Source: an uncultured bacterium | GTDB lineage: Bacteria; Patescibacteriota; JACMRA01 | NCBI GenBank assembly: GCA_963784355.1 | Contig: CAWAQU010000009.1 | Span: forward strand, 1 to 64,000 | Reading direction: 5' to 3' | DNA length: 64,000 nt | Part shown: positions 1 to 64,000 of the stretch, one piece after another | Layout: each line of letters opens with the position of its first letter | Position numbering within the stretch: position 1 is the first letter of the stretch | Translations under genes and position numbers: made by a program | Notes under the pieces: generated by a model | What the model was told of the DNA's origin: nothing | Seen by the model: the letters and a program-made list of their open reading frames with translations, nothing else | Databases searched by the model: none

Positions 1-36
1 TTATTAATTGAAATATGAATATCACTCATAGCTTTT

Positions 37-1906
<1,870 letters not shown>

Positions 1907-2106
1907 ATATATACTACAGATGCTTTTTTTCACTTTAGTCAAATCCAAAATTTCGGTTGCTTGACAAAATCAGCTTTTGATATTAAGAACAGTTTTCTAC
2001 ACAGATTTTAGGCAGATTTGTAGTTTACTCTAAAAACATACTTTTATAGAATTTGTCTGTACGATAATTATAACAACATAGTAAAGGTAAAATATACACT
2101 TGGAAC

Positions 2107-2129
2107 AAAAAAAGCAGTGGTTAAACTGC
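2107..2129 (-). terminator. Intrinsic terminator after ssb
   Basis: minus strand GCAGT-ttaacc-ACTGC followed by T7. Confidence 0.6.
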
Positions 2130-2184
2130 CTTAAATTCTGATTTATCAAGCTTTTTGATGCTATAGATTCAGTCAACTGAAGGA

Positions 2185-2658
2185 TTAAAATGGCATTTGT
2201 ACGTTTATGCTGTCCACGTCAATTTCCGGAATATTATCATCTTCGTCATCGGCTGGTTTAGCTTTTTTTGCGCTACCTCCTGCACTTCCACTAGCTGAGC
2301 CTGCTCCGTCTTGACTTTGCTGTGCTTGCATCTTTTCTACATCACTTTTAGAAGACAAGATTTCTAATTCTCTTACAACTACATCAGTTGCATAGCCTTT
2401 TGTACCATCAGGTTTGTCCCAGCTTCGGTTCTGCAATCTTCCTACTACAGCTACTTTAGTACCTTTTTTGACATATTGCTCCAGAATATCAGCTAGTTTC
2501 TCCCAGGCTGACATATTGAAGTACTGCACAAGTTCCTGCCCGTTTGAATCTTTACCCTCATTAACAGCGATGCTAAAACTAGCAACTTTTTTTCCACTAG
2601 AAGTTGATCTGATTTCAGGATCTTTAGTTAAATTTCCGATTAAAATTACTTTATTCAT
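2185..2658 (-). CDS. ssb: Single-stranded DNA-binding protein
   Basis: MNKVILIGNLTKDPE, OB fold, acidic tail ending in MPF. Confidence 0.97.
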   Translation of the reverse strand: MNKVILIGNLTKDPEIRSTSSGKKVASFSIAVNEGKDSNGQELVQYFNMSAWEKLADILEQYVKKGTKVAVVGRLQNRSWDKPDGTKGYATDVVVRELEILSSKSDVEKMQAQQSQDGAGSASGSAGGSAKKAKPADDEDDNIPEIDVDSINVQMPF

Positions 2659-2671
2659 ACTTTATATTAAA

Positions 2672-2938
2672 TTAAATGTTTGTGTCTATGTCCTTAGACT
2701 GTGAGTTTAAATTATTATTTTGTCTAGAAAAGTATACGAAAATTAAATATAAAACGTAGCCTATAAATTCATATACCAACCAAAATATACCTAACATTGC
2801 TAAAAGTCCTGACCAATTTAAAGTTACTTCTTGATCCGGTCTTGCATAAATGTAGATTAAAAAGAAAACCATGCTGATAACCGCAGCCAAAAGCCTTGAA
2901 ATTACCTCTTCTATTCCTGCAAAAAAATTTTTATTCAT
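2672..2938 (-). CDS. Small membrane protein (2 TM), unknown function
   Basis: two hydrophobic helices; co-oriented with and 13 bp upstream of ssb. Confidence 0.7.
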   Translation of the reverse strand: MNKNFFAGIEEVISRLLAAVISMVFFLIYIYARPDQEVTLNWSGLLAMLGIFWLVYEFIGYVLYLIFVYFSRQNNNLNSQSKDIDTNI

Positions 2939-3030
2939 AATATTGTTGTTTATTGTTTGCTATTGCTTACCAACCAAGACATAAGATATGGATGGTTTCT
3001 TGTCAATTAAATCTTTTGATTAAAATGTTT

Positions 3031-3435
3031 TTAAGCCAGCCCTCTAGCCTCTTCTCTATCCAGGTCTCGTTTTTTAATATCATCTCTTTTGTCAAAATTT
3101 TTCTTTCCTTTAACTAGAGCAACCTCCGCTTTTATCCATCTACCTACAGTTTTGATATTTAATACAGTACAACTGACACCTTTTTCTTTTAAAGCCCCAT
3201 GAATCTCATTTACTTCGCGTTGTTGCAAAAGTAGTGGCACATTTTCCCTGGTTTTATCGTTACCAAAGCCAATTATTTGCAATTTTCCTTTCTGATAAAT
3301 AATATAACTTCCGGTGATTTGCACCCTTTTTTGCCTCAACTCTTTTACCATCCTTCCGGACAACGAAAGCCCAGCCTGAAAAGATTCCAGGATATGATAA
3401 TCAAAAAAAGCTTTTTTGTTGTTCGCTAAAACCAC
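3031..3435 (-). CDS. smpB: SsrA-binding protein (shortened)
   Basis: NKKAFFDYHILESFQAGLSLSG, KGKKNFDKRDDIKKRD. Confidence 0.95.
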   Translation of the reverse strand: MVLANNKKAFFDYHILESFQAGLSLSGRMVKELRQKRVQITGSYIIYQKGKLQIIGFGNDKTRENVPLLLQQREVNEIHGALKEKGVSCTVLNIKTVGRWIKAEVALVKGKKNFDKRDDIKKRDLDREEARGLA

Positions 3436-3537
3436 ACTTTAATCTTACATATAAATTATTTTGCGTCAATTTTTATATGCACTTTCCGTTCTGGTCTCTT
3501 TACAAATTGCAGATTTTAATTTAAATACTAGATATTA

Positions 3538-3624
3538 GCGTGAGTGGTGGAACGGTAGACACACTGGCTTCAGGTGCCAGCGGGACCTAGTCCTGTAAGG
3601 GTTCAAATCCCTTCTTGCGCACCA
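3538..3624 (+). tRNA. tRNA-Leu(CAG)
   Basis: anticodon arm ctggc-tt CAG gt-gccag, long variable arm, GGTTCAAATCC, CCA end. Confidence 0.95.
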
Positions 3625-3681
3625 AATTTAGTCTTCAGTTGACATTTTATATATTTTTGGTAAAAATTAAACTATACATAT

Positions 3682-3755
3682 TCGGGGATCGTCTAGTGGT
3701 AGGACGACGGGTTTTGGTCCCGTTAACCGGAGTTCGAATCTCTGTCCCCGAACCA
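3682..3755 (+). tRNA. tRNA-Gln(TTG), integration target
   Basis: acceptor tcgggga/tccccga, anticodon arm acggg-tt TTG gt-cccgt, GTTCGAATC, CCA end. Confidence 0.95.
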
Positions 3756-5195
3756 ATGTTGCTTATCAGCATTTTTATACAAAAACAAAAACGGTTTTTT
3801 CAGATTAAATTCAGCTTTTTGGCCTGTTTGAAGTGAGTTCGAAATAAGATATTTCAGAATTTGATTTTTTTCATGTGAATTCGAACTTTTAAATACTTCA
3901 GGTAAACGATTTATTAGATTAAATAGGCTAGAAACGGTTAAATGAAGGTCAGTTGATTCTCTGGTTTCATGGCTCAGTTCAAGATTTAATTCATATATTT
4001 TTGATTCATACTCCTGTTGCTTTTTAGTATAATCATCTTTGGTAATACTACCATCTACAAATAAGTCTGTAAGTCTGGACCGTCTATCCTCAAACTTCTC
4101 TATTTCATTATTTAATTTAATCCGTTGTTGTTTCTGATACAGGCTTTCATTATTGAAATCATTTTTCAGTTTTTCAACTATAAATTCTACGGCTTCACTT
4201 GGAAAAACAAGATTCGTTAAAATATTTTCAGCCTGCTTTAGCAGTACTTCTTCCTTTATTACCTGCTGGTAATATATACAATCTTTATTTATACATCTAT
4301 GGTAATTATAAGTTTGTTTTGCAGTATAGGGATTTATGGTTCTATTGCATTTAGAGCAAGTCAAAAGATTTCTGAAAGGATAAGGTTTAAAACCTCTTTT
4401 TTGTTTTTTGCCTGAGTTCTGGTTTTGATTTAAAATAGCCTGACATTTATCAAAAATAATTTTGGTGGTAAGCGGCTTATAGATATGCCGGTAATTTCCG
4501 TATTTACTTTTAGCTAAGCCATAGTAAAAGGAGTTGTTTAAAGTCTTATTTAAAGTCTGTCTGGTTAGTTTCTTACCCTTGTTTGTTTTAAAGCCCTTCT
4601 TATTCAAATAATCACATAATTCAGCTTGATTGTAGTTTCCTGTCCTAAACAAGTTAAAAGCCTCGGAAATTAGCTCTGATGAGTCTGTTGTATCTACTTG
4701 TCCATTTTGTCTGAAATAGCCTTCAGGAAATTTATATACAATACCTTGTGCACGACTTTCTTTCATTCCTTTTCTGACATGCTTTTTTAGACTATTAACG
4801 TATATTTTAGCGCCTAAAATATACATGTCCCACTGCAAAGAAACTTCTAAAAAGTTATCTTCCCTGACAACCAAAGATTCTTTAATAAAATGAACTTCTA
4901 AATTTTTATTCATTATCATTTTTTCCAGAATTGTACTTTCTTTAAAACCTCTTTGAAGCCTATCAACACAATGGACCACTAAAGCTATAGTTTCTTTTTG
5001 TTTGTGAATAAACTCCAAACACTTATTCAACTCATCTCTTTCATCTATAGTTGCTGACTCCTGAAATTCAAATAATTTAAGTAGTTCGAGCCTGTTTTCT
5101 TTAACATACTTACCACATTCCCGCTTTTGAGCGTCCAAAGATTTGCCCTTGATTTGGTCCTCGCTTGATACCCTGGATAAAATTATTGATTTCAT
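3723..5195 (-). CDS. Large serine recombinase/integrase (integrated-form C-terminus read from tRNA antisense)
   Basis: LSRVSSEDQ catalytic Ser, DRLQR, recombinase domain, CSKC..HRC..C zinc ribbon, coiled coil; ends WFGDRDSNSG inside tRNA-Gln. Confidence 0.95.
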   Translation of the reverse strand: MKSIILSRVSSEDQIKGKSLDAQKRECGKYVKENRLELLKLFEFQESATIDERDELNKCLEFIHKQKETIALVVHCVDRLQRGFKESTILEKMIMNKNLEVHFIKESLVVREDNFLEVSLQWDMYILGAKIYVNSLKKHVRKGMKESRAQGIVYKFPEGYFRQNGQVDTTDSSELISEAFNLFRTGNYNQAELCDYLNKKGFKTNKGKKLTRQTLNKTLNNSFYYGLAKSKYGNYRHIYKPLTTKIIFDKCQAILNQNQNSGKKQKRGFKPYPFRNLLTCSKCNRTINPYTAKQTYNYHRCINKDCIYYQQVIKEEVLLKQAENILTNLVFPSEAVEFIVEKLKNDFNNESLYQKQQRIKLNNEIEKFEDRRSRLTDLFVDGSITKDDYTKKQQEYESKIYELNLELSHETRESTDLHLTVSSLFNLINRLPEVFKSSNSHEKNQILKYLISNSLQTGQKAEFNLKKPFLFLYKNADKQHWFGDRDSNSG

Positions 5196-5590
5196 ATTTG
5201 GTCTACTAAATGCTTAATTTCTTTATCAAAGTCCTTTTTTAATTCACATTCCCATAAAGTTATTACTTTCCAGGTACTGCTTTTAAGCCACTCTTTTGTT
5301 TGTGCATCCCTTTTAATATTGGACATAATTTTATTTTCCCAAAAATCAATTTTAGTACTTGGCAACTTTGATTTCTCACAACCATGCCCGTGCCAGAAAC
5401 ATCCGTTTATAAAAACTGCTATTTTCTTTTTAAGAAAAACTATATCTGGACTTCCCTTTATTTTATAATGGATTCTATATCTAAAACCTTCTGCATATAG
5501 TCGCTTTCTTACCGCCAACTCTAAAGAAGTGTTTTTACTTTTCACTTTTGACATGTTTTTGCTTCTTTGAGCCGGGGTAATTCTATCCAT
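5192..5590 (-). CDS. vsr: Very short patch repair endonuclease
   Basis: RSKNMSKVKSKNT..E, GSPDIVF, FINGCFWHGH, WECE. Confidence 0.96.
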   Translation of the reverse strand: MDRITPAQRSKNMSKVKSKNTSLELAVRKRLYAEGFRYRIHYKIKGSPDIVFLKKKIAVFINGCFWHGHGCEKSKLPSTKIDFWENKIMSNIKRDAQTKEWLKSSTWKVITLWECELKKDFDKEIKHLVDQI

Positions 5591-6675
5591 TACTTAAATC
5601 TTATTTGGAGTGATAAATCAAAATAAATTTTATTGTTTGTAAATCTAAATGAGCCGTATTTATGCCTTGAAGATGACGGACTTTCAAAGTATACCGATTT
5701 TAAAAGATAGTCTTTAAACTGATCTTGATTATAAACATGATAACAGACTATCTCACCATCTTCTTTAACTATTAAATATCCGCCATAAACCTCATCATAG
5801 CCTGTCCAAACTTTGCCTGGACTCATTCCAAGAGCTGAAGCCCAAAGTAGGTTCTTTATTTTAAACTCATAGTCTTCCTTTTCAAGATCTAGATCTGAAA
5901 GTAGCTTACAAAATTTAGGGTCTATGGTAATGTCTGAAATAGTGCGTTTATTTGAAATATAAGAGTATTTTAGAAGTTCAGCCGTTATTTTATCCATAGC
6001 AGTGTCAATACGTCTCAAATTCTTCCTGAAAGTATCGGATTCTACTTTTTCAAATTCCAGACTTCCGCCTTTATCATATAGTGATTTTACTCTATCAAGG
6101 ACCTTAGCTTTTGTTTGTATCTGATTAATTTCTTCAGCTGTACTTTCACTAATTCCTTTAACTTCATAAACTATCCTGGTATGGTCAGAGGCGTTTAATA
6201 AGGTTGCATTACCCCCTAATTGTGATTTAATACTAAATCCCACAGTTTGATTTGTGTTTACTGTTATATCGTGAATAACAAGGGTAATATCGGATTTGTT
6301 TTGTGAAGCAGATTTTACAGTAGTGCAGTTTAGATTTTTAAATGCATCTTCAATATTATCTATTGATATAGTTCCGTTTTCGGACTCTTTTATACTTTTC
6401 AGCACATTTAATGCAGTATTTTTTAACTTGCTCCTAGAAATGTAATCTTTAAAAGTATTAGTAGAATTTTTAATAATTACTTCTGTTTCTTCAATTGTAT
6501 AAATAGTATCAGGTTTTTGTGCTTCAGACCTTAAAATTTGAAAAATTGGATAAACTATATCCTCTAAAGCTTTAAGGTTTTCGTCTGCACCATGTACCTT
6601 ACCATCTGCAAGTAATTTTACTAATGTATAAAACTCGCTCCATTCGCCTCTGTTTGCTGAAATTATTTTATTCAT
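5590..6675 (-). CDS. HpaII-family type II restriction endonuclease
   Basis: NRGEWSEFY..KLL, KSDITL, GFSIKSQLG..TLLNAS, LGMSPGKVW.G, FESPSSSRH, LSLQIRF. Confidence 0.88.
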   Translation of the reverse strand: MNKIISANRGEWSEFYTLVKLLADGKVHGADENLKALEDIVYPIFQILRSEAQKPDTIYTIEETEVIIKNSTNTFKDYISRSKLKNTALNVLKSIKESENGTISIDNIEDAFKNLNCTTVKSASQNKSDITLVIHDITVNTNQTVGFSIKSQLGGNATLLNASDHTRIVYEVKGISESTAEEINQIQTKAKVLDRVKSLYDKGGSLEFEKVESDTFRKNLRRIDTAMDKITAELLKYSYISNKRTISDITIDPKFCKLLSDLDLEKEDYEFKIKNLLWASALGMSPGKVWTGYDEVYGGYLIVKEDGEIVCYHVYNQDQFKDYLLKSVYFESPSSSRHKYGSFRFTNNKIYFDLSLQIRFK

Positions 6676-6677
6676 AA

Positions 6678-7742
6678 TTAAATTAAATCCAAACTGCTTA
6701 AAATTTGTTTTGCAGTGGCTTGAATTGCAGGAACTGCTACACTGTTTCCCAATTGCTTCATTGCTTGTGTTTCTGAAACTGGCATTATAAATCCTTTAGG
6801 AAAGCCTTGCATTTCCAAACCTTGTTTAGGATTAAGCCTTACTTCCACGCCATCAACAATATAACAATCCCAATTTCTTCTGTCATTTACCCCAGAACCT
6901 CGCCCCCCAACTCTTAGTGTGTAACCAACATTTTTCTTACATTCTCCCCCTAAAATATCTGACATAGTTTTTTTTAATGGTGTAGGATCTGGCCATTTAA
7001 AAGGTTTTAGTTCATTTTTAAATCCAACCATAAATAATCTTGGCCTGTGCTGGGGTACACCATAATTATCAGCTTTTATAACTTTATAATAAAATGAGTA
7101 ACCTAAATCTTCAGTTACAACTTTTTTTATTACCTCAAATGTTTTGCCATTATCATGGTTAAACAAACCCCTAACATTTTCAAGAAAAATTGCTTTTGGC
7201 TGCTTTTCCTTAATTATTTTTGCTATATCAAAGAAGAGCGTACCTCTAGTATCTCCAAAACCCTTTTTAAATCCTGCATTGCTGAAAGGTTGACACGGAA
7301 AACCTGCACAAAGAATATCGAAATCAGGAATTAGCTTAGGATCTTGTTTTGTAATATCCTGGTTAAAATTGCCAGACTCAAACAGTTCTTTTTCGTCTTC
7401 ATAAAAATTTGCCATGTATGTAAGTCTTGCAGACTCATTAATTTCACTTGCAAATACGCACTGTCCTCCTAGGTTTTTAAAAGCAATGTGGAAACCTCCT
7501 ATTCCAGCAAACAAGTCAATAAACTTAAATTTTGTTTCTCTTATCTCTTTTACAGGGTTATAAAACAGACTTTGCTCTTTTAGTGTATAAATGAAATTTT
7601 GAAGATTGCTTGTATCGATACGGTATTCTCTACCTATTTTATAAGCCTGTATTTTTTTCGACTTAATATATCTTCTTATGGTTAAATCACTTAAATTAAG
7701 CTGTTTTGCAACTTCACCAACTGTATAATAATTTATGTTCAT
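6678..7742 (-). CDS. DNA cytosine-5 methyltransferase with N-terminal excisionase-like HTH
   Basis: YTVGEVAKQL..TIRRYIK..AYKIGREYRI HTH, then DLFAGIGG, GFPCQPFS, ENV, QHRPR, QLGNSVAV. Confidence 0.95.
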   Translation of the reverse strand: MNINYYTVGEVAKQLNLSDLTIRRYIKSKKIQAYKIGREYRIDTSNLQNFIYTLKEQSLFYNPVKEIRETKFKFIDLFAGIGGFHIAFKNLGGQCVFASEINESARLTYMANFYEDEKELFESGNFNQDITKQDPKLIPDFDILCAGFPCQPFSNAGFKKGFGDTRGTLFFDIAKIIKEKQPKAIFLENVRGLFNHDNGKTFEVIKKVVTEDLGYSFYYKVIKADNYGVPQHRPRLFMVGFKNELKPFKWPDPTPLKKTMSDILGGECKKNVGYTLRVGGRGSGVNDRRNWDCYIVDGVEVRLNPKQGLEMQGFPKGFIMPVSETQAMKQLGNSVAVPAIQATAKQILSSLDLI

Positions 7743-7750
7743 AAAAATAA

Positions 7751-7781
7751 TTATATATCAATATATATCAACATCTATCAA
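7751..7781. promoter_or_regulatory. Three 10-bp-period direct repeats over the MTase promoter
   Basis: ttatatatca/atatatatca/acatctatca; minus-strand TATAAT 7 nt before the ATG. Confidence 0.55.
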
Positions 7782-8888
7782 TTATTTGTCAAATCTCAGC
7801 TCTTTGTCAATATCCTCAAACCAACCAAAACAATCTTGTATATCTGTAGCTTGATTGATTTTTTCAAGTTCTTTGACAAATCTGGACCAGTTTTTACCAT
7901 TCAGCTTTTTTTCATAAATTTTTCTAAGCTCTGACAGCCCTTTCTCTTTTGCTAGAGTATTTACACCAATTAGTCTAAAAAGTTCGTTAGCTTTGATTTT
8001 TGAGTAGCTTGTTAGCAGCCTATCAATAAGTAAATCAGATTTGTTAATTTTATTAAATAAAAATCTATTTTTATCTACAATCAAATTTTGCCAGTAGTGG
8101 TTTATGAGTTTTTTCCAAAGTAATTCACTAAATAAATCTTCAAAATATAAAATATCTATTTGGAATCCTAGCTTGCCTAATACTTGCCTCATCTTTGCCT
8201 TATTTCTTAACCTTATTTCAAATCTGATTATTTCTTGTTTTTGATTGTCATTGTATTCTTGAAACAAATCTTTTTGTAGGTCATTTCGGTCATTGTCTAC
8301 AGCTCTTTTGTTTGGTTTGTTTAGGTCCGCCAGTTTGTCATAAATTACAAAACTATGGGCTTTTGAATAAAACTGTAGAGTTGTACCCGTACCTTCTCTA
8401 TATTCTTTATTATCAAGATCTAATCTTCTATCTAAGGTACACTTATTCAATTCTTGGATAATTTGAAAACTGAAGTAGCCTTTGCTTAGAAATATGTTTT
8501 TGGCTGTATCAAATCCTGAAACTTCAAATTTGGCTGGATTTTCTTTTAACTCAACACCCATTTCTAAAAGCCTTTGATAAACAAACTTGTAAACAAACTT
8601 ATCATCAAAAATACTTAGCTCATTTAGATTGTTTCCATAAATCAACTTGGGAACTGAAAACTCTATTTTCAAATCTCTTTTTGGACCAAAATCCACTCCT
8701 TTACTTCTTGGTGTAATAGTTAGTCTAGGATAATATTTATCTACGGTTTTAAAATTATTTACAAAACTTTTTCCTACAAAACCATGTCTGTAAAGATTTT
8801 CAGCATTTGGACTAAATAAGTCTGGTTTGTTTATCCTATATTCTGCCTCTTTTACCGTTAATATCACTGTATCTAACATATCCATCAC
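7782..8888 (-). CDS. Phage/plasmid-type replication initiation protein
   Basis: MLDTVIL, LKIEFSVPKLIYGNN, D..KN, FVIYDKL, IIRFEIRL motifs resembling gene II/X-like rolling-circle Reps. Confidence 0.75.
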   Translation of the reverse strand: MMDMLDTVILTVKEAEYRINKPDLFSPNAENLYRHGFVGKSFVNNFKTVDKYYPRLTITPRSKGVDFGPKRDLKIEFSVPKLIYGNNLNELSIFDDKFVYKFVYQRLLEMGVELKENPAKFEVSGFDTAKNIFLSKGYFSFQIIQELNKCTLDRRLDLDNKEYREGTGTTLQFYSKAHSFVIYDKLADLNKPNKRAVDNDRNDLQKDLFQEYNDNQKQEIIRFEIRLRNKAKMRQVLGKLGFQIDILYFEDLFSELLWKKLINHYWQNLIVDKNRFLFNKINKSDLLIDRLLTSYSKIKANELFRLIGVNTLAKEKGLSELRKIYEKKLNGKNWSRFVKELEKINQATDIQDCFGWFEDIDKELRFDK

Positions 8889-9162
8889 ATTTTTTATAAA
8901 CTTTATTAAGCTCTTTAGTCACCACATTTTCAATATAGCTACCTACCTCCTTATTTATAGGGTAAAGTATGCTAGTTTCTTTACTTCCAACTATCTTACT
9001 TGGGTAAACTAGCCTGTATAGATTTTGGTTATTTAGCCTTGTATACACAGCTATAGAAGATACAAAAAGACTTTCGTTTAAAACAAAGCTGGCAAAGGCC
9101 ACTAAACCGTTTTTAGGTTTGACCGGTATTATTTGAATTTCGGATATACTTATTTGATTCAT
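8836..9162 (-). CDS. SpoVG-like nucleic-acid-binding protein
   Basis: ISEIQIIPVKPKNGLVAFASFVL..SIAV..LVYP..YPINKE. Confidence 0.8.
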   Translation of the reverse strand: MNQISISEIQIIPVKPKNGLVAFASFVLNESLFVSSIAVYTRLNNQNLYRLVYPSKIVGSKETSILYPINKEVGSYIENVVTKELNKVYKKCDGYVRYSDINGKRGRI

Positions 9163-9187
9163 AACTTTTTGAATTGGCTTGATTAAG

Positions 9188-9346
9188 TTATAGTTTATAA
9201 TTTTCAGGGTTATTTCTCATGTCTATTTCAATCAGCAACTTAAATAAACCTAACAAAGAGTCTTGATCCTCTTTTTCCCATAACTTAGGATCAGAGGCTT
9301 GTAGCTCTAATTTTGACTTGATTAAATTTGCTTGACTTTCAGACAT
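9188..9346 (-). CDS. Small 52-aa hypothetical protein of the element (not in ORF track)
   Basis: MSESQANLIKSKLELQASDPKLWEKEDQDSLLGLFKLLIEIDMRNNPENYKL; first gene of the small ORF-SpoVG-Rep unit. Confidence 0.7.
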   Translation of the reverse strand: MSESQANLIKSKLELQASDPKLWEKEDQDSLLGLFKLLIEIDMRNNPENYKL

Positions 9347-9394
9347 TAAAAAATCCCTAGAATTTATAACTAGGGATACTATAAAATAATTATG

Positions 9395-9434
9395 TGCTTA
9401 AACTTGCTTAAAAATGCTGAATTTTGCTGAAAGC
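9395..9434. promoter_or_regulatory. Four tandem TGCT(T/G)AA repeats at 10-bp period (candidate activator boxes)
   Basis: starts at 9395, 9405, 9415, 9425; adjacent inverted repeat ATCCCTAG..CTAGGGAT at 9353-9377. Confidence 0.6.
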
Positions 9435-9447
9435 TATCTATGAGGCT

Positions 9448-10386
9448 TTATTTTATGTATTTTTCATTTATATAAACGTGATCAGATTTTACTGTTAAAA
9501 AGTCTTTAATTTCAGGCGGTAAATTTCTTCTAAGATAGTAAAATGAGTCTTTACATTTTTTAATGGCATCTTTTTTATTCAGTTCTTCAGGATCATCCAT
9601 TTCTAGCAATTCCGAATAGTGCCAAACCTTTTTCATATTGCTCTTATTTTTGGTTATTATGCCTAAACTCCTATGGACAAAACCCCTTGCAAGTGTTCTT
9701 TGATAATTCCCTACAAATAAAGTAGCAATTTTTGAGTCATAACTAAAATAAGCAGTTTGGTCTGTTTGTAAAGTAGTAGTCATCTGTGTGCTTATGGAAA
9801 GCTTAATATCATTTTTATCCAGAATCACACCAGCATAGGTGTTAGTAAGCCTTTGGTAATCTTGTTCAGGTACAGCGACTAGTTTGTATTTCTTGCCTTC
9901 TTTTTCAAATGTTTGATAAACTTCTAGGCCGTTTTCAGTTACCCCTTCGTCTAATTCAACTACAAGTTGTCTATGTTCGTTATAATCTTTTCTAGCGTAT
10001 TGAAAATCAAATTTTAGGCCTAAAATATCAGCTTTAAAAGATACTAGTGTTTGTGTCCATTGCTTGGAGATTTGCTCTAAAACAGAGTAGGAGTTTATAG
10101 ATTGTGATATTAATTTTAAATAATCTGTTCTAAATTGTATCTGTGCTTGAATGAATGGGTTTATTATATCAGTCATTTTTGGTATTGCAGCCAAAAAGTC
10201 TGCATTAATTGCAGTAATAAAGTTTAAAGACTTATTTAAGTTACTTAAACTATTTAGATCAAACGAATTCAAAGCCTTTTTTGCTTGTAATGTGGCAATT
10301 TTAGCTGTTTGTTTTGCCAATATTGATTGTCCAATCAATGAAGTCTCTTGTGCATTAGTAGATGAAATACTATCGTTGTCAGACAT
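9448..10386 (-). CDS. Hypothetical protein with probable C-terminal winged-HTH
   Basis: 312-aa ORF; C-terminus WHYSELLE..KDSFYYLRRNL..FLTVKSDHVYIN has a helix-helix-hairpin pattern. Confidence 0.55.
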   Translation of the reverse strand: MSDNDSISSTNAQETSLIGQSILAKQTAKIATLQAKKALNSFDLNSLSNLNKSLNFITAINADFLAAIPKMTDIINPFIQAQIQFRTDYLKLISQSINSYSVLEQISKQWTQTLVSFKADILGLKFDFQYARKDYNEHRQLVVELDEGVTENGLEVYQTFEKEGKKYKLVAVPEQDYQRLTNTYAGVILDKNDIKLSISTQMTTTLQTDQTAYFSYDSKIATLFVGNYQRTLARGFVHRSLGIITKNKSNMKKVWHYSELLEMDDPEELNKKDAIKKCKDSFYYLRRNLPPEIKDFLTVKSDHVYINEKYIK

Positions 10387-10551
10387 GCTTTTAAAATCAC
10401 ATTTTAGATAATTACAATCTATAAATTTTTATTTTGCAAATTAAAGCAGTTGTAAAACATTTGTATGCAGTATTTTATATTATAATCTCAGTTTGCCATT
10501 ACTTATTTTATGATATAAACTAGTCAAATTTATAAATATAAACAAAAAAAT

Positions 10552-10950
10552 ATGTCTGATTTAGAATTGAAAAACTTTACTGATATAATATTTTTAGGTG
10601 ATATCACACCTTTAAATGAATCACTTGCTGATTTAGCAATACAAAAACTTCGAATATTTATTCCAGAAGTATTTGTAACAACTTTATTTCAGAGATTTAA
10701 TAGTGGAAATATAGGAAATTTTATTAGTGAATTAGAATCCAGCAAAACATCACTTAAAGATATTTTACTTATTAAATTATTTGTATCTGATAATTCAAAT
10801 TTACTCATTCCTAGAAATAACATCAACATAATTGATTTGATGCTGTTTAACGAAAAAATCAAACAACTTCAAACTGAGGCAAAATCCTTTTTAGCTGCTG
10901 AAAATCCTGTTGTGCAACAGCATGGGCAAATAATTGAGCTTCAGAAATAG
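10552..10950 (+). CDS. Hypothetical protein
   Basis: 132-aa ORF with ATG after a promoter-like TTGCCA..TGATAT; tail overlaps the opposite gene. Confidence 0.55.
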   Translation: MSDLELKNFTDIIFLGDITPLNESLADLAIQKLRIFIPEVFVTTLFQRFNSGNIGNFISELESSKTSLKDILLIKLFVSDNSNLLIPRNNINIIDLMLFNEKIKQLQTEAKSFLAAENPVVQQHGQIIELQK

Positions 10951-11563
10951 TAACACTGGAGGCAATACTAGAGGCAAAGCTTAATTTACTTTCTGACTCA
11001 AAATTAATATCATACGAACTATAATATATAGTTTTAGTTATAATGCTTTGATAAAAAATAAGCAAGCTGGTATACTTACCCTTCACTTTGGTTTGTAGTA
11101 TAGTATCGTTATCTATAGGTAATAAACTGTAATCTTTTACTTTATACCAGTTATTATTATCAAAAACATAAGCTTGTATTTTAATCGCATCTACTTCACC
11201 AACATTTTTTACAATTATCTGTCTTAATTCCTCTTTAATAAAAAATATATTTCCACTTTCTATATTTTCAGGTATTATAATTTTCGGACGACTAAATTCT
11301 AGAGATTTTTTACTTAGGTCTTTTGCTTGTTCAGAAATCTTATTTGCTTGCCAGGCCAGTCTAATCGTTAACAAAGACAGTGCAAATGTAGCAATTAGAT
11401 TAAAGGGATCAATTTGATAACCGGCAATTTTAGTTATGCTTATATACAATCTATGAAGCAGAGGTATAAAATTTATTTTTTCCAGTATAAGAAAAAGTAA
11501 AATTATTGAAACCGATATTCTCCACCAATATTTGGTTATCGAATATATTATGTTTTTGCTCAT
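10859..11563 (-). CDS. Hypothetical membrane protein
   Basis: two N-terminal hydrophobic segments, then ANKIS and a beta-rich domain (IIVKNVGEVDA). Confidence 0.7.
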   Translation of the reverse strand: MSKNIIYSITKYWWRISVSIILLFLILEKINFIPLLHRLYISITKIAGYQIDPFNLIATFALSLLTIRLAWQANKISEQAKDLSKKSLEFSRPKIIIPENIESGNIFFIKEELRQIIVKNVGEVDAIKIQAYVFDNNNWYKVKDYSLLPIDNDTILQTKVKGKYTSLLIFYQSIITKTIYYSSYDINFESESKLSFASSIASSVTISEAQLFAHAVAQQDFQQLKRILPQFEVV

Positions 11564-11711
11564 AGATTTAAATTATTACAGATTAAGGGTACTTTCCAAT
11601 TATGTAAAGCAATAAAAAATCTAGTAAAAATTCATATACTAAAATTACAAATAGTTGAAGATGTTATTTTTGAAAAAGCTTATTAATTTAAGCAAACTTA
11701 ACCATTAGATA

Positions 11712-11813
11712 TTATTCTACCAAATTCATTTCTAGTATATTAAATATTTGGCTAAAAGTTTTTTCAAAGTCAGACCAATTATAAGTTCGAAGTGTGTCAA
11801 TAACGGTGAACCA
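11712..11813 (-). other. Displaced integrase C-terminal coding segment (attP-derived arm)
   Basis: reads WFTVIDTLRTYNWSDFEKTFSQIFNILEMNLVE-stop, in frame with the integrase WF codons at the shared GAACCA core. Confidence 0.75.
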
Positions 11814-11846
11814 AAAACAAAAACTCAATTTATCTTAATTCTCATT

Positions 11847-11870
11847 ATCTCGGTTAATCGCCGGGATTTT
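11847..11870 (+). terminator. Hairpin terminator, probably the original tRNA-Gln terminator
   Basis: ATCTCGG-ttaatcg-CCGGGAT plus T run, 33 bp after the right att core. Confidence 0.5.
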
Positions 11871-11914
11871 ATCTTGTCTAATTTGATTAAATTTTCTATA
11901 CAAATAATAACGAT

Positions 11915-12442
11915 ATGTCTGAAAGTTTCAATAATATACCTAAAAATCCTGAAAATACTTTTTACACAGTTGAACAAGCAAAACAAGTATTTAGTTGGGT
12001 AGTAGAGAAAGCTAAAAAAGATAATATTTATAAGCTTTGTGCAAATCCGGTGATTATTAAGGATAACAAAGTATTGATATTTCAGAGGCCTGCCACTAGT
12101 CCAAATAGACCAAATGGTTGGCTTTTACCTGGTGGAAAAGTAGAGGAAGGTGAGAATGTAGTTGATGCTTTAGTTAGAGAAACAAAGGAAGAGTTAAATT
12201 TAGATGTTGTAAAAATAAGACATCTTCCAATTGAATTTGACAGTATATTTAAAGGAAATTTGTGGAGAGTAGTCTATTTTGTAGTAGAAATCACTGGAGA
12301 AATGAAGTTAGAAGAAAGAGCTTTATCTAATCCAACTTTTATCAGCAAACCTGAAATTCCAAATTATTTCACTCAAGCAGAAATGGACCCCAGTTCACCG
12401 GACTACAGAGGTGGAGAGCTATCAGTTTGGGATTATGTATAA
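11915..12442 (+). CDS. NUDIX hydrolase
   Basis: PGGKVEEGENVVDALVRETKEELNL Nudix box. Confidence 0.92.
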   Translation: MSESFNNIPKNPENTFYTVEQAKQVFSWVVEKAKKDNIYKLCANPVIIKDNKVLIFQRPATSPNRPNGWLLPGGKVEEGENVVDALVRETKEELNLDVVKIRHLPIEFDSIFKGNLWRVVYFVVEITGEMKLEERALSNPTFISKPEIPNYFTQAEMDPSSPDYRGGELSVWDYV

Positions 12443-12507
12443 GTTTGGGATTGGGCCAATTTAGTCCTTAATGCTATTAAAAATGAAATTTTACAAGACA
12501 TAGATTG

Positions 12508-13323
12508 TTAGAACAGATTCTTAATTATTTTTGTTACACCATTAATCATATCTTCTGCATCTTCAGCAGTTGGCTCTGTTATTTTTTTATGATCACAATT
12601 ATTTCTAATATCCGCTAAGTGTTGAATTTTTCTAAAGATTTGAATATCAATAATTTTGTTACTGTATAAAATATCATTATAATTACTGATTGTAGGATTT
12701 TTTTTGAGAGTTAGCAAATGATTTTGACAAACTTGATTAAGGTGACTCTCTAAAACTACCCCTGCCAACGCTCCAGCCGCTCTTGAAAAACCATTTTCAT
12801 TTAAATATTTTGCAGCATCTAACTCAGAATCAAACAAATCAGCTCTAACAAATTGTTGAATATTAAAAAGTGAACTTTCAAATCTTTTTCTAACAGATTT
12901 TAAAATTGCTAATTGTTGTTGAAATTTTGGAAATGCTGAAGATTTTCCAGCAACAACAGCACCATTTGTGGTTTTAGATAATGTAATGTTGCTTAAAGCG
13001 TCCGCAATTACATAGTTAGTTGAATCTATGTCTTGCATACTTCTCCTTTTTGCTGGCACCTCATAATATTCTACAAAATCATCTAATCGATCAGGTAACA
13101 TTAACTTAATTATTGTCTTTGCTTCAGAATACCACTCTTGGTATTCACTTTTGAAATCAGGTAGACTAGAAATAAATTTATCCTCCTCTTTTTTATTTTT
13201 TAGTTTAAGTGCTTGTAAAAAATCTACTTTTGGTACAATTTCGTAGAGTAGAGCATTTTGTAATTTTTTACCTTTTAATATTAACTCTTCCAAATCTTTT
13301 TTATATACATCCAAATTAGACAT
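12508..13323 (-). CDS. HEPN-domain protein (putative RNase/defence)
   Basis: RAAGALAGVVLESHL helix and R-x4-H motif RNNCDH. Confidence 0.7.
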   Translation of the reverse strand: MSNLDVYKKDLEELILKGKKLQNALLYEIVPKVDFLQALKLKNKKEEDKFISSLPDFKSEYQEWYSEAKTIIKLMLPDRLDDFVEYYEVPAKRRSMQDIDSTNYVIADALSNITLSKTTNGAVVAGKSSAFPKFQQQLAILKSVRKRFESSLFNIQQFVRADLFDSELDAAKYLNENGFSRAAGALAGVVLESHLNQVCQNHLLTLKKNPTISNYNDILYSNKIIDIQIFRKIQHLADIRNNCDHKKITEPTAEDAEDMINGVTKIIKNLF

Positions 13324-13580
13324 AAAAATTGTTTATTCTATTTAAATAGTTTCTTACAATCTTTTAAACTATGTTTGAGAATTACAGCCATAGGATAATA
13401 AGTTTTTATACTCATGTTGCAGTAATTAAGCTTTTTTAAGTATCAATTGTCAAACCTTATTTTATTGGTTTTTCTAAGTTTTTCAAATTTGTATCTGTTT
13501 ATTTTCTTTTCAACAAAAGCTCTTGTAAAGAGTAAAAAAATATGCTATAAATAAATAACCGACAAATAAGAGGTAAAAAG

Positions 13581-13814
13581 ATGGGTATTCAAGGTTACTT
13601 CCGCCTGGCAATGATTTCCTATGCGGTTTTTATGCTAGGCCTCGTGTACTCTCTATTCTTAATACCAAATGGTATTATTGATGGAAATAGCCATGGAATA
13701 ATCATGGAGACACTAAAAGAAGATTGTAGTTTCATGGTAATTGCAGGGTTAGTCCTTTTTGCATACTGCATATTAGCTATGGGATTTGTTTCTGAGCGAA
13801 ACCGCCATAGATAA
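13581..13814 (+). CDS. Small 2-TM protein
   Basis: TTGTAA-17-TATAAA promoter, AGAGGT RBS, two hydrophobic helices, own terminator. Confidence 0.7.
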   Translation: MGIQGYFRLAMISYAVFMLGLVYSLFLIPNGIIDGNSHGIIMETLKEDCSFMVIAGLVLFAYCILAMGFVSERNRHR

Positions 13815-13837
13815 TACACAGACATTTGTTATCGGTT

Positions 13838-13871
13838 GCACCTTTTGTTTTTTTGCGAAGGGTGCTTTTTC
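13838..13871 (+). terminator. Intrinsic terminator
   Basis: GCACCTTTTG..CGAAGGGTGC stem followed by T5. Confidence 0.75.
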
Positions 13872-14173
13872 TGTAAAGTTGATCAGACTATTTTTTTAAT
13901 AACAAGAATTTTGGTAGTCTTCTCTTTATGTGTCCATCATTTCAACCATTTACGTACCGAGATTTAGTGCAGCAAACGGGTTTTACCCAGTAATAAATTT
14001 ACTGAATTATATTTTGTGGAAACCCTACAATGTTTTGTAGTTTTTTATAATCTCAATCAAAAATTATTATTAGTTGATAGTATAAGCTAGGGGGCCATAG
14101 CAAATAATTGCTACCAGTTTTTGGTAATTATTGAGCTTTGCTTTAATGGATTTTTTAGTAGCTGGATCACTTG

Positions 14174-14587
14174 TCAAAGCATTCCTGTTTTCTTCAACAA
14201 ACTTTCAAATTTCTTCTCCCGTTTAATATATTGGTCTATATTTGCAAAATACTTAGCTGCATTCTTTTGTTCTTCTTCAATATTCACAGTGTTTTTTATA
14301 TAACCACACCTCGTACAATACCATGGTAGCATACCTGGAGGTGATTCAAAAAGAGATTTGAACCAAAAATTATCTTTTTCATAAGACAAAATCATATGAG
14401 CACAGTAATTTTGAATTTTCAATTTCAGTTTTTGATCACGCCTTTCCAGATATTTGTTCCAATCAAAGGTAATGCTGATTTTAAAAGCAAAAATACTAAG
14501 TAGGGCTAAGAAAATTAATAAGATGACATGCCCTATTGTTAATTGATCCAGTCTGGTATTAATTACGCTATTATACAAATCATTCAT
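14174..14587 (-). CDS. Hypothetical membrane-anchored protein with CxH..CxxC
   Basis: one TM helix, then CAH and CTRC possible metal ligands. Confidence 0.65.
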   Translation of the reverse strand: MNDLYNSVINTRLDQLTIGHVILLIFLALLSIFAFKISITFDWNKYLERRDQKLKLKIQNYCAHMILSYEKDNFWFKSLFESPPGMLPWYCTRCGYIKNTVNIEEEQKNAAKYFANIDQYIKREKKFESLLKKTGML

Positions 14588-14944
14588 AAAGTTTATTCGT
14601 TAACATTGTTGCGGTTCGCTCCAAACCCTCTATTTATTCACATTTGATTGTTATTTAATATTATTAATATCTATGTTTTTTTGCTTCCAATCTTAGTTTT
14701 TTCTAAAGTTCTTCCTCTTAATATTAGAGCAATTCATTCTCTTTAATCATGGTTTGTCAAATTTTGGGACGCTATTAATTTACCCAAGGTACCTATAATA
14801 TTATATCTTAGACATGTTATATAAGCTTAACTTACAAATGTTGTAATATATTATAGTAGAACTTCATCTCCACACTAAAATTTCTGAGCCCTTGACAAAA
14901 GCCCATATGATGCTAACATTTAAGCCATTTCTAAATATAAGCAT

Positions 14945-15433
14945 ATGACAAACCAAACTGTAGATTTAGACAAACTAGCCGCTTTTCCGGACCAAACCAA
15001 AGAAGATGTAGCCAAAACATTGGCATCTACTCTAGAAAAAATGCCTGCTGCGGCCATAGAAGAAAATTATTTGGAAGTCGGGGTGAGACCTTGGGGGGTT
15101 TATTATGTTTTGGAGGATAAGCCAAGCTATAAAGTCAAGAAAATCTTGGTAAATCCAGGTCATAGACTAAGTTTACAGAGCCATAAACACCGCTCGGAGC
15201 ACTGGGTTGTTGTTACAGGAACTGCTAGCGTAGAAATTAGAGACAACACCAAACCTGAAACTGATTGGAATTTTGACCTACATCCAAACGAAAGTTGCTA
15301 TATTAAAGTAGATAACATCCACAGGGTTGCTAACCATGGTAAAATTCCTCTAGTTTTTGTTGAAGTCCAAGTAGGGGAATATACCGGGGAAGATGACATT
15401 GTCAGATATGAAGATGACTACGCCAGAACTTAA
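14945..15433 (+). CDS. Phosphomannose isomerase type II C-terminal cupin protein
   Basis: RPWG.Y, LSLQSHKHRSEHWVVV, EVQVGEYTGEDDIVR. Confidence 0.93.
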   Translation: MTNQTVDLDKLAAFPDQTKEDVAKTLASTLEKMPAAAIEENYLEVGVRPWGVYYVLEDKPSYKVKKILVNPGHRLSLQSHKHRSEHWVVVTGTASVEIRDNTKPETDWNFDLHPNESCYIKVDNIHRVANHGKIPLVFVEVQVGEYTGEDDIVRYEDDYART

Positions 15434-15444
15434 ATTATATTAGG

Positions 15445-16584
15445 ATGAAAAAAGTACTAATACTAGGCTCCGGAGGACATGGTTGGGAAAGTTTATCTGA
15501 ATTCTTTGACTCTAACAATAACCAAATAGATTTATATACACTTACATCGGACTGGGGTGGCTTTACAGGCACTTTTGGTAGATTGATGGAGGTCGATAAT
15601 GGTATAGTAAATCAAAAATTGCATAAAAAAATTCTTCCTATTTTACCTTGGGGGGATCTAAATAAAATTATCACTTTTTATACTAGCTTGAGATTCGGTA
15701 CAAATGTCGGCCAAACTTTAAATTTTAGGAGCTTCCACATTTACGAAGTTTTACAGGAGTTTGAGATTTTAAGCGATTTTTTGGCTTTAGAACACAGTGT
15801 AATCAAGCATTTTGAAGAATATTTACATGAGTTTTATAATTTATTTGGAGAATATCAACATAAAATTGATCTGATTAAAGCGCCATGTCTAGGCAATCTT
15901 TGGCAACAATATCTATTTTGGCAATTGGATAATATAGAAAGTTGGAATGAGTTTTATCGCTACAAAAATATCCTTCCACAAAATCTGCATTTAAATTTTA
16001 CAGCAGATCAAAGACAGGTTTTAACTGCCCAAACTAGTGATAGTTCAAAAATTATAGGAGAAGAAATTATTGATGTGAGTGAGGTTCCTATCTTACCTGA
16101 AAGCTTAAATTTAGTAAATCTTGATGAACAAAAATCTGAGCTAGAAGAAAATTTATTATCAAAATTAAGATCTGCAGATTGTGTTATTATACCAAACGGG
16201 TCAGTAGCTAACTGGATACCACTTCTAAATAATACTGAAATTTTGGATATTATAAAACACAAAAAACTTATTTGGATTTTGAATCTTTTTCACACTCAAA
16301 ATGAACTTAATATTTCTAAATATTTGGAATATACTGCATCCCTAGGCTTAAACCCTAGCATACTAGCTCCTAAAAAACTACCTCCTGAAGTACCTACAGA
16401 AATTTTAAATCATTATAACCTCGAAAATAAAGTCTTGAACTTTAAATCTGTAGAGGAAATAGACCAAGTTAAGTCAATTGGACTAAATATTAAGTTTGAG
16501 CTGGATTATCAAGTAGACAGTTCTTTCAAATACAGCAAGGCTAGTATTAAGCAGTCAATTTTAAATATATTACATGAATCATAA
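15445..16584 (+). CDS. Divergent YvcK/CofD-family protein
   Basis: VLILGSGGHG, TSDWGGFTG, WGDL, LGNL, IIGEEIID, ADCVIIPNGS. Confidence 0.7.
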   Translation: MKKVLILGSGGHGWESLSEFFDSNNNQIDLYTLTSDWGGFTGTFGRLMEVDNGIVNQKLHKKILPILPWGDLNKIITFYTSLRFGTNVGQTLNFRSFHIYEVLQEFEILSDFLALEHSVIKHFEEYLHEFYNLFGEYQHKIDLIKAPCLGNLWQQYLFWQLDNIESWNEFYRYKNILPQNLHLNFTADQRQVLTAQTSDSSKIIGEEIIDVSEVPILPESLNLVNLDEQKSELEENLLSKLRSADCVIIPNGSVANWIPLLNNTEILDIIKHKKLIWILNLFHTQNELNISKYLEYTASLGLNPSILAPKKLPPEVPTEILNHYNLENKVLNFKSVEEIDQVKSIGLNIKFELDYQVDSSFKYSKASIKQSILNILHES

Positions 16585-17551
16585 AATCAGGTTACACAAA
16601 CAAATAACAGACAATTTGAAACAACTTGATGAACTTGATTACACAAATCCGGAAATTCAAAGGAATATTGAAAATTATGGTGTTTATGTAGATGGAGTTT
16701 TAGTAAATAACCGCTTATCTTGGGTGTATTTGGAAAATACGTTAGATATACATCATTGGCCCAAAAGACAATCCGGAAATTTCGATGAGGTAAAAATATT
16801 GAGTGAAACTGAGGATTATTTAGCTATTTACAAACCAATGGGAGTAGTTGTTGAAAGTGGGGCCGGACATCAAAAAGATAACCTCTTAAATTGGTTAGAA
16901 ACCCAGTATAAATCTAGCTTTTTCTTGATCCACAGATTAGACAAGGATACACAGGGAGTCATGCTGATTGCTAAAAACGAAAAAACTCTAAATTTTTACC
17001 AAGATCAGTTTAGAAATAGAGAAGTTGTAAAAAAATACTTCGCTGTCGTGGGAAAACCTGTGGATAACTTGTGGACTATTGAAAACTGGCAATCACGTGA
17101 TAGGTCTAATCCCCTGAGACAAAAACTTTTTTGGAGTGAGACTAAGGCCATGGAATACGACTCCAACTCACGCCTAGCTAAATCTGTCATCAGACCAAGA
17201 ATAATCTGTCAGGCAACTGGTCAAAGCTTGATTGAAGTAGAGATAAAAACCGGAAGGATGCACCAAATTAGGCTTCAATGCGAGGCTCTGGGCTTTGGAC
17301 TGGTTAATGATAGGGTTTACAATCAAATGATAAAACCAACTGAACTCAACCAAAGTACAACTCACATAATCCCTAACTATAGCATAATTAACAAGAATTT
17401 GCAAGAATTTGAATACATCAAGAAGGTAATCTTTGGACAAACTGAGTATTGTCTTTTATCGAACTACCTCAAAGTCAAAACGCCTGATAATGGTTGGTTG
17501 GAAATCGAATACAGGAATTTGAAGGATTTGCTAGGTACATTTGAATCTTAA
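16574..17551 (+). CDS. RluA-family pseudouridine synthase
   Basis: YKPMG, HRLDKDTQG, TGRMHQIR. Confidence 0.93.
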   Translation: MNHKIRLHKQITDNLKQLDELDYTNPEIQRNIENYGVYVDGVLVNNRLSWVYLENTLDIHHWPKRQSGNFDEVKILSETEDYLAIYKPMGVVVESGAGHQKDNLLNWLETQYKSSFFLIHRLDKDTQGVMLIAKNEKTLNFYQDQFRNREVVKKYFAVVGKPVDNLWTIENWQSRDRSNPLRQKLFWSETKAMEYDSNSRLAKSVIRPRIICQATGQSLIEVEIKTGRMHQIRLQCEALGFGLVNDRVYNQMIKPTELNQSTTHIIPNYSIINKNLQEFEYIKKVIFGQTEYCLLSNYLKVKTPDNGWLEIEYRNLKDLLGTFES

Positions 17552-17618
17552 TGGTAAATACAACCTGGTAACTCAATAAAAATGAGATAATTGTAACCTA
17601 TAATATTTAAAATACTTA

Positions 17619-18647
17619 TTAAAACAAAGCTTCAGGTTCGTTACTTTCAATAGCAATTTTGGAAACTGAGTTTAGTAGTGATTTGAAATTAAATCTTTGA
17701 AAATCATCCGATCCGGCATTTAAGTCATAGCCTAAATGGCTATAGTCGGTATCTGGAACCATCTGCAAGGTACCTAAATAATAAGTTTGTTTTAGCAATT
17801 CGAAATTGTCCTTTATTTTTTCAATCAGTGGAGTATTTTTGGGATTGGCTATGTATTTTTTTGCTCCATCAAGACCAATATTTAGATTGCAAAATCCTAT
17901 ACTTTCAATATCAAGTACTGTAAATAAATTATACAAGCAACCGACTTCCTGAAGAATTTTAGTGGCGGTTTTGGGGCCAACACCTGGAATACCTTTCAAA
18001 TTATCTGAAGTATCACCTACCAAAGCTTTGTAATCCAGCCACTGTTCCGGCATCAATTCATATTTTTTTATAAAATCATCTTTCCCAAACAAAACCCAGC
18101 CGTCTTTAAGTGCTTTTGATTGCACAAAGTAAATTTGCGGGTGATTTAATAACTGGTACAAATCTCTATCTGAAGACAAAATCAGGATTTTTTCACTTGA
18201 CTCAGTATTTATATTTTTAGGAGTGCTTGAATTAACCACATTAAACAAATCACCATCTACTTTAACCTCAGCTTCTAGAACATTTTCTTTCAAAATTTTT
18301 TTACAGACCGTGAAAATATAATCGTCAGCCTCATACCCCTCCTCAGAAAAATTATTTTTACTGATTTTCTTTGTCCAATCTTTAATCAAAGGGATTTGAA
18401 CCAACATATCATCTTGGATTGGTGGTCTATTGGCTTTGTAGTCCAGTAAAATTTTGTGTCTCCAAGTAGGCTTAGGAGTATCGTTGGTAAAGACCAGATC
18501 ATCGGGTTTATATTCGTGGACTAAGGCTAGTATAGTTTTGGCAAAACCAAAGAATGCACCCGTCGGAATATCTTGACTAACCAGAGTAGGATATGCAAAA
18601 AAAGACCTATATATGAGGTATGAAGTGTCGATAACTAGCGTCGTCAT
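17619..18647 (-). CDS. Stand-alone 5'-3' exonuclease (PolA N-terminal-like)
   Basis: YKANR, GYEADD, SSDRDLYQL, GDTSDNLKGIPGVGPKTA; no polymerase domain. Confidence 0.92.
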   Translation of the reverse strand: MTTLVIDTSYLIYRSFFAYPTLVSQDIPTGAFFGFAKTILALVHEYKPDDLVFTNDTPKPTWRHKILLDYKANRPPIQDDMLVQIPLIKDWTKKISKNNFSEEGYEADDYIFTVCKKILKENVLEAEVKVDGDLFNVVNSSTPKNINTESSEKILILSSDRDLYQLLNHPQIYFVQSKALKDGWVLFGKDDFIKKYELMPEQWLDYKALVGDTSDNLKGIPGVGPKTATKILQEVGCLYNLFTVLDIESIGFCNLNIGLDGAKKYIANPKNTPLIEKIKDNFELLKQTYYLGTLQMVPDTDYSHLGYDLNAGSDDFQRFNFKSLLNSVSKIAIESNEPEALF

Positions 18648-18650
18648 AGA

Positions 18651-19322
18651 TTATTCGTAAAGAAAAGTTTGATTTTGACTAGATTCTCTAGCTTTTACTA
18701 TTTCTGCTTTAATTTCTTCAGATAAATTTTTATATTTATATTCCGGCAATTTGAAAACATGTACTTGATTAAGAGGCCAAAACTTTACAGATTCTTGCCC
18801 GAATAAAGCGTAGGTAGGAAATGTACCTTTTTCCCTTGAGTCAGAACTATTAGTTCTATTGTCCCCCATCACAAAATAATTATCGGATGCTACTGTAGTT
18901 TTAGGAAAATAGTATTTCGTCTGCTCCATTCTTGCTTTATTTTGATCTGAAATATAATCCTCTACTAACTCTCTTCCTTCAGGATATTGTTGATTATATA
19001 TAATGACCTTGCTACCAATAATCTCACATTGCTCGTTAGGCAAACAGATTATTCTCTTAAGCAAAAATCTAGTGTGGAATCTGGTCCAGTAATCAGCATT
19101 TTTTGCTGCCACTTTATCATCGTAAACAGCAACTACCTGGCCCCTTTGAAAATTTTTGTTGATCTGATTCACCATTAAAAGTTCACCAGTATGGTAATTG
19201 GGTTCCATACTTGCTCCGATTACAGTGACTTGTTGATAGATAAACAATCTTAAAATCACTAGCCCTAGTAAAAGTATCCATCCTGCAACAGAGAATATAA
19301 TTGGAGTAATTTTTTTATTCAT
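18651..19322 (-). CDS. lepB: Signal peptidase I
   Basis: GASMEPN, LLKRII, MGDNRTNSSDSR. Confidence 0.95.
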   Translation of the reverse strand: MNKKITPIIFSVAGWILLLGLVILRLFIYQQVTVIGASMEPNYHTGELLMVNQINKNFQRGQVVAVYDDKVAAKNADYWTRFHTRFLLKRIICLPNEQCEIIGSKVIIYNQQYPEGRELVEDYISDQNKARMEQTKYYFPKTTVASDNYFVMGDNRTNSSDSREKGTFPTYALFGQESVKFWPLNQVHVFKLPEYKYKNLSEEIKAEIVKARESSQNQTFLYE

Positions 19323-19457
19323 TTGAGTTTTTTAAAGTTAAAGTATGTACTATAAATATTTTTTATTAATTCTTTTGTCAATTTAGACTTGGTTGTAAAA
19401 CCATATCATTGTAAAGTTCAAGTTTGATTTAACATGGTATAGACAAACTAAATTGAA

Positions 19458-19794
19458 GGTTGGCCTATAAGCGGGATTCTGTCTGGCGTTACAAGTAACG
19501 GAGGCAATAATTTTTCTACGCAGTCTACCATTCTTGACCTTGCACCGGGTGGGGTTTGCCCCCTGGTGTGTTGCCACACTTCAGGCGTGAGCTCTTACCT
19601 CGCGATTTCGCCCTTACCTAATAAATTAGGCGGTATGTTTCTGTTGCACTTTTCAGTCTAGTCCCAAAATGGTTTCAACTCCCTAAGCTTGCGCTCGGCG
19701 GTCTACTACTCCGCCACCCACTTCACTCGGCTATTTCACCGTAAGGAGTGTCCCGACTTTCCTCTGCCGTAAAGCAGCTATTGCCCGGCCAACC
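19458..19794 (-). ncRNA. rnpB: RNase P RNA
   Basis: P1 ggttggcc/ggccaacc, GAGGAAAGTCGGGAC, AGTGCAACAGAAA, GGCAAACCCC, ACAGAATCCCGCTTAT. Confidence 0.93.
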
Positions 19795-19844
19795 ATAATA
19801 AGAATATGGTAATATTCAGCTGATGTCAAACGATTATTGAGCAC

Positions 19845-19867
19845 AAAAAGACCGGGTAAAAACCCGG
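19845..19867 (-). terminator. Intrinsic terminator after the YtxH-like gene
   Basis: CCGGGT-tttt-ACCCGG followed by TCTTTTT on the minus strand. Confidence 0.7.
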
Positions 19868-19898
19868 AAAAATTGAAATTTAGATTTAAGTTAAAAAC

Positions 19899-20333
19899 TT
19901 ATTTTCTCATTTCTTCTCTTGCTGCATTAGCAATTTTTTGAGCATGATTCTGCCCGTCATGTTTGACCTCTTCCGCTTTGTCTTTAACCTCGTTAGCTTT
20001 ATCTTTTATTTCTTCCTTACCTTGTTCCATCTTCTCGTGAATACCAGCTACTACATCCCTAGTTGCATTCATTGCTTGTCCGCGGAACTCAGTAGCCTTA
20101 TCTTTCACTTGAGTACCAACTTCGCTAGCTTTATCTTTTACTTGTACACTTGCTTCGCTAATTTTATTCTTAGCATCGTCAAATCTAACTTTTGCTTCTT
20201 CTCTCATTTCTTTACCTGTTTTAGGTGTCAAAAATAGAGTTGCGATTGTAGAGATAAATCCACTTAATAAAGAAAAAATCAATACTTTTCTTCTAACTTT
20301 TTTCTGTTGCATTTTATAAATCATTCCGAACAT
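19899..20333 (-). CDS. YtxH-domain protein
   Basis: TM helix then LFLTPKTGKEMRE and 11-residue KDKA repeats. Confidence 0.85.
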   Translation of the reverse strand: MFGMIYKMQQKKVRRKVLIFSLLSGFISTIATLFLTPKTGKEMREEAKVRFDDAKNKISEASVQVKDKASEVGTQVKDKATEFRGQAMNATRDVVAGIHEKMEQGKEEIKDKANEVKDKAEEVKHDGQNHAQKIANAAREEMRK

Positions 20334-20462
20334 ATATACATGTGTGTTTTAATTTTTATCCCAAATCAGGAATATTTTAATTTAAGCTTAATTTTAAAGA
20401 TATGTCAAATAATTCCAATTGACAGCATAGTAAAGATGAGTTTTAAATCAGCTTCAAATTAG

Positions 20463-22283
20463 ATGTCTGCACTTTTTGGTAAACTGTCACTCAGTCAAAT
20501 GGAACTTGCCCATATGTTTATACAGGGAAGTAAATCTCTAGAGGAAAAAAGGGAGTTTTTAAATAATATTAATGTTTTTCCTGTTGCTGATGGAGACACA
20601 GGTGCCAACATGGCTTTTACAGTTAAGAGTGTAAGACAGGTACTCGAGAAAACTGAGTTTGAGAGTTTGGAGGAGCTAGGTAAAAGTATCTCTTCTACAG
20701 CATTAATCAATTCTAGAGGTAATTCCGGCACTGTATTATCACAGTATTTCAAAGGATTTTGTAGTGTGTTCAAAGACAACGAGTCCTTGGGTATAACAGG
20801 ACTAGCTAAGTGTTTTATTGAGGGTAATAACTCAGCAAAAGAAGCTTTTTTAAATCCACAAAAAGGTACTATTTTAGATATTATGGATACTGCTGCTGTG
20901 GTAGCTTTAGAAGGTAAGCACGCATCAATTGCTGAGCTTTTGCAGGAAATACTAACTCAAACAAAATTGTCCCTGGAAAATACAAAAAATATATTGCCTC
21001 AAATGCAATCTGCTAAAGTAGTTGATGCAGGAGCTGCCGGATTTGTGTTGATACTTGAAGGATTCCTAAGTAGTTTTACAGGAAGTAAAGTTGAGAAAAT
21101 ATTATCAGAGCAGGAATTATGTGCAGAAGCACATGAGGTACATATTTATCAGTTTGAAGAAAAAGAACTAAAATACAAGTACTGTACTGAGTGTGTGCTG
21201 GAGTCAGATTACATTAATGTTGAGAGTTTGGAGAAACAACTAGAGAACCTTGGGGATTCGCTTCAAATTGTACAAGCTGAGAATTTGTTGAAAATACATA
21301 TACACACCAACTATCCGGAAAAAGTAAGGGAAATTTGCGGCGCAGGGACCAATATAATCAATTTTAAGGCAGATGATATGGTGGCAATGCAACATGATTT
21401 TGCTCAAAAACAGAGTAATGGTAATCTAACAGATATACTTATTGTTACAGATTCGAGCGCAGATTTACCCACAGAAATTTTTGAAAAATATCCAATCAAA
21501 GTTTTACAGATTCCGGTATACGATACAAATACTCTTGAAAATATAGAATTGAATTACATCGATTTTTACAGAAAAATGGAGACTGATTCAAGCTTTAGCC
21601 CAAAGACCTCTAAAATTAACGAGCAGGCATTTATACAGGCATTTGCAGAAGGGCTTAAAAATTATAAAAGAGTTCTCTGTATTCCAATTTCAAAGGAATT
21701 AAGTGGTACTTATGAATCTGCCGTTCAAGCAAAAAAAGTCTTGAAAAGTGATAACATCACGGTTTTTGAATCAGGCACCTCAAGTAGTGGAATTACAGTG
21801 TTGATCAAAGAGTTTTTTAAGGAGTTGGAGTGTATGGGAGATTATGATCTGGCAATAAAAAAAATTTCTGGTATAAAACAAAAACTAGAGGTTTATTTTG
21901 TAGTAGATGATGTTAAATACCTAGAGAGAGGTGGTAGAATTTCTAAAAACAAAGCTAAGTTAGCCCAAATATTAAATATTCAGCCTGTGCTGGCGTTAAA
22001 AAACGGTAAGATTGTTGAGGATAAAAAACTGTTTTTTGCTAAGAATAATTTTAAAAAGGTTGATGCACTATTAGATAAAATCAGAGCCAGGTCCGGAGGG
22101 TTCGGATTGGGGGAATTTTACTTATTGTACGCTGGGAAGGAGGGCGAGGAATCAATTGAAATCTTGAGACAAAAAATACTTAGCAAAACTAAATTGAACT
22201 CAGCAAAAATCAAAATACTGGAGCTAAATTTTGTCATAGGGACTCATACAGGACCAGGTACTATTGGAGTGGTAATGTTGTAA
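20463..22283 (+). CDS. DAK2 (FakA-like) - DegV (FakB-like) fusion, fatty acid kinase
   Basis: INVFPVADGDTGANM, RGNSG, GTILD, VDAGA, YCTE, KIHIHT; then IVTDSSADL, PKTS, SKELSGTY, YLERGGRI, THTGPG. Confidence 0.93.
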   Translation: MSALFGKLSLSQMELAHMFIQGSKSLEEKREFLNNINVFPVADGDTGANMAFTVKSVRQVLEKTEFESLEELGKSISSTALINSRGNSGTVLSQYFKGFCSVFKDNESLGITGLAKCFIEGNNSAKEAFLNPQKGTILDIMDTAAVVALEGKHASIAELLQEILTQTKLSLENTKNILPQMQSAKVVDAGAAGFVLILEGFLSSFTGSKVEKILSEQELCAEAHEVHIYQFEEKELKYKYCTECVLESDYINVESLEKQLENLGDSLQIVQAENLLKIHIHTNYPEKVREICGAGTNIINFKADDMVAMQHDFAQKQSNGNLTDILIVTDSSADLPTEIFEKYPIKVLQIPVYDTNTLENIELNYIDFYRKMETDSSFSPKTSKINEQAFIQAFAEGLKNYKRVLCIPISKELSGTYESAVQAKKVLKSDNITVFESGTSSSGITVLIKEFFKELECMGDYDLAIKKISGIKQKLEVYFVVDDVKYLERGGRISKNKAKLAQILNIQPVLALKNGKIVEDKKLFFAKNNFKKVDALLDKIRARSGGFGLGEFYLLYAGKEGEESIEILRQKILSKTKLNSAKIKILELNFVIGTHTGPGTIGVVML

Positions 22284-22284
22284 T

Positions 22285-22869
22285 ATGAATTATTTTTGGC
22301 AAATTATTGTACCATTAATCAGCTTTTTTCTAGGCGGTATACCAACAGGCAAATGGGTAGCTTGGAGAGTAAAAAAAGTGAATTTGCAAGATTTTGGTAG
22401 CAAGAATATAGGTACTACAAATGCTTATCGGGCCCTTGGGCTTAAATGGGCAGTGGTTGTGTTTTTAATTGATTTTTTAAAGGGTTTTTTACCGACTATC
22501 CTAACATTATATTTCACAAAAAACCTTAATTTAAGTTTGATTGTTGGTCTTTGCTGTATTATAGGGCATATTTTTTCTCCTTATCTCAAATTTAAAGGTG
22601 GCAAAGGAGTAGCTACGAGTATAGGAGTTTGGCTGGTTTTGAGCCCTTATTTATTATTGGCTGCTATAATTATTAGTGGTGTTGTTTTAAAATTGACAAA
22701 AAAGATGTCTCTAGCGAGTCTAAGCGGGATTTCAATCTTGTTTCTTTTGGTAAATATCTTTGGGCCAAGCAACTTAAGAGTTGGTATATTTGTAACTTTT
22801 ATTATGATTATTTTTACTCATAGGAGCAACATCGCACGTTTGATGTCAAAAAACGAATTAAATATTTAA
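22285..22869 (+). CDS. plsY: Glycerol-3-phosphate acyltransferase PlsY
   Basis: GSKNIGTTNAYR, DFLKG, GHIFS..FKGGKGVAT, HRSNIARL. Confidence 0.93.
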   Translation: MNYFWQIIVPLISFFLGGIPTGKWVAWRVKKVNLQDFGSKNIGTTNAYRALGLKWAVVVFLIDFLKGFLPTILTLYFTKNLNLSLIVGLCCIIGHIFSPYLKFKGGKGVATSIGVWLVLSPYLLLAAIIISGVVLKLTKKMSLASLSGISILFLLVNIFGPSNLRVGIFVTFIMIIFTHRSNIARLMSKNELNI

Positions 22870-22870
22870 T

Positions 22871-23479
22871 ATGTCATATATATTGCTGGCTGTTGTATGC
22901 TACATAATCGGGTCTTTTCCCACAGCTTATTTGGTTGTGAAGGGTTTTACAGGTAAAAATATTTTAAATTTCGGTACAGGTAATGTCGGGACCATGAACA
23001 CACATCGTGCTACAAATAACAAAGTTTTGACTATTTTGGTCTTACTAGGAGATTTAGCCAAGGGATTTTTAGCCTATTCTATAAGTAATCAATTATTTTT
23101 AGCCGGGCAAATTGAGCTTATTTTGGGACTATCTATTGGCGGTTTTTGCATGATTTTGGGCCATAATTATTCTTTATTTTTAAAATTTAAGGGAGGTAAA
23201 GGTCTGGCTAGCGGGGCAGGATTTTTGGCAGGAATTAGTCCAACTTTTGTAATTGTATGGATAATTATATTTTTATTGGTTACTTTATTGACTAGATATA
23301 TGGTTTTAGGCCAGATGTTGGCTAGTATTGGCTTAATAATTTTTGCTTTTGCTTATGAAAATACTTTTTTTTGGCCCGTTTTTACTGTAGGAGTATTGGT
23401 AGTACTGAAACATTTTCCAAGAATGAAGAACGTACTTGAGGGTACCGAGCCCAAGATGTATTATAAAGCAAAAAATTAG
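22871..23479 (+). CDS. Second, divergent PlsY-family acyltransferase
   Basis: GTGNVGTMNTHR, DLAKG, GHNYS..FKGGKGLAS, KHFPRM. Confidence 0.88.
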   Translation: MSYILLAVVCYIIGSFPTAYLVVKGFTGKNILNFGTGNVGTMNTHRATNNKVLTILVLLGDLAKGFLAYSISNQLFLAGQIELILGLSIGGFCMILGHNYSLFLKFKGGKGLASGAGFLAGISPTFVIVWIIIFLLVTLLTRYMVLGQMLASIGLIIFAFAYENTFFWPVFTVGVLVVLKHFPRMKNVLEGTEPKMYYKAKN

Positions 23480-23518
23480 TCAGACCTAACACCATATCAT
23501 TCCAGTATAAATAAAATT

Positions 23519-23854
23519 ATGAAAGATGTTTTTACAAACAAATTGAGGTGCTCTAAAATGAAGATAAAGTCAGGCTAAGTTAGAGAGTGGGCTGATTATA
23601 TAAATATCCATAGATCAGAATCACTACAGACATTATCTAATGAAGGTGTAGAAATTGAATCTGCATTTTTATCACATGAAGAAACAGGAGATTACATTAT
23701 ATATTATGTTAGGGGAGACTTGGATAAAATGATGCAGGTATTTAATAAGTCTGATTCTAAAATAGACCAGTACCACAAAAAGTTTTTTAGAGAAAATATA
23801 GCAGATAGAGTAGTATTAGAAACTTTAATTGATCTTGAGCCTACACAAAAATAA
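23519..23854 (+). pseudogene. DUF6176-like gene with an in-frame TAA
   Basis: KMKIKSG*VREWADYIN..ESLQTLSNEGVEIESAFL..DYIIYYVR..IDQYHKKF..LETLIDL; stop at 23576-23578. Confidence 0.65.
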
Positions 23855-23855
23855 G

Positions 23856-23885
23856 TGCCATAACCTTTAATTATAGCACATTTTT
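23856..23885. terminator. Bidirectional terminator between the lipid operon and ftsZ
   Basis: GTGCCATAA..TTATAGCAC stem flanked by A and T runs. Confidence 0.55.
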
Positions 23886-23913
23886 GTTATTTTGGAAAGC
23901 CTTGTATCAGGTT

Positions 23914-25119
23914 TTATTCTTCGTCTTTGGGCAATTTATTCCTCAAAAATGCCGGTATATCAAGTTGTTCATCAGCATAATTATTATTGTTTTGCTGAGG
24001 TTTTGGTGAAGGCGTTTCTTGCTGAGGATTTTCACGACCAAATTTAGGAAGGTTATAAGGTAATTTAACTTCTTTATTTACCGGACTAGCATAATGATTC
24101 ATGTCGTCTTTTTCCTTAGTAAAACCAGTAGCTACAACAGTAATGCGAATTTCGTCTTGTAAATTCGGGTCAATTGAAGTACCAAAAATAATCTTGGCTT
24201 CAGGATCAGCATGTTGACGGATAATTTCAGCAGCCTCACTAACTTCAAGTAATGATAAGTTTTTGCCTCCTTGTACATTGAACAAGACTCCACGAGCTCC
24301 TTCGATACTGAGTTCCAATAATGGAGAGTCAATTGCCATGATGGCAGCGCTTCTTGCTCTATCCTCACCACTTCCACTAGCTCTACCCATACCCATTAAA
24401 GCGGTACCGGCATTACTCATGATAGCCCTAACATCGGCAAAGTCAACATTTACTTCACCAGGCATATTAATTAAATCAGAGATACCCTGGACGGCTTGTC
24501 TAAGAATATCGTCAGAAATTTTGAAAGCTTCGTATACACTTGTTCTTTTATCTATGATTTGTAAAAGTCTTTGGTTTGGTACTACAATTACCGCATCCGC
24601 ATTTGATTTCAATCTTTCAATCCCTTCCTCGGCAATTTGCTTTCTTTTTGCTCCTTCAAAATCGAATGGTTTGGTAACTACACCAACAGTTAAAATTCCT
24701 AATCTTTTAGCAACCTCAGCTACCACAGGACCTGCTCCGGTACCTGTTCCTCCACCCATACCGGCCGTGATAAACACCATGTCAGCTCCAGTTAAAGCGG
24801 CCTCTATTTCAGCCATACTTTCTTCAGCAGCTTGTCTACCAACTTCAGCACTCATTCCAGCTCCCAAACCTCTAGTGACATTTGCTCCAAGCTGGATTAC
24901 ACCATCTGCATGGATTTGTTTTAAAACTTGTAAATCGGTATTCATCGCCCAAAACTCTACCCCTTCCAGGCCAATTTCTATCATTCTTCTTACAGCATTT
25001 CCACCTCCTCCACCTACACCAATAACCTTGATTTTGGCAGCAGGAATCATCTTAGAAAAATTCTGAGTGCCATAGTCACTTCTTGTAGTATAATCAGACT
25101 TAAGATTTTTTGTGAGCAT
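23914..25119 (-). CDS. ftsZ: Cell division protein FtsZ
   Basis: [25 protein letters not shown]-terminal LDIPAFLR. Confidence 0.98.
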
Positions 25120-25238
25120 AATAACAAATCGAGCAGTACTTGCTACAGGGAAATGCTTTTTTTATATATTTGTCAAGAAAGTTACTTGACGGAAAGAACT
25201 AATAATTTCAAATAGGTAATGAATAATACTAATAACTT

Positions 25239-26675
25239 ATGTCAAAATACCACAAAATGTTCAAAGCTTACGATCTTAGAGCTACTTATCCTGAACTCAA
25301 TGCAGATGTCTATTATTGGGCTGGCTATGGTTTGGTAACTGAAATTTTAAAACCTGATAATTTATCCTTGAATATAAATGTTGCTAGAGACTGTAGATAC
25401 ACTAGCCCCGATTTTTACAAAGCTTTTTATAATGGGCTTAAAGATGCTGGAGCTAACCCTGTTTGTTTAGGACTAGCCAGTACCGATTTTATATATGCAG
25501 CTTGCCAGATTTTTGATACACCGGGAGCAATGATTACTGCCAGTCATAATCCAAAAGATGATAACGGTTTGAAGATAGTAAAAAAGTTTCCTCAAATGCT
25601 TGGACTTCAAGCCGGCTTGGATAAAGTAAGAGATTTTGTTTTAAGTAAAATTGAAATAGAGAAAGTGGATTTTGAGAAATTTACTGAGCCTCAGGAAGAT
25701 ACTAAAGCAAAAATGCAGGTGTGGGATTATTACAAATCTAAGTTTAATGAAATTGGTAATCCCGAGGAAGTGGATCAAGTTTTAGCTCAACAACAAAAAA
25801 AGTTGAAGATCGTAGTGGATACCGGAAATGGCATGGGAGGTTTTATGATGGAAAAAATCCAGAATTGGTATAAAAATATTGAATTTATTCCCTTATATTG
25901 GGAGCTAGATGGAAATTATCCAAATCATCCTGCTGACCCTTCAAATATTGCCAACATACAGGACCTGATTAACAAAGTCAAAGAAGTTAAAGCCGATTTA
26001 GGAGTAGCTTTTGACGGAGACGCTGACAGAGCATATTTTGTAGATGAAAAAGGTGAGTACATGCGGGATAATTACTTGGTTGCAGCTATCGCCAAGTCCA
26101 TGTTGAAAGACTATTTTGCAAATCCTAATCCTGAATTTAACCCTGCTATTGTTTACTCTCAGCCTCAAAGCAGATGTGTTCCGTATACAGTTTTAGAATC
26201 CAGTGGAGTACCGGTACCATCCAAACAAGGCCACACTTTTGTTAAGGCTGATATGAAAAGATACAAAGCTATTTACGGAGGTGAAGGTACAGGTCATCAC
26301 TATTTTGGTACTTTTGGATTTATGGATTCAGGTAGTTTAGTTGTAAGTAAAGTAATTCATATTATGGTTACACAAAAAGTGTTGCCGTCTGAAATTGTCG
26401 CAACGTATGCTAGTAAATATTTTTTAAGTGGTGAGTTAAATTATAGATTGGGTGAAGACTTAAATTTCGATTTAATCAAAGAAAGGCTACTAAATCATTA
26501 CAAAGACGCTGTAGTAAATACTTTTGATGGAATTAGTTTATTTTACTTAGACTGGAAGGTAAATATGCGAGCTTCAAATACAGAACCTTTGATCAGATTA
26601 AATGTGGAATGTTTAGGTGAAAATAAATTAGAGGAAAAAATTAAGGAAATCACTAGAATTACAGGTCTGGCCTAA
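25239..26675 (+). CDS. Phosphomannomutase/phosphoglucomutase
   Basis: FKAYDLR, TASHNP, DGDADR, RASNTEPLIRLNVE. Confidence 0.95.
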   Translation: MSKYHKMFKAYDLRATYPELNADVYYWAGYGLVTEILKPDNLSLNINVARDCRYTSPDFYKAFYNGLKDAGANPVCLGLASTDFIYAACQIFDTPGAMITASHNPKDDNGLKIVKKFPQMLGLQAGLDKVRDFVLSKIEIEKVDFEKFTEPQEDTKAKMQVWDYYKSKFNEIGNPEEVDQVLAQQQKKLKIVVDTGNGMGGFMMEKIQNWYKNIEFIPLYWELDGNYPNHPADPSNIANIQDLINKVKEVKADLGVAFDGDADRAYFVDEKGEYMRDNYLVAAIAKSMLKDYFANPNPEFNPAIVYSQPQSRCVPYTVLESSGVPVPSKQGHTFVKADMKRYKAIYGGEGTGHHYFGTFGFMDSGSLVVSKVIHIMVTQKVLPSEIVATYASKYFLSGELNYRLGEDLNFDLIKERLLNHYKDAVVNTFDGISLFYLDWKVNMRASNTEPLIRLNVECLGENKLEEKIKEITRITGLA

Positions 26676-26771
26676 CTGTACCCCTTAAAACATTAGATTA
26701 GTAGAACAGTTTAAGTTGAGTGCAAATCTTACTTGACTAAACCTTTTATTAATTATATTTTTTAAGCAAAT

Positions 26772-29700
26772 ATGCCTAGCAGAGTAACGAAAATTTCTCC
26801 AGAAATAGAAAATGAAAATAATGATATTATTAAAAATTCTAGTAGTAGTGACACAGTAGATCATGAATTAAAAGATTTAGCTAAGCATGAAGAAGGTTTT
26901 TTAGCCCTTCCAAGTGATGATATCGATCAAAAATTAGCTGAATTGTTACCTGAAGATGGATATATGGTTAGCAAATCAGATCAAGTACTTAAAAAGAGTT
27001 CAAAAATTAATACAGGTTTTACTAAAACTAACCACAAAAATGGCCAAGACCAAAGTGGGACAGCAGATAATGCCAATTCAGCTAGTATTAAAAATTTGAG
27101 AAAACAGTTCGGTTTTTCCTGGCAAAATTTCAGCCGTAGATTTGCAATTGTTGCTTTAATTTCTGCTATTGTAGTTATTGTGGCTACAAGTACTGTAGCA
27201 GCTTTTGCAATCCAGAAATGGAATGACACTAAGCCGATCGATAGTTTATTGGATCAAAGACGCGAAAATAGTGTGGTCTATGCCAGAGATGGTAAAACCA
27301 AAATATTTGAACTTTATAAAGACGAGAAGCGAGAATACATAAACATCAAAGAAATTCCTGAACAAATGCAACTAGCTATAATTGCTTTGGAGGATGAAAA
27401 TTTTTACTACAATGATGATGGAATTCCGTGGAAGAATTTGGTTGGTGCTGTTTCTAAATGTGGACTTACTTTTGGTGCAGAGTGTCGAGGTGCTAGCGGA
27501 CTTTGTCAGCAGCTTGTAAAAAATGTAACCGGTAAGACCAATTCTGAAAGAAATTTAGATGTGAAAGTAGACGAACTATTTACAGCCTTAAAACTTTGCA
27601 GTTCAGAAAAAACGAAGGAGGATATTTTAGAGCTTTATTTAAATACCGTTAGTTTTGGAGGAGTTACTTATGGTGTACAAGCTGCAAGTAGAAATTATTT
27701 TGGGAAAAATGTTCAGGAGATTAATTCAATAGAAGCCTGTTTTTTAGCTGCTTTAGTACAAAAGCCTAGTAGTTTTTCTTCAAGTATCAACTCGCCTGAT
27801 AGTGATAATTGGAAGGAATTTACTTTTAGAAAAGATACATGCTTGGAAAAAATGCACAACGTAGCTTTAAAAGGTGATGGCAAACCCAAATTTATTACAA
27901 CAGAGGAAGAATTGAAAAAACTTCAAGAAACACCTATAGTAGTAGCAAAAAATGATCAAGAAGCTCAGGATGCCAAAAAGTCGGGTGCTGTAGTTTTTGT
28001 CCCAAATAAAGTCAAAGATGAATTTCCTCACTTTAGAGAATTTGTTTTGCAAGAACTGAGAAAATTTGTACCAAGAGAGCAAGATTTATATACAAAAGGG
28101 CTAAAAGTTGTAACTACTTTGGATCCCGATAAGCAAAAAAATCTTGAGAGAATGTTAAAAGAATCTGAAAAGGATAACATTATCAATAATGGTGGTAATA
28201 ATGGTGCTGCTGTACTGCTAGATGGACCTACCGGAGAAATTATTTCTATGGTCGGTTCGTTGGGCTATGACAGAGACGATATTGATGGAAAAGTAAATAT
28301 CATTACTTCATCTCAACAACCAGGTAGTAGTATCAAGCCTTATGTTTATTCAGCAGCTTTGGAGGCAGGCTTTAATCCCGCAACTATAGTAGTGGATACT
28401 CCTACTGAATTCCAACCTGGCTACAAGCCCAAAAACTTTGATAACACTACTCAAGGTCCAATCAGCTTAAGAAATTCAATACAAAACTCATTAAATATTC
28501 CTACATTAAAATTTGCTTGTTTAGCAGCTAACAGTGGTAAGTTAAATTGTGACGAAGGTATTAAAAAAGTTTTTGATTTTGCAGAACGAGCAGGGCTTAG
28601 ATTCTCTTGCTACCCCCCTACTGATAATTTTAGCAAAAAAGATAAGGCAGGAAACTATATAAAGCAATGTGATGACCCAGATTTATCTAAACAAGCTTAT
28701 CGTAGTAGATGCGGCCTTTCAACAGCAGTAGGAGGTTGCGATGTTATCCCTCTTAGCCATGCAACAGGTATCAACACGCTTTTACAAGAAGGTAATTTAA
28801 GAACTGCAACACCTTTTATCAGTATTAAAGACAATAATGACAAGGAAATTTATACTCCTCAGGCAAAACAAGCTGTTTATCCAAGTGAAGATAAAGCTAT
28901 TGATCCTTTAGTAGCCAAACAAATTACAAACGTTTTATCAGACTATGATGCTAGAAGACCTAAATTTCAAGGTGCTGCAAAATATCTTGAAGTGCCTGAG
29001 TGTGGAAATGGAGCTAAAATAGGTGGGGCAGCAGCAAAAACCGGAACTACAAACGATGTAAAAGATACTTGGACTGTAGGAGGTTGTGTAAATTATACAT
29101 TAGCTGTATGGGTAGGTAGAACCGATAACAAATCAATGAATTTAAGTGGTTCATCATCTACAGCAGCAGCCCCTATCTGGAATAAAATTATGAGATACTT
29201 GGAGAAGGATATTAAACCTAAAGCTTTTTCCACAGATGGGCTTATTAAAGTAAACGTTGATCCAGCATCAGGTTATATTGGTGGTGGTGCAACTGAGGTA
29301 TTTACACCTGCTCAAAAGAGTGTATTAGAGAAAGCCGGGGCCAAGATAGCTACACCTGAATATGTTGCACAAAATAAAAACATCTATGATTATAGATCTA
29401 CCGTAATTCCCCAAAAAGTTGAAATTAACAAACTAGACGGAAAATTAGCTACCGAGCAAACTCTACCGGAAAATAAAGAAATAAAAGTCTGTGTTCAACT
29501 TGTTCCTGAATTCCCGGAAGCTCAAAGTTGGGCGGGACCGGTCAATGCAATCGCTTCAAATTCTGACAGATATTGTACCTTACCAACTGAAAAATCACCT
29601 CAAGACCAAGTAGGCGAACAAACCAAGCCCCCTCTAATTGAAAGCAGCTTAGATCAGTCAGCTAAAGATGTAAAAAAGATCACATTTAGTGCGACTCCTC

Positions 29701-30233
29701 AAGGTACAGCTACAAAAACAATTTCTAAACTTGAAATACTGATTGATGGTGCTATTGCTAACTCAGCCGATAATACTGCAAATACTGAATATGACGTCAG
29801 CAAATTAAATGTAGGCCCTCACAACATTATTTTAAGAGCAACTGACAGTATGGGAGCGGTAGCAGAAAAAACCTACAATGGTGTTAGCTTTTCAGGCTCG
29901 GGTAATAATGACAACGGAGGTGGAGGTAACACACCAACAAGTCCTCAACCTTTAGCTGCATCTGATATTTCTGCCTTGACTGTTACTTGCCAAAATGTAA
30001 CTGCAGGAACAACTTCAACTACCTGTAATTTTAGCTTACCATCAAATAAAACTCTACCTAACAACTTCAAAATTAAAATCAACGGCACGATAAACGAAGC
30101 AAGTTGCAATAGCTCAGGAAACAACGTGACCTGCTCAAATGTACCTACCCCACTTTTAGCCGGTACCTATGGAATATTTGGCAAAATTGGAAATACTCTT
30201 GTAGATACAGGAGAGAGTATGAAAGTCACTTAG
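26772..30233 (+). CDS. Class A penicillin-binding protein with C-terminal Ig-like domains
   Basis: EDENFY, GAS..QQLVKN, LELYLN transglycosylase; SSIKP, SLN, KTGT transpeptidase. Confidence 0.93.
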   Translation: MPSRVTKISPEIENENNDIIKNSSSSDTVDHELKDLAKHEEGFLALPSDDIDQKLAELLPEDGYMVSKSDQVLKKSSKINTGFTKTNHKNGQDQSGTADNANSASIKNLRKQFGFSWQNFSRRFAIVALISAIVVIVATSTVAAFAIQKWNDTKPIDSLLDQRRENSVVYARDGKTKIFELYKDEKREYINIKEIPEQMQLAIIALEDENFYYNDDGIPWKNLVGAVSKCGLTFGAECRGASGLCQQLVKNVTGKTNSERNLDVKVDELFTALKLCSSEKTKEDILELYLNTVSFGGVTYGVQAASRNYFGKNVQEINSIEACFLAALVQKPSSFSSSINSPDSDNWKEFTFRKDTCLEKMHNVALKGDGKPKFITTEEELKKLQETPIVVAKNDQEAQDAKKSGAVVFVPNKVKDEFPHFREFVLQELRKFVPREQDLYTKGLKVVTTLDPDKQKNLERMLKESEKDNIINNGGNNGAAVLLDGPTGEIISMVGSLGYDRDDIDGKVNIITSSQQPGSSIKPYVYSAALEAGFNPATIVVDTPTEFQPGYKPKNFDNTTQGPISLRNSIQNSLNIPTLKFACLAANSGKLNCDEGIKKVFDFAERAGLRFSCYPPTDNFSKKDKAGNYIKQCDDPDLSKQAYRSRCGLSTAVGGCDVIPLSHATGINTLLQEGNLRTATPFISIKDNNDKEIYTPQAKQAVYPSEDKAIDPLVAKQITNVLSDYDARRPKFQGAAKYLEVPECGNGAKIGGAAAKTGTTNDVKDTWTVGGCVNYTLAVWVGRTDNKSMNLSGSSSTAAAPIWNKIMRYLEKDIKPKAFSTDGLIKVNVDPASGYIGGGATEVFTPAQKSVLEKAGAKIATPEYVAQNKNIYDYRSTVIPQKVEINKLDGKLATEQTLPENKEIKVCVQLVPEFPEAQSWAGPVNAIASNSDRYCTLPTEKSPQDQVGEQTKPPLIESSLDQSAKDVKKITFSATPQGTATKTISKLEILIDGAIANSADNTANTEYDVSKLNVGPHNIILRATDSMGAVAEKTYNGVSFSGSGNNDNGGGGNTPTSPQPLAASDISALTVTCQNVTAGTTSTTCNFSLPSNKTLPNNFKIKINGTINEASCNSSGNNVTCSNVPTPLLAGTYGIFGKIGNTLVDTGESMKVT

Positions 30234-30302
30234 CTTAGATCTCATTGGCAATGATGAGTTTTGTTGTATTCAAAAATTACTACATCTAGATTTGAAGCTT
30301 GC

Positions 30303-32537
30303 TTATTCCGATTTTTCTTGCAACACATCTCTCAAAGCTGCAGCTTCTTCAAAATTCATTGCATCAATTGCGATTTGTAATCTCTCTTTTAATTCGGATA
30401 TTGATAAATTCATTTTCTTTACATCCTGATAATAAACAGACTTTTCTTCTTCAAAGTTGGCATAGACTTGCTTGCCCTTGTTACTTTTTCTATCCGGGGT
30501 TTCTTCAGTATGGATTGAATTACTCCTTCTTCTTTTCTTAGGCTCATCAAACTGAAACATTTTTGACTCATCAGAGTTTAAAGGCTGCCATCCAGTTGTA
30601 GTATAAACAGCTCCTGATTTACCGTAATCTTCATTTTTATCCATCTCTTCTCGCAGATCATCAGCAATTGTCTTTATTCCCCTTACAACTGTAGTAGGGT
30701 TAATGTTGTGTTCTTTGTTATAGGTTTGCTGAATAGCTCTTCGACGTTCGGTTTCTTCTATAGCAAATCTCATTGAATCTGTAATTGACTCACCATACAT
30801 GATTACTTGTCCTTCTACATGTCTTGCAGCTCTTCCAACAATCTGTACCAGACTAGTCTTTGAGCGTAAAAATCCTTCCTTATCTGCATCAAAAATAGCT
30901 ACTAAACTTACTTCTGGTAAATCTAAACCTTCTCTTAACAAATTGATACCAATCAAAACATCATATTTTCCACGCCTCAAATCACTCAATATATCAATTC
31001 TTTCCATAGTGTCCACGTCACTATGAATATAGGCAGACTTAATATTTATCTGTTTGAAATACAAATCAAGCTCCTCGGCAAATCTTTTTGTAAGTGTGGT
31101 GATCAAGACACGCTGCCCTCGGCTAGTTCTTCGTCTAACCTGCTCTAATATATCGTCTACTTGATTTTTAACCGGTTTTAATATGATTTCAGGATCAATA
31201 AGCCCAGTAGGTCTAATAATGGCTGTAGACACGTTAATTTTTCCATTAGGATCACGTTCAATCTCTACCCTATTTGGACCTTTGGAAATATAATTACTTT
31301 TACCAAATTCAAATTCACCCGGTGTTGCTGACACGTAAACAATTTGATTTATTTTACGGAAAAACTCGTTTATTTTAAGCGGCCTATTGTTCAGTGCTGA
31401 AGGCAATCTAAAACCGTACTCGACCAAAGTTTCTTTACGACTCCTGTCTCCACTATACATTGCTGAGATTTGAGATAAAGTCATGTGACTCTCATCTATA
31501 AAAAATGTGCTATCATCCGGAAAATAGTCCAATAGAGTTGTAGGTGGCTCTCCATCTTCCCTGCCGTCAAAATAAATGGAATAGTTTTCAATACCTCCCA
31601 CATAGCCTAAAGTCTGCAACATCTCCAAGTCATTTGCTGTTCTGTCTTTTATTCTCTGAGCCTGAAGCAGTAAGCCTTTTTGATTAAAATGCTCCACCCT
31701 ATCTACCATTTCGGCCTCTATTTTAGATATGGCTTGCTGTATTTTTTCTTGGGTTGTGACGTATTGTTTAGCTGGAAAAATGGTATATTTTTGTATTACT
31801 TCTAGGGACTTGCCGGTAACTGGGTGAAAACTTTCAATCAGCTCCAAATGGTCTCCATAAAAGGAAAATCTATATCCTATTTCTTCACTTGAAGGTATTA
31901 GCTCTAAATTATCCCCACGTACTCTGAAAGTACCCCTTTTTAAATCCAGGCTTGTCCTGACAAACTGCATGTCAATTAACTTTCTGATAATTTTATCAAT
32001 CTTGTAGTTTTGACTCACTTCCAGATCAATTTTTAGTGCAGCAAAATCTTCCGGATTTCCCAAACCATAAATACACGACACCGAAGCTACAATTAATACA
32101 TCTTTTCGAGTCAAAAGTGACTGAGTTGCCGCGTTTCTCAACCTATCAATTTCTTCATTTATCTGAGTTTGCTTTTCAATATATGTGTCTGATCTTGGAA
32201 TGTAGCTTTCCGGTTGATAATAATCATAATAACTGACAAAATAGTGGACTGCGTTATTTGGAAAAAACTTCTTAAACTCCTCAGCAAGTTGTGCCGCCAA
32301 AGTTTTATTATGGGCAATGACCAGAGTAGGCTTTTGTAAATTCTGTACAATTGAAGCCATCATAAAGGTTTTGCCCGACCCTGTAACACCCAAAATCGTC
32401 TGTTCTTTGTTATTACTTTCTATACTTTGAGTGATTTCATCAATTACTTTGGCTTGATCTCCGGCAGGCCCATAAGGTGAGACGAGCTGAAAATGACTGC
32501 CACTTTGACTTTGAGAATACACTAATTTGTCATCCAT
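30303..32537 (-). CDS. uvrB: Excinuclease ABC subunit B
   Basis: GVTGSGKT, YYDYYQPE, DESH, GINLLREGLD, FEEAAALRD. Confidence 0.98.
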   Translation of the reverse strand: MDDKLVYSQSQSGSHFQLVSPYGPAGDQAKVIDEITQSIESNNKEQTILGVTGSGKTFMMASIVQNLQKPTLVIAHNKTLAAQLAEEFKKFFPNNAVHYFVSYYDYYQPESYIPRSDTYIEKQTQINEEIDRLRNAATQSLLTRKDVLIVASVSCIYGLGNPEDFAALKIDLEVSQNYKIDKIIRKLIDMQFVRTSLDLKRGTFRVRGDNLELIPSSEEIGYRFSFYGDHLELIESFHPVTGKSLEVIQKYTIFPAKQYVTTQEKIQQAISKIEAEMVDRVEHFNQKGLLLQAQRIKDRTANDLEMLQTLGYVGGIENYSIYFDGREDGEPPTTLLDYFPDDSTFFIDESHMTLSQISAMYSGDRSRKETLVEYGFRLPSALNNRPLKINEFFRKINQIVYVSATPGEFEFGKSNYISKGPNRVEIERDPNGKINVSTAIIRPTGLIDPEIILKPVKNQVDDILEQVRRRTSRGQRVLITTLTKRFAEELDLYFKQINIKSAYIHSDVDTMERIDILSDLRRGKYDVLIGINLLREGLDLPEVSLVAIFDADKEGFLRSKTSLVQIVGRAARHVEGQVIMYGESITDSMRFAIEETERRRAIQQTYNKEHNINPTTVVRGIKTIADDLREEMDKNEDYGKSGAVYTTTGWQPLNSDESKMFQFDEPKKRRRSNSIHTEETPDRKSNKGKQVYANFEEEKSVYYQDVKKMNLSISELKERLQIAIDAMNFEEAAALRDVLQEKSE

Positions 32538-32667
32538 AAATTCACATAATAATTTTTAAACTAGGCTATGTCAAGATTGTTTTACTTTTTTAAACTAAAT
32601 CACGCAAACAATAAATTTACCCTTAAATAAAGATTATTAGGCCATTATGTTATGTAAGAAATTAATA

Positions 32668-32702
32668 TTTATTAATAATCAGAATACCTAGTTATTTGTA
32701 AC
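32668..32702 (-). repeat. Dispersed intergenic repeat, copy C (after secA)
   Basis: 29/35 identical to 40987-41021; all differences are transitions. Confidence 0.7.
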
Positions 32703-32713
32703 TATATTTGTAA

Positions 32714-35485
32714 CTAACCCTTCAAAATACCTGCAGGCACTATGTCTGGACTGATTTTGAAAATAGTTGCAGCAGCTTCTTGGTCAATTTCTTCCAATAA
32801 ATTCATAAATATGCTCATACCATCTTGCTTAAACTCTACCAAAGGGTCCTTTTGAGAATAACCCCTCAAGCGTACAGAATCCTGCAAATGATCAATAGTA
32901 ACTAAATGCTCTGTCCAAAGTATGTCTATTGCTCTTAAGAACATAAATCTAGCTAAAGCAGACTGTACTCTGTCTTCGTAAATCTCCCATCTGGTTTTCA
33001 ATTGATAGTTTAGTTTTTCCGCTAAAATTTTAGCAACTTTAGAATACTTAAACTTATGATCTTTCAAAAGTACAGAAATTACCCCTGTATCAAAATCGGC
33101 TAAATTCAAAATGTTTTTCAATATATTGCTAGCTTCTTTTAATTGCTCTTGATTGATATTAGATTTTCTACCTGTTGGCTTTTTAACTATAGTTAAAGTA
33201 TTATAGACAGCATTGTAGATACTCTTTTCTATTTCTTTTTGCCATTCAAAACCTTCATTTAAGAGTACTTTTTTACGTCTGGAGTAAATCACACTTCTCT
33301 GTTTGTTAATTACGTCATCGTACTCAGTAACGTGCTTACGTACATCAAAGTTTTGTCCTTCAATTTTCTTTTGAGCTTCTTCTATCAAACCTGAAAGTAA
33401 TTTATTCTGAATTGGTTCATCATCAGGGATTGGTAAGATGTTCTTGTAGTAACTCATTCTATCACCTCCAAATACTCTCAAAACATAGTCTTCAAGTGAG
33501 ATATAAAACTGACTCATACCCGGATCTCCTTGACGTCCACTACGACCTCTCAACTGATTATCAATACGTCTACTCTCGTGTCTTTCAGTACCAATTACAA
33601 ATAAACCTCCTAAATTTTTGACTTCTTCATGGAGTTTTTTCCACTCTTCTTTTTTTGTTTCATCATCAGGAATTTCTCCACCTAATTTAATATCCACACC
33701 ACGACCCGCAATATTAGTTGCCAAAGTCACACTCCCCTTTTTACCGGCTTCAGAAACAATTTTTGCTTCCTGCTCGTGATTTTTAGCATTTAAAACTTGG
33801 TGTGGGACACCTGCTTCTTTTAATTGTTTGCTCAGCTCCAAATTTTTATCAATAGATGTAGTACCAATCAAAATCGGCTGCCCGGTTTCATGTATAGCTT
33901 TTATATCTCTTACAATGGCTTGGAATTTCCCCGCTTCAGTTTTAAAAATTTTATCTACATAGTCTTTTCTGACCATTACCTTATTTGTAGGAATAGTAAC
34001 TACTAAAAGCTTATAGATTTTAAACAATTCCTCAGCCTCAGTAGCAGCCGTACCTGTCATACCTGACAATTTATTATATAGTCTAAAGTAGTTTTGGAAT
34101 GTAACTGTAGCCACTGTCTTGCTCTCGGGTTGAACTTTCAGCCCTTCTTTGGCCTCCAATGATTGGTGTAGACCTTGATTGTATCTTCTACCAAACATCA
34201 ATCTACCTGTAAATTCATCTACAATGACTATTTCTCCATCCCTAACTACATATTCTTTTTCTCTATGAAACAAGGCCCAAGCTTTCAAGGCTTGATCTAA
34301 ATGGTGGATTAAAACAACATTTTCAGACGATCCGTAAAGTGATTTTATACCCAACATTCTCTCTACTTTTTCAATACCAAATTCACTTAAAGTTACAGTT
34401 TTGCGTTTTTCATCTACCTTGTAATCAACTTCAGGATTCAACTTTTTAACCAACTCGGCAAACTGTTTATACCTAGCAGAAGAGTCTGCATCTTGAGAGG
34501 AAATAATCAACGGAGTTCTAGCTTCATCAATCAAAATAGAGTCAACCTCGTCTACAACGGCTACTGTCTGACCGGCTTTTTGGACAATTTCCTCAGGAGT
34601 GTTAGCCATGTTATCTCTTAGATAGTCAAAACCGAATTCGGAATTTACCCCATAAACAATGTCTACAGGTTGATTAGCTTCTTCGTCCCAGTAGGCTCTC
34701 TTCCTATCACAATGAACCAAATTTTCAACATCCAAAACCGCCCTACTGTCATCCAAACTACCATCTTCGTACGTATCTACCAGTCCGGCATTTCTTTTTT
34801 TATCTTCAACAGATCCCGCTTGAGCGCCCAATTTAAAATAAAAGCTTGCTTGATTCTGAATAATTCCAACAGTCAGTCCCAAAAAATCATAAATTTTACC
34901 CATCCAACTAGCATCACGCCTCGCCAAATAGTCGTTTACAGTAACTAAGTGTACTTGGTTGTTTTCAGGAAGGGCATTTAAATATACAGCTAAAGTAGCT
35001 ACCAAAGTTTTTCCCTCTCCTGTTCTCATTTCAGCTACGCGGCCATCATTTAATACCATACCACCAATCAACTGAACCGGGAAATGTTTTTGCCCTATAG
35101 TTCTCCAAGCAGCTTCCCTAACTACAGCAAAAGCTTCGGGTAGAAGTTCGAGCAATTTTTTCTCCATTTCTTTTTCCTTCAAGCCTTTCAATTTTTCTCT
35201 AAATTCAAATGTTTTAGCTTTAAGCTCACTATCTGAGAGACCTTGCATTTTTGCATCAAAATCCTCAATTTTTTTAACTACGGCTAAGTATTTATTGATT
35301 TCTTTTTTTTCACCAATTAAATTGTCCAGAAATTTTTTAAATTGACTTCTGTCTTTTACAACAGTTCTTTGCTTGGTTGTGGTACTTTTAGCTTTAGTCT
35401 GAGGATTATTATCTGCAGGCACATTAATGTTTGTAGTTTCTGTCTCTTTTACAGCTACATCATTATTTGGATTAGAAGAACTCAT
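32714..35485 (-). CDS. secA: Preprotein translocase ATPase SecA
   Basis: MRTGEGKT, DEVDSILIDEARTPLIIS, QLRGRSGRQGDPG. Confidence 0.98.
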   Translation of the reverse strand: MSSSNPNNDVAVKETETTNINVPADNNPQTKAKSTTTKQRTVVKDRSQFKKFLDNLIGEKKEINKYLAVVKKIEDFDAKMQGLSDSELKAKTFEFREKLKGLKEKEMEKKLLELLPEAFAVVREAAWRTIGQKHFPVQLIGGMVLNDGRVAEMRTGEGKTLVATLAVYLNALPENNQVHLVTVNDYLARRDASWMGKIYDFLGLTVGIIQNQASFYFKLGAQAGSVEDKKRNAGLVDTYEDGSLDDSRAVLDVENLVHCDRKRAYWDEEANQPVDIVYGVNSEFGFDYLRDNMANTPEEIVQKAGQTVAVVDEVDSILIDEARTPLIISSQDADSSARYKQFAELVKKLNPEVDYKVDEKRKTVTLSEFGIEKVERMLGIKSLYGSSENVVLIHHLDQALKAWALFHREKEYVVRDGEIVIVDEFTGRLMFGRRYNQGLHQSLEAKEGLKVQPESKTVATVTFQNYFRLYNKLSGMTGTAATEAEELFKIYKLLVVTIPTNKVMVRKDYVDKIFKTEAGKFQAIVRDIKAIHETGQPILIGTTSIDKNLELSKQLKEAGVPHQVLNAKNHEQEAKIVSEAGKKGSVTLATNIAGRGVDIKLGGEIPDDETKKEEWKKLHEEVKNLGGLFVIGTERHESRRIDNQLRGRSGRQGDPGMSQFYISLEDYVLRVFGGDRMSYYKNILPIPDDEPIQNKLLSGLIEEAQKKIEGQNFDVRKHVTEYDDVINKQRSVIYSRRKKVLLNEGFEWQKEIEKSIYNAVYNTLTIVKKPTGRKSNINQEQLKEASNILKNILNLADFDTGVISVLLKDHKFKYSKVAKILAEKLNYQLKTRWEIYEDRVQSALARFMFLRAIDILWTEHLVTIDHLQDSVRLRGYSQKDPLVEFKQDGMSIFMNLLEEIDQEAAATIFKISPDIVPAGILKG

Positions 35486-35616
35486 AATTGTTGTGATTTG
35501 TAGTTAAAAATAAGTTGTTTAATAGGGTTTGTCAAGTTACAAACTTAAGTGTAATAGCCTGGTGGCTCATGAATTACTTGTTTGACATAAAATCAGCTAA
35601 AATACAAAATACAACT

Positions 35617-36528
35617 GTGATTTTAATTAGTTTGTTAGGACAAACATGCAGTGGCAAATCCGAAATGGCAGTAGAAATAGCTAGGTGGCTGGGTAATTGC
35701 TGCATAATCAACTGTGACTCTAGGCAAATCTACCAAAAATTAAATATTGGTACTGGCAAAATCAAAGGTAGTTGGAAAGATAACAATTATTTTTACAAGA
35801 CTATCCCTCATCTTCTAATTGATTACGTCGATCCCCAAGAAAAAAATTATTCACTTGCTAATTATATTAACGATTTTAAAAACTTGCAAACTAATATAGA
35901 AAGTCAATTCAAATACGCAATTTTGACAGGAGGTACAGGTTTATACGCTAAGGCCATTACTGACAACTACCAAATTAGCTCTGTAAAGCCTGAATATGAA
36001 AAAGATTGGCAAGATTTAAGAAAAGAATTATCCAAAGATTCAATTTCAACTTTGCAACAAAAATATCTAACTTTAAACTTAAGCCCTTTAAATCATTCCG
36101 ATTTTCACAATCCCAGACGATTAATCAGCAAACTCTTGGATTTTGAGGGAAAAAGTAAAGGTTGGTACGAAACTATTCAAAATGAATTTAAATTTGATAA
36201 AAGCCTCAATTTTGCAATTCAAGTGGACCAGACTGAGTTAAAACAAAAAATTTTAATTAGGTTGAAAGATAGAGTAACTGAGGGCCTTACTGAGGAAATA
36301 GAGAGTTTAAATTATTTGGGTACTCAAAGATTACTTGATTTAGGTCTAGAATACCGCATCTCCCAACTTTACTTGTTAGGATTTCTAACCGAAGATGAAT
36401 GGATCAACAAAATGTATCTGGAAAATTGTAAATATGCCAAAAGACAGCTTACTTGGCTACAAAAACAAGATTTTACTTGGATCAGTAATACAGAAGAGAC
36501 AAAAAGAAGGATTACTTCCGCAATTTAA
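35617..36528 (+). CDS. miaA: tRNA dimethylallyltransferase
   Basis: GQTCSGKS, DSRQIY, GGTGLY, YAKRQLTW; probable GTG start at 35617. Confidence 0.92.
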   Translation: MILISLLGQTCSGKSEMAVEIARWLGNCCIINCDSRQIYQKLNIGTGKIKGSWKDNNYFYKTIPHLLIDYVDPQEKNYSLANYINDFKNLQTNIESQFKYAILTGGTGLYAKAITDNYQISSVKPEYEKDWQDLRKELSKDSISTLQQKYLTLNLSPLNHSDFHNPRRLISKLLDFEGKSKGWYETIQNEFKFDKSLNFAIQVDQTELKQKILIRLKDRVTEGLTEEIESLNYLGTQRLLDLGLEYRISQLYLLGFLTEDEWINKMYLENCKYAKRQLTWLQKQDFTWISNTEETKRRITSAI

Positions 36529-36530
36529 AT

Positions 36531-36974
36531 CTACACTTTGCAAAGTGGTTCAAAACCGAATTGGCTGTTTACTTGTACATTTTCTTGTTTAATTGTACTT
36601 CCAAAAAAACACATCTGCCATCTTTGAATATTATTAAACTCCTGTTTCTTTTTCTCAGGAATATAATTCGGGTTTTGGTTATCAACAGTTTCTAATAAAG
36701 AAGTATCCAATACCTCCTCACCTTTTTTCTTGTAATTTATCTCTTTAGCATACTTTTCTTGGTACAAAGCACTGTTGTAGTAATCCTTTTCGTTTTTAGA
36801 CTCATTATTTTCTTGAATCAGTTTTTGAAAGACTAAAGACTCTGCATTAGCTTGAGCTTGAATACGATATAAGTTGTAAATATTGTATATGTTAGCTAAA
36901 AAACCGCCCACTAGTAATAAGTGAACGGTAAATTTTACACTGGGTATTTGAAAAAAACGTTGTAGTGAATTCAT
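36531..36974 (-). CDS. FtsB/DivIC-like septum protein
   Basis: TM helix, coiled coil, YQEKYAKEINYKKKGEEV. Confidence 0.6.
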   Translation of the reverse strand: MNSLQRFFQIPSVKFTVHLLLVGGFLANIYNIYNLYRIQAQANAESLVFQKLIQENNESKNEKDYYNSALYQEKYAKEINYKKKGEEVLDTSLLETVDNQNPNYIPEKKKQEFNNIQRWQMCFFGSTIKQENVQVNSQFGFEPLCKV

Positions 36975-37000
36975 TCAAAATCAAAAATTATTGGATATGA

Positions 37001-37441
37001 CTAACCAAACAAACCTGTAATATTTGTACTAGTTAGACCACTAATAAAGTTAACAATTGTATATGCAATGATTGTGATAATTAAACCGTATAAAGCATTG
37101 AAAAGTATTTTCTTTCCTTTTTTTGATCTAGCTTCATCACCATTATCAACAATGATAAGGAAACCTCCATATACTAAGAATAGTACTGCTACTGCTCCAG
37201 CTATATAAGTAAGGAATTTGGCAATGTTAAGAATAAAACTGGCTATACTGCCTCGACCTCCAATAAAACTTGAACCCTCTGTTGCACCCGTAACAGGACA
37301 GCTTCCACCACATAGCTCGGTTACACCTGGAATTTTTACTTCTGTTGCACTCACTGAAGGAGCTACAACTAAACTAAAAGCAAATATTGCAATTAATGAA
37401 AATGAAAATAGTTTTGTAAGTATGTTTGCAAATGCTGACAT
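37001..37441 (-). CDS. CPR-type (VirB2/TrbC-like) pilin, copy 1
   Basis: signal peptide ending VSA; IAGAVAVLFLVYGGF..G..KGKKILFNALYGLII..AYTIVNFI. Confidence 0.85.
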   Translation of the reverse strand: MSAFANILTKLFSFSLIAIFAFSLVVAPSVSATEVKIPGVTELCGGSCPVTGATEGSSFIGGRGSIASFILNIAKFLTYIAGAVAVLFLVYGGFLIIVDNGDEARSKKGKKILFNALYGLIITIIAYTIVNFISGLTSTNITGLFG

Positions 37442-38123
37442 AAGAATAAGATATTGTTGTTTTTTGTAACTTGTTTTTGTTAGTTAAATAAAAGTATAAC
37501 TTAGATTATTTATTTGTGCAAGTGGAAGATTTTACTTAAGCTGTTCTTAGTTGCATTTTACTCAGATGTCCCTCCAAACAAACCTGTAATATTTGTACTA
37601 GTTAGACCACTAATAAAGTTAACAATTGTATATGCAATGATTGTGATAATTAAACCGTATAAAGCATTGAAAAGTATTTTCTTTCCTTTTTTTGATCTAG
37701 CTTCATCACCATTATCAACAATGATAAGGAAACCTCCATATACTAAGAATAGTACTGCTACTGCTCCAGCTATATAAGTAAGGAATTTGGCAATGTTAAG
37801 GATGAAGGTAGCTATATTGTTTTGACTTCCGTTAGTCCCTAGAAATTGCGATCCGGTTGCTGAACCCGTAACAGGACAATTACTACCACATAATTCTGAA
37901 CGTGAAGGTAGTGACACTGTGCCATTTGCGGCAGTGGAACTAGCAGCACTCACTGAAGGAGCTACAACTAAACTAAAAGCAAATATTGCAATTAATGAAA
38001 ATGAAAATAGTTTTGTAAGTATGTTTGCAAATGCTGACATAAGAATAAGATATTGTTGTTTTTTGTAACTTGTTTTTGTTAGTTAAATAAAAGTATAACT
38101 TAGATTATTTATTTGTGCAAGTG
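37005..38123. repeat. Tandem duplication with identical flanks and variable centre
   Basis: 37005-37231 = 37574-37800 (227 bp); 37347-37524 = 37946-38123 (178 bp). Confidence 0.92.
37558..38040 (-). CDS. CPR-type (VirB2/TrbC-like) pilin, copy 2
   Basis: same constant regions as copy 1, different central segment. Confidence 0.85.
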   Translation of the reverse strand: MSAFANILTKLFSFSLIAIFAFSLVVAPSVSAASSTAANGTVSLPSRSELCGSNCPVTGSATGSQFLGTNGSQNNIATFILNIAKFLTYIAGAVAVLFLVYGGFLIIVDNGDEARSKKGKKILFNALYGLIITIIAYTIVNFISGLTSTNITGLFGGTSE

Positions 38124-38166
38124 TGGTATATTTTTTATGTTTGTGTCAAGTGAAGTTTTCCCCATT

Positions 38167-39375
38167 TTAGCTGCTTTTATAGTAATTTAATATCCCTGAA
38201 AGACCTATCATTACGGCATTATCACCGGTCAAGCTAAGATTAGGAATAAAAATATTTTTGAGTCTGTTTTTTACTTTTAGCTCTTCAATTTTTTGTCTAA
38301 GTAACAGATCAGCAGATACGCCACCGGAAAGACCTATTGTAATAGGTTTGTATTTTTTTATCCCCAGTTCAAATTTGTTGATAAGTTGCTTGGTTACAAC
38401 AGTTCTGGCAGATACACACACGTTATAAATAAAGTCTAATTTTTGGTTTTTTTCAGAAGGATCCAGATTTCTGTAATTCATTAGTTTTTTTATTTCGTCA
38501 GGACCCAACTGTTTCTCAAAAGCAAAATTTGGAATTTTTTGATCCTGGATATGATATCTCACAGCAGTTTTTAATCCTGAAAAAGAATAGTTTAGATCTG
38601 CACTTTGCTTCATCCCTACCGGAAAATTGCAATAATTACCTTCAAATAAACCTGATATTTTTGCTACATGCATACCACCTGGATATGGCAAGCCCAGCAT
38701 ACGACCTACTTTATCCAAACACTCCCCGGCTGCATCATCTAAGGTTTTACCTACTATTTGCCAACTATTCCAGGAATTTAGAAGGATTATTTGTGAATTT
38801 CCACCGGAGACTAAAAGATGTAGATGAGGAAATACTTCTGATTTTATTTCAATTTCGGGATTGTAAAAGCTACTTGCCACATGCCCTTTCAAATGATTTA
38901 TCGAGCATACCTCTATTGCTTTATTTTGTCTTTCTCCTATATAAAAACTCATACTTTTAGCAAATTCCATACCTACCCTAAGGGCAGAAATTAGTCCGGG
39001 CTCAGTTGTGACAAATATTTTATCGACTTGAGACAGTAAATCTAGGTCTTCAGCATCAAGCGTAATGGAGTCAAATGATAAATTTTCATCCAAGTTATGT
39101 TTTAAGTTTGAAACTGTGTTGTTTTTAATACTTTCCTTGACCTCCTGAAGTAGCATTTTTAATAAAAAGTGGATTTGCTCAGCATGTTTTCTAGCTCCAA
39201 TTTCAGGGATTACACCCCCATATTCAGCGTGAATCTTGATTTGAGAAGAAACAATACTACCTAAAACTTTAAATGAATTTAAATATGCATAAAAATCTAA
39301 ATTAGCATTCAAATCCCCTTCTACAACAGCTAAGGAAGTCTCGTCACAACTGGTCTCAATACTCAGGTAAAGCAT
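38167..39375 (-). CDS. tsaD: tRNA N6-adenosine threonylcarbamoyltransferase
   Basis: IETSCDET, HLKGH, LLVSGG, DDAAGECLDKVGR, SFSGLKTA, DNAVMIG. Confidence 0.96.
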   Translation of the reverse strand: MLYLSIETSCDETSLAVVEGDLNANLDFYAYLNSFKVLGSIVSSQIKIHAEYGGVIPEIGARKHAEQIHFLLKMLLQEVKESIKNNTVSNLKHNLDENLSFDSITLDAEDLDLLSQVDKIFVTTEPGLISALRVGMEFAKSMSFYIGERQNKAIEVCSINHLKGHVASSFYNPEIEIKSEVFPHLHLLVSGGNSQIILLNSWNSWQIVGKTLDDAAGECLDKVGRMLGLPYPGGMHVAKISGLFEGNYCNFPVGMKQSADLNYSFSGLKTAVRYHIQDQKIPNFAFEKQLGPDEIKKLMNYRNLDPSEKNQKLDFIYNVCVSARTVVTKQLINKFELGIKKYKPITIGLSGGVSADLLLRQKIEELKVKNRLKNIFIPNLSLTGDNAVMIGLSGILNYYKSS

Positions 39376-39380
39376 ATAAT

Positions 39381-40964
39381 TTAGTTTATTTTAGTTTCCT
39401 CAGGACTTTTTGTTATTCTTTTTTTAGCTGATTCAAGCTGCCAAAACGGTACCCACTGCCTTTTGCTTAGCTCCTTGTCAGTTATAGGTATATAGTAAGT
39501 AAGTGGACTGAAAAATAGAAATGTAGCAAATACTATGAAGCAAGTACCGCTTAAAACTCCGTACAAATAAATTCTGACTTTAGGTATTTCAAGGTATGTT
39601 TTCATTGTATATTGGAAAATTAAAGCAGCCAAAATGTAACTAAGCGTAAGAGGAATTAAATAGTGATAGAGATACATTGCCCTAGGGATTAAAAACATGA
39701 TAATCATGTAAAATAAATACAATGCCAAAAATAATTTAATTTTTTCAAATAGCTTTTGGTCAGTAATTTTTAACCCAAACACGTGTTTGCTTAAAATCAA
39801 GACAATACTCAACAACATTCCTAAAAGCCCGATCAGCCAAGACACTGGATTACCTTGCAAATAAATATATCTTGCACTTTCACTATTGTATTCATAAGCA
39901 TATATTACACTTCTAGCACCAATTGGCCAAGTAATCGGGAAACTTGGGTCGGAAAGAGTCTGATAATTAGAGGGATTCAAGCTTTCTACATTTATATGGT
40001 GCTTAAAAATATAGAGTATGTTGATTGCGTAGAATTTTAAGACTCCACGTGCAGTTAAATTTTCTTGACCTTCCAAAGAATTTTTATAGTTTGTGTTATT
40101 TATATATTTTGCGTAAGTATCTCCATGTATCTCTTTTCCAAGCAATCCGTGAAGGCCATAAATTAAAGCAGTTGATAGAATAATTGCCGAAATAAAAACA
40201 ATTGCTTTCGATACAAAACCCTTAAAGTATTTGGGTTGATTTATTTTTTTTATAAAATTTTCTTGATTCAGATGACTTAAGTTTTTATCTTTTAAGTAAA
40301 TTAATACAAAACAAAGTACTAGAAATAAACCATTTACCTTAACTAAAATCGGTAGAGAAACAAGCAAGCCTAAAATAAAATATTCCTTAAATGATACAAA
40401 GTTTAATTGTGGCTTTCCAGAAGATAGGCTATCCCACAATTTCATAAAGTAAATTAGAGCTAAAAATATAAAAAACAACTGGGTACTTTGCAATAGTGCG
40501 GCTCTTGTATCTACAATTATAGCATTGTCAAATAAATAGACTAGTGAAAAAAAGAAGGCCAGGGTATTATTTTGTAGTAAAATACATAAAAGCCAGAAAA
40601 AGAGTGTAGCAGCCAAAATACCAAAGATTATAGGAAAAAATCTGGCTCCGGTGTAATTGTAAGTACCGGGAATATTCTCTACACTATATTCAGTTGTTAA
40701 AAATTCTTCTGGAATGTTGGTATTTCCGTTGAAAATCTTTTCCCCTAAAGCTATGAATAATTTACCAAGTGGTGGATGATCTTGTAAAAAAGCAACTCCA
40801 TGGACATATTTTTGAGCAGCCGGAATAAAATAAGCCTCATCCCAGATGCTTTTATTGGGTTGGTTATAATTTGGAAAGTACACACATACAGCCATTAAAA
40901 GTACCGCAAGCGTGTACAAAAACAAACTGTTTTCCACTAAGTATTTTTTAATAGAAGCTAGCAT
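39381..40964 (-). CDS. Protein O-mannosyltransferase family (GT39/PMT) glycosyltransferase
   Basis: WDEAYF, DHPPLGKLFIALG, GNPVSW, RAMYLYHYL; multi-TM. Confidence 0.87.
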   Translation of the reverse strand: MLASIKKYLVENSLFLYTLAVLLMAVCVYFPNYNQPNKSIWDEAYFIPAAQKYVHGVAFLQDHPPLGKLFIALGEKIFNGNTNIPEEFLTTEYSVENIPGTYNYTGARFFPIIFGILAATLFFWLLCILLQNNTLAFFFSLVYLFDNAIIVDTRAALLQSTQLFFIFLALIYFMKLWDSLSSGKPQLNFVSFKEYFILGLLVSLPILVKVNGLFLVLCFVLIYLKDKNLSHLNQENFIKKINQPKYFKGFVSKAIVFISAIILSTALIYGLHGLLGKEIHGDTYAKYINNTNYKNSLEGQENLTARGVLKFYAINILYIFKHHINVESLNPSNYQTLSDPSFPITWPIGARSVIYAYEYNSESARYIYLQGNPVSWLIGLLGMLLSIVLILSKHVFGLKITDQKLFEKIKLFLALYLFYMIIMFLIPRAMYLYHYLIPLTLSYILAALIFQYTMKTYLEIPKVRIYLYGVLSGTCFIVFATFLFFSPLTYYIPITDKELSKRQWVPFWQLESAKKRITKSPEETKIN

Positions 40965-40986
40965 GATTTGGAAATTATTTGTTAGG

Positions 40987-41066
40987 TTTATTAGTAATCA
41001 GAATATCTGGTTGCTTGCAACGGGGTTAAGTTTTTGTTTCCACAGCTTTGGTGCTCTGATACAAGC
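40987..41066 (-). repeat. Dispersed intergenic repeat, copy A (after alaS-like gene)
   Basis: shares GCTTGTATCAGA(G)CACCAAAGC and TATT(C/G)TGATTACTAATAA with 60160-60227. Confidence 0.7.
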
Positions 41067-41069
41067 TCA

Positions 41070-41996
41070 TTATGAGATTTTAGTATTTGCCCATTTTTCA
41101 GCTACAAGGGAAATTGGTCTGAGTGAATCAATTTTATGAATTGTATCTTCACTGTTAATTACAGTTAAAAGTCTTTCAAAACCCATACCTGTATCAATAT
41201 TTTTCTTGGTTAGTGGTTCTAGATTAATCGGTTCATGATTTTCTCCCCACTCTCCTTGAAATTCCATAAAAACATGATTCCAAATCTCTACAATTTCTTG
41301 ATCTATAAAGTTTTCAATTTCTACCTTAGCCATATTTGGGAATAAACTTGTTTCAAAATCTATTGAGTTATGGTTTAAAAGGTAGTAAATTTCGCTACAC
41401 GGCCCACATGGCCCTCTGTAAGGAAGCCCCCACCAATTATCTTTACCACTCTTTTTTGTGATTCTATAAATATATTTATCGTTTTGCTCAGTGTTATTTT
41501 TGAAGTCGTATTCTTCTCCAACTGTAGCTTCAATACCTACTTTGGCAAATTCTTCAGTCCAAAATTCAACAGCTTCTTTATCTTCGCCAGCCTCTGTAGA
41601 GCCTTTATAAACAGTCACAAATAATCTTTTCGGATCCAAGCCAAGCCATTCTTTGGAAGTTAAAAATTCAAAACCCCAGCTAATAGAATCTTTTTTAAAA
41701 TAATCTCCAAGACTCCAACTTCCAAGCATCTCAAATAAAGATAAATGTCTATTATCACCCACTTCTTCAATATCTAGAGTACGAATACATTTTTGCGAAT
41801 CGGCTAGCCTGACACCGTCCGGATGTTTTTCTCCCATCAAATAAGGTACAAGCGGATACATTCCGGAATTCACAAACAATAGAGTCGGATCCTCTTTTGG
41901 CAATATACTTGCAGATGGTAGAATAGCGTGGCCCTTAGAAGCCATAAAATCAAGGAAAAGTTGTCTAAGCTGTTTTGAGTCCATATATAAACTCAT
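41070..41996 (-). CDS. alaS: Alanyl-tRNA synthetase catalytic domain only (308 aa)
   Basis: LLFVNSGM, SQKCIR, FEMLGSWSLGDYFK, GPCGPCSEI, EIWNHVFM, IDTGMGFERL, then a stop about 30 aa later. Confidence 0.88.
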   Translation of the reverse strand: MSLYMDSKQLRQLFLDFMASKGHAILPSASILPKEDPTLLFVNSGMYPLVPYLMGEKHPDGVRLADSQKCIRTLDIEEVGDNRHLSLFEMLGSWSLGDYFKKDSISWGFEFLTSKEWLGLDPKRLFVTVYKGSTEAGEDKEAVEFWTEEFAKVGIEATVGEEYDFKNNTEQNDKYIYRITKKSGKDNWWGLPYRGPCGPCSEIYYLLNHNSIDFETSLFPNMAKVEIENFIDQEIVEIWNHVFMEFQGEWGENHEPINLEPLTKKNIDTGMGFERLLTVINSEDTIHKIDSLRPISLVAEKWANTKIS

Positions 41997-42153
41997 TTTT
42001 GAAATATTTATTTAAAACTGGCAAGTACAGAATCACTAAGACCAATTTTTTTGTTTGCAATATAGTTGTATGAAAATAAAGTCTTGACAAATATTAGATT
42101 CTACAATATTAATCAGTATTAACGGTTTACAATATTTATTAGTTAATGTTTGC

Positions 42154-42465
42154 ATGTCTACGACTAAAATGAGAGTCAAAATATACTCCTTTGATCATAA
42201 AATTTTAGAGGAAGCAGTAAAAAAGCTGGTCCAAGTGGTCATAAAGTCCGGTGGTAAGGTCAAAGGTCCAGTACCTTTAAAGACCAAAAAGAAAATTTTT
42301 ACTTTGCTCAGATCAACCTTTATTTACAAGAAATCTAGGGATAAGATAGAGTGCCGCATCCACAAAAGATTGATTGATATTGATGACGTAAACAGTGACA
42401 TTATAAATAATTTATCAACTTTATCTCTCCCCGCAGGTGTAGATTTAAGTATTGAAACAGTCTAA
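42154..42465 (+). CDS. rpsJ: 30S ribosomal protein S10
   Basis: SFDHKIL, GPVPL, HKRLID, LPAGVD. Confidence 0.96.
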   Translation: MSTTKMRVKIYSFDHKILEEAVKKLVQVVIKSGGKVKGPVPLKTKKKIFTLLRSTFIYKKSRDKIECRIHKRLIDIDDVNSDIINNLSTLSLPAGVDLSIETV

Positions 42466-42481
42466 ACAATTTAATTCAGAT

Positions 42482-43096
42482 ATGTCCCTTGGTTTTGCAA
42501 AAAAGATTGGAATGACAAGACTCTTTATAGATGGTAGAAATACCCCTGTAACAGTACTTGAATTTAAAAATAATTATTTACTTCAGAAAAAAACTACCCA
42601 AAAAGAAGGCTACAATGCTATTCAAGTGGGTTCTGTTAAAAAAGTAAGCTCTAGTAGAGCCGCAAAAGGCCATGTTAAAAAATATACTGGTTTAGATCAT
42701 AACTTTAGATTCATTGAGGAATTCGATATTGATAATTTGCCTGAAGATAAAAAGATTTTTGATATCAATGATTTTGCTGCAGATGACTTGCTTGATATAT
42801 CAGGTACTGTAATAGGTAGAGGTTTTGCAGGTGTAGTCAAAAGACATGGCTTTGCAGGACAACCAGCTAGTCACGGTCACGATCATGAAAGAGCTCCTGG
42901 TTCAATCGGTTCTAGATGGCCACAAAGAGTTTTACCCGGAAAGAAAATGGCCGGTAGAATGGGTGGTAATATAACTAAAATCAGAAAAGTGAAGATAGTT
43001 GCTGTGGATTCTGAAAACAATTTACTTTTTGTCCATGGTTCAGTCCAGGGAAGTAATAGCTCATATCTCAAAATTCAAAAAGTTTCTCAAGATTAA
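42482..43096 (+). CDS. rplC: 50S ribosomal protein L3
   Basis: KKIGMT, GRGFAGVVKRH, RAPGSIG, GKKMAGRMG. Confidence 0.96.
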   Translation: MSLGFAKKIGMTRLFIDGRNTPVTVLEFKNNYLLQKKTTQKEGYNAIQVGSVKKVSSSRAAKGHVKKYTGLDHNFRFIEEFDIDNLPEDKKIFDINDFAADDLLDISGTVIGRGFAGVVKRHGFAGQPASHGHDHERAPGSIGSRWPQRVLPGKKMAGRMGGNITKIRKVKIVAVDSENNLLFVHGSVQGSNSSYLKIQKVSQD

Positions 43097-43120
43097 TAAT
43101 AAAATATAATATAATTAAAG

Positions 43121-43756
43121 ATGTCTCTCAAAATTCAAATTATAGACGATCAGATGGATAAGACCATTGAGGCTTTTGCTTCACTTAATGACTACGAGGT
43201 AAAAGCAATATTGCTTGCCCAGATGGTTAGAAGTGAGATGATGAATCTGAGATCCGGTAATGCTCATACTAAAACTAGAGCAGAAGTAAGAGGTGGAGGT
43301 AAGAAACCTTGGAAACAAAAAGGTACAGGTAGAGCAAGACACGGATCCATCAGATCTCCTTTATGGGTTGGTGGTGGTGTCACTTTCGGTCCTAGAAATA
43401 TCAGAAACTGGCATTTAAAGATCAATAAAAGCGCTAGAGTATCAGCTTTAAAATCAGCACTAAAAGATAGATTAGTAGACAATGCTGTATATCAATTTGG
43501 TGAAGGGTTTGAATTTTTAAAGACTAAGTCTGCAGTAGAAGTTTTAACTAATTTGGAAAACAAGACTCAGTCCAAGTCAAAAAATATGCTTATATTCTAC
43601 ACTGCAGATGATAAAAGCAAATTATCAGGCTTTTTGAGTACTGAGGCTAAACTTATGAATGCTGAGAATATTAAAATTTTTAAAATATTAAATGCGACCA
43701 ACCTTATCCTCACACCTAAAGCTAAAGAAATATTAGAAACCCGAATAAGTAAATAG
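43121..43756 (+). CDS. rplD: 50S ribosomal protein L4
   Basis: TKTRAEVRGGGKKPWKQKGTGRARHGS. Confidence 0.97.
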   Translation: MSLKIQIIDDQMDKTIEAFASLNDYEVKAILLAQMVRSEMMNLRSGNAHTKTRAEVRGGGKKPWKQKGTGRARHGSIRSPLWVGGGVTFGPRNIRNWHLKINKSARVSALKSALKDRLVDNAVYQFGEGFEFLKTKSAVEVLTNLENKTQSKSKNMLIFYTADDKSKLSGFLSTEAKLMNAENIKIFKILNATNLILTPKAKEILETRISK

Positions 43757-43760
43757 TAAA

Positions 43761-44075
43761 ATGACTACCTGCGTTTTAATCCAAACCGAAAAAGCATACG
43801 TTACACAAGTAAAAAATACTTATACTTTAGCTTTTCTAGAAAAACAGTACAATACCAATAAAATTGAACTTGAAAAACTTTTAAAGCAAGTTGGTTTAAC
43901 TACAGTAAAAATAACTACCACTAATACTCAGCAAAAAACTAAGAAAAGAGGTAAGACAGGTAGAACAATACTGCAATTTAGACCACAGAAATATTATGTT
44001 CGCCTAAAAGCCGGAGAGACTATTACTGAAGATACTATGAAATCAATCAACGAGAAATTAAATTCAAAAGAATAA
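43761..44075 (+). CDS. rplW: 50S ribosomal protein L23 (divergent)
   Basis: TEKA, NKIEL, KYYVRLKAGETI; position after rplD. Confidence 0.85.
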   Translation: MTTCVLIQTEKAYVTQVKNTYTLAFLEKQYNTNKIELEKLLKQVGLTTVKITTTNTQQKTKKRGKTGRTILQFRPQKYYVRLKAGETITEDTMKSINEKLNSKE

Positions 44076-44089
44076 TAACCTAATCTAAA

Positions 44090-44362
44090 ATGTCCAGATC
44101 ACTTAAAAAAGCACCCTATTGTCTACCCAAACTAGTACTTAAAGTAGCTAAGTACAGAAGTAGTGGATCTTCTACTGCGATCAAAACCTGGAGTAGACCA
44201 AGTACAATTTTACCTGACTTTGTAGGAGTTAAGTTTGCCGTACACAATGGTAGAAAGTTTGTAGAAGTATTGATAACCGAAGATATGGTTGGACACAAAT
44301 TAGGTGAGTTTGCACCTACTACTACTTTTAAATCTCATGGTGGTAAGAAAGCAGGTAAATAA
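44090..44362 (+). CDS. rpsS: 30S ribosomal protein S19
   Basis: [28 protein letters not shown]. Confidence 0.97.
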
Positions 44363-44374
44363 TAATTGCAGAAT

Positions 44375-45208
44375 ATGTCTAGAATAAAAGTATATAAACC
44401 TACTACCAACGCAAGAAGAAAAACTTCAGTAGTTGCATATAGTGAGGTGTTGACCACAAGTGATCCATATAAAAAATTACTGATCCGCAAACCTAGAAAA
44501 GCAGGTAGAAACAGCTCTGGAAAGATTACCGTTAGACACCAAGGTGGAGGCTACAAAAAAATGGTTAGAATTGTTGACTTTAAAAGAGATTTTCAAGCTG
44601 GTTTTAAAGTTTTAACTGTCGAATACGATCCAGGAAGAAGTAGTTTTATTTGTTTAGTTTCTGATTTAATAACAGGAGAAAAAAAATATATCTTACACAG
44701 TAAGGGCATGTCAGTTGGAATGAGACTTAATGTTAGCAAAGAAATTACTGATGGTAACCAGGTTACTTTAAACACTCTACCAATCGGTACCTTTGTATCT
44801 CAGATCGAACTAAATCCGAACCAAGGAGCTAAGCTAGTAAGATCAGCCGGAAATTACGCCATAGTAACAGCTAAAGAAGATAAGTGGGTGACACTTAAAT
44901 TACCTTCAGGCGAAATAAGAAAATTTTTGGGAGAGTGTAAAGCTGTAGTAAATAGAGTAGGAAACGAAGCTAATGAATTAGTACGATTGGGTAAAGCAGG
45001 TAGGGTTAGAAGAATGGGTGTAAGACCTACAGTTCGTGGTAAAGTTATGAATCCTGTTGATCACCCTCATGGTGGTGGAGAAGCTAGAAATTCAATTGGT
45101 CTTAAATATCCTAAGACTCCTTGGGGTAAACATGCTTTAGGTGTTAGAACTAGGGATAAGAAATTGTCCAGTAGCAAGTTTATAGTAAAGAGAAGAAATA
45201 AAAAATAA
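44375..45208 (+). CDS. rplB: 50S ribosomal protein L2
   Basis: GRNSSGKITVRHQGGG, EYDPGR, MNPVDHPHGGGE. Confidence 0.98.
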   Translation: MSRIKVYKPTTNARRKTSVVAYSEVLTTSDPYKKLLIRKPRKAGRNSSGKITVRHQGGGYKKMVRIVDFKRDFQAGFKVLTVEYDPGRSSFICLVSDLITGEKKYILHSKGMSVGMRLNVSKEITDGNQVTLNTLPIGTFVSQIELNPNQGAKLVRSAGNYAIVTAKEDKWVTLKLPSGEIRKFLGECKAVVNRVGNEANELVRLGKAGRVRRMGVRPTVRGKVMNPVDHPHGGGEARNSIGLKYPKTPWGKHALGVRTRDKKLSSSKFIVKRRNKK

Positions 45209-45245
45209 TAATTAATTATATTAATCCATAGATAACATTACGAAC

Positions 45246-45578
45246 ATGTCTACAAAATTTACTGCTTCTACAATACTAAATTATAGTCCAAGAAAGACCA
45301 GATTAGTCATAAATGCTATTCGAGGTAATACTTTAGGTGCTGCCCTAGATGATTTAAAAACAATGAACAAGGGCAAAACTAAAAAGATCTATAATTTATT
45401 AAAGTCTGCGGCTTCTAACTTAAAATTGACTGAAGCGGAATATCCTCAGTACAAAGTAAGCTCTATCATAGCTGAAGAGGCTCAGAAACTCTACAGAATG
45501 GTACCAAGAGCTAGGGGATCAGCTTTTAGAATCAGACGTAGATATAGTAGAATTAAAGTGTTATTAGAACATCTATAA
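45246..45578 (+). CDS. rplV: 50S ribosomal protein L22
   Basis: SPRKTRLVINAIRG, LKSAASN, PRARGSA. Confidence 0.93.
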   Translation: MSTKFTASTILNYSPRKTRLVINAIRGNTLGAALDDLKTMNKGKTKKIYNLLKSAASNLKLTEAEYPQYKVSSIIAEEAQKLYRMVPRARGSAFRIRRRYSRIKVLLEHL

Positions 45579-45614
45579 ATTGACAAAATTACTTTTCTTA
45601 ATTTAATTATAATT

Positions 45615-46295
45615 ATGGGCCAGAAAATTTCAATCGCGTTATTTCGTGCTAAAAAAAGATTGAGCAATACAGATGCAAGTGGAGATCCTAGTCAGATGCA
45701 AAAATCTCTATGGTTTGCCACAGGCAGAAGTTATTCAAAACTTTTATTTCAGGATAAAGAAATCAGAGAATTCCTCAAAAAAGAGCTGCAGTCCGCTGGT
45801 TTGGTAGAAATTATAATCAAGCGCTATTTTAGAAAAGTTGAAATTATTTTATACGTTACTAAACCTGGTATAGTAATTGGCCGCTCTGGAAGTAGCATTA
45901 ACAAATTAAAAGAAGACTTGGTTGCTAAGTTTAAACTACCTTCTGATCTAAGATTAGATATTCAAGAGTTTAAAGATCCAAACAGATCAGCCCAGGTTAT
46001 TGCTAATGAAATCTCAGAAGCTCTAAAACGAAGTGTACCTTATCGTAGATTAGCTAAAGGATATCTTGAAAAAATCAGATACTCTGGTATAATGGGTGCA
46101 AAGATTAGCTTAAGCGGCAGACTTAATGGTGCTGAAATTGCCAGAAGAGAAGAGTTTCCATTCGGAAGCATCCCTAGACACACAATTGACGCAAATTTAG
46201 ACTACGCTCAAATTCACTGCAAAACTAAAGCCGGCATTATAGGTATAAAAGTGATACTGTACAAAGGTGATAAATTTAAAAACTATACTTATTAA
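45615..46295 (+). CDS. rpsC: 30S ribosomal protein S3
   Basis: MGQKI, KPGIVIGR, SGRLNGAEIAR. Confidence 0.96.
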   Translation: MGQKISIALFRAKKRLSNTDASGDPSQMQKSLWFATGRSYSKLLFQDKEIREFLKKELQSAGLVEIIIKRYFRKVEIILYVTKPGIVIGRSGSSINKLKEDLVAKFKLPSDLRLDIQEFKDPNRSAQVIANEISEALKRSVPYRRLAKGYLEKIRYSGIMGAKISLSGRLNGAEIARREEFPFGSIPRHTIDANLDYAQIHCKTKAGIIGIKVILYKGDKFKNYTY

Positions 46296-46306
46296 TAATT
46301 AGAGAA

Positions 46307-46522
46307 ATGACTGGTATAATAAGCTCAAACAAGATGATGAAAGCACTAGTAGTTACAGTGTTTACAACTAAATTGCATCCAAAATACAATAAAAGGTATA
46401 AAAGTAAAAAAAGATATACTGTAGCTTGTAGCGATTCTTCAAAATTTAAAATTGGGGATACTGTAGAAATTCAATCTACAAGACCTATTTCAAAAACCAT
46501 AAGCTTTAAAGTAGTAGAGTAA
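46307..46522 (+). CDS. rpsQ: 30S ribosomal protein S17 (short)
   Basis: SNKMMK..VV, HPKY.K, IGDTVEI..TRPISKT. Confidence 0.92.
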   Translation: MTGIISSNKMMKALVVTVFTTKLHPKYNKRYKSKKRYTVACSDSSKFKIGDTVEIQSTRPISKTISFKVVE

Positions 46523-46523
46523 T

Positions 46524-46949
46524 ATGCTTAGTCCAAAGAAAATAGTTCATAAAAAAGTTTTTAATCGATATGGCCAAAAGAGAAGAGGTCAGTTAACTCG
46601 TGGATCTACTTTGGTATTTGGAGAATACGCTTTAAAAGCTACTTCAAGCTCTTGGTTAACCAGCAGACAAATTGAATCTGCAAGAAGAGTAATCAGTAGA
46701 AGATGTAAAGGTGCTAAGATATATATTCGTGTTTTTCCATCAAGACCTGTAACTTCAAAAGGTTTAAACATTCCTATGGGTACTGGTGTAGGAAGCATTG
46801 ACTATTTCATGTTTCCAGTTAAACCAGGCAGAATTATTTTCGAGGTTAGAGGTGTTGCTGAAGAAAAAGTTAAAGAAGCTTTCAGAATCGCAGGGCACAA
46901 ACTTCCATTTGGAACTAAAATGGTTCAAAAAGATAAACATCAATTTTAA
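46524..46949 (+). CDS. rplP: 50S ribosomal protein L16
   Basis: MLSPKK, RQIESARR, IRVFP, VKPGRIIFE, KLP. Confidence 0.96.
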   Translation: MLSPKKIVHKKVFNRYGQKRRGQLTRGSTLVFGEYALKATSSSWLTSRQIESARRVISRRCKGAKIYIRVFPSRPVTSKGLNIPMGTGVGSIDYFMFPVKPGRIIFEVRGVAEEKVKEAFRIAGHKLPFGTKMVQKDKHQF

Positions 46950-46967
46950 TTTATTTATTAGACTAAT

Positions 46968-47339
46968 ATGCTTCAAGAACGTACAATTGTTGATGTAGCC
47001 GATAACTCAGGGGCTTCTAAAATCATGCTTTTCGCTGTAAACGGTAAAAATAACCGAGCTTCGGCAGGTATTGGTGAAGTTGTTGTAGGATCAGTTAAAA
47101 AAGCTTCCGTAGGTAGTAAAATTAAAAAAGGATCGGTAGTTCATGTTTTAATTGTTAGAACTAGAAATAAAGTTCAACGTAGAGACGGAAGCAGTATTAA
47201 ATTTTCTGATAATGCAGTTGTGGTTGTAAATAAAAACACTAAAGAACCTGTAGCTACTAGAGTTTTTGGTCCTGTAGCTAGAGAATTAAGAGAAATGGGC
47301 CACTCTAAAGTAATTTCAATGGCAGAAGAAGTATTATAA
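46968..47339 (+). CDS. rplN: 50S ribosomal protein L14
   Basis: VADNSGA, TRVFGPVARELR. Confidence 0.97.
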   Translation: MLQERTIVDVADNSGASKIMLFAVNGKNNRASAGIGEVVVGSVKKASVGSKIKKGSVVHVLIVRTRNKVQRRDGSSIKFSDNAVVVVNKNTKEPVATRVFGPVARELREMGHSKVISMAEEVL

Positions 47340-47355
47340 ATTTTCGATTAAAATC

Positions 47356-47754
47356 ATGTCTATAGCAAAAATTCAAACAGGAGATCAAGTGAAAGTTATT
47401 GCAGGTAACTATAAAGGTAATGTGGGTCAAGTACTCAAGGTTGTTAAAAGGAAATCTGCCAACGGAAAAGTTATAAAGATCAGAGCTGCTGTAAGTAATG
47501 TACCAAAGATTGCTAAATATCGCAGATCAACAGTAGTTCAGGGTCAATCTTATCCTGGTATGAAAACTGAAACAGACAGATTTATTGATCTTTCAAACCT
47601 TAGTTTAGTTACATCTGATCAAAAATACTCAAAGGTAAAAATTGCTTTAGATGAGAAAGGTAAAAAAATTAGAGTTTTAAAGAAAACAAACGAAACTGTA
47701 GTTAAGCAAATCCTACCTAAAATCAAACCCGCAACTGACGATTTAAATCAATAA
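47356..47754 (+). CDS. rplX: 50S ribosomal protein L24
   Basis: GDQVKVIAG.YKG..G.V KOW motif, IDLSNL. Confidence 0.9.
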   Translation: MSIAKIQTGDQVKVIAGNYKGNVGQVLKVVKRKSANGKVIKIRAAVSNVPKIAKYRRSTVVQGQSYPGMKTETDRFIDLSNLSLVTSDQKYSKVKIALDEKGKKIRVLKKTNETVVKQILPKIKPATDDLNQ

Positions 47755-47790
47755 TTTGACTAAAATTAAAAAATATTAAGAATTAAAAGA

Positions 47791-48342
47791 ATGGCTTCAC
47801 TCGAATTATCTACAGAAAATTACTTTTTAGAGTCTAAACAGGCTTTAGTAAATGCTTTTCCTGATACCAATCCGTTTGCTTTATCTGAACTAAAACAGAT
47901 ATCTATCAACGTAGGTGTGGGAAATGTTAAAAAGTTTGATGCAAAGCAAAAGCAAGAAATTGCTGACTATTTAACTAAACTAACTGGTCAAACTCCAAAA
48001 CAAATTGGCGCCAAAAAAGCAGTTTCAAATTTTAAGACTAGAAAAGGTGATTTAGTAGGTTTAGCTGTTACTTTAAGAGGTAAAAAGGCTAAAGATTTTT
48101 TGTTACACTTAGTTTATATTGCATTACCTAGAACTAGAGATTTTAAGGGAGTAAAAACTGAAGCTTTCGATAAAAACTATGCTTTTTACAGTCTTGGAAT
48201 TGAAAACTCTTCAATATTTCCAATTGTAGGCTTCGATGCATCAGTAAACTTTGGAATGCAAATTAACATTGTATTCAAACAACCAAAAAAAGAAAATGTA
48301 ACACTTTTAGAAAATTTAAAATTCCCGTTTAAAAAAGATTAA
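47791..48342 (+). CDS. rplE: 50S ribosomal protein L5
   Basis: INVGVG, TGQTP, AKKAVSNFKTR, VTLRG, LPRTRDFKG. Confidence 0.96.
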   Translation: MASLELSTENYFLESKQALVNAFPDTNPFALSELKQISINVGVGNVKKFDAKQKQEIADYLTKLTGQTPKQIGAKKAVSNFKTRKGDLVGLAVTLRGKKAKDFLLHLVYIALPRTRDFKGVKTEAFDKNYAFYSLGIENSSIFPIVGFDASVNFGMQINIVFKQPKKENVTLLENLKFPFKKD

Positions 48343-48348
48343 TTTATT

Positions 48349-48534
48349 ATGGCACGTAAAGCGTTGATTGTTAAAAGCAATAGAGTACCAAAATTTTCAA
48401 GTAGGAGAATTCACAGATGTAAAGTTTGTGGTCGTGCTCGTGGCTACTATAGATTTTTTGATATGTGTAGAATCTGTATCAGAGAAGCTGCCATTAGAGG
48501 TGAGTTAAACGGTTTTTTCAAAAGTAGTAAATAA
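48349..48534 (+). CDS. rpsN: 30S ribosomal protein S14, zinc type
   Basis: RCKVCGR..MCRICIRE. Confidence 0.96.
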   Translation: MARKALIVKSNRVPKFSSRRIHRCKVCGRARGYYRFFDMCRICIREAAIRGELNGFFKSSK

Positions 48535-48543
48535 AATAATAAT

Positions 48544-48918
48544 ATGTCATTACAAGATTTACTCAGTGATTATGTAGCAAGATTAAACAATGCTGTGCTA
48601 GCTAAAAAACCCGTTATTCAAGTGTTAAAGAATAGAGTTGTGGTTAATGTGTCAAAAAAACTAACTAGTCTAGGTTATATTGAAAGTTTTGAAGATACCG
48701 GTAATAATATTTTATTGCTTACTTTAAACTTAAATAGAATGAATAGAATATTTAGAATCTCCAAGCCAGGGCACAGAGTTTATATAGCTCATAATAAAAT
48801 CCCTAAAATCATAGGTGGAAAAGGTTTTAACATCATTTCTTCTTCAAAAGGAATAATCACTCACGTCGAGTCAAACAAAGAAAAATTAGGTGGAGAATTA
48901 CTATTCCAAATATACTAA
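48544..48918 (+). CDS. rpsH: 30S ribosomal protein S8
   Basis: RLNNA, RISKPGHRVY, SSSKGI, GGELL. Confidence 0.94.
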   Translation: MSLQDLLSDYVARLNNAVLAKKPVIQVLKNRVVVNVSKKLTSLGYIESFEDTGNNILLLTLNLNRMNRIFRISKPGHRVYIAHNKIPKIIGGKGFNIISSSKGIITHVESNKEKLGGELLFQIY

Positions 48919-48970
48919 ATTTTAAGTTTCTTGACAATTTACAAAGAATAGCAATATTATTAATGATATT

Positions 48971-49510
48971 ATGTCTCGTATAGGGAAAAAAACAATCACC
49001 CTGCCCAGTGGAGTTAGCTTTAATTTTGATGAGCCAAATAAAGTAGTTACTGTAAAAGGTGCTTTAGGTGAACTCAAAGCAAAGGTTACATCTTTTGTTG
49101 GTTTTAAAATTGAAAATAACGAATTATCAGTACAAATCTTAAATCAAGAGAATGATTTCCAGAAAGCAATTTGGGGCACAACCAGAAGTATTGTAAATAA
49201 CATGGTTGAGGGGGTAAACAAAGGTTATACTAAAGAAATTGAGCTAAACGGAGTAGGATATCGTATGGAGCTAGGTTCAGATCTAACTTTACACATAGGT
49301 TATTCTCACCCTGTAAAAGTAGTTATCCCTTCAGGAATCAAGCTAACTTTAAATAAAAACTTATTGACTGGGACCAGTATTGATAAGGAACTTTTAGGTA
49401 ATTTTTTCAGCCAAATTTTTCATTTAAAACCTTGTGACGTTTATAAACACAAAGGATTCAAATTCCCAGGTCAATTCTACAGAAAGAAAGTTGGTAAAAA
49501 AGGTAAATAA
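48971..49510 (+). CDS. rplF: 50S ribosomal protein L6
   Basis: MSRIGKK, NMVEGV, GVGYR, GYSHP. Confidence 0.96.
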   Translation: MSRIGKKTITLPSGVSFNFDEPNKVVTVKGALGELKAKVTSFVGFKIENNELSVQILNQENDFQKAIWGTTRSIVNNMVEGVNKGYTKEIELNGVGYRMELGSDLTLHIGYSHPVKVVIPSGIKLTLNKNLLTGTSIDKELLGNFFSQIFHLKPCDVYKHKGFKFPGQFYRKKVGKKGK

Positions 49511-49528
49511 AATTTAATATAATTTCAA

Positions 49529-49855
49529 ATGGCTAAAATCGCTACATATAAGAAAGCACGTTCCAAAAATAAGATAAGCTATAATGAGCATGTACTTGTG
49601 GTATCTAGATCAAATAGAAACATTTTAGTACAAGTTTTAGAGCCTGTTACCAAAAAAACTTTAGCTACCTTTACTTCATATAAAACTGAAGGCATGGCTA
49701 AAACAGATAAATCTAAAAAAGTAGGTGGAGAAGTAGCTGAATTTTTAAGTAAGAACAATATCAACAGATTAGTTTTTGATAGAAATGGTTATATTTATCA
49801 TGGTCGTATCAAAGCTATACTTGAAGAAATTCGTACCAAGGGAATAACAATTTAA
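49529..49855 (+). CDS. rplR: 50S ribosomal protein L18
   Basis: RSNRNI..Q, VFDRNGYIYHGRIKA. Confidence 0.93.
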   Translation: MAKIATYKKARSKNKISYNEHVLVVSRSNRNILVQVLEPVTKKTLATFTSYKTEGMAKTDKSKKVGGEVAEFLSKNNINRLVFDRNGYIYHGRIKAILEEIRTKGITI

Positions 49856-49867
49856 TTTTTAGGTCTA

Positions 49868-50548
49868 ATGTCAGAAAATACTCAAAACACTACAACCAAT
49901 AATCAATCTCAATCTGCACCAAGAAGAGATTTCAGTCGCCATGGTCAACAAAATAGACCAGCTGGTCCAACAGGTGCTGGAGCTCCCGGTCAACAAAACC
50001 GAAGCTTTGGAAGAAGGCCTTTTGGTAGTGGAGGTGGAAATTTTAAACCTGGAGAGAAAAAATTCGGTGGTCCAAATAAAAGATTTTCTAGAGATAATAG
50101 AAAACCTAGAAGTGAAGAAAATAGCAATATTGAAAGTCGAGTTATCTTAGTTAGAAGAGTTACCAGAGTTGTAAAAGGTGGTAAGCGTATGAGATTTTCC
50201 GCCTTGGTTATTGCTGGTGATAAAGCTGGAAAAGTAGGATATGGTTTAAAGAAAGGTTTAGATTTTCAAGATGCAGTAGCTAAAGCAACACGCCAAGCTC
50301 AAGAAAATTTGATTACTGTTAAAATCAATCCTGAAGGTAGTTTAGATTTTCCTTCTAAGCAGAAATTTAAAGCTTGCGAATTGATGTTGAAGCCTGCTAA
50401 AACAGGTACAGGTTTAATTGCAGGAGGATTTTTACGTCCAGTACTAGAGTTGGCAGGAATACAAAATATTTATTCTAAAATCATAGCTAGCAGAAATAAA
50501 GTTGCCGGAGTACAAACAGCTTTTGAAGCACTTAAAAAATACACTTAA
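49868..50548 (+). CDS. rpsE: 30S ribosomal protein S5 with long N-terminal extension
   Basis: RVTRVVKGGKRMRFSALV, GTGLIAGG, VLELAGI. Confidence 0.96.
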   Translation: MSENTQNTTTNNQSQSAPRRDFSRHGQQNRPAGPTGAGAPGQQNRSFGRRPFGSGGGNFKPGEKKFGGPNKRFSRDNRKPRSEENSNIESRVILVRRVTRVVKGGKRMRFSALVIAGDKAGKVGYGLKKGLDFQDAVAKATRQAQENLITVKINPEGSLDFPSKQKFKACELMLKPAKTGTGLIAGGFLRPVLELAGIQNIYSKIIASRNKVAGVQTAFEALKKYT

Positions 50549-50558
50549 ACTCACTAAC

Positions 50559-51149
50559 ATGACTAATATTGAATTAATAAAAGCTATACGCTATAAAACT
50601 GGTCTACCTTTCAAAGATATTAATAAAGCAATTGATGCTTTAGGTGCAGTTGATGAAGAAAAAATTATCACCTATTTAAGAGAGCAGGGGATTTTAAAAT
50701 CTCAAGCAAGGCAAGATAAGGAAACAAACAATGGTGGTATCTTTTCTTATACACATGATAATAGGCTCGGAGTAATGGTGGAGATTAAATGTGAGACTGA
50801 TTTTGTATCTAGATCTGATGTATTTAAAGAATTTGGTAACGACATTTGCTTACATATTGCAGCTTATCAGCCAAAGTTTATATCTGAAAGTGAAGTAAAT
50901 GAAGAATTTATCGCAGGGGAACTAGAAATTGCTAAGTCTCAATTGGCAAATGAAGGCAAAACTGAAGAAATGATCGAAAAAATCCTTTCTGGTAAAAAAG
51001 CAAAAATTGTAAAAGATTTTAGTTTACTGACTCAAACCTATATTAAAAATCCTGACATAACTGTAGCTGATTATCTAAATCAAATATCTCAATCCACAGG
51101 AGAAAAGATTATGATCACAAGATTTACAGTATTCAACCTTAATTCATAG
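50559..51149 (+). CDS. tsf: Elongation factor Ts (short form)
   Basis: IKAIRYKTG, VEIKCETDFV, LHIAA..P, TGEKI.I.RF. Confidence 0.95.
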   Translation: MTNIELIKAIRYKTGLPFKDINKAIDALGAVDEEKIITYLREQGILKSQARQDKETNNGGIFSYTHDNRLGVMVEIKCETDFVSRSDVFKEFGNDICLHIAAYQPKFISESEVNEEFIAGELEIAKSQLANEGKTEEMIEKILSGKKAKIVKDFSLLTQTYIKNPDITVADYLNQISQSTGEKIMITRFTVFNLNS

Positions 51150-51158
51150 AAAAATTAT

Positions 51159-51809
51159 ATGGCACACGTTAACTTATTAGTGAAAAATAGAACAATCATA
51201 GGTAATAAAGTAAAATCTATTAGGCGAGATAATATTATCCCTGCTGTAATATATGGTTTAAACGCAGAACCTAGAAATTTATCTATTGAAAAAGGCTTAT
51301 TCCGCAAAGTTTTCAAAGAAGCTGGTAAGACAAACGTAATCGACTTAACTCTCGATGATGATAAAACTAAGTTGGCTTGTATAATTCAAGATCTAGACAT
51401 ACATCCTGTTACTGGAGATATAAGACATGTTGACTTTTTAGCAGTTAATTTAAAGCAAAAAGTACACGCCTCAGTACCTGTAGTATATATTGGTGAATCA
51501 AAAGCAATAAAAGAATTAGGTGGTGTATTAAACACAACTGTGAGTGAATTAGAAGTTCATGCTTTACCAGATGAAATCCCTTCAGAAATTGAAATTGATA
51601 TTTCAAAAATCGAAAACTTTAATGATATAATTAAAGTTCAAGATCTCGGTATTAATGCGAAGTACGAAATTGATGCTGACCCAGAATTACTACTAGTTTC
51701 AGTTACTGCACCTTCCGGTGAAGATGATGGTAAAGGAAGTGATGATGTAGTACCAGCTGAAGTAATAGCTGAAACTCCTACCCCAGATACTAATAACGAT
51801 AATAAATAA
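51159..51809 (+). CDS. rplY: 50S ribosomal protein L25/Ctc
   Basis: IPAVIYG, HPVTGDIRHVDF, ALPDEIP. Confidence 0.95.
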   Translation: MAHVNLLVKNRTIIGNKVKSIRRDNIIPAVIYGLNAEPRNLSIEKGLFRKVFKEAGKTNVIDLTLDDDKTKLACIIQDLDIHPVTGDIRHVDFLAVNLKQKVHASVPVVYIGESKAIKELGGVLNTTVSELEVHALPDEIPSEIEIDISKIENFNDIIKVQDLGINAKYEIDADPELLLVSVTAPSGEDDGKGSDDVVPAEVIAETPTPDTNNDNK

Positions 51810-51814
51810 CTTAT

Positions 51815-52240
51815 ATGATTAACTTATCTAATTTACCAAAAACCATATTCCAAACCAAGAAAAGAGTTGGTAGAGGTGAAGGTTCCAATAGAGGTAAAAA
51901 CTCTGGTAAAGGACACAAAGGTCAAAACAAGCATGGTCAAGGCGTGAGAATTGGCTTTGAAGGAGGGCAGAAAACCTTACTTAGAAGAACACCTAAGTTT
52001 AGAGGTTTCAAAGCAATGGATAGAAAGAACAAAGCTGAAATAAATTTGGGAGTTTTAGATAAATTTTTTGCTGAAAATGAAGTTGTTTCTTTGCTAACTT
52101 TACAATCAAAAGGGGTTGTAAATCAGTTTATAAAAAAAGTTAGAGTTATAAACACAGGTACATTAAACAAAGTTTTACAATTTGAAGAAGGGGGCAATTT
52201 ATATTTGACAAAAGGAGTAAAGTCAGTACTTAATAAGTAA
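51815..52240 (+). CDS. rplO: 50S ribosomal protein L15
   Basis: RVGRGEGS.RGK.SGKGHKGQ, FEGGQ. Confidence 0.96.
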   Translation: MINLSNLPKTIFQTKKRVGRGEGSNRGKNSGKGHKGQNKHGQGVRIGFEGGQKTLLRRTPKFRGFKAMDRKNKAEINLGVLDKFFAENEVVSLLTLQSKGVVNQFIKKVRVINTGTLNKVLQFEEGGNLYLTKGVKSVLNK

Positions 52241-52272
52241 ATGGCTTCAGCGGTATTTAATCATACTGCCAA

Positions 52273-52349
52273 GGGTGTGTAGCTCAGTTGGTTAGAGCAC
52301 TTCACTGATAATGAAGAGGTCGGAGGTTCGAGTCCTCCCACACCCACCA
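52273..52349 (+). tRNA. tRNA-Ile(GAT)
   Basis: anticodon arm cttca-ct GAT aa-tgaag, GGTTCGAGTCC, CCA end. Confidence 0.96.
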
Positions 52350-52399
52350 CACACTCAAAACAAAAACAGAACCAACCTTTCAATTCTATACTATTACAT

Positions 52400-53347
52400 A
52401 TGATCTTAAACTACAGCTTAGCTCAGCCAACATTAAAAACTAGCTTGAAATCTGAAAGTGATACAAAGCACACACTAGTAGTCGAGCCATTACTACCTGG
52501 TTATGGCTATACACTTGGTAATACTATTAGAAGGGTATTACTTTCATCTATTCCTGGTTCAGCCGTAACACGTATTAGAATAAACGAAATAGCACACGAA
52601 TATCAGCCAATTGATGGAGTTGTTGAGGATGCTTTAGATGTAGTCTTAAACTTAAAACAAATTAGATGTAAAATTCTAACAAATGATGATAAAGTTATTC
52701 TTACTTTAAACAAAAATAAGGGAGGAGAAGTTACAGCAGCAGATTTTGCTAAGAATCCTAAAGTAGAGTTAGTAAATCCTGACGCTTATATTTGTTATTT
52801 GAATGATTCTAGTAAGCTTGAGGTTGAAATTGAAATAAGCAGAGGCATAGGTTATTTGTCTATAGAAGAAATTAATTTAGCAGATAATACAAATCCTCAA
52901 GATATCTATATTGATGCATCATTTAATCCTGTTACTAACGTAGCTTTGAATGTTGAGCAGGTACGTGTTGGAGAAAAAACTAATTACGATAAGTTGGAAA
53001 TTACTTTTGAAACTGATAAAAGTATTGAGGCTCAAGAAGTGGTAGATTTTGTATTTAGTAATTTGATTGATTTATTTAATAAAATCTTATCAGGTTTGCA
53101 ATCTTCAACCGACAATCAAGCATTTGTAAAATCTCACTCAACTACAACACCTAGTGATACTCAAGAAGTAGTAAATACTATAAATGAAGAGATAAATCTG
53201 CCTGCTAGAATAAAAAGTATTTTAGAAAAGAATGGAATTACTACTAATTCTGAATTAACTAGTAGAGTATCAGAAGTAGAAAGTTTCGCAGGAATCACAG
53301 AAAAGTCTTTTTCAACAATTCAGGACTATATTAAAACTATTTCTTAA
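52400..53347 (+). CDS. rpoA: RNA polymerase subunit alpha
   Basis: EPLLPGYGYTLGNTIRRVLLSS, GVVED, IDASFNPV, YDKL. Confidence 0.97.
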   Translation: MILNYSLAQPTLKTSLKSESDTKHTLVVEPLLPGYGYTLGNTIRRVLLSSIPGSAVTRIRINEIAHEYQPIDGVVEDALDVVLNLKQIRCKILTNDDKVILTLNKNKGGEVTAADFAKNPKVELVNPDAYICYLNDSSKLEVEIEISRGIGYLSIEEINLADNTNPQDIYIDASFNPVTNVALNVEQVRVGEKTNYDKLEITFETDKSIEAQEVVDFVFSNLIDLFNKILSGLQSSTDNQAFVKSHSTTTPSDTQEVVNTINEEINLPARIKSILEKNGITTNSELTSRVSEVESFAGITEKSFSTIQDYIKTIS

Positions 53348-53352
53348 ATATT

Positions 53353-53784
53353 ATGTCACAAGTAGATTGGTCAAAGCTAGGTGATATAAAGTACTGGCTT
53401 GAAGGTATTGCTGGTGGAGTTTCTATAACTCCGGTAATTGAAAAAGGTAGTTTCTTTTTCTGGTTCTTTTTATATCTATTTTCAATACTACTTTTTTTAG
53501 GTATAGCACTTAGAGTAGCTCAAGCATTTTTACATCCCAATCACCCATTTCAAAATAAATTTCCTTTTTGGGGCAACAACTTCATCTGGATGGGTTTATT
53601 AGGCTTTTTTTGGTTTACCTTAAGAGAAGTGAGTGTAGCTTTCTTAGGGGCTAGAATATGGCTTTTAGTAGGACTAGTTTGGTTTTTAACTATTATTGCT
53701 TTCATTATAAGATATTTTATCGTATTCTTCCCTCTTGAAAATCAGTTTTACATAAAAACATATAAGTCACCTTTGCAAAAATAG
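53353..53784 (+). CDS. Hypothetical 3-TM membrane protein
   Basis: three hydrophobic helices, LRE..V.FLGARIW; 5 bp after rpoA. Confidence 0.75.
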   Translation: MSQVDWSKLGDIKYWLEGIAGGVSITPVIEKGSFFFWFFLYLFSILLFLGIALRVAQAFLHPNHPFQNKFPFWGNNFIWMGLLGFFWFTLREVSVAFLGARIWLLVGLVWFLTIIAFIIRYFIVFFPLENQFYIKTYKSPLQK

Positions 53785-54040
53785 TTAGGATTAGGTAGAT
53801 AAGCTATTAAATTTAGCATAACTTAACTTTAAAAGGTAGTGTATTTGATATTTGATGTATAAGATCAAAACTGTTTAATTCTGGCTCACAAATGCTTTTA
53901 GGGCCTTTTAATATTACATCTACTGCTTGCTTTAACGTTTATTCTACGGGTATGAAGTACCTCTGTAATATAAAATAACAAAACAATTTTATCTTCAGGC
54001 AAAAAGACACCTAATTCTATAAATTTATATAATGACCTTT

Positions 54041-55159
54041 TTAACTTTTGGTGATTAAGTTTTGCCAGAGATTGTACATTTGATCTTTTACTTCAGGTAT
54101 AACCTGCTTTTCTTGCTCTTCCTGTTTAAAATCTTCTATTACTTTTTCATAAGCAAGTATATACTGTTTAGCCATATTGCGATAGTTGAACAACATTCTA
54201 GCTCGACTAGATATATATCGCCTATCCATTGCAAAGCATTTCTGAATTTGATGATAGCCTTCTATAAAATCTTCAACTAAAATCCCTGTTCTTTCTTCTT
54301 CAATCAGTTCAGGCATTGAGCCTCTATTTAAAGCTAGTGTGGGCGTTCCACAATAAGCAGACTCCAATACACTCAAGCCAAAAGGTTCGCGGAAACCGGT
54401 AGGGTGCAGGTTACACTTAGCCTTACTCAAAAGTTCAATCTTTTCTTCCATACCAACTTCACCAATAAATTCCACAAGTGGATGGTTTTCATACTGTAAA
54501 CACTCTTCTTTGTAATAATCCGAGCCACCAAAGTCAATTTTACCTGCCAATTTAATTTTCATTCCTAAATTGATTGCTAGTTGGATTGCTAAGTGCGGTT
54601 GCTTTTCCCTATCAAACCTTCCCAGAAAACACAGGTAGTCTTCAGGTTGTGCGTTGAATAAAAAAGGCTGCGGATCTAAGCCATTATAGGCTACACCGAC
54701 ATATTGCAAGTCGGGAAAAGCTTCTTGTTGGTTTTTTGAGATTGAGGCATAGTACAAGCCTTTTCTTTCTTGAAAGTAATTTAAATTAGAAAAATCAATA
54801 GGCCCATGTATTGTAGTTAGGTTAGGAAAGTCCTGAAATTCTAATAAATCTAAACCATGTGAATGAATAATATCAAATTTATCTAGGCTATGTCTCAACT
54901 CTGTTTTAGTCACTTCTATAGCCGCCTGTCTTAATGGATCTAATTTTTTATCTTCCTCTCTATCTTTTAAGTAGGGTATTGCTTTATCACAAATAGGGAA
55001 AACTTTACAGTTAACTTCCGAATCAGCAGTAGCAAAGAGAGTTACTTCATGTCCCAATTCAACAAGCCCCTTAACTAAAAAATATATTACTCTCTCAGTG
55101 CCACCGTATTTCTTTGGAGGAACCGGCAAATATGGCAAAGAGATTATTGCTATTTTCAT
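54041..55159 (-). CDS. GT4 family glycosyltransferase
   Basis: VPPKKYGGTER, LGR..EK, REPFGLSVLES. Confidence 0.92.
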   Translation of the reverse strand: MKIAIISLPYLPVPPKKYGGTERVIYFLVKGLVELGHEVTLFATADSEVNCKVFPICDKAIPYLKDREEDKKLDPLRQAAIEVTKTELRHSLDKFDIIHSHGLDLLEFQDFPNLTTIHGPIDFSNLNYFQERKGLYYASISKNQQEAFPDLQYVGVAYNGLDPQPFLFNAQPEDYLCFLGRFDREKQPHLAIQLAINLGMKIKLAGKIDFGGSDYYKEECLQYENHPLVEFIGEVGMEEKIELLSKAKCNLHPTGFREPFGLSVLESAYCGTPTLALNRGSMPELIEEERTGILVEDFIEGYHQIQKCFAMDRRYISSRARMLFNYRNMAKQYILAYEKVIEDFKQEEQEKQVIPEVKDQMYNLWQNLITKS

Positions 55160-55308
55160 ATTTAATTTTTGTATTCTATCAATAAAACTACCTTTTATGG
55201 TTGCTTTATATAGCTAATTAATACACTATTACTAGCTTATTGTCAAGAATATTGACTTTATTTGTAAAGTGGGTAATGTTTCCAAAAAATATAAAAACTA
55301 TTCTAATT

Positions 55309-55896
55309 ATGAAAAATACACCATTAACAATTCTAATAATAGGCTTAACTTTTGTAAGTATATTGGTAGCTTTTAATAATCCTGGTACGCAAAAAGAGTT
55401 AATTAATTATTTAGGACTTGAAAATACAAATACCCCTACACAAAGTAAGGCTAAAGTTGCTGGAGCAAAAATTGAAAGAGGCAAAGTCCAAAAAGTTACT
55501 GATGGAGATACTATCACTCTTGATACGGGTAGGACAGTAAGATATTTAAATGTTGATACACCCGAAACTAAAAAACCTGGCACTGCAGTACAATGCTACG
55601 GCCCTGAGGCAAGCAAATTTAATAAAGAACTAGTAGATGGAAAAGAGGTTTTGTTGGTTTCTGATAAAGAATCTGAGGATAGGTATGGTAGAGATTTACG
55701 CTTTGTATTTTTAAGTGACCAAAATACAGACAATATGGAAAATAGTGTAAACGCTAAACTTGTTAAATTAGGATATGCAAGAAGTATTTCATATAAGCCA
55801 AACACAACTTACACTAAATTTTTTGATGAATTAGCTGCTAAGCCTAAAGAACAAAAAATCGGCGTCTGGAGCTGTCCTAGCCCTTTTGAACAGTAG
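55309..55896 (+). CDS. Thermonuclease (SNase) family protein
   Basis: N-terminal TM, DGDT, VRYLNVDTPE, DRYGR; probable ATG at 55309. Confidence 0.92.
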   Translation: MKNTPLTILIIGLTFVSILVAFNNPGTQKELINYLGLENTNTPTQSKAKVAGAKIERGKVQKVTDGDTITLDTGRTVRYLNVDTPETKKPGTAVQCYGPEASKFNKELVDGKEVLLVSDKESEDRYGRDLRFVFLSDQNTDNMENSVNAKLVKLGYARSISYKPNTTYTKFFDELAAKPKEQKIGVWSCPSPFEQ

Positions 55897-57862
55897 TTTT
55901 CGTATACACATTGGTTACATCCTTAACCAGCTCGTTAAACTCCTCATATTCTAGAACTTCTTTCTCAATTAAAGTGCCGGCAATTTTATCTAAATACTGT
56001 CTGTAAGTAACAATAATATCCTTACAAGTAAGATAACAATGATTTAGAATCTTTTTAAGTTCCTGATCAATTATTTTAGCAGAGTCTTCACTATAATGTT
56101 TGGATTCAATCATGTCCTTACCTAAGAAAGTCATTCCTTTATTCTCGTCAAAGGAAATTGGACCTAATTCACTCATTCCATATTTTGCAACCATATTTCT
56201 GGCTATTTCAGTAGCTTTAGCCAAGTCATTTGAAGCTCCTGTGCTAACTTCACCAAAAACAGTTTCCTCAACCACGTAGCCACCAAACAAAGAGGTAATA
56301 TCAGCTAAGAATTCACTCTTAGTTCTTGTAATAGCATCATTTTCTCCGTCAGCTGCAAAAGTGTATCCAGCCGCTCGACCTCTTGGTATAATAGTTACCT
56401 TTTGAACTTTATTGGACTTAGGCATTACTGTTTGTACTAGAGCATGTCCAGCTTCATGATAAGCGGTCAATTTCTTCTGTTCCTCAGTAATTACTTTACT
56501 CTTTAACGAAGGGCCTAATATTACTTTTTCAATTGCCTCTCGTAAGATCTCATTATTAATTTCAGGTAATTTTTCTCTAACAGTTAAAATCGCAGCTTCA
56601 TTAAGTACATTCATTAAATCTGCAGCTGAAAATCCTGCTGTTCTTTTAGCTACTATAGATAGGTCAATATCTTTGGCCAATTTTTTATTTCTAGCATGTA
56701 CTTTCAAAATTTGCTCTCTTTCTTTTCTATCTGGAGCAGTCACGGTAACCTGCCTATCAAACCTACCCGGTCTTAACAAAGCAGGGTCCAAAACATCTGG
56801 TCTGTTGGTGGCACCGATTACAATTATATAGGTGTTTGGCTCAAAACCATCCATCTCTACCAAAATTTGGTTTAATGTTTGCTCTCTTTCGTCATTTCCA
56901 CCACCCAATCCAGTGCCTCTTTGTCTTCCTACAGCATCAATTTCATCAATAAAGATTACACATGGTGACTTCTTCTTGGCTTTTTTAAACAAATCTCTTA
57001 CCCTACCCGCACCTACTCCTACAAACATTTCTACAAATTCAGATCCAGATACGTACATAAATGGTACATTAGCCTCTCCTGCAATAGCTCTAGCCATCAA
57101 AGTTTTACCATTTCCAGGCGAGCCTACAAGTAAGACACCCTTTGGAATTTTAGCTCCCATTTTTTGGTAATCTTCAGGTCTTTTTAGAAAATCCACTACT
57201 TCATTTAATTCCTGCTTAGCTTCTTCATTACCTGCTACATCTGCAAAAGTAACTTTTTCCTTATTATCTAGATCATCATAAGATCTTGCCTTGCTACTTC
57301 CGAAAGAGATTGTACGATTATTTGTATCGCTAATTCTTCTTATTAAATAAGCACCTGCAATTAAGATCAAAGAAATGATTACTAAGTTTTGTACTAAACC
57401 GTTATTCAGAAAATCCACATACCAAGGTTTTACTCTAGCACTTAAAATAACTTTACCGGGCTCATTTCCGATTTCTAGCTTGTTATCTGAACCTACAGCT
57501 GTATTTATATCTTCTACCAGAGAATTTTTTCCCTCAGTGCTGATATTGGTATACACTCTAGTTTCTGTGTTAGACCTATTCTGGGACTCATCTTTATATA
57601 TTTTACCGTAAAGCTTGTCCTTGTTCTCAGATATTTCAATTTCACTTACTTTTTTATTTCTAATTTCAGTTATTAACTCAGACCAATCCCTGGTTGTGTT
57701 TGATTGATTATCTAGTCCTTGAGTCAACATTACAATTCCTGCAATGGCAGCTAAACACAACACTAAGTATGCTAGATTATTCAGTATTTTTCGGTTTAGG
57801 TTCTTCGGATTATTATCAGGACCTTGATCAGGATTTTGGTTGTTGTCTTTATTAGTATTCAT
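55877..57862 (-). CDS. ftsH: ATP-dependent zinc metalloprotease FtsH
   Basis: 2 [25 protein letters not shown]. Confidence 0.98.
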
Positions 57863-57982
57863 AAACTAAAAATTGAAAGTAATTATTTAATTGTAATAAG
57901 TAGTTTTTTAGGGGAGTTTTGTCAAGATAATCTGAGCTATTGACATTTTTGTTCTTTTCCGTTAGTTTTTTATTTAAATAAT

Positions 57983-58056
57983 GCGGGTATGGTATAATGG
58001 TAGCACACGACCTTGCCATGGTTGAAACGGGGGTTCGATTCCCCCTACCCGCTCCA
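57983..58056 (+). tRNA. tRNA-Gly(GCC)
   Basis: acceptor gcgggta/tacccgc, anticodon arm cgacc-tt GCC at-ggttg, CCA end. Confidence 0.95.
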
Positions 58057-58071
58057 ACTTGTATACACCCA

Positions 58072-58515
58072 ATGTCAAAGGATACTTTAAAAATAATAAA
58101 CATACTGCATCTAATTTCTGAGGCTATAATAGTTGTATGTTACGTTGCAAGTATTTTACCTGGAGCTTACTTCGGGTTGTTCGCAGTTGTTATACCTCTT
58201 GTTATAGTCAATTTAGTCTTTGCTGTAATTAAAAAAGATACTACGTTAACTTATACACTAGTTAATTTAGCAATGAGTATATTAGCCTTTATTCCAATTC
58301 TTGGTTGGGGTGCAATTGCAATAGGTATTATAATGTCTGTGATGTCAATCCAGGTTATTATGAAAGAATTGCCTGAGGAAGTAAGTAAAGTGAAGGATGC
58401 AATTAACATCGTTGATGTTGAGGTGAAAAAGCAAACTAATAAAGAAACAAACAAAGCAGAAACCAAAAAAGAAGAAGTAAATTCTGAAACTTCAGATAAC
58501 ACTAACAATAAATAA
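58072..58515 (+). CDS. Hypothetical 4-TM membrane protein
   Basis: true start probably MSKDTLK just after tRNA-Gly; LAFIPILGW. Confidence 0.75.
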   Translation: MSKDTLKIINILHLISEAIIVVCYVASILPGAYFGLFAVVIPLVIVNLVFAVIKKDTTLTYTLVNLAMSILAFIPILGWGAIAIGIIMSVMSIQVIMKELPEEVSKVKDAINIVDVEVKKQTNKETNKAETKKEEVNSETSDNTNNK

Positions 58516-58537
58516 ATTTGATTTAATAACCACCTTT

Positions 58538-58810
58538 ATGCCAAATACTAAGTCTGCAAAGAAAGCCCTAACTGCATCTTTAAAAAAGAGAGATTACAAT
58601 CTTGAGAAAAAGTCTAAAATAAAAAATTCTTTGAAAGAATTAAGAAGAGTACTCTCAACCACACCTGATAATTTCCAAGAGGCATTATCTAAAGTATATT
58701 CTACCCTTGATAAAGCAGTAAAGACAAAGTTCATTAAAAAGAACAAAGCAGATAGAAAAAAAGCTAGAATGGCCGCTCTCGTTAAAAAAGTTTTAAATCC
58801 TTCTTCTTAA
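58538..58810 (+). CDS. rpsT: 30S ribosomal protein S20
   Basis: MPNTKSAKKA, LDKAVK..IKKNKADRKKAR. Confidence 0.96.
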   Translation: MPNTKSAKKALTASLKKRDYNLEKKSKIKNSLKELRRVLSTTPDNFQEALSKVYSTLDKAVKTKFIKKNKADRKKARMAALVKKVLNPSS

Positions 58811-58835
58811 GATCATTTTTTAATTTACCTTTCCT

Positions 58836-58856
58836 GTGGCTTTTGAGCCACTTTTT
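58836..58856 (+). terminator. Intrinsic terminator after rpsT
   Basis: GTGGCT-tttg-AGCCAC followed by T5. Confidence 0.7.
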
Positions 58857-59013
58857 CTTGTTTTAAAACTTAATTAAACTAATCAATATTTTGCTAGTGA
58901 TAGCAATAATTACCATTTTGTCCTTAAATTTCTAATACTAAAATGTTAGTACGATTAAAGAAATTCCGGTAAAATACAATTGACTAAAGTAAAATAGAAA
59001 GTAAAATTTAAGT

Positions 59014-60066
59014 ATGATTGTATCGTCACAAAATCAGACCAGTAAACCTAAGAAGGAGCCAAAAAAGAAGGAGCAAGACGAGATTTTAGAATTAAATCAA
59101 GAAGTACAGATACCCTCAGAATTAAGACCTCAGGAGCTTGCTCAGTACATAGGTCAGAAAAAGATGATATCCCAGTTAAAAATTATAATTGAATCCGGTA
59201 AAATTAGAGACACTCTGCCTGAGCACATCTTATTTTATGGGCCTCCCGGTCTTGGTAAAACTACAATTGCCAGCTTGATTGCTAGAGAGCTAAATGCTAA
59301 CTTTAAAATCATTGCTGCTCCCGGATTGCAAAAAACCGGAGATATGGTAAGTCTATTAGTCAATTTAGAGCCCAAAACAGTTTTGTTTATTGATGAGATA
59401 CACAGGCTTAAAGCCCCACTTGAAGAAACTCTCTATAGTGCTATGGAAGACGGGAAAGTAGATTTATTAATGGGTAAAGGGCAGGGTGCTTCTGTAGCCA
59501 GACTTGATTTAAGCGAATTTATTTTAGTTGGTGCAACCACACAGTTAGGTAAGCTGTCTAAGCCATTAAAAGATAGATTTCCTACTATTTTTCAGCTAGA
59601 GCCTTACCAGGAAAGAGAGATTTTAGAATTGTTAGACAGAAATACAGACATTATTAAATTGAATCTGGATACTGATGCAAAAATTTTCATCGCTCAGAGA
59701 TCAAGAGGTGTACCAAGAATTGCAAATAACATTTTAAAAAGGTTGAGAGATTATCAAATCGTAAAAAAATTAGTAAAGATTGGTCTTTTTGAAGCAAAGG
59801 CATTTTTGGAAGAACTTGGTATACATGACCTTGGACTCACAAAAGCTGATTTAAAATACATGCAAGCTCTATTAAGCGGTAGTGTTTCTTTAAAAACCTT
59901 GGGCGGGATATTATTAGAAGAGGTAGAGACAATAGAATTGGTTATTGAGCCATATTTGATTCACTTAGGGTTTATTGATAAATCTAGCGAAGGCAGAAGA
60001 TTGACGCTGAAAGGGAGGGATTATATTGAGAAGTACGTTAGAAACGGAAATTTAAAATTATTTTAG
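59014..60066 (+). CDS. ruvB: Holliday junction helicase RuvB
   Basis: LRPQ..YIGQ, GPPGLGKTT, FIDEIHRL, SRGVPRIAN. Confidence 0.97.
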   Translation: MIVSSQNQTSKPKKEPKKKEQDEILELNQEVQIPSELRPQELAQYIGQKKMISQLKIIIESGKIRDTLPEHILFYGPPGLGKTTIASLIARELNANFKIIAAPGLQKTGDMVSLLVNLEPKTVLFIDEIHRLKAPLEETLYSAMEDGKVDLLMGKGQGASVARLDLSEFILVGATTQLGKLSKPLKDRFPTIFQLEPYQEREILELLDRNTDIIKLNLDTDAKIFIAQRSRGVPRIANNILKRLRDYQIVKKLVKIGLFEAKAFLEELGIHDLGLTKADLKYMQALLSGSVSLKTLGGILLEEVETIELVIEPYLIHLGFIDKSSEGRRLTLKGRDYIEKYVRNGNLKLF

Positions 60067-60159
60067 ACTCCAGGTAGCTAGTGTTTAGTAATTATTGCAC
60101 AATAAAATCAGTACATATAGAATTTATTATCAAAAATATAAGTATTTGTTCTTAAAGTG

Positions 60160-60227
60160 GCTTGTATCAGACACCAAAGCAAACTTTGATCTTGTTATCT
60201 AGAATGAGGTATTGTGATTACTAATAA
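60160..60227 (+). repeat. Dispersed intergenic repeat, copy B (after ruvB)
   Basis: 21/22 and 17/18 nt blocks shared with the reverse complement of 40987-41066. Confidence 0.7.
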
Positions 60228-60303
60228 TCAGCTTGTTGCTGATTTAAAACTAAACTGTAGCTTGACAATTACTTAATTTATGTGTTTTGTATTAGATATT
60301 AAC

Positions 60304-60690
60304 ATGGCTATTACACGCAATAAAAAAGACTCATTAGTCGACGTTGCTCTTACTGCTGACAAAGTTTTAGGTGATGACAAAAAGTCTATTGGAAATAAAT
60401 TGGGTACCCAAATCAACAAACCTTATAAAGAGGCCAAAAAACCCGGATTTATTAAAACTACAATTGAAGAGTTGAGAAAAGTAAATTGGCCTGGACTTAG
60501 CTATGTTTTACGCTGGTCTAGTATAATTATTTTATTTACTGTTTTAGTTTCACTTAGTTTAGGACTATTTGATCACATATTTACAGGTGGCATGAAATTT
60601 GTTGATTGCACAAGCCCTTCAGGCCGTAAACAGACTGTTCAAAGCTGTGGCCAAGAACTATCCGAATATCTAACTTTTAGAAGATCTTAA
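60304..60690 (+). CDS. secE: Preprotein translocase subunit SecE
   Basis: EELRKVNWP followed by TM ending LGLFD; directly upstream of nusG. Confidence 0.92.
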   Translation: MAITRNKKDSLVDVALTADKVLGDDKKSIGNKLGTQINKPYKEAKKPGFIKTTIEELRKVNWPGLSYVLRWSSIIILFTVLVSLSLGLFDHIFTGGMKFVDCTSPSGRKQTVQSCGQELSEYLTFRRS

Positions 60691-60691
60691 T

Positions 60692-61285
60692 ATGGCAGTA
60701 AAAACAGTTCAAAACGAGGAATCAATTGGAAAAGACTTACAGACTAGATGGTATATTTTACAAACCTATGTGGGCTTTGAAGATGCTGTAAAAAGAGCTC
60801 TTGAGTTAAAGATGCAAAATGTACCTGGCTTATCTGATAAAATTGTAGAAATCTTTATACCTACAAAAAAAGTGTTGAAGTTGGATCGTAAAGGTGAAAG
60901 ACAGGAGAAATTTCAAAAAGTGTATCCTGGATATATCTATCTGCACATGTTATTGGATAAAGAAACTGGATATGTTATTCAAAATACTCAATATGTTTCA
61001 CGCATAGCAGGTACAGGAGACTTTGCTGTGCCATTAGAGCATGGTTACGTAGAAAGATTGAAAGAGCAGCTTTTGAAAGACAATGAAGATGCACAAACAG
61101 TTACCAAAGTAGACTATAAAGTAGGAGATTTAGTAGAGGTAACTGAAGGACCTTTTAGAGATATGCGTGGTAAAGTTAGTGGACTTGATCCTCAAAACTC
61201 CAGAATTATTGTTTTATTAACTATTTTTGATAGAGAAACCAGTGTGGAATTAGATATTCTTGAAATTAGAAAAGTGATTTCCTAA
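60692..61285 (+). CDS. nusG: Transcription factor NusG
   Basis: WYILQTYVGFE, YPGYI, EGPF, IFDRET. Confidence 0.96.
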   Translation: MAVKTVQNEESIGKDLQTRWYILQTYVGFEDAVKRALELKMQNVPGLSDKIVEIFIPTKKVLKLDRKGERQEKFQKVYPGYIYLHMLLDKETGYVIQNTQYVSRIAGTGDFAVPLEHGYVERLKEQLLKDNEDAQTVTKVDYKVGDLVEVTEGPFRDMRGKVSGLDPQNSRIIVLLTIFDRETSVELDILEIRKVIS

Positions 61286-61310
61286 AATTATACCATTCTA
61301 GTTAAATTTT

Positions 61311-61338
61311 GCCCTCTTTTGAGGGTTTGTTTATTTTT
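61311..61338 (+). terminator. Intrinsic terminator after nusG
   Basis: GCCCTC-tttt-GAGGGT followed by a T-rich tract. Confidence 0.6.
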
Positions 61339-61543
61339 AAATTAAGGTTTGCGTAATATCTAAGACTAATGTGAAACACGTGTTTGGAAAATTTGTTTAC
61401 CAGTAAGCGTATTAGTTTGATTCAAATATACTCGAATATAAATTGTAAAGTCCACACCTATTTTGCTTGTTATGACTTCTTTAATGATAACTAAGCATCT
61501 AAACTTACTTTACAGCTTTATTAAAAACCTTTATAGAAAAAAT

Positions 61544-62062
61544 ATGTTATTTGAACCAACTACTTACACCTCATATATGTTTGGGCCTGTAAATTATGAA
61601 TCATGTAAAAAAATTATTCAGGACATTGATGCTGCCAATAAAGATGAAAAATATAAGGAAATTTTACTAATTATTTGTAGTGGTGGTGGAAGATTATACC
61701 CTGCTTTTGCAGTTTATGAACACATAAGATTGTCTTTAAAACCAGTTATTTGCTTAGCTGAATCTGAGTGTGGATCTGCTGCCGTGCCTATTCTTCAAGC
61801 TGGAAAAGAGAGATTGTGTACTAAAAATACTAGATTTAAATTACATTCAAGTACTCACTCTTCTGAAAACCTTCCTTACGAAGAATTAGAAAGGTTTACT
61901 GTAAACTCACATATGTCATACAACCATTTTGTTGATTTAACTATAAAAAGAAGTGGAGCTACCAAGGCTCAATTTGAAAAAGAATGTATCCCGGTAAAAT
62001 ATTTAACCGCTGAAGATGCTTTGAAATTTGGGAAACATGGCTTGATTGACAGGATTATCTAG
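61544..62062 (+). CDS. ClpP-family protease (divergent)
   Basis: ICSGGG, CGSAA (Ser), FKLH (His), YLTAEDA..GLIDRI. Confidence 0.85.
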   Translation: MLFEPTTYTSYMFGPVNYESCKKIIQDIDAANKDEKYKEILLIICSGGGRLYPAFAVYEHIRLSLKPVICLAESECGSAAVPILQAGKERLCTKNTRFKLHSSTHSSENLPYEELERFTVNSHMSYNHFVDLTIKRSGATKAQFEKECIPVKYLTAEDALKFGKHGLIDRII

Positions 62063-62113
62063 TTTTGCAATTAAACTCTGTAACTCATTTACATTATTTA
62101 TATTTAAAATTAT

Positions 62114-62506
62114 ATGGAAATAAAACTTACTAGCGTGTATATTTCAGACCTTGATAAAGCATTAAAATTTTACACTGAAGTACTAAATTTTGTTAAAAAG
62201 CAAGATATTGACCTTGGTGGTGGCAATAGATTTGTTACGGTGGTTTCCCCTGATGATTTGGATGGTACTGAGCTACTTTTGGAACCGAATGGTGAAATTG
62301 ACTATGTAAAAAATTTTAAGGAAAGCATATATAACTCAGGGCTACCTTTTACTATTTTCTTCACAAAAGACATATATGGGGAATATGAGAGAATGCTTAA
62401 ACTGGGGGCAAGATTCACATCAGAGCCAACTGAACAATTTGGAGCTATTATGACTACTTTTGATGATACTTGTGGCAATCTGATCCGCTTATATCAAGTC
62501 AAGTAA
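62114..62506 (+). CDS. VOC/glyoxalase family protein
   Basis: DKALKFYTEVL.F, ELLLEP, FDDTCGNLI. Confidence 0.92.
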   Translation: MEIKLTSVYISDLDKALKFYTEVLNFVKKQDIDLGGGNRFVTVVSPDDLDGTELLLEPNGEIDYVKNFKESIYNSGLPFTIFFTKDIYGEYERMLKLGARFTSEPTEQFGAIMTTFDDTCGNLIRLYQVK

Positions 62507-62640
62507 ACAATTTTATCCAAACGCTTAGGAAATCATTATTTCAGTTAGTAATCTTAACAACTAAAGTAAAATTTTTTGAATGGTCTTGCAATTTTTAAAA
62601 GTGAGCTTGTAAAAAACGAAATAGCTGGATTGAAACGCCC

Positions 62641-62666
62641 AAAAAATAAACCCGATTTCTCGGGGC
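62641..62666 (-). terminator. Terminator of tRNA-Ser
   Basis: CCCGA-gaaa-TCGGG then TTTATTTTTT on the minus strand. Confidence 0.6.
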
Positions 62667-62712
62667 TATGTTTATGTGTGATTATTTAATTTGTGTTTTT
62701 ATAATCAATAAA

Positions 62713-62798
62713 TGGCGGAAGTAGTGGGATTCGAACCCACGAAGCTTTCGCTTGACGGTTTTCAAGACCGTTGCCATAAACCACTAGGCGACACTTCC
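62713..62798 (-). tRNA. tRNA-Ser(TGA)
   Basis: anticodon arm acggt-ct TGA aa-accgt, long variable arm, GGTTCGAATCC, GCCA end. Confidence 0.95.
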
Positions 62799-62900
62799 AA
62801 TTAGTAATCTTAATGTCTTCTGAAAAATTGTCAATATAATTAGTTTTCTTGACTTTTTTGCTAAAATGTATAAATGGTGCTACACTGCTAACCGAAATTT

Positions 62901-64000
62901 ATGTTAATTATTGTAGAGTCACCGGCAAAGGCTAAAACCATATCCAAAATTGTGGGTAAAAAATACGTGGTGAAAGCTTCTGTAGGTCATGTCCGAGGCC
63001 TTAGCGATCAGAAAAAAACCAAGGAAGGAAAAAGTTTAGAGATCAGTGGTATTGATATTGATAATGATTTTAGCCCGATTTATGAGGTTGATTCAGCCAA
63101 AAAAGATATTGTTGTTGAGTTAAAAAAGATGGCCAAAGCTGCCAAAGACGGAATTTTATTTGCAACTGACTCTGACAGAGAAGGAGAATCAATTTCTTGG
63201 CATTTAGCGGAAATTTTAGGTATTAAAGATAAGTCAAAAATCCAACGCCTTGAATTTCACGAAATTACTGAAAAAGCAATCAATGAGGCAATTAAAAATC
63301 CGAGAGATCTGAATCTGGAATTAGTTCATGCTCAACAAGCCAGACAGGTACTGGATAAACTGGTAGGTTATAAATTATCTCCGGTGCTTTGGAATACCAT
63401 GAGCAACTACAAGTTGTCAGCAGGGAGAGTCCAATCTCCGGCACTTCACATTATTGCTGAGCGAGAAAAAGAAATTCAAAAGTTCCAATCAGAAGAATAT
63501 TGGGAAATTTTCGGAAATTTTGATGATAATACCATAAGTCAAAGCAAAGAAATAGTATATTCTGAAGATCAAGAACAAGATAAGGATAAAAAAGAAAAGC
63601 CCAATAAGCAGTTCAAACTATTTAAAATCAAAGGTACAAAAATACCCGAAACCATCAAAAGCCAGAAAGAATTAGATTTATTAAAAGACGGATTGAAAGA
63701 TAATCCACAGTTTACTATTGTTGAAGCAGAAGAAAGTTTTGAAAAATCTAGCCCAAAAGCACCTTTTATTACCTCTACCCTCCAGCAGGCAGCCTCTTCC
63801 AAACTTGGCTACAATCCAAAACTCACCATGCAACTGGCTCAAAAGTTGTATGAAGGTATAGATATAGACGGTTCTCCAACTGCATTGATCACCTACATGC
63901 GTACAGATAGTACCACGCTTTCACAAGAGGCCGTAGAAGCCGCTCGAAGCTATATTGCGACCTTTCATCCCAAATACCTGCCTAAAGCTCCTAGAGTATA
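62901..64000 (+). CDS. topA: DNA topoisomerase I, truncated by window end (not in ORF track)
   Basis: MLIIVESPAKAKTI, ATDSDREGE, SAGRVQS, LITYMRTDS. Confidence 0.97.
   Translation, partial: MLIIVESPAKAKTISKIVGKKYVVKASVGHVRGLSDQKKTKEGKSLEISGIDIDNDFSPIYEVDSAKKDIVVELKKMAKAAKDGILFATDSDREGESISWHLAEILGIKDKSKIQRLEFHEITEKAINEAIKNPRDLNLELVHAQQARQVLDKLVGYKLSPVLWNTMSNYKLSAGRVQSPALHIIAEREKEIQKFQSEEYWEIFGNFDDNTISQSKEIVYSEDQEQDKDKKEKPNKQFKLFKIKGTKIPETIKSQKELDLLKDGLKDNPQFTIVEAEESFEKSSPKAPFITSTLQQAASSKLGYNPKLTMQLAQKLYEGIDIDGSPTALITYMRTDSTTLSQEAVEAARSYIATFHPKYLPKAPRV

Follow-up and report, generated by a model that had tools for sequence, protein, structure and literature searches.

Integration of the element described here rewrites, as far as the DNA tells, the C-terminus of the element's own serine integrase, which has 490 residues in the integrated form and would have 513 in the free form, and the same exchange is found family-wide. 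The element is an integrative element in the 3' end of a tRNA-Gln gene, and spans 8,058 bp (3750 to 11814) of the 64,000-nucleotide stretch of DNA that was analyzed, hereafter the window. Taken as a whole, we regard it as probable, albeit well short of certain, that the element was inserted by its own serine integrase, that attP overlaps the 3' end of the integrase gene, and that the exchanged tail is a by-product of the DNA site. The attP site would thus span the end of the integrase gene, and a crossover inside the motif TGGTTC would cut the 32 native 3'-terminal codons off from the integrase body and leave them 8 kb away at attR. The integrated body would be fused to 9 codons of antisense tRNA, and the tRNA would be regenerated because the exchanged bases are identical. 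In addition, the right arm of attP would imitate the tRNA by carrying the T-loop sequence CGAAC 5 bp further out, a spacing by which the zinc-ribbon domain of a serine integrase may tell attP from attB.

The element and its insertion site

Two tRNA genes, tRNA-Leu(cag) at 3538–3624 and tRNA-Gln(ttg) at 3682–3755, were called by ARAGORN on the plus strand and constitute a host tRNA pair with tRNA-Leu as the upstream partner. tRNA-Gln, the integration target, is complete, with an encoded CCA at 3753–3755 and the T-loop GTTCG at 3732–3736; on the integrase strand this is CGAAC at +19..+23, counted from the T that opens the W codon. The gene order smpB, tRNA-Leu, tRNA-Gln is kept, without an integrase, in the same-genus genome G001 (locus L051). 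Similarity between G001 and the window ends at the CCA, and G001, the closest genome, is not syntenic downstream of the tRNA. No empty site or circle junction of the window element was seen among the contigs and relatives compared, G001 included.

The integrase gene (3723–5195, minus strand; ORF and Pfam domains) overlaps tRNA-Gln, so that its last 11 codons are antisense to the tRNA. The encoded protein, the putative integrated isoform, ends ...KQHWFGDRDSNSG. Its body ends at W481, with the W codon (3753–3755) being the antisense of the encoded CCA and the F codon occupying 3750–3752, and antisense tRNA-Gln sequence encodes the 9 remaining residues, FGDRDSNSG.

Judged by its domains the enzyme is a large serine integrase, comprising resolvase, recombinase, and zinc ribbon with coiled coil. 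Pfam places Resolvase (PF00239, E 9e-17) at residues 4–151 and, after a long helix, Recombinase (PF07508, E 6.9e-10) at residues 171–258. The nucleophilic serine S10 and R8 are invariant in 11 close homologs, and so are C280, C283, C301 and C306, the four cysteines of a zinc ribbon. PF13408 is precomputed for many of the homologs, and the window integrase has no PF13408 match at E <= 0.01. In the AlphaFold2 model of the homolog P0010, long helices at 344–392 and 397–421 would correspond to the coiled coil of the zinc-ribbon domain.

The attL core GAACCAA (TTGGTTC on the integrase strand) is located at 3750–3756, and the attR core, with the same sequence, at 11808–11814. The minus strand starting at 11813 gives WFTVIDTLRTYNWSDFEKTFSQIFNILEMNLVE, in frame with the integrase. 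This candidate tail exon of the free integrase (11712–11813, minus strand) consists of W, F and 31 further codons, with the stop at 11712–11714, and no other minus-strand ORF of at least 40 aa spans 11712–11814. Joined to the tail exon, the integrase body would have 32 residues after W481 and a total of 513 aa, compared with 490 aa in the integrated form. The preliminary description had reported the integrase ORF running antisense into tRNA-Gln, the two cores and the in-frame tail, and all of these are present where it had placed them. With this anatomy, the crossover must lie within TGGTTC, i.e. the W481 codon and the next codon, which narrows it to a 6-nt block that would also hold the exact crossover dinucleotide. 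The codon after W481 is antisense to the discriminator base and the terminal part of the acceptor stem, and falls inside the proposed block.

The genes carried by the element, all on the minus strand, comprise an HpaII-type restriction-modification system accompanied by Vsr, a gene for a replication-initiator-like protein, and a small set of conserved backbone genes. Next to the integrase are two cargo genes, for a Vsr very-short-patch mismatch endonuclease (5192–5590; PF03852, E 3.6e-29), which overlaps the integrase start by 4 nt, and for an HpaII-type restriction endonuclease (5590–6675; PF09561, E 8e-104). They are followed by a C5 cytosine DNA methyltransferase gene (6678–7742; PF00145, E 2.5e-80), the product of which carries an N-terminal HTH_17 domain of the excisionase type (PF12728, E 6.2e-11, residues 5–51); in related elements only the HTH part is found again. 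The backbone starts with a 368-aa replication-initiator-like protein (7782–8888; PF05144 Phage_CRI, E 1.1e-4, 22.4 bits versus a cut-off of 21.7), with copies 57–77% identical in L012, L013, L015, L017 and L038. It continues with a SpoVG-like protein of 108 aa (8836–9162; PF04026, E 2.2e-6, below the curated cut-off), with homologs in L012, L013, L015, L017, L026, L027, L029 and L038, and with a 52-aa ORF (9188–9346) that has tblastn matches in L012, L013, L017 and L038, and no family in a PHROG search. A backbone ORF of 312 aa (9448–10386) is 46–48% identical in L017 and L038 and partial in L015. Neither this ORF nor the 234-aa ORF that is the last gene before the tail (10859–11563) has a Pfam or PHROG family.

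Junction states in related elements

Of 38 loci collected, 29 were examined, the other 9 being short partial matches. Antisense tRNA was observed at the integrase 3' end in 17 of the 29 loci (Trp, Gln, Asn, His, Arg, Asp, Pro), and the other 12 comprise two with tRNA-like antisense sequence (L019, L023), seven with non-tRNA tails and three that are cut at the contig end. Across the tRNA-type junctions the 3' end of the tRNA is the exact start of the W codon. Both ends were found in eight islands (the window, L015, L017, L038, L039, L026, L031 and L045), and in all eight the two ends have nothing in common but TGG and the 3 nt after it, a block of 6–10 nt. The seven islands other than the window have an attP-type tail at the far end, in frame after W, which in L015, L017, L038 and L039 is the window's own tail.

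One element was found in both junction states. The metagenome contigs L012 and L013 are 100% identical over 11,455 nt up to TGGCAG and then diverge, with L012 continuing into tRNA-Trp and L013 into the tail. Divergence right after W and the next codon implies that integration does rewrite the integrase C-terminus. Similarly, the identity between L020 and L021 is 94% ahead of W and drops to 38% beyond it. The preliminary description had proposed an att site within the 3' end of the integrase gene, an exchanged tail and an intact tRNA, and this is borne out by the far-end tails in seven islands and by the two states of L012 and L013. A search of homologs for similarity to the proposed 33-aa tail also spoke in its favor, with the tail of P0010 (locus L013) being contiguous with the integrase body.

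The second GAACCAA might nevertheless be a chance match, with the true right boundary elsewhere. The window contains 9 copies of the 7-mer versus 9.56 expected, and 63 of 100 shuffles reach 9, i.e. it is at chance level. The open frame of the window alone (20 codons open past the conserved first 13; P = 0.148 with local base composition) would also agree with a chance match, as would the fact that no empty site was found for the window species among the sequences compared. We take the second core as the true partner not because of the 7-mer frequency, but because the adjoining 39-nt attP arm (P' half-site; 11775–11813, minus strand) is conserved. Allowing up to 3 mismatches, this motif occurs once in the window, and its 39 nt are conserved in seven other loci; homologous tails were found in P0010/L013, L015, L017, L028, L032, L038 and L039. 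A chance match is further contradicted by the contiguous tail in P0010, by backbone genes that fill the interval between the cores with the gene order seen in L017 and L038, and by a terminator-like hairpin on the tRNA strand shortly past the core. We therefore consider a boundary elsewhere highly improbable.

This hairpin, with a T run, is located at 11847–11867 on the plus strand, 33 nt past the attR core (consensus scan; 1 found versus 0.2 expected), and the same simple scan gave no terminator-like hairpin in 3300–5800 on either strand. In the three loci scanned (the window, L015 and L039) hairpins occur just beyond the far-end core. In the window, the tRNA-Leu/tRNA-Gln unit probably terminated at this hairpin originally, before the insertion displaced it by 8 kb.

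Such a layout could also mean that the effect that matters is on RNA and not on protein. The integrase mRNA would upon integration lose its own 3' end and run antisense into two tRNA genes, and the tRNA unit, left without terminator, would read antisense into the integrase. The lost 3' end and the antisense transcription would together damp integrase expression in the integrated state. The integrase is indeed convergent with tRNA-Leu and tRNA-Gln, the scan gave a single terminator-like hairpin close to the junctions, which now lies 8 kb past the tRNA, and the same displaced hairpin is present in L015 and L039. On the other hand, the argument is drawn purely from gene layout and from a simple consensus scan for terminators, and the tight run of genes that includes the restriction-modification system, and that apparently ends with the integrase, may be strongly transcribed regardless of the tRNA unit. 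An effect at the RNA level is compatible with insertion by the element's own integrase and a by-product tail, but that it is the one that matters strikes us as rather improbable.

The tail as recognition site and as peptide

The attP arm of the window has CGAAC at 11785–11789 (GTTCG on the plus strand), i.e. at +24..+28 from the T of TGG. The T-loop-like sequence is consequently 5 bp further from the crossover in the tail than in the tRNA, on one arm only. Among the relatives, CGAAC is found at +19..+23 in tRNA-type junctions with the usual T-loop sequence, and at +24..+28 in the contiguous tails of L013, L032, L029 and L043, while L042 has AGAAC and L046 GGAAC at +24..+28. These six tails were picked independently of the CGAAC motif. 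L021 is an exception to the offset rule, with TTCAAA at +21 and CGAAC at +29. On the left arm of attP, formed by the ~7 codons that precede W, the sequence varies and has no mirror image of the right-arm motif, suggesting that attP is very asymmetric or that the center is placed a few bases off. According to PMC3783163, the ZD motif occupies positions 16–24 in attP and 11–19 in attB. The offset of CGAAC matches this rule and thereby points to the attP/attB-type spacing of serine integrases, with the zinc ribbon as the domain that would read the motif.

In the light of this, the conserved peptide motif of the tail, W-x7-R-T, would mostly be the translation of a DNA recognition site. R-T is present at W+8/W+9 in P0016, P0022 and P0026, and in 12 of 150 family representatives. 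The variable columns are distributed over the three codon positions as 8, 7 and 9 of 17, with no third-position bias.

An alternative is that the 513-aa free form and the 490-aa integrated form differ in activity, directionality or stability, and that the tail exchange serves as a built-in record of the integration state, replacing or assisting a recombination directionality factor. The exchange is real and family-wide, and free tails are rarely short, with at least 21 residues after W in 14 of 15 and a sum of 283 extra codons open, versus 186 ± 50 simulated (P = 0.039). Integrated tails often have only 2–3 residues (e.g. WQG, WGG), and 16 of the 150 representatives end 1–4 residues after W. 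Apart from the excess length, there are weak hints of constraint on the tail at the protein level. At tail position 14, five of eight loci have Ser with a TCN codon and L015 has Ser with AGT, the other two having no Ser. The D before the second W of the tail shows synonymous GAT/GAC variation, and R-T-x-[D/N]-W is also found in L045 and P0016, whose identity to the window integrase is only ~32–34%, and thus occurs in three lineages. Moreover, Pfam and PHROG searches gave no recognizable directionality factor among the island ORFs, and the same possibility was raised for the integrase DsiB in PMC3146451.

Nonetheless, we hold a switch between isoforms to be unlikely. The best-conserved residues coincide with the DNA motif and lack the third-position bias, nothing is conserved after R-T across the 12 representative R-T tails, and the free tail of L031 has only 14 residues after W. 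The tail is also predicted to be disordered; residues 490–521 of P0010 (W = 492) have pLDDT below 50 with AlphaFold2, albeit the alignment is shallow for the tail, which makes the low pLDDT weak evidence. In addition, serine integrases have such diverse directionality factors that a domain search cannot exclude one. Since conservation is of the DNA type and poor after R-T, pLDDT is low and tails are only slightly longer than expected by chance, a switch is less likely than the by-product reading, and is neither supported nor refuted by the comparison of sequences. We infer that the free tail is a near-neutral, disordered appendage with at most a modulating role. The tail exchange is common to a large integrase family, and probably for the most part a side effect of site recognition.

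It is doubtful that the exchange is a self-contained directionality device of the whole family of tRNA-targeting serine integrases. If it were, the free form with its native tail of ~20–40 residues would be competent for attP x attB recombination, and coiled-coil control or stability would be altered in the integrated form, with its antisense-tRNA tail of often 2–3 residues. The element would in this way detect its own state and need no additional directionality factor. Recognition via the universal T-loop and CCA end would then make the family a natural set of integrases for the tRNA genes of many bacteria.

Comparison with known systems

The SSV1-type integrases of archaeal viruses are tyrosine recombinases that target tRNA genes and have the att site inside their own gene, which is split into two large parts by integration. 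The window element shares with them the att site inside its own integrase gene, the tRNA target and the altered integrase frame. In contrast, its enzyme is a serine recombinase, for which Pfam gives Resolvase and Recombinase and no phage-integrase family, and which would lose only its last 32 codons and keep all its folded domains.

In the integration-dependent immunity of mycobacteriophages such as BPs, which relies on a tyrosine integrase, attP is located in the repressor gene, integration removes a degradation tag, and the switch has been shown experimentally. Here too attP would be in a coding region, integration would change a protein C-terminus, and the product would depend on the state, but the gene crossed by the att core is that of the integrase itself and not of a repressor. 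In actinophage R4 attP is reportedly also situated in the 3' coding part of a serine integrase gene, sre.

A118/LI, Bxb1 and phiC31 have attP outside coding sequence, next to the integrase gene, and their attB is usually inside a protein-coding gene. In the present case, by contrast, attP would overlap the stop region of the integrase gene, and the 3' end of a tRNA gene serves as attB. The window integrase otherwise has the domain order and short att sites of these canonical large serine integrases, and in line with Rutherford et al. 2013 (PMC3783163) the distal motif is 5 bp closer to the center in attB than in attP, here on one arm only.

The preliminary description cited the SSV1-type and BPs systems as precedents; both are comparable in part, but the list misses the closest one, DsiB of the Dehalococcoides ssrA islands (McMurdie et al. 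2011, PMC3146451). The target of DsiB is the ssrA tmRNA gene, whereas tRNA genes are used here, Gln in the window and six other tRNA species in the relatives, and ARAGORN called no tmRNA gene in the window or in 10 loci scanned. The DsiB module, as far as that account describes it, has six genes, including a second, small serine recombinase, DsiA. No counterpart of DsiA was found among the island ORFs tested, since a Resolvase domain is present in only one of the nine scanned with Pfam (the 52-aa ORF at 9188–9346 was searched by PHROGs only). The available text of PMC3146451, from whose description DsiB was compared, reports a divergent overlap region, and does not bring up a conserved free tail, a T-loop mimic or a 5-bp offset. 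Both systems have a large serine recombinase at the target-proximal end of the island with its 3' end overlapping attL, and the authors of PMC3146451 suggested that DsiB is perhaps fully functional only on the circular element. The overlap of integrase gene and att site is therefore already known from the Dehalococcoides ssrA islands, where it was noted in 2011 (PMC3146451).

Integrase gene, tRNA target and ends of the element

The ORF at 3723..5195 (minus strand) encodes a large serine integrase of 490 aa, in which a domain search identified Resolvase (E 9e-17) at the N-terminus, as well as Recombinase (E 6.9e-10). The catalytic residues R8 and S10, as well as Cys 280, 283, 301 and 306, are invariant among 11 close homologs. 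ARAGORN placed tRNA-Leu at 3538..3624 and tRNA-Gln(ttg) at 3682..3755, both on the plus strand, and the last 11 integrase codons are therefore antisense tRNA-Gln. Read directly from the sequence, the codon of W481, the last residue of the integrase body, is the antisense of the encoded CCA (3753-3755), and the following F codon spans the discriminator base and the final two bases of the acceptor stem. The core GAACCAA (TTGGTTC on the integrase strand) is found at 3750-3756 (attL) and again at 11808-11814 (attR). From 11813 downwards the minus strand encodes W, F and 31 more residues before a stop codon at 11712-11714, and the free form of the integrase would be 513 aa long. The preliminary description had listed this ORF, its overlap with the tRNA, the pair of cores and the in-frame tail at the far end, and was accurate in every detail when checked by ORF calling, ARAGORN, core search and translation.

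Taken alone, the core pair and the open frame are not above chance (nine copies of the 7-mer GAACCAA in the window, with 9.56 expected; P = 0.148 for 20 open codons past the first 13 of the window tail, in AT-rich DNA); the decisive evidence comes from the relatives. A second att candidate, the exact 13-nt direct repeat CAAAAACAAAAAC with one copy within the integrase gene (3780-3792) and the other just beyond the right core (11812-11824), was rejected as not above chance: with at most one mismatch it has three matches versus 1.15 expected, and three or more were obtained in 10 of 100 shuffles. Its distance to TGG is unequal at the two ends, and a similar T-rich word occurs at another distance in L017, the locus of a related integrase.

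Seven other loci have kept the 39 nt that come after the second core, and this motif is single in the window at up to three mismatches. On the tRNA strand, 33 nt past the core, a terminator-like hairpin (11847-11867; one found versus 0.2 expected) resembles what would be expected of the native terminator of the tRNA-Leu/tRNA-Gln pair, and equivalent hairpins lie directly past the far-end core in L015 and L039. A genome of the same genus, G001, has smpB, tRNA-Leu and tRNA-Gln without the integrase, and its similarity to the window ends at the CCA; since the DNA downstream of its tRNA-Gln is unrelated, G001 confirms the left boundary only. A search of 41 genomes with the right-flank DNA gave no syntenic empty site, the sole match being a 271-aa gene in two genomes. 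This ORF, just outside the island (12508-13323, minus strand), has copies of 64% and 57% identity in G011 and G013 only, among 40 related genomes. It matches PHROG phrog_2039 weakly (E 1.4e-4), and so patchy a distribution points to one more gene of a mobile or defence type. In a genome of the same family only the last ~70 codons of a related integrase remain beside tRNA-Gln (L056, G016:C3, 1503-1800), which suggests an island that decayed at the same site.

Between attL and attR all genes but one 132-aa ORF are on the minus strand, in the order integrase, Vsr, HpaII-type endonuclease, C5 methyltransferase with an N-terminal HTH_17, Phage_CRI-like initiator (22.4 bits, cut-off 21.7), SpoVG-like protein, 52-aa ORF, 312-aa ORF, 234-aa ORF and tail. 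The initiator, the SpoVG-like protein, the 52-aa and 312-aa ORFs and the HTH part recur in relatives, and the cargo differs. The element is a small integrative one, probably self-replicating, with restriction-modification cargo. A search of the viral collection gave no close relative (best match 27% identity over part of the protein), the element was not called a virus, and six island proteins had no match in PHROGs. The excisionase-type HTH_17 lies within residues 1-56 of the methyltransferase (6678-7742). In related elements the match is limited to 50-55 residues (L017:4325-4489, L013:2038-2196, L012:2038-2196, L022, L026, L027, L029 and L045) and lies mostly directly after the initiator gene or directly before the integrase. 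In these relatives it could be a small DNA-binding protein in its own right and so a candidate for a regulator or directionality factor, one that in the window has become joined to the cargo methyltransferase.

Two kinds of integrase C-terminus among the relatives

A word-index search gave 46 integrase homologs, the window's own protein counted, and their C-termini are of two kinds. Many end in W-x-(G)-D-R-D-S-N-P-like strings, which are the translated antisense T-arm of a tRNA. The other kind is exemplified by P0010 (521 aa, 56% identical), which after W goes on with QTVADTLRTFDWSCFELTFGQ..., the same tail as at 11712-11813. The preliminary description had looked to homologs for similarity to the window's 33-aa tail, and in P0010 this tail is contiguous with the integrase body. 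The body of P0006 is almost the same as that of P0010, but the protein ends in WQG, two residues past W.

With the alignment of the 11 close homologs, 26 metagenome and 12 genome loci were retrieved, and 29 of the 38 were examined, nine short partial matches being left out. Antisense tRNA (Trp, Gln, Asn, His, Arg, Asp or Pro) forms the integrase 3' end in 17 of the 29 loci, and antisense tRNA-like sequence in which no tRNA was called in two (L019 and L023); seven loci have a non-tRNA tail, and in three the integrase end is lost at the contig end. In the tRNA-type loci the W codon begins exactly at the tRNA 3' end.

In seven further islands the far end bears an attP-type tail, which is read in frame from the repeated core on the same strand as the integrase: L017 (10,222 bp), L038 (8,149 bp), L015 (9,464 bp), L039 (2,143 bp, with a degenerate integrase), L026 (5,970 bp), L031 (4,539 bp) and L045 (7,558 bp). 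The last three were located by a pattern search and are therefore not independent support for the pattern. In eight of eight islands, that of the window included, the two ends share an identical block of TGG and the three bases that follow (6-10 nt), and the crossover must therefore fall there.

Both junction states were observed in one relative. L012 and L013, from two different metagenome records, are 100% identical over 11,455 nt, through TGGCAG, past which L012 continues into tRNA-Trp and L013 into the tail. With 11.4 kb identical, the two represent one element variant in two samples, with a tRNA junction in one and the attP configuration in the other. In another pair, L020 versus L021, identity is 94% over the 300 nt before W and 38% after it. 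The two junction states of the relatives support the structural interpretation first proposed for the window, with an att site in the integrase 3' end and an exchanged tail; L012 and L013 are a natural counterpart, in relatives rather than in the window's own element, of the junction PCR that had been suggested. Terminal overlap indicative of circularity was found neither in the contiguous-tail contigs L021, L042 and L032 nor in six other whole-contig loci.

Two loci look composite. L029 (10001-17081), on a contig of 792 kb, has an integrase whose tail is of the attP type and, 5.5 kb on, a second, distant serine-recombinase ORF (15439-17016, 525 aa) adjoining antisense tRNA-His; this looks like two tandem elements at one tRNA, the outer integrase bearing the tail of the inner element. 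L028 (1-1577 of a 3-kb contig) is not a simple 1,310-bp island, as the contig opens with the 3' fragment of another integrase in a different frame. After this fragment come, in order, a site of the tail type in another frame, a 265-aa ORF that is unrelated, one more integrase 3' fragment and tRNA-Trp, all of which have the look of tandem remnants in decay.

In a profile search, 1.84 billion representatives yielded 15,787 proteins at E <= 1e-30; a good many of these will be ordinary serine integrases. The best 150 were sorted by an automated rule on tail type. W followed by an antisense-tRNA tail was assigned to 69, a W-x7-R-T tail to 12, an end 1-4 residues past W to 16, and other or truncated ends to 24. 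The remaining 29 were filed as having a similar tail with W not in register, by eye about half of them wrongly; they include two more R-T tails and six short tails. The tail-exchange arrangement is a trait of a large family and not an oddity of the window. Several members (P0049, P0051, P0056, P0062, P0120, P0133 and others) have an antisense-tRNA tail with L or M at the W position, where the target tRNA gene is probably one without an encoded CCA. In the close subfamily, an invariant W would then do no more than reflect encoded CCA ends.

The tail as a DNA site and as a peptide

Eight tails of the window's subfamily, aligned as codons, share TGG nnn ACC GTn nnn GAy nCA yTT CGA ACT TwT rAy TGG. 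Over the first 17 codons the variable columns are evenly spread over the three codon positions (8, 7 and 9 of 17), and the tail thus behaves as a DNA site rather than as a protein under purifying selection. Within the L/F-R-T codons lies TTCGAAC, the palindromic heart of the tRNA T-loop. On the integrase strand, with positions numbered from the T of TGG, CGAAC occupies +19..+23 of the tRNA arm (window plus strand 3732-3736) and +24..+28 of the tail (11785-11789, plus strand). Among contiguous tails not picked by motif, CGAAC is at +24..+28 in L013, L032, L029 and L043, with AGAAC in its place in L042 and GGAAC in L046; L021 is an exception to this offset. At the protein level, R-T is found at W+8/W+9 in P0016, P0022 and P0026.

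The same offset is described in a study of the A118-type integrase, where the zinc-ribbon domain reads a motif at 16-24 of the attP half-site and the same motif at 11-19 of the attB half-site, 5 bp closer (Rutherford et al. 2013, PMC3783163). With A118-type spacing the crossover falls at about +4/+5, within the shared block. One attB arm would then be the T-loop-to-CCA part of the tRNA, and attP would imitate this arm with a 5-bp displacement. Such copying would explain the use of seven tRNA species by the relatives. Inspected by eye, attP has no mirror symmetry: the right-arm motif does not recur, inverted, in the left arm.

The tail could also be a working part of the protein that modulates integrase activity or stability, which we consider unlikely. 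The DNA-like conservation, with its even spread over codon positions and its T-loop word, argues against such a role, and past R-T no residue is conserved in 12 representative tails from different 50% clusters. So does the L031 island, with only 14 residues past W. In favour of a role, at least 21 are present in 14 of 15 tails, and open codons past codon 13 total 283 in these 15, not all independent, versus 186 +/- 50 in simulations (P = 0.039). Some details have a protein-like character: the codon for Ser at tail position 14 is TCN in five loci but AGT in L015, albeit two loci have no Ser there, the D preceding the second W varies between GAT and GAC, and R-T-x-[D/N]-W is found again in L045 and P0016. 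A role of the free tail would also fit with integrated tails being fixed only by the tRNA, often to 2-3 residues; should excision depend on the integrase, a protein that stops directly past W has to be active. Against a role, the AlphaFold2 model of P0010 has a mean pLDDT of 82, but values below 50 at residues 490-521 (W = 492), where the alignment is shallow. We take the tail to be mostly a side effect of attP being placed over the stop region, and the earlier idea that the two isoforms (490 aa integrated, 513 aa free) act as a switch of directionality or stability is on balance improbable.

Significance and known precedents

The family is a clean natural example of a protein C-terminus set by gene location, and its many relatives are diverse in sequence, one of them being known in both junction states. 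A way is thereby suggested for a single family of serine integrases to serve many tRNA genes, one attB arm being the conserved T-loop plus the CCA end, and the zinc-ribbon spacing model from the literature can be tested on a new and very regular set of sites. For annotation, integrase C-termini such as ...DSNP are antisense tRNA, and the "conserved" W-x7-R-T peptide is for the most part a translated DNA site. Should the isoforms differ in activity, this would be a new way of directionality control, and such tRNA-aimed integrases would be of practical interest for genome insertion. The main value lies in a very regular natural site set and a directly testable isoform pair.

SSV1-type integrases and BPs-type immunity are analogies involving tyrosine recombinases, and a remark similar to the one on the overlap of the serine integrase gene dsiB with attL has reportedly been made for actinophage R4. 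According to the report on the Dehalococcoides ssrA islands, the 3' end of dsiB always overlaps attL, with its stop codon within ssrA or a neighbouring island, and DsiB may be fully functional only from the circular element (McMurdie et al. 2011, PMC3146451). Our literature search gave no follow-up of this overlap beyond PMC3146451, the only paper to mention a 3' overlap; supplements aside, the search found neither a conserved free tail described for a serine integrase, nor a W codon as antisense CCA or a T-loop mimic with a 5-bp offset. The basic idea has therefore already been published for the DsiB ssrA islands, with tmRNA as the target.

Follow-up and report, generated by a model that had tools for sequence, protein, structure and literature searches.

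Canonical attachment sites of large serine recombinases (LSRs) carry motifs for the zinc-ribbon domain (ZD) of the enzyme in all four half-sites. For the SCCmec Ccr recombinases of this class, the insertion point of cargo islands, which include tandem and composite arrays, is the 3' end of a single conserved housekeeping gene. Their target is rlmH/orfX and not a tRNA gene, and we know of neither a T-loop box nor a recombinase gene spanning the att site in these systems. According to PMC3783163, the ZD of LI integrase recognises a 9-bp motif that occupies positions 16-24 of an attP half-site and positions 11-19 of an attB half-site; being 5 bp nearer the centre, the attB motif shifts the ZD by half a turn. 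Insertion at tRNA 3' ends is generally the work of tyrosine integrases, which use 25-76 bp of attB/attP identity that rebuilds the 3' end of the tRNA, and, in mycobacteriophage integration-dependent immunity, attP lies inside the 3' part of the repressor gene and integration alters the C-terminus of the repressor, with bacterial sequence supplying the last residues in some cases (both as described in the corresponding parts of PMC8092301).

The stretch of DNA analysed here (the window, 64 kb in full) contains an integrative element of 8,058 bp, from 3750 to 11807 with one copy of the core counted. Its integrase is like the A118/LI enzyme in having a catalytic domain, an RD and, from the profile match to 4kis_A, a probable ZD with coiled coil, in the short identity between its att sites, and in a 7-8-bp box that stands 5 bp farther out in attP (PMC3783163 for the LI sites). 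The sequence similarity is remote (a single-sequence phmmer search of the PDB with the integrase gave no matches), and, whereas the LI-type target is a protein-coding gene, the target here is the end of a tRNA gene. Further differences are that the putative ZD box is the universal T-loop, that it occurs in left half-sites only, and that attP lies inside the integrase gene; this combination of tRNA 3' end target, candidate T-loop box, one-sidedness and attP position is new relative to the LI scheme. Like the tyrosine integrases described above, the element uses the 3' region of a tRNA gene, leaves the tRNA intact after insertion and forms tandem arrays at one tRNA. In contrast to them, as they appear in that part of PMC8092301, it depends on another enzyme class, has 6-12 bp of identity, and carries a T-loop copy that is displaced rather than colinear. 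Integration-dependent immunity, in the same part of that source, also combines an attP in the 3' part of an element gene with a changed protein C-terminus, but there the gene encodes a repressor and the enzyme is a tyrosine integrase, whereas here the gene of the serine integrase itself is split, as known from sequence. Searches of titles and abstracts, with incomplete coverage, found no literature on serine integrases and tRNA T-loop recognition or on such elements in small-genome phyla.

The explanation that we favour, and hold to be somewhat probable, is that the LSR reads the T-loop box of the tRNA as its ZD motif, shifted 5 bp outward in attP. The enzyme would insert the element, which carries an HpaII-type restriction-modification system, into the 3' end of tRNA-Gln(UUG), with strand exchange taking place within GAACCA, tRNA positions 71-76. 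In attB, the LSR subunit on the left half-site would set its ZD on the GTTCGAA box of the T-loop; in attP, the ZD would sit on an identical box borne by the element, 5 bp (half a helical turn) farther from the crossover. A 5-bp displacement is the known device with which serine integrases distinguish attP from attB and fix the reaction's direction. The crossover-proximal bases (acceptor end, discriminator and CCA) differ according to the tRNA species, the T-loop box stays the same throughout the family, and recognition therefore appears modular, made of a universal anchor and a tRNA-specific proximal part. The features concerned, in window coordinates, are as follows.

3682..3755, plus strand: tRNA-Gln(UUG), integration target (attB left arm and core); ARAGORN, and Rfam RF00005 at 61.1 bits
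3723..5195, minus strand: large serine recombinase gene, 490 aa as integrated; Pfam, alignment and profile match
3731..3738, plus strand: B-arm box AGTTCGAA, 19 bp ahead of the core and within the T-arm (G53-T54-T55-C56-G57-A58 region)
3750..3756: core GAACCAA as present in attL (tRNA positions 71-76 plus 1), from comparison with related elements
3757..3800, plus strand: P' arm, encoding the integrase C-terminal region on the minus strand; weak hairpin, no mirrored box
3836..3843, plus strand: internal box AGTTCGAA, left half of an inverted pair, over minus-strand codons I-S-N
3880..3887, minus strand: internal box AGTTCGAA, right half of the inverted pair, over codons S-S-N
5192-5590, minus strand: Vsr endonuclease, cargo (Pfam Vsr, 3.6e-29)
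5590-6675, minus strand: HpaII-type restriction endonuclease, cargo (Pfam RE_HpaII, 8e-104)
6678-7742, minus strand: C5 cytosine methyltransferase with N-terminal HTH_17, cargo (DNA_methylase 2.5e-80, HTH_17 6.2e-11)
7782-8888, minus strand: Rep-like protein (weak Phage_CRI match, 1.1e-4)
8836-9162, minus strand: SpoVG-like ORF (SpoVG 2.2e-6, under its gathering score)
9448-10386, minus strand: ORF without a family
10552-10950, plus strand: ORF without a family
10859-11563, minus strand: ORF without a family
11712..11813, minus strand: open frame continuing the integrase ORF in the excised (attP) form, translated as WFTVIDTLRTYNWSDFEKTFSQIFNILEMNLVE and then a stop
11784..11791, plus strand: P-arm box AGTTCGAA, 24 bp before the core; the same in the related G008 and L040 elements
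11808..11814: core GAACCAA as present in attR; related elements cease to be homologous at this point
11815..12442, plus strand: B' arm and chromosomal flank, unlike the flanks of the G008 and L040 elements
11915-12442: NUDIX gene in the B'-side flank (Pfam)

By its domains and profile match, the enzyme belongs to the LI-type large serine recombinases, with a remote relationship to the solved ones. Pfam places the catalytic domain (Resolvase, PF00239, E 9e-17) at residues 4-151 and Recombinase (PF07508, E 6.9e-10) at residues 171-258, where it aligns to the RD of LI integrase. When a profile of 22 homologous sequences was compared with the PDB, it matched 4kis_A, the C-terminal domain of A118/LI integrase (E 2.7e-15), with profile positions 172-469 covering RD, ZD and coiled coil and the alignment reaching chain residue 317. 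R8, S10, C280, C283, C301 and P468-F469 are invariant in the 22-sequence alignment; Pfam did not report Zn_ribbon_recom at E <= 0.01, and C280, C283 and C301 are among these invariant residues. In the integrated state, the last 11 integrase codons are read from the tRNA gene, with W coming from CCA and DSN from the T-loop. All ORFs of the element lie on the minus strand except that at 10552-10950.

The tRNA-Gln(UUG) carries the element in its extreme 3' end, and the core GAACCA consists of its last two acceptor bases, the discriminator and the encoded CCA. The identity between attL and attR in the window is 7 bp, GAACCAA. Comparison with two related elements fixes the boundaries. The best homologue, G008 (integrase 66% identical), likewise stands tail-to-tail with a tRNA-Gln, and its right end is 89% identical to window positions 11743-11815, the similarity stopping right after GAACCAA. 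In L040, a metagenome contig whose integrase is 63% identical, homology is also lost exactly after GAACCAA, and past this point the flanks of the window, G008 and L040 are mutually unrelated. The boundary call of the preliminary description is thereby upheld on grounds independent of the motif.

A rival boundary was considered at a 13-bp direct repeat, CAAAAACAAAAAC, found at 3780-3792 and 11812-11824, with the tRNA and the hairpin downstream of it native to the host. This boundary was rejected because G008 and L040 are homologous as far as GAACCAA and their right flanks lack the 13-mer; the repeat is taken to be incidental. The hairpins downstream of the tRNA are weak (-4.2, -5.4 and -1.5 kcal/mol; z -1.3, -1.8 and -0.5, the first value of each being that of the window, where the hairpin is located in the P' arm), and, as the folding energy is too weak, a terminator at this position was set aside as evidence. 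The right-flank DNA gave no usable match in 40 related genomes, which left no empty attB to align. No close relatives of the element were present among the genome-contig and viral-contig collections searched, and the metagenome-contig search for them returned two loci, one of which is a 1.1-kb fragment.

The two arm boxes reproduce the 5-bp shift claimed in the preliminary description: AGTTCGAA starts at 3731, 19 bp before GAACCA at 3750, and at 11784, 24 bp before the core at 11808. The rule that was cited there as established, according to which the ZD motif is about 5 bp farther from the crossover in attP than in attB, is an accurate rendering of the LI half-sites as given in that part of PMC3783163. 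The window holds four copies of AGTTCGAA (3731, 3836, 3880 on the minus strand, and 11784), all of them within about 140 bp of the element ends, and the whole 1.14-Mb genome holds 15. The count alone is unremarkable (4 against 1.46 expected, with 9 of 100 shuffles reaching 4); the position is remarkable. Between box and core, the B and P spacers of the window lineage are identical at 4 of 11 bp, and a shared RD site is not evident.

Of the 401 genomes sampled from the phylum, which range from 0.5 to 2.0 Mb, 148 contain integrase homologues (E <= 1e-20), and homologue loci were examined from 49 of these 148. At 20 of the best 29 loci, the 3' end of the recombinase gene has a tRNA gene next to it in tail-to-tail orientation (Asn 7, Gln 5, Trp 4, and Ser, Glu, Asp and Gly/Phe 1 each), and in 3 of the 9 loci without such a tRNA the integrase C-terminus is still a '...DSN...' tail encoded by a T-arm. 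Of 20 regions forming a further set, 10 gave a called tRNA and 5 more a T-arm plus CCA. The three tRNA-Gln elements (window, G008 and L040) represent one lineage, whereas the integrases of L042, L046, L050/L072, L059, L055, L066 and others are 25-35% identical to that of the window. Among the targeted tRNAs the T-loop is TTCGA in 28 of 32, TCCGA in 3, TTAGA in 1 and TTCAA in none, and 13 of the 41 tRNAs of the host genome have a TTCAA T-loop. With few tRNA types represented, this bias toward TTCGA is suggestive only.

The preliminary description had named a lack of conservation of motif and offset in homologous elements as an outcome that would refute its claim. For this comparison, 17 loci were oriented (the window, G008, L040 and 14 distant homologues), followed by 15 more, giving 32. 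Each scan started from the tRNA 3' terminus (its final 10 nt and the 3 nt that follow), looked for 6-mers of this region that recurred inside the putative element, required a T-loop-like box no more than 48 nt upstream of the recurring 6-mer, and scored the shift of this box relative to its position in the tRNA. With the exact box GTTC[GA]A, the first 17 loci gave a shift of +5 at 10 sites in 6 loci and any other shift at no more than 2 sites; the controls at +5 gave 0 of 6 sites on the reverse strand and a mean of 0.19 loci (maximum 2) in 100 Markov sets. In the second set of 15 loci, the exact-box scan gave +5 at 2 sites with none on the reverse strand, together with -7 at two sites and 14 and 22 at one each. 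When one mismatch to GTTCGAA was allowed across all 32 loci, +5 was found at 27 sites in 17 loci, the next most frequent shift at 3 sites, and +5 at no site on the reverse strand. Box and offset are therefore kept among homologues, in 17 of 32 loci.

Some qualifications apply to these counts. False positives are likely at 3 of the 27 sites at +5, where the core identity is short. There is no +5 site in 15 of the 32 loci, at least 5 of which (L043, L047, L057, L060 and L063) are short, being cut by a contig end. L053 has CTTCGAA at +4, and +6 sites occur twice in L046 and once in L050. No covariation of the unusual T-loops (TCCGA, TTAGA) with P-arm boxes was seen in cases that are too few. Since one common ancestor underlies all the lineages, the recurrence of the offset reflects constraint and not repeated invention. 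It also bears on the view that the coincidence of boxes is due to chance in an AT-rich genome and has no function, a view that draws on the lack of enrichment of the 8-mer and on a core of only 6-7 bp. Against it, box and offset are kept in elements whose integrases are 63-66% identical and in distant relatives, and the strict scan found +5 at 6 loci where 0.19 would be expected at random. Chance is thus strongly disfavoured, and we regard it as very improbable.

At 24 of the 27 sites, the identity between attL and attR covers at least tRNA positions 71-76 and amounts to 6-12 bp overall, extending leftward by up to 3 further bases and rightward by up to 5. Its left edge falls at -6 (7 sites), -7 (7), -8 (9) or -9 (1), and its right edge is exactly the CCA end at 13 sites. 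Because positions 71-76 are always included at these 24 sites, the crossover is placed within those 6 bp; more specifically, we infer that it lies at the left end of the core (GA, 3750-3751). With a crossover at GA, GTTCGAA would occupy half-site positions 13-19 in the B arm and 18-24 in the P arm, and its outer limits would equal those of LI integrase, 19 and 24. With a crossover at CC or CA, the boxes would lie 3-4 bp farther out than in LI. The ZD is the probable reader of the box.

The P arm is also integrase coding sequence. In the circular form, the integrase frame of the window crosses attP and has 33 open codons beyond the core. Reverse-complemented, the box reads xTT-CGA-ACT and encodes F/L-R-T (L-R-T in the window), and the peptide W-L-x5-[FL]-R-T-x-D-W-x4-Y-P recurs without gaps in relatives. 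At one locus (L034, in G395), where two tandem elements meet at an attP-like junction, an intact ORF carries the full tail. Because the P arm codes for a conserved tail of the circular-form protein, the family-wide conservation and fixed spacing of the box may in part operate at the protein level. In its full form, this would mean that the P-arm box is kept only as code for the C-terminal tail of the integrase and that its likeness to the T-loop and the +5 offset are a frozen ancestral accident. We consider this possible but unlikely. The open frame, the gap-free peptide pattern and the intact ORF with its full tail all accord with it, as do variation that looks synonymous (TTT/TTC; CGA 7, AGA 9, CGG 1) and the conserved D-W, which lies outside any plausible LSR footprint. 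However, it leaves without reason the spelling of a T-loop 7-mer at exactly the offset predicted for an LSR, and the codons themselves speak against it.

A codon-blind HMM of the peptide found 20 distinct tail sites at E <= 1.1, 10 of which were not in the HMM seed. The codon at the Arg position is AGA at 9 sites, CGA at 7, GGA at 2, CGG at 1 and AGC at 1 (AGA 6, CGA 2, GGA 1 and AGC 1 at the 10 non-seed sites). At 18 of the 20 sites, this codon (opposite 'TC' of the box) has GA as its second and third bases, the third-base A being kept while the first base varies, even where this gives Gly (GGA, twice). CGT, CGC and AGG are absent from this position, against 40% of Arg codons in the long ORFs of these loci. 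Of 17 Thr codons in the tail, 12 are ACT, compared with a background of 0.33, and the window's P-arm box uses CGA although this codon makes up 5% of Arg codons in its genome. The third base of the tail's hydrophobic codon is T (13 sites), C (5) or G (2). These codon patterns indicate selection at the DNA level on GTTC in the P arm, and we read the box as a probable DNA signal to which the overlapping frame must conform.

Another two copies of AGTTCGAA, which the preliminary description had missed, form an inverted pair inside the integrase gene, with 36 bp between the boxes and an outer span of 52 bp. The codons beneath them are unusually uniform among homologues: AGT encodes Ser437 in 18 of 19, against an AGT share of 0.21 among Ser codons, and AAC encodes Asn453 in 22 of 22, against an AAC share of 0.43. 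The residue preceding Asn453 varies (S, Q, R, T), yet the third base of its codon is G in 20 of 22 homologues; Ser438 is encoded by TCG in 12, TCT in 6, TCA in 1 and AGC in 1. Other conserved S, N, R, D, F, Y and T columns in the 22 homologues all have mixed codons, and the control columns include the catalytic S10, with five different codons, and N162, with AAC 9 and AAT 9. As RGTTC is fixed at synonymous sites in the pair, it acts as a nucleic-acid signal in this system. The pair puts GTTC at half-site positions 22-25, which is the spacing of a symmetric attP-type site, and its boxes, at a distance of 86-137 bp from the core, fall beyond the limits of a normal att site.

The fixed codons can be accommodated in a different manner, in which the RGTTC boxes are real nucleic-acid signals but not ZD half-site motifs and the +5 relation is secondary; the reader could be another factor or another integrase domain (at an operator or accessory site), or the boxes could act at the RNA level. 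Consistent with this are the synonymous-site fixation in the internal pair set against its mixed controls, the distance of that pair from the core, and the excisionase-type HTH_17 domain carried by the methyltransferase. On the other hand, the P and B boxes sit where the ZD motifs of attP and attB are expected, nothing links another protein to the boxes, and the Rfam RNA matches there are tRNAs only. We judge this account decidedly unlikely. The internal pair favours DNA recognition over chance, by whichever protein surface the boxes may be read.

The ZD reading has to accommodate an asymmetry. No TTCGAAC-like box was found at the mirrored positions of P' or B', in agreement with the preliminary description, which had noted no clear matching motif in the right-hand arms; the box is confined to the left half-sites, B and P. 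Recognition may thus be largely one-sided. If so, attL, which retains the B arm and core, would be reusable as a target, and this would account for the tandem copies of P arm plus core downstream of one tRNA (five in L042, four in L046) and for the second full element behind the first in G395. A second tRNA of the same genome, tRNA-Gln(CUG), has an identical 3' half and is unoccupied, which argues against simple one-sided targeting.

Target choice is the limiting question for serine integrases, which are leading tools for the insertion of large DNA. If the ZD reading is true, one domain would read a genome-universal T-loop and the proximal contacts would pick the tRNA, a modular design that might be copied or reprogrammed. 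It would also explain the spread and stacking of small restriction-modification elements at the tRNA genes of very small genomes. An integrase gene that spans att and inverted boxes conserved at synonymous sites hint at regulation undescribed for this enzyme class in the literature searched. A wider combination, which we put forward tentatively and consider rather unlikely as a whole, joins a phylum-wide, one-sided ZD anchor on the T-loop with the tail swap and the accessory pair. It would have the following consequences: (i) lineages would hop between tRNA species by retuning crossover-proximal contacts only; (ii) integration would trade the conserved tail (F-R-T-x-D-W...Y-P) for a few tRNA-encoded residues; (iii) the inverted RGTTC pair, with its attP-like spacing in the 3' end of the gene, would be an accessory integrase-binding site; and (iv) together these would form a built-in switch for directionality and autoregulation that needs no separate recombination directionality factor.

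As to the origin of the P arm, a degenerate copy of the tRNA 3' end with a 5-bp insertion was also considered. The 16-nt P-arm spacer of the window is unlike the 11-nt spacer of the tRNA and shows no T-stem pairing. In the P arm of L042, the crossover-proximal 17 nt match the tRNA at 14 of 17 positions, as judged by eye.

The open reading frame of the integrase spans the att core (window 3723-3756 and 11712-11813, both minus strand) and ends differently in the integrated and circular forms of the element, so that the C-terminus of the integrase is swapped by integration. In the integrated form, the terminal residues are encoded by the tRNA, with W supplied by CCA and DSN by the T-loop. The circular form is predicted to carry a 33-codon extension into the P arm (the element side of the right-end core), giving the tail L-R-T-Y-N-W..., and this tail is kept among relatives as F-R-T-x-D-W...Y-P. 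The integrase gene also contains two copies of the T-loop box in opposite orientations:

3836-3843 and 3880-3887, plus and minus strands: inverted pair of AGTTCGAA boxes within the integrase gene

The 36-bp gap between these boxes is an attP-like spacing. Across 22 homologues, the pair is kept at synonymous sites (AGT in 18/19, AAC in 22/22), unlike other conserved integrase columns, where codons are mixed.

Immediately 3' of the tRNA, the P' arm holds a 7-bp hairpin (window 3755-3775; locus L037, 8973-8993). The hairpins of the window and of the related element G008 show a compensatory difference, but neither is stable (-4.2 kcal/mol with z = -1.3 in the window, -5.4 kcal/mol with z = -1.8 in G008), and no counterpart was seen in the second related element, L040. 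An exact 13-bp direct repeat, CAAAAACAAAAAC, occurs within the P' arm (3780-3792) and in the chromosomal flank (11812-11824). Since it was not found in the flanks of either of the two related elements compared, this repeat is probably an A-rich coincidence of sequence.

The same genome encodes a second tRNA-Gln, with anticodon CUG (contig C12, complement 161291-161364), whose 3' half, T-loop box and GAACCA included, is identical in sequence to that of the tRNA-Gln(UUG) in which the element sits; no element is present beside it. At loci of other integrase relatives, multiple tandem copies of the P arm plus core follow a single tRNA-Asn:

L042 (G324:C2), oriented positions 9614-17736: multiple tandem copies, 3' of a single tRNA-Asn
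L046 (G095:C1), 16610-19659: multiple tandem copies, 3' of a single tRNA-Asn

At L069/L034 (G395:C1), an attP-like junction holds a second full integrase. The pattern at all three resembles tandem accretion, with attL having served as the insertion target more than once.

Among the cargo, the C5 cytosine methyltransferase of the HpaII-type system (6678-7742, minus strand) begins with an HTH_17 domain of the excisionase type (E = 6.2e-11) and may regulate either the restriction-modification system or excision. A Rep-like protein with a weak Phage_CRI match (E = 1.1e-4) overlaps a SpoVG-like open reading frame (7782-9162, minus strand), and the excised element may be able to replicate.

Follow-up and report, generated by a model that had tools for sequence, protein, structure and literature searches.

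An Operon Encoding a Predicted One-Chain Fatty Acid Kinase and Two PlsY Proteins, One with a Putatively Remodelled Acceptor Pocket, in a CPR-Like Genome

Operon Organization and Genome Context

The window, the whole 64,000-nucleotide stretch of DNA that was analysed, carries three plus-strand open reading frames in which 1 bp separates each stop codon from the next ATG. A sequence-only reading had described these genes as a FakA–FakB fusion and two PlsY genes spaced by 1 bp. The coordinates and gaps in the ORF list of the window confirmed the layout, and the domain scores given below confirmed the gene identities. The Pfam matches of the three ORFs, with E-values from 8e-59 to 1.6e-36, are far beyond chance. 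The features of the locus are the following:

20334..20462, plus strand: 129-bp intergenic region upstream of the operon, presumed promoter region (function from position only)
20463..22283, plus strand: ORF1, 606 aa, putative single-chain fatty acid kinase composed of FakA_N, FakA_L/M and FakB/DegV parts, without FakA_C (Pfam, NCBIfam)
20580..21068, plus strand: Dak2 / FakA_N ATP-Mg domain of ORF1, aa 40–202 (Pfam PF02734, 117.6 bits)
21171..21386, plus strand: FakA middle (FakA_L/M, FakA-like_M) domain of ORF1 with the Cys-His-His triad, aa 237–308 (PF21645, 64.9 bits)
21435..22277, plus strand: FakB/DegV fatty-acid-binding domain of ORF1, aa 325–605 (PF02645, 199.7 bits)
22285..22869, plus strand: ORF2, PlsY-a, 194 aa, predicted canonical acyl-phosphate:glycerol-3-phosphate (G3P) sn-1 acyltransferase (TIGR00023)
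22871..23479, plus strand: ORF3, PlsY-b, 202 aa, probable divergent PlsY-subfamily acyltransferase with a remodelled acceptor pocket (PF02660)

A consensus scan of 20334..20462 gave no match to a plus-strand promoter.

The genome of the window (G000) is consistent with a Patescibacteria/CPR-type organism, in agreement with the sequence-only reading. Its assembly comprises 1,138,885 bp in 13 contigs and is about 81% complete, the closest named homologs are labelled "Patescibacteria group bacterium", and genomes of the phylum sample range roughly from 0.6 to 2.1 Mb among those listed. Four other sampled genomes of the same phylum were used for comparison: G129, which is kin to G000 (85% complete, about 120 contigs), G118 (68% complete), G275 from the same genus, and G167, a closed genome of the same family (86% complete). 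Because the assemblies of G000, G118 and G129 are incomplete, gene absences in these three are provisional. A recent insertion of the operon was considered and rejected for want of compositional support, as its GC content of 0.33–0.34 resembles that found elsewhere in the window and its flanks are free of mobile genes.

ORF1 Combines FakA and FakB Domains

The nucleotide-binding part of ORF1 was aligned with the kinase of Staphylococcus aureus. Residues N37, D43, D45, T46, N87 and D188 correspond to N32, D38, D40, T41, N82 and D185 of S. aureus FakA, which serve as its ATP-Mg ligands (PMC9136124). In the middle domain, C241, H279 and H281 correspond to C240, H282 and H284, the catalytic triad of the S. 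aureus middle domain (PMC9136124). None of these three residues varied among 19 fusion homologs, and all are present in G000, G129 and G118.

The C-terminal part is a full DegV domain, scoring 199.7 bits with PF02645 against a cut-off of 27 and 208.8 bits with TIGR00762 against 99.7, and 21 solved DegV/FakB chains matched ORF1 at E <= 1e-10. In the alignment to 4x9x and other solved FakB/DegV chains, T382 falls on the KTS position, S414 on LSGT, R492 on GGR and H595 on HTG. In FakB2 of Streptococcus suis the fatty-acid carboxylate is contacted by T61, S93, H264 and R170 (PMC10848957). All of these carboxylate-contact residues are kept in ORF1, and ligand binding is predicted on that basis. The FakA-like_C model reached 21.3 bits, under its cut-off of 23, and the full DegV match occupies the region concerned. 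Whole-protein FakA models also stayed under their cut-offs, with 276.4 against 396.1 bits for TIGR03599 (YloV) and 204.3 against 975 bits for NF038248. A genome search found ORF1 to be the sole DegV gene of G000, with no free FakB gene. ORF1 thus has the domains and residues of a one-chain fatty acid kinase, an activity that it would be expected to carry out. The fusion homolog of G275 has lost C241, H279, T382, R492 and H595, and both PlsYs are gone from that genome.

PlsY-a Is Canonical and PlsY-b Is Altered at the Acceptor Pocket

Both PlsY proteins match the Pfam and TIGRFAM PlsY models from end to end and exceed the PF02660 cut-off of 24.1 bits by a wide margin, with 156.8 bits for PlsY-a and 126.3 bits for PlsY-b. 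Against the TIGR00023 equivalog cut-off of 137.2 bits, PlsY-a scored above (144.3 bits) and PlsY-b below (126.3 bits). Alignment to the Aquifex aeolicus enzyme (5xj5) gave E-values of 1.1e-28 and 1.6e-19, respectively. A prediction of a complex between PlsY-a and PlsY-b returned a score of 0.00 and a mark of 0.32, values that count neither for nor against an association. Residues below follow the A. aeolicus numbering, except T36, R46, H98, K110, Q148, H181, R184 and N187, which are in the numbering of PlsY-b itself.

PlsY-a of G000 has S35, N37, T41, N42, R45, H92, K104, S142, H177, N180 and R183 all intact. The acyl-phosphate donor site is also intact in PlsY-b, with H92, the K104 loop, N37, N42, R45, H177 and E189 in place; its "phosphate hole" includes H98 (equivalent to H92) and the KFKGGKGLAS stretch, and the FKGGKG loop is kept in both proteins. 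The G3P pocket of PlsY-b is formed by T36, R46, K110, R184, Q148 and H181, which differ at three of the six positions from S35, R45, K104, N180, S142 and H177. The altered motifs that the sequence-only reading had pointed out, GTGNVGTMN (aa 35–43) and KHFPRM (aa 180–185), are present in the translation, and their changes fall on acceptor-pocket and acyl-carbonyl residues and are conserved in the clade. S35T, S142Q and N180R (T36, Q148 and R184 in PlsY-b) lie in the G3P pocket, T41M (M42) is at the acyl-carbonyl contact, and R183N (N187) completes the set. In the A. aeolicus enzyme, S35, R45, K104 and N180 clamp the phosphate, while S142 and H177 bind the 2-hydroxyl (PMC5700162). There, S35T leaves 17% of the activity and N180 substitutions leave 1–5% (PMC5700162).

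These replacements recur across the homologs of PlsY-b. Among 119 of them, T35 occurred in 93, M or L at position 41 in 101, Q142 in 105 and R or K at position 180 in 116, with H92 and K/R104 present in 119 of 119. The homologs formed one clade (SH-aLRT 99) in a quick IQ-TREE run that took every second hit per list (60 of 119 each) plus 16 locus PlsYs and trimmed long ORFs to 260 aa. Between genomes, PlsY-b proteins are 49–53% identical and PlsY-a proteins 35–36%. PlsY-a is non-canonical in two of the three genomes, carrying H92N in G129 and N37A with S142N in G118. The b-type signature occurred in tandem pairs only, being absent from 23 other locus PlsYs and from 30 PlsYs of 30 other genomes. 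PlsY-b-type changes were seen in about 21 of the best 150 representatives of a family that totals 12,147, some PlsY-b homologs sit on contigs of 1–3.6 Mb, and an ESM Atlas search returned generic PlsY clusters only. Judged by its sequence, PlsY-b is a member of a rare, conserved, monophyletic subfamily and not a decaying copy.

Lipid Genes in G000 and Its Relatives

The sequence-only reading had proposed an ACP- and CoA-independent route to phosphatidic acid. Searches of G000 for plsC, plsX and acpP agreed with it, whereas those for cdsA and gpsA/glpK did not. A profile search for PlsC (PF01553, the acyltransferase domain bearing the HX4D motif) gave no candidates in G000, G129 or G118. The same three genomes had no matches to PlsX, ACP or AMP-binding (acyl-CoA-type) ligases. 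KAS, the marker used for FASII, was found in none of five genomes searched, G000 included, DUF374 in none of six, and MBOAT in G129 only. Since PlsC, PlsX, ACP, KAS and acyl-CoA/AMP ligases were not found, acyl-phosphate made by the Fak kinase would be the sole detectable acyl donor.

GpsA was not found in the genome search of G000. One weak GpsA_N match was rejected because the ORF is PDH_N-like, and tblastn with the GpsA proteins of G129 and G118 found no gpsA remnant past PlsY-b. Searches of G000 for GlpK, GDPD, CdsA, CarS-like and CDP-alcohol transferase genes gave none. Neither G3P supply nor phosphatidic acid use is visible in G000, so the path to membrane phospholipid cannot be followed from end to end there. 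In contrast, G129 and G118 have the same three-gene operon with gpsA at its end and each carry, elsewhere in the genome, a CarS-like cytidylyltransferase gene and two CDP-alcohol transferase genes. With these genes present, only the step from lysophosphatidic acid (LPA) to phosphatidic acid is without a candidate in G129 and G118. All of these genes are absent from the closed genome G167.

Distribution of the Fusion and the Three-Gene Module

The three-gene module occurred in 3 of 401 sampled genomes and is therefore too rare to be a general answer for CPR membranes. Of 301 genomes sampled from the phylum, 241 (about 80%) gave no PlsC match, and a PlsC-less state this common means that three PlsC-less module genomes, two of them kin, prove little. 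The 14 nearest fusion homologs whose contigs exceed 10 kb include 11 with a contig equal in size to one bearing a PlsY-b homolog. The fusion itself is widespread beyond the phylum, and PlsC was present in all eight fusion-bearing genomes from other phyla. The fusion-bearing set consists of loci L023, L052, L063, L069, L073 and L075, with fusions of about 600 aa, and L060 and L061, with a longer match span. A second fusion type of about 834–845 aa that retains FakA_C was seen in Fusobacteria. The fusion-alignment scan of genome contigs keyed on the shared Dak2 motif, and ordinary FakA dominated its matches. A scan of metagenome contigs with PlsY-b was likewise swamped via the common FKGGK motif. 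Among its 80 loci, the tandem pair appeared in one (L097, near-identical to G118), and in five a single canonical PlsY lay no more than about 3 kb from a fusion homolog.

Proposed Pathway and Alternatives

Our preferred reading, a tentative one with somewhat less than an even chance, is that the operon encodes a self-contained acyl-phosphate pathway independent of ACP and CoA, with PlsY-b most likely acylating the sn-2 position of LPA. The FakB-type domain of the fused kinase would bind a scavenged free fatty acid, which would leave as acyl-phosphate. Because this domain takes the place of FakA_C, the carboxylate could be presented to the Dak2 and Cys-His-His domains without separate docking. 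PlsY-a would then move the acyl group onto the sn-1 position of G3P to give LPA. PlsY-b would place a second acyl-phosphate-derived chain on a different acceptor, most likely the sn-2 hydroxyl of LPA; the product would be phosphatidic acid, and PlsY-b would stand in for PlsC, a family with no match in G000. To our knowledge, no acyl-phosphate-dependent LPA acyltransferase has been described. That PlsY-b may be the founder of such an activity, an acyl-phosphate-dependent 1-acyl-glycerol-3-phosphate (sn-2) acyltransferase, is a doubtful but real possibility.

An sn-2 role for PlsY-b is a reasonable candidate assignment, if a provisional one, because the donor site is kept, the acceptor pocket is changed, and the LPA-to-phosphatidic acid step is the only one unfilled in G129 and G118. 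It is weakened by the lack of gpsA and a CDP-diacylglycerol pathway in G000, by PlsC-lessness being the norm of the phylum, by the rarity of the module and by the co-occurrence of the fusion with PlsC elsewhere. In addition, PlsY-a is non-canonical in two of three genomes and an Arg at position 180 might still clamp a phosphate, so G3P acylation could instead fall mainly to PlsY-b, its pocket being compensated. CPR-rich cell fractions were reported to be enriched in lysolipids (PMC7242380), so LPA-type products might suffice.

The same combination of a kept donor site and an altered acceptor pocket would also suit transfer from acyl-phosphate to another acceptor, such as scavenged lysophospholipids (re-acylation or remodelling), the sn-2 hydroxyl of G3P, glycerol-1-phosphate or a monoacylglycerol-type lipid. 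We consider this unlikely. It fits G000 better than de novo synthesis does, since that genome has no G3P-making gene and no CDP-diacylglycerol pathway; lysolipids of CPR-rich fractions are thought to derive from other cells (PMC7242380, available part), and mycobacteria acylate sn-2 first (PMC10593935, as excerpted). However, the operon-borne gpsA and the CarS-like/CDP-alcohol pathway of G129 and G118 point to de novo phosphatidic acid, and the kept R45 and K104 with the extra Arg180 fit a lysolipid with a head group no better than a phosphomonoester such as LPA. PlsY-b could also be a second G3P sn-1 isozyme, differing in chain preference or regulation. In that case an unrecognised enzyme would add the second chain, or there would be no second chain and the membrane would consist of lysolipids or host-derived lipids. 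PlsY paralogs are common (two to three matches in 9 of 50 other genomes), chain-specific roles have been proposed for the two PlsYs of Lactobacillus johnsonii (PMC11625735, in the portion available), and most of the phylum lives without PlsC. R45, K104, H177 and H92 are kept in PlsY-b, while PlsY-a is the less conserved copy, with H92N or N37A in relatives. What makes an isozyme rather improbable is the joint and conserved replacement of S35, S142, N180 and T41. In the A. aeolicus enzyme, single changes at S35, T41 and N180 cost 83–99% of the activity and S142A about 70% (PMC5700162). The best-matching PlsY of each of 30 other genomes is canonical at S142, H177 and N180 in all 30, with the full signature exact in 28.

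A remnant of a pathway under loss, in which the genes are intact but no membrane lipid is produced any more, or the kinase serves mainly to detoxify or sequester free fatty acids, is very unlikely for G000. The absence of the operon-end gpsA of G129 and G118 and of the CDP-alcohol pathway would agree with loss, as would the depleted G275 and the closed G167 without any of these genes. Yet all three ORFs of G000 are intact with every key residue present, the 1-bp spacing is preserved, and partner genes could lie in unassembled sequence, the completeness score being 81% for G000 and 86% for the closed G167.

In every bacterial route to phosphatidic acid known to us, the second acylation is carried out by a PlsC-family enzyme using acyl-ACP or acyl-CoA. 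The putative sn-2 acylation by PlsY-b would, if true, be a new reaction for the PlsY fold and would allow phosphatidic acid to be made from free fatty acids and G3P by three proteins, without ACP, CoA or PlsC. Such a minimal, transferable starter module for membrane lipids would be of interest for synthetic-cell work. Probst et al. 2020 asked for the source of acyl-phosphate in CPR genomes with PlsY and without PlsX (PMC7242380). The predicted fused Fak kinase offers an answer for one lineage. PlsY-b, at about 200 aa, conserved and marked by four diagnostic residue changes, makes a clear candidate for the second acylation, a step otherwise unfilled.

Comparison with Known Systems

In published FakA models, FakA_C docks FakB or receives from it. 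The predicted kinase of G000 shares with the two-component FakA and FakB of Staphylococcus and Streptococcus (7rm7, 7w7h, 6alw and other structures) the Dak2 ligands, the Cys-His-His domain and the Thr/Ser/His/Arg contacts of the DegV fold, but it is one polypeptide in which FakB replaces FakA_C. Both PlsYs share the acyl-phosphate "phosphate hole" of A. aeolicus PlsY (5xj5–5xj9), and PlsY-a has all of its named contacts, whereas PlsY-b differs by S35T, T41M, S142Q, N180R and R183N. The likeness of PlsY-b to PlsC lies in the proposed reaction only, LPA sn-2 acylation to phosphatidic acid; it may work like PlsC without belonging to that family, since it has no sequence relation to PlsC and matches PF02660 only, and PlsC uses acyl-ACP or acyl-CoA. 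Bacillota genomes with several PlsYs, such as L. johnsonii with plsY1 and plsY2, likewise hold more than one PlsY gene. Here, the PlsYs are adjacent, one pocket is rebuilt and PlsC was not found, whereas there the best PlsY is canonical at the acceptor positions in 30 of 30. Finally, the single-chain dihydroxyacetone kinase of Citrobacter, a DhaK–DhaL fusion, also joins an EDD-fold binder and a Dak2/DhaL domain in one chain, a parallel that has been drawn for FakA (PMC10848957). Compared with that enzyme, ORF1 has the reversed domain order, a DegV tunnel predicted to hold the fatty acid, and an extra Cys-His-His middle domain.

Operon Organization and Source Genome

The operon comprises three genes with one base between each stop codon and the next ATG, which bore out the spacing noted in the sequence-only reading:

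20463-22283, + strand: ORF1, fusion kinase, 606 aa (Pfam Dak2, FakA-like_M and DegV)
22285-22869, + strand: ORF2, PlsY-a, 194 aa (PF02660, 156.8 bits)
22871-23479, + strand: ORF3, PlsY-b, 202 aa (PF02660, 126.3 bits)

Against the NCBIfam PlsY equivalog cut-off of 137.2, ORF2 scored over (144.3) and ORF3 under (126.3). Other features of the window were also recorded:

3538-3621 and 3682-3752: two tRNA genes; after them the minus strand encodes a serine recombinase, Vsr endonuclease, HpaII-type restriction enzyme and C5 cytosine methylase, and 3538-7742 has the look of a small restriction-modification island that has integrated
19902-20333 and 19452-19796, - strand: membrane-anchored, YtxH-like protein that also matches oleosin weakly, divergent from the operon; an RNase P RNA gene lies just past the YtxH-like gene
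23586-23855, + strand: open frame of ~90 codons, read by eye, that lacks an ATG, GTG or TTG close to its beginning; it falls within the 434 bp separating PlsY-b from the ftsZ end, is unrelated to GpsA and may be a gene fragment
37004-38040, - strand: pair of adjoining small proteins with T4SS_pilin family matches

The source assembly (G000) spans 1,138,885 bp in 13 contigs, with 81.13% completeness and 1.46% contamination, and the window corresponds to C9:1-64000. A closed genome of the same family (G167) scores only 86% complete, from which we infer that G000 is nearly complete rather than missing one-fifth. Long ORFs under table 11, closest named homologs labeled "Patescibacteria group bacterium" and the sizes of the listed genomes in the phylum sample (~0.6-2.1 Mb) fit a CPR/Patescibacteria source.

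The Fused Kinase

Pfam placed Dak2 at aa 40-202, FakA-like_M at 237-308 and DegV at 325-605 of ORF1. FakA-like_C reached 21.3 bits, under its cut-off of 23, on the same stretch that matched full-length DegV at 199.7 bits. Alignment to the solved FakA_N and to full-length FakA equated N37, D43, D45, T46, N87 and D188 with N32, D38, D40, T41, N82 and D185 of S. aureus FakA, described as its ADP-Mg ligands, and C241, H279 and H281 with the catalytic C240, H282 and H284 of its middle domain (PMC9136124). These residues are invariant or nearly so across 19 aligned fusion homologs. The C-terminal half aligned along its whole length with DegV/FakB chains of solved structure and keeps T382, S414, H595 and R492 at the positions where T61, S93, H264 and R170 of S. 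suis FakB2 bind the fatty-acid carboxylate (PMC10848957). FakA_C, as described in the same source, lacks the carboxylate-binding arginine; the C-terminal domain of the fusion is therefore FakB-like and not a drifted FakA_C. No second DegV gene was found elsewhere in G000.

FakA_C is reported to dock FakB (PMC9136124) or, alternatively, to receive the fatty acid beside FakA_N (PMC10848957). Given these roles, a FakB placed at the FakA_C position would plausibly yield a one-chain kinase. Judged by domains, residues and gene linkage, the fusion very probably supplies PlsY with acyl-phosphate without any need for ACP or CoA, a proposal of the sequence-only reading that is thereby well supported.

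Residues and Relatives of PlsY-b

Both PlsY proteins aligned over their full length to Aquifex aeolicus PlsY (aaPlsY, 5xj5), with E values of 1.1e-28 for PlsY-a and 1.6e-19 for PlsY-b. In aaPlsY, the acyl-phosphate site is described as H92 and the K104-A107 backbone amides, the acyl carbonyl being contacted by the hydroxyl of T41, and the G3P pocket as a phosphate clamp of S35, R45, K104 and N180 with S142 and H177 binding the 2-OH (PMC5700162). Asn occupies position 180 in 89.1% of 7,288 PlsY homologs (PMC5700162). PlsY-a of G000 keeps all named residues of both sites. PlsY-b has five changed positions, T36, M42, Q148, R184 and N187, equivalent to S35T, T41M, S142Q, N180R and R183N, while N37, N42, R45, H92, K104, H177 and E189 are kept.

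This pattern recurs among 119 PlsY-b homologs (37-59% identity), as follows.

Residues at aaPlsY positions in 119 PlsY-b homologs
Position 35: T in 93
Position 41: M or L in 101
Position 142: Q in 105
Position 180: R or K in 116
N37, N42, R45 and H92: kept in 119

A quick maximum-likelihood tree built from 142 PlsYs grouped 59 of 60 sampled rows from the PlsY-b search and the three tandem PlsY-b copies in one clade (SH-aLRT 99), and placed the PlsY-a copies with canonical PlsYs. Exhaustive searching with PlsY-b returned 12,147 representatives at E ≤0.001, only 12 of them at ≤1e-30; about 21 of the best 150 carried the b-type pattern, and no listed member of this set had the look of a fused form. 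The signature was absent from 23 other PlsYs from fetched loci and from the best PlsY match in each of 30 other, mostly Bacillota, genomes, 28 of which read exactly S-T-S-H-N-R. Across the genomes that carry the module (G000, with G129 and G118 from the same phylum), orthologs shared 49% and 53% identity for PlsY-b vs 35% and 36% for PlsY-a. By its conserved pattern, single clade and better cross-genome conservation, PlsY-b is a distinct enzyme under selection, in which the donor site is preserved and the acceptor site remodeled. Some PlsY-b homologs lie on contigs of 1-3.6 Mb (P0170, P0175-P0177, P0182, P0202, P0212 and P0214). Another divergent PlsY type is the second, unlinked paralog of an Eisenbacteria genome (G401; L183, C202:2057-2563), with T41R, S142G and N180D; that genome also has a canonical PlsY, the fusion and PlsC.

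Lipid Genes and Distribution in the Phylum

Searches of G000 for PlsC (PF01553), PlsX and ACP returned no match, in line with the ACP-independent, PlsC-free route proposed from sequence, and KAS was absent from all five genomes searched, which agrees with the suggested lack of FASII. CdsA, GpsA and GlpK, also named as genes to look for, were not found in G000, and neither were GDPD, CarS and CDP-alcohol transferase. One weak GpsA match was ruled out as a PDH_N-like ORF. PlsX and ACP were missing from 6/6 genomes, G129 and G118 included, DUF374 was missing from 6/6, MBOAT occurred in G129 only, and AMP-binding ligases were absent from G000, G129 and G118. Because these searches found no other donor gene, acyl-phosphate is the only activated donor detectable in the three module-bearing genomes.

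PlsY was present in 12, PlsC in 60 and DegV in 6 of 301 sampled phylum genomes. The PlsY-b type is rare (3/401), confined to G000, G129 (same family) and G118 (different family); in each of them the fusion occurs together with PlsY-a and PlsY-b, and PlsC is missing. PlsC was present in 4/9 genomes with a single PlsY. The operon runs on into gpsA in G129 and G118, where a CarS-like protein of the CDP-archaeol synthase family (180-186 aa; L184:3373-3930, + strand, and L185:3978-4517, - strand, respectively) adjoins a CDP-alcohol phosphatidyltransferase. These short proteins appear to stand in for canonical CdsA. Each genome also has a second CDP-alcohol transferase, which in G129 adjoins a PAP2 phosphatase. 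On the way from DHAP to head-group attachment, both genomes hold a candidate gene for all steps but one, the conversion of LPA to phosphatidic acid.

Other PlsY forms were also seen. A 978-aa protein of G051 (L090:6680-9616, + strand) joins an N-terminal divergent PlsY, without R45, H92, K104 and H177, to PPDK_N and PEP-utilizers domains and could represent a different, kinase-coupled use of the fold. PlsYs with C-terminal extensions of 200-390 aa and no clear family occur in G029 (L091:4954-6678, - strand; weak Shikimate_DH-like match, GpsA-like gene next), G285 (L092:5642-7426, - strand) and G013 (L093:6736-7935, + strand); G285 and G013 gave no PlsC match.

Possible Role of PlsY-b

For the missing step, PlsY-b alone among candidates combines suitable donor chemistry with a fitting operon position and phyletic distribution. 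It would acylate LPA at sn-2 with acyl-phosphate as donor, giving phosphatidic acid. Reasoned from this pathway hole, the assignment is tentative, and we rate its chance as somewhat under even. A broader proposal, in which PlsY-b transfers the acyl group of acyl-phosphate to an acceptor that is not G3P, is rather probable. Absence of PlsC from three genomes, of which two are related, counts for little, since 241/301 sampled phylum genomes lack it; G118 is, in addition, only 68% complete. Lysolipids are reported as enriched in CPR-rich cell fractions (PMC7242380), which weighs against sn-2 acylation. In G000, nothing shows where the acceptor comes from or what becomes of phosphatidic acid, because GpsA, GlpK, GDPD, CarS/CdsA and CDP-alcohol transferase were not found; the genes may lie in unassembled sequence, acceptors may be imported, or the pathway may be eroding.

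The alterations of PlsY-a in the other two genomes (H92N in G129; N37A plus S142N in G118) leave room for a reading in which PlsY-b, through compensation in its pocket, is the enzyme that mainly acylates G3P. However, S35T, T41M, S142Q and N180R sit at the G3P pocket and acyl-carbonyl contacts, where aaPlsY is reported to retain 17% of its activity with S35T and 1-5% with N180A/D/H/Q and to be severely impaired by T41A (PMC5700162).

Comparison with Fusions in Other Lineages

The Dak2, FakA_M and DegV architecture is not rare: it was present in all 120 best matches, whose sources include Patescibacteria, Marinimicrobia, Zixibacteria and Methanosarcina mazei, and the closest non-self homolog was only 42% identical. 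A ~600-aa fusion is annotated in M. mazei on a 4.07-Mb contig, and Fusobacteria (Fusobacterium, Psychrilyobacter) have a longer form of ~834-845 aa with an additional FakA_C match; matches P0019, P0046, P0047, P0059, P0078, P0082, P0084 and P0094 cover both. Our literature search found no description of natural FakA-FakB fusions, and the passages of PMC10848957 and PMC13400652 using "fusion" concern other things. Among the 14 nearest homologs on contigs >10 kb, 11 had a PlsY-b homolog on a contig of exactly equal length, and these equal lengths suggest co-location. In G275, of the same genus as G000, a fusion homolog with 35% identity (L086:6868-8685, - strand) lacks C241, H279, N87, T382, R492 and H595 and may have decayed or taken on another role; this genome has no PlsY and two AMP-binding ligases instead.

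Outside the phylum, fusion homologs adjoin or lie near a single canonical PlsY at two loci (L052 and L063) and at 5/80 metagenome loci. Unfused FakA, FakB and PlsY are consecutive in G033. Because 8/8 fusion-bearing genomes of other phyla have PlsC, the fusion itself implies no PlsC-free pathway.
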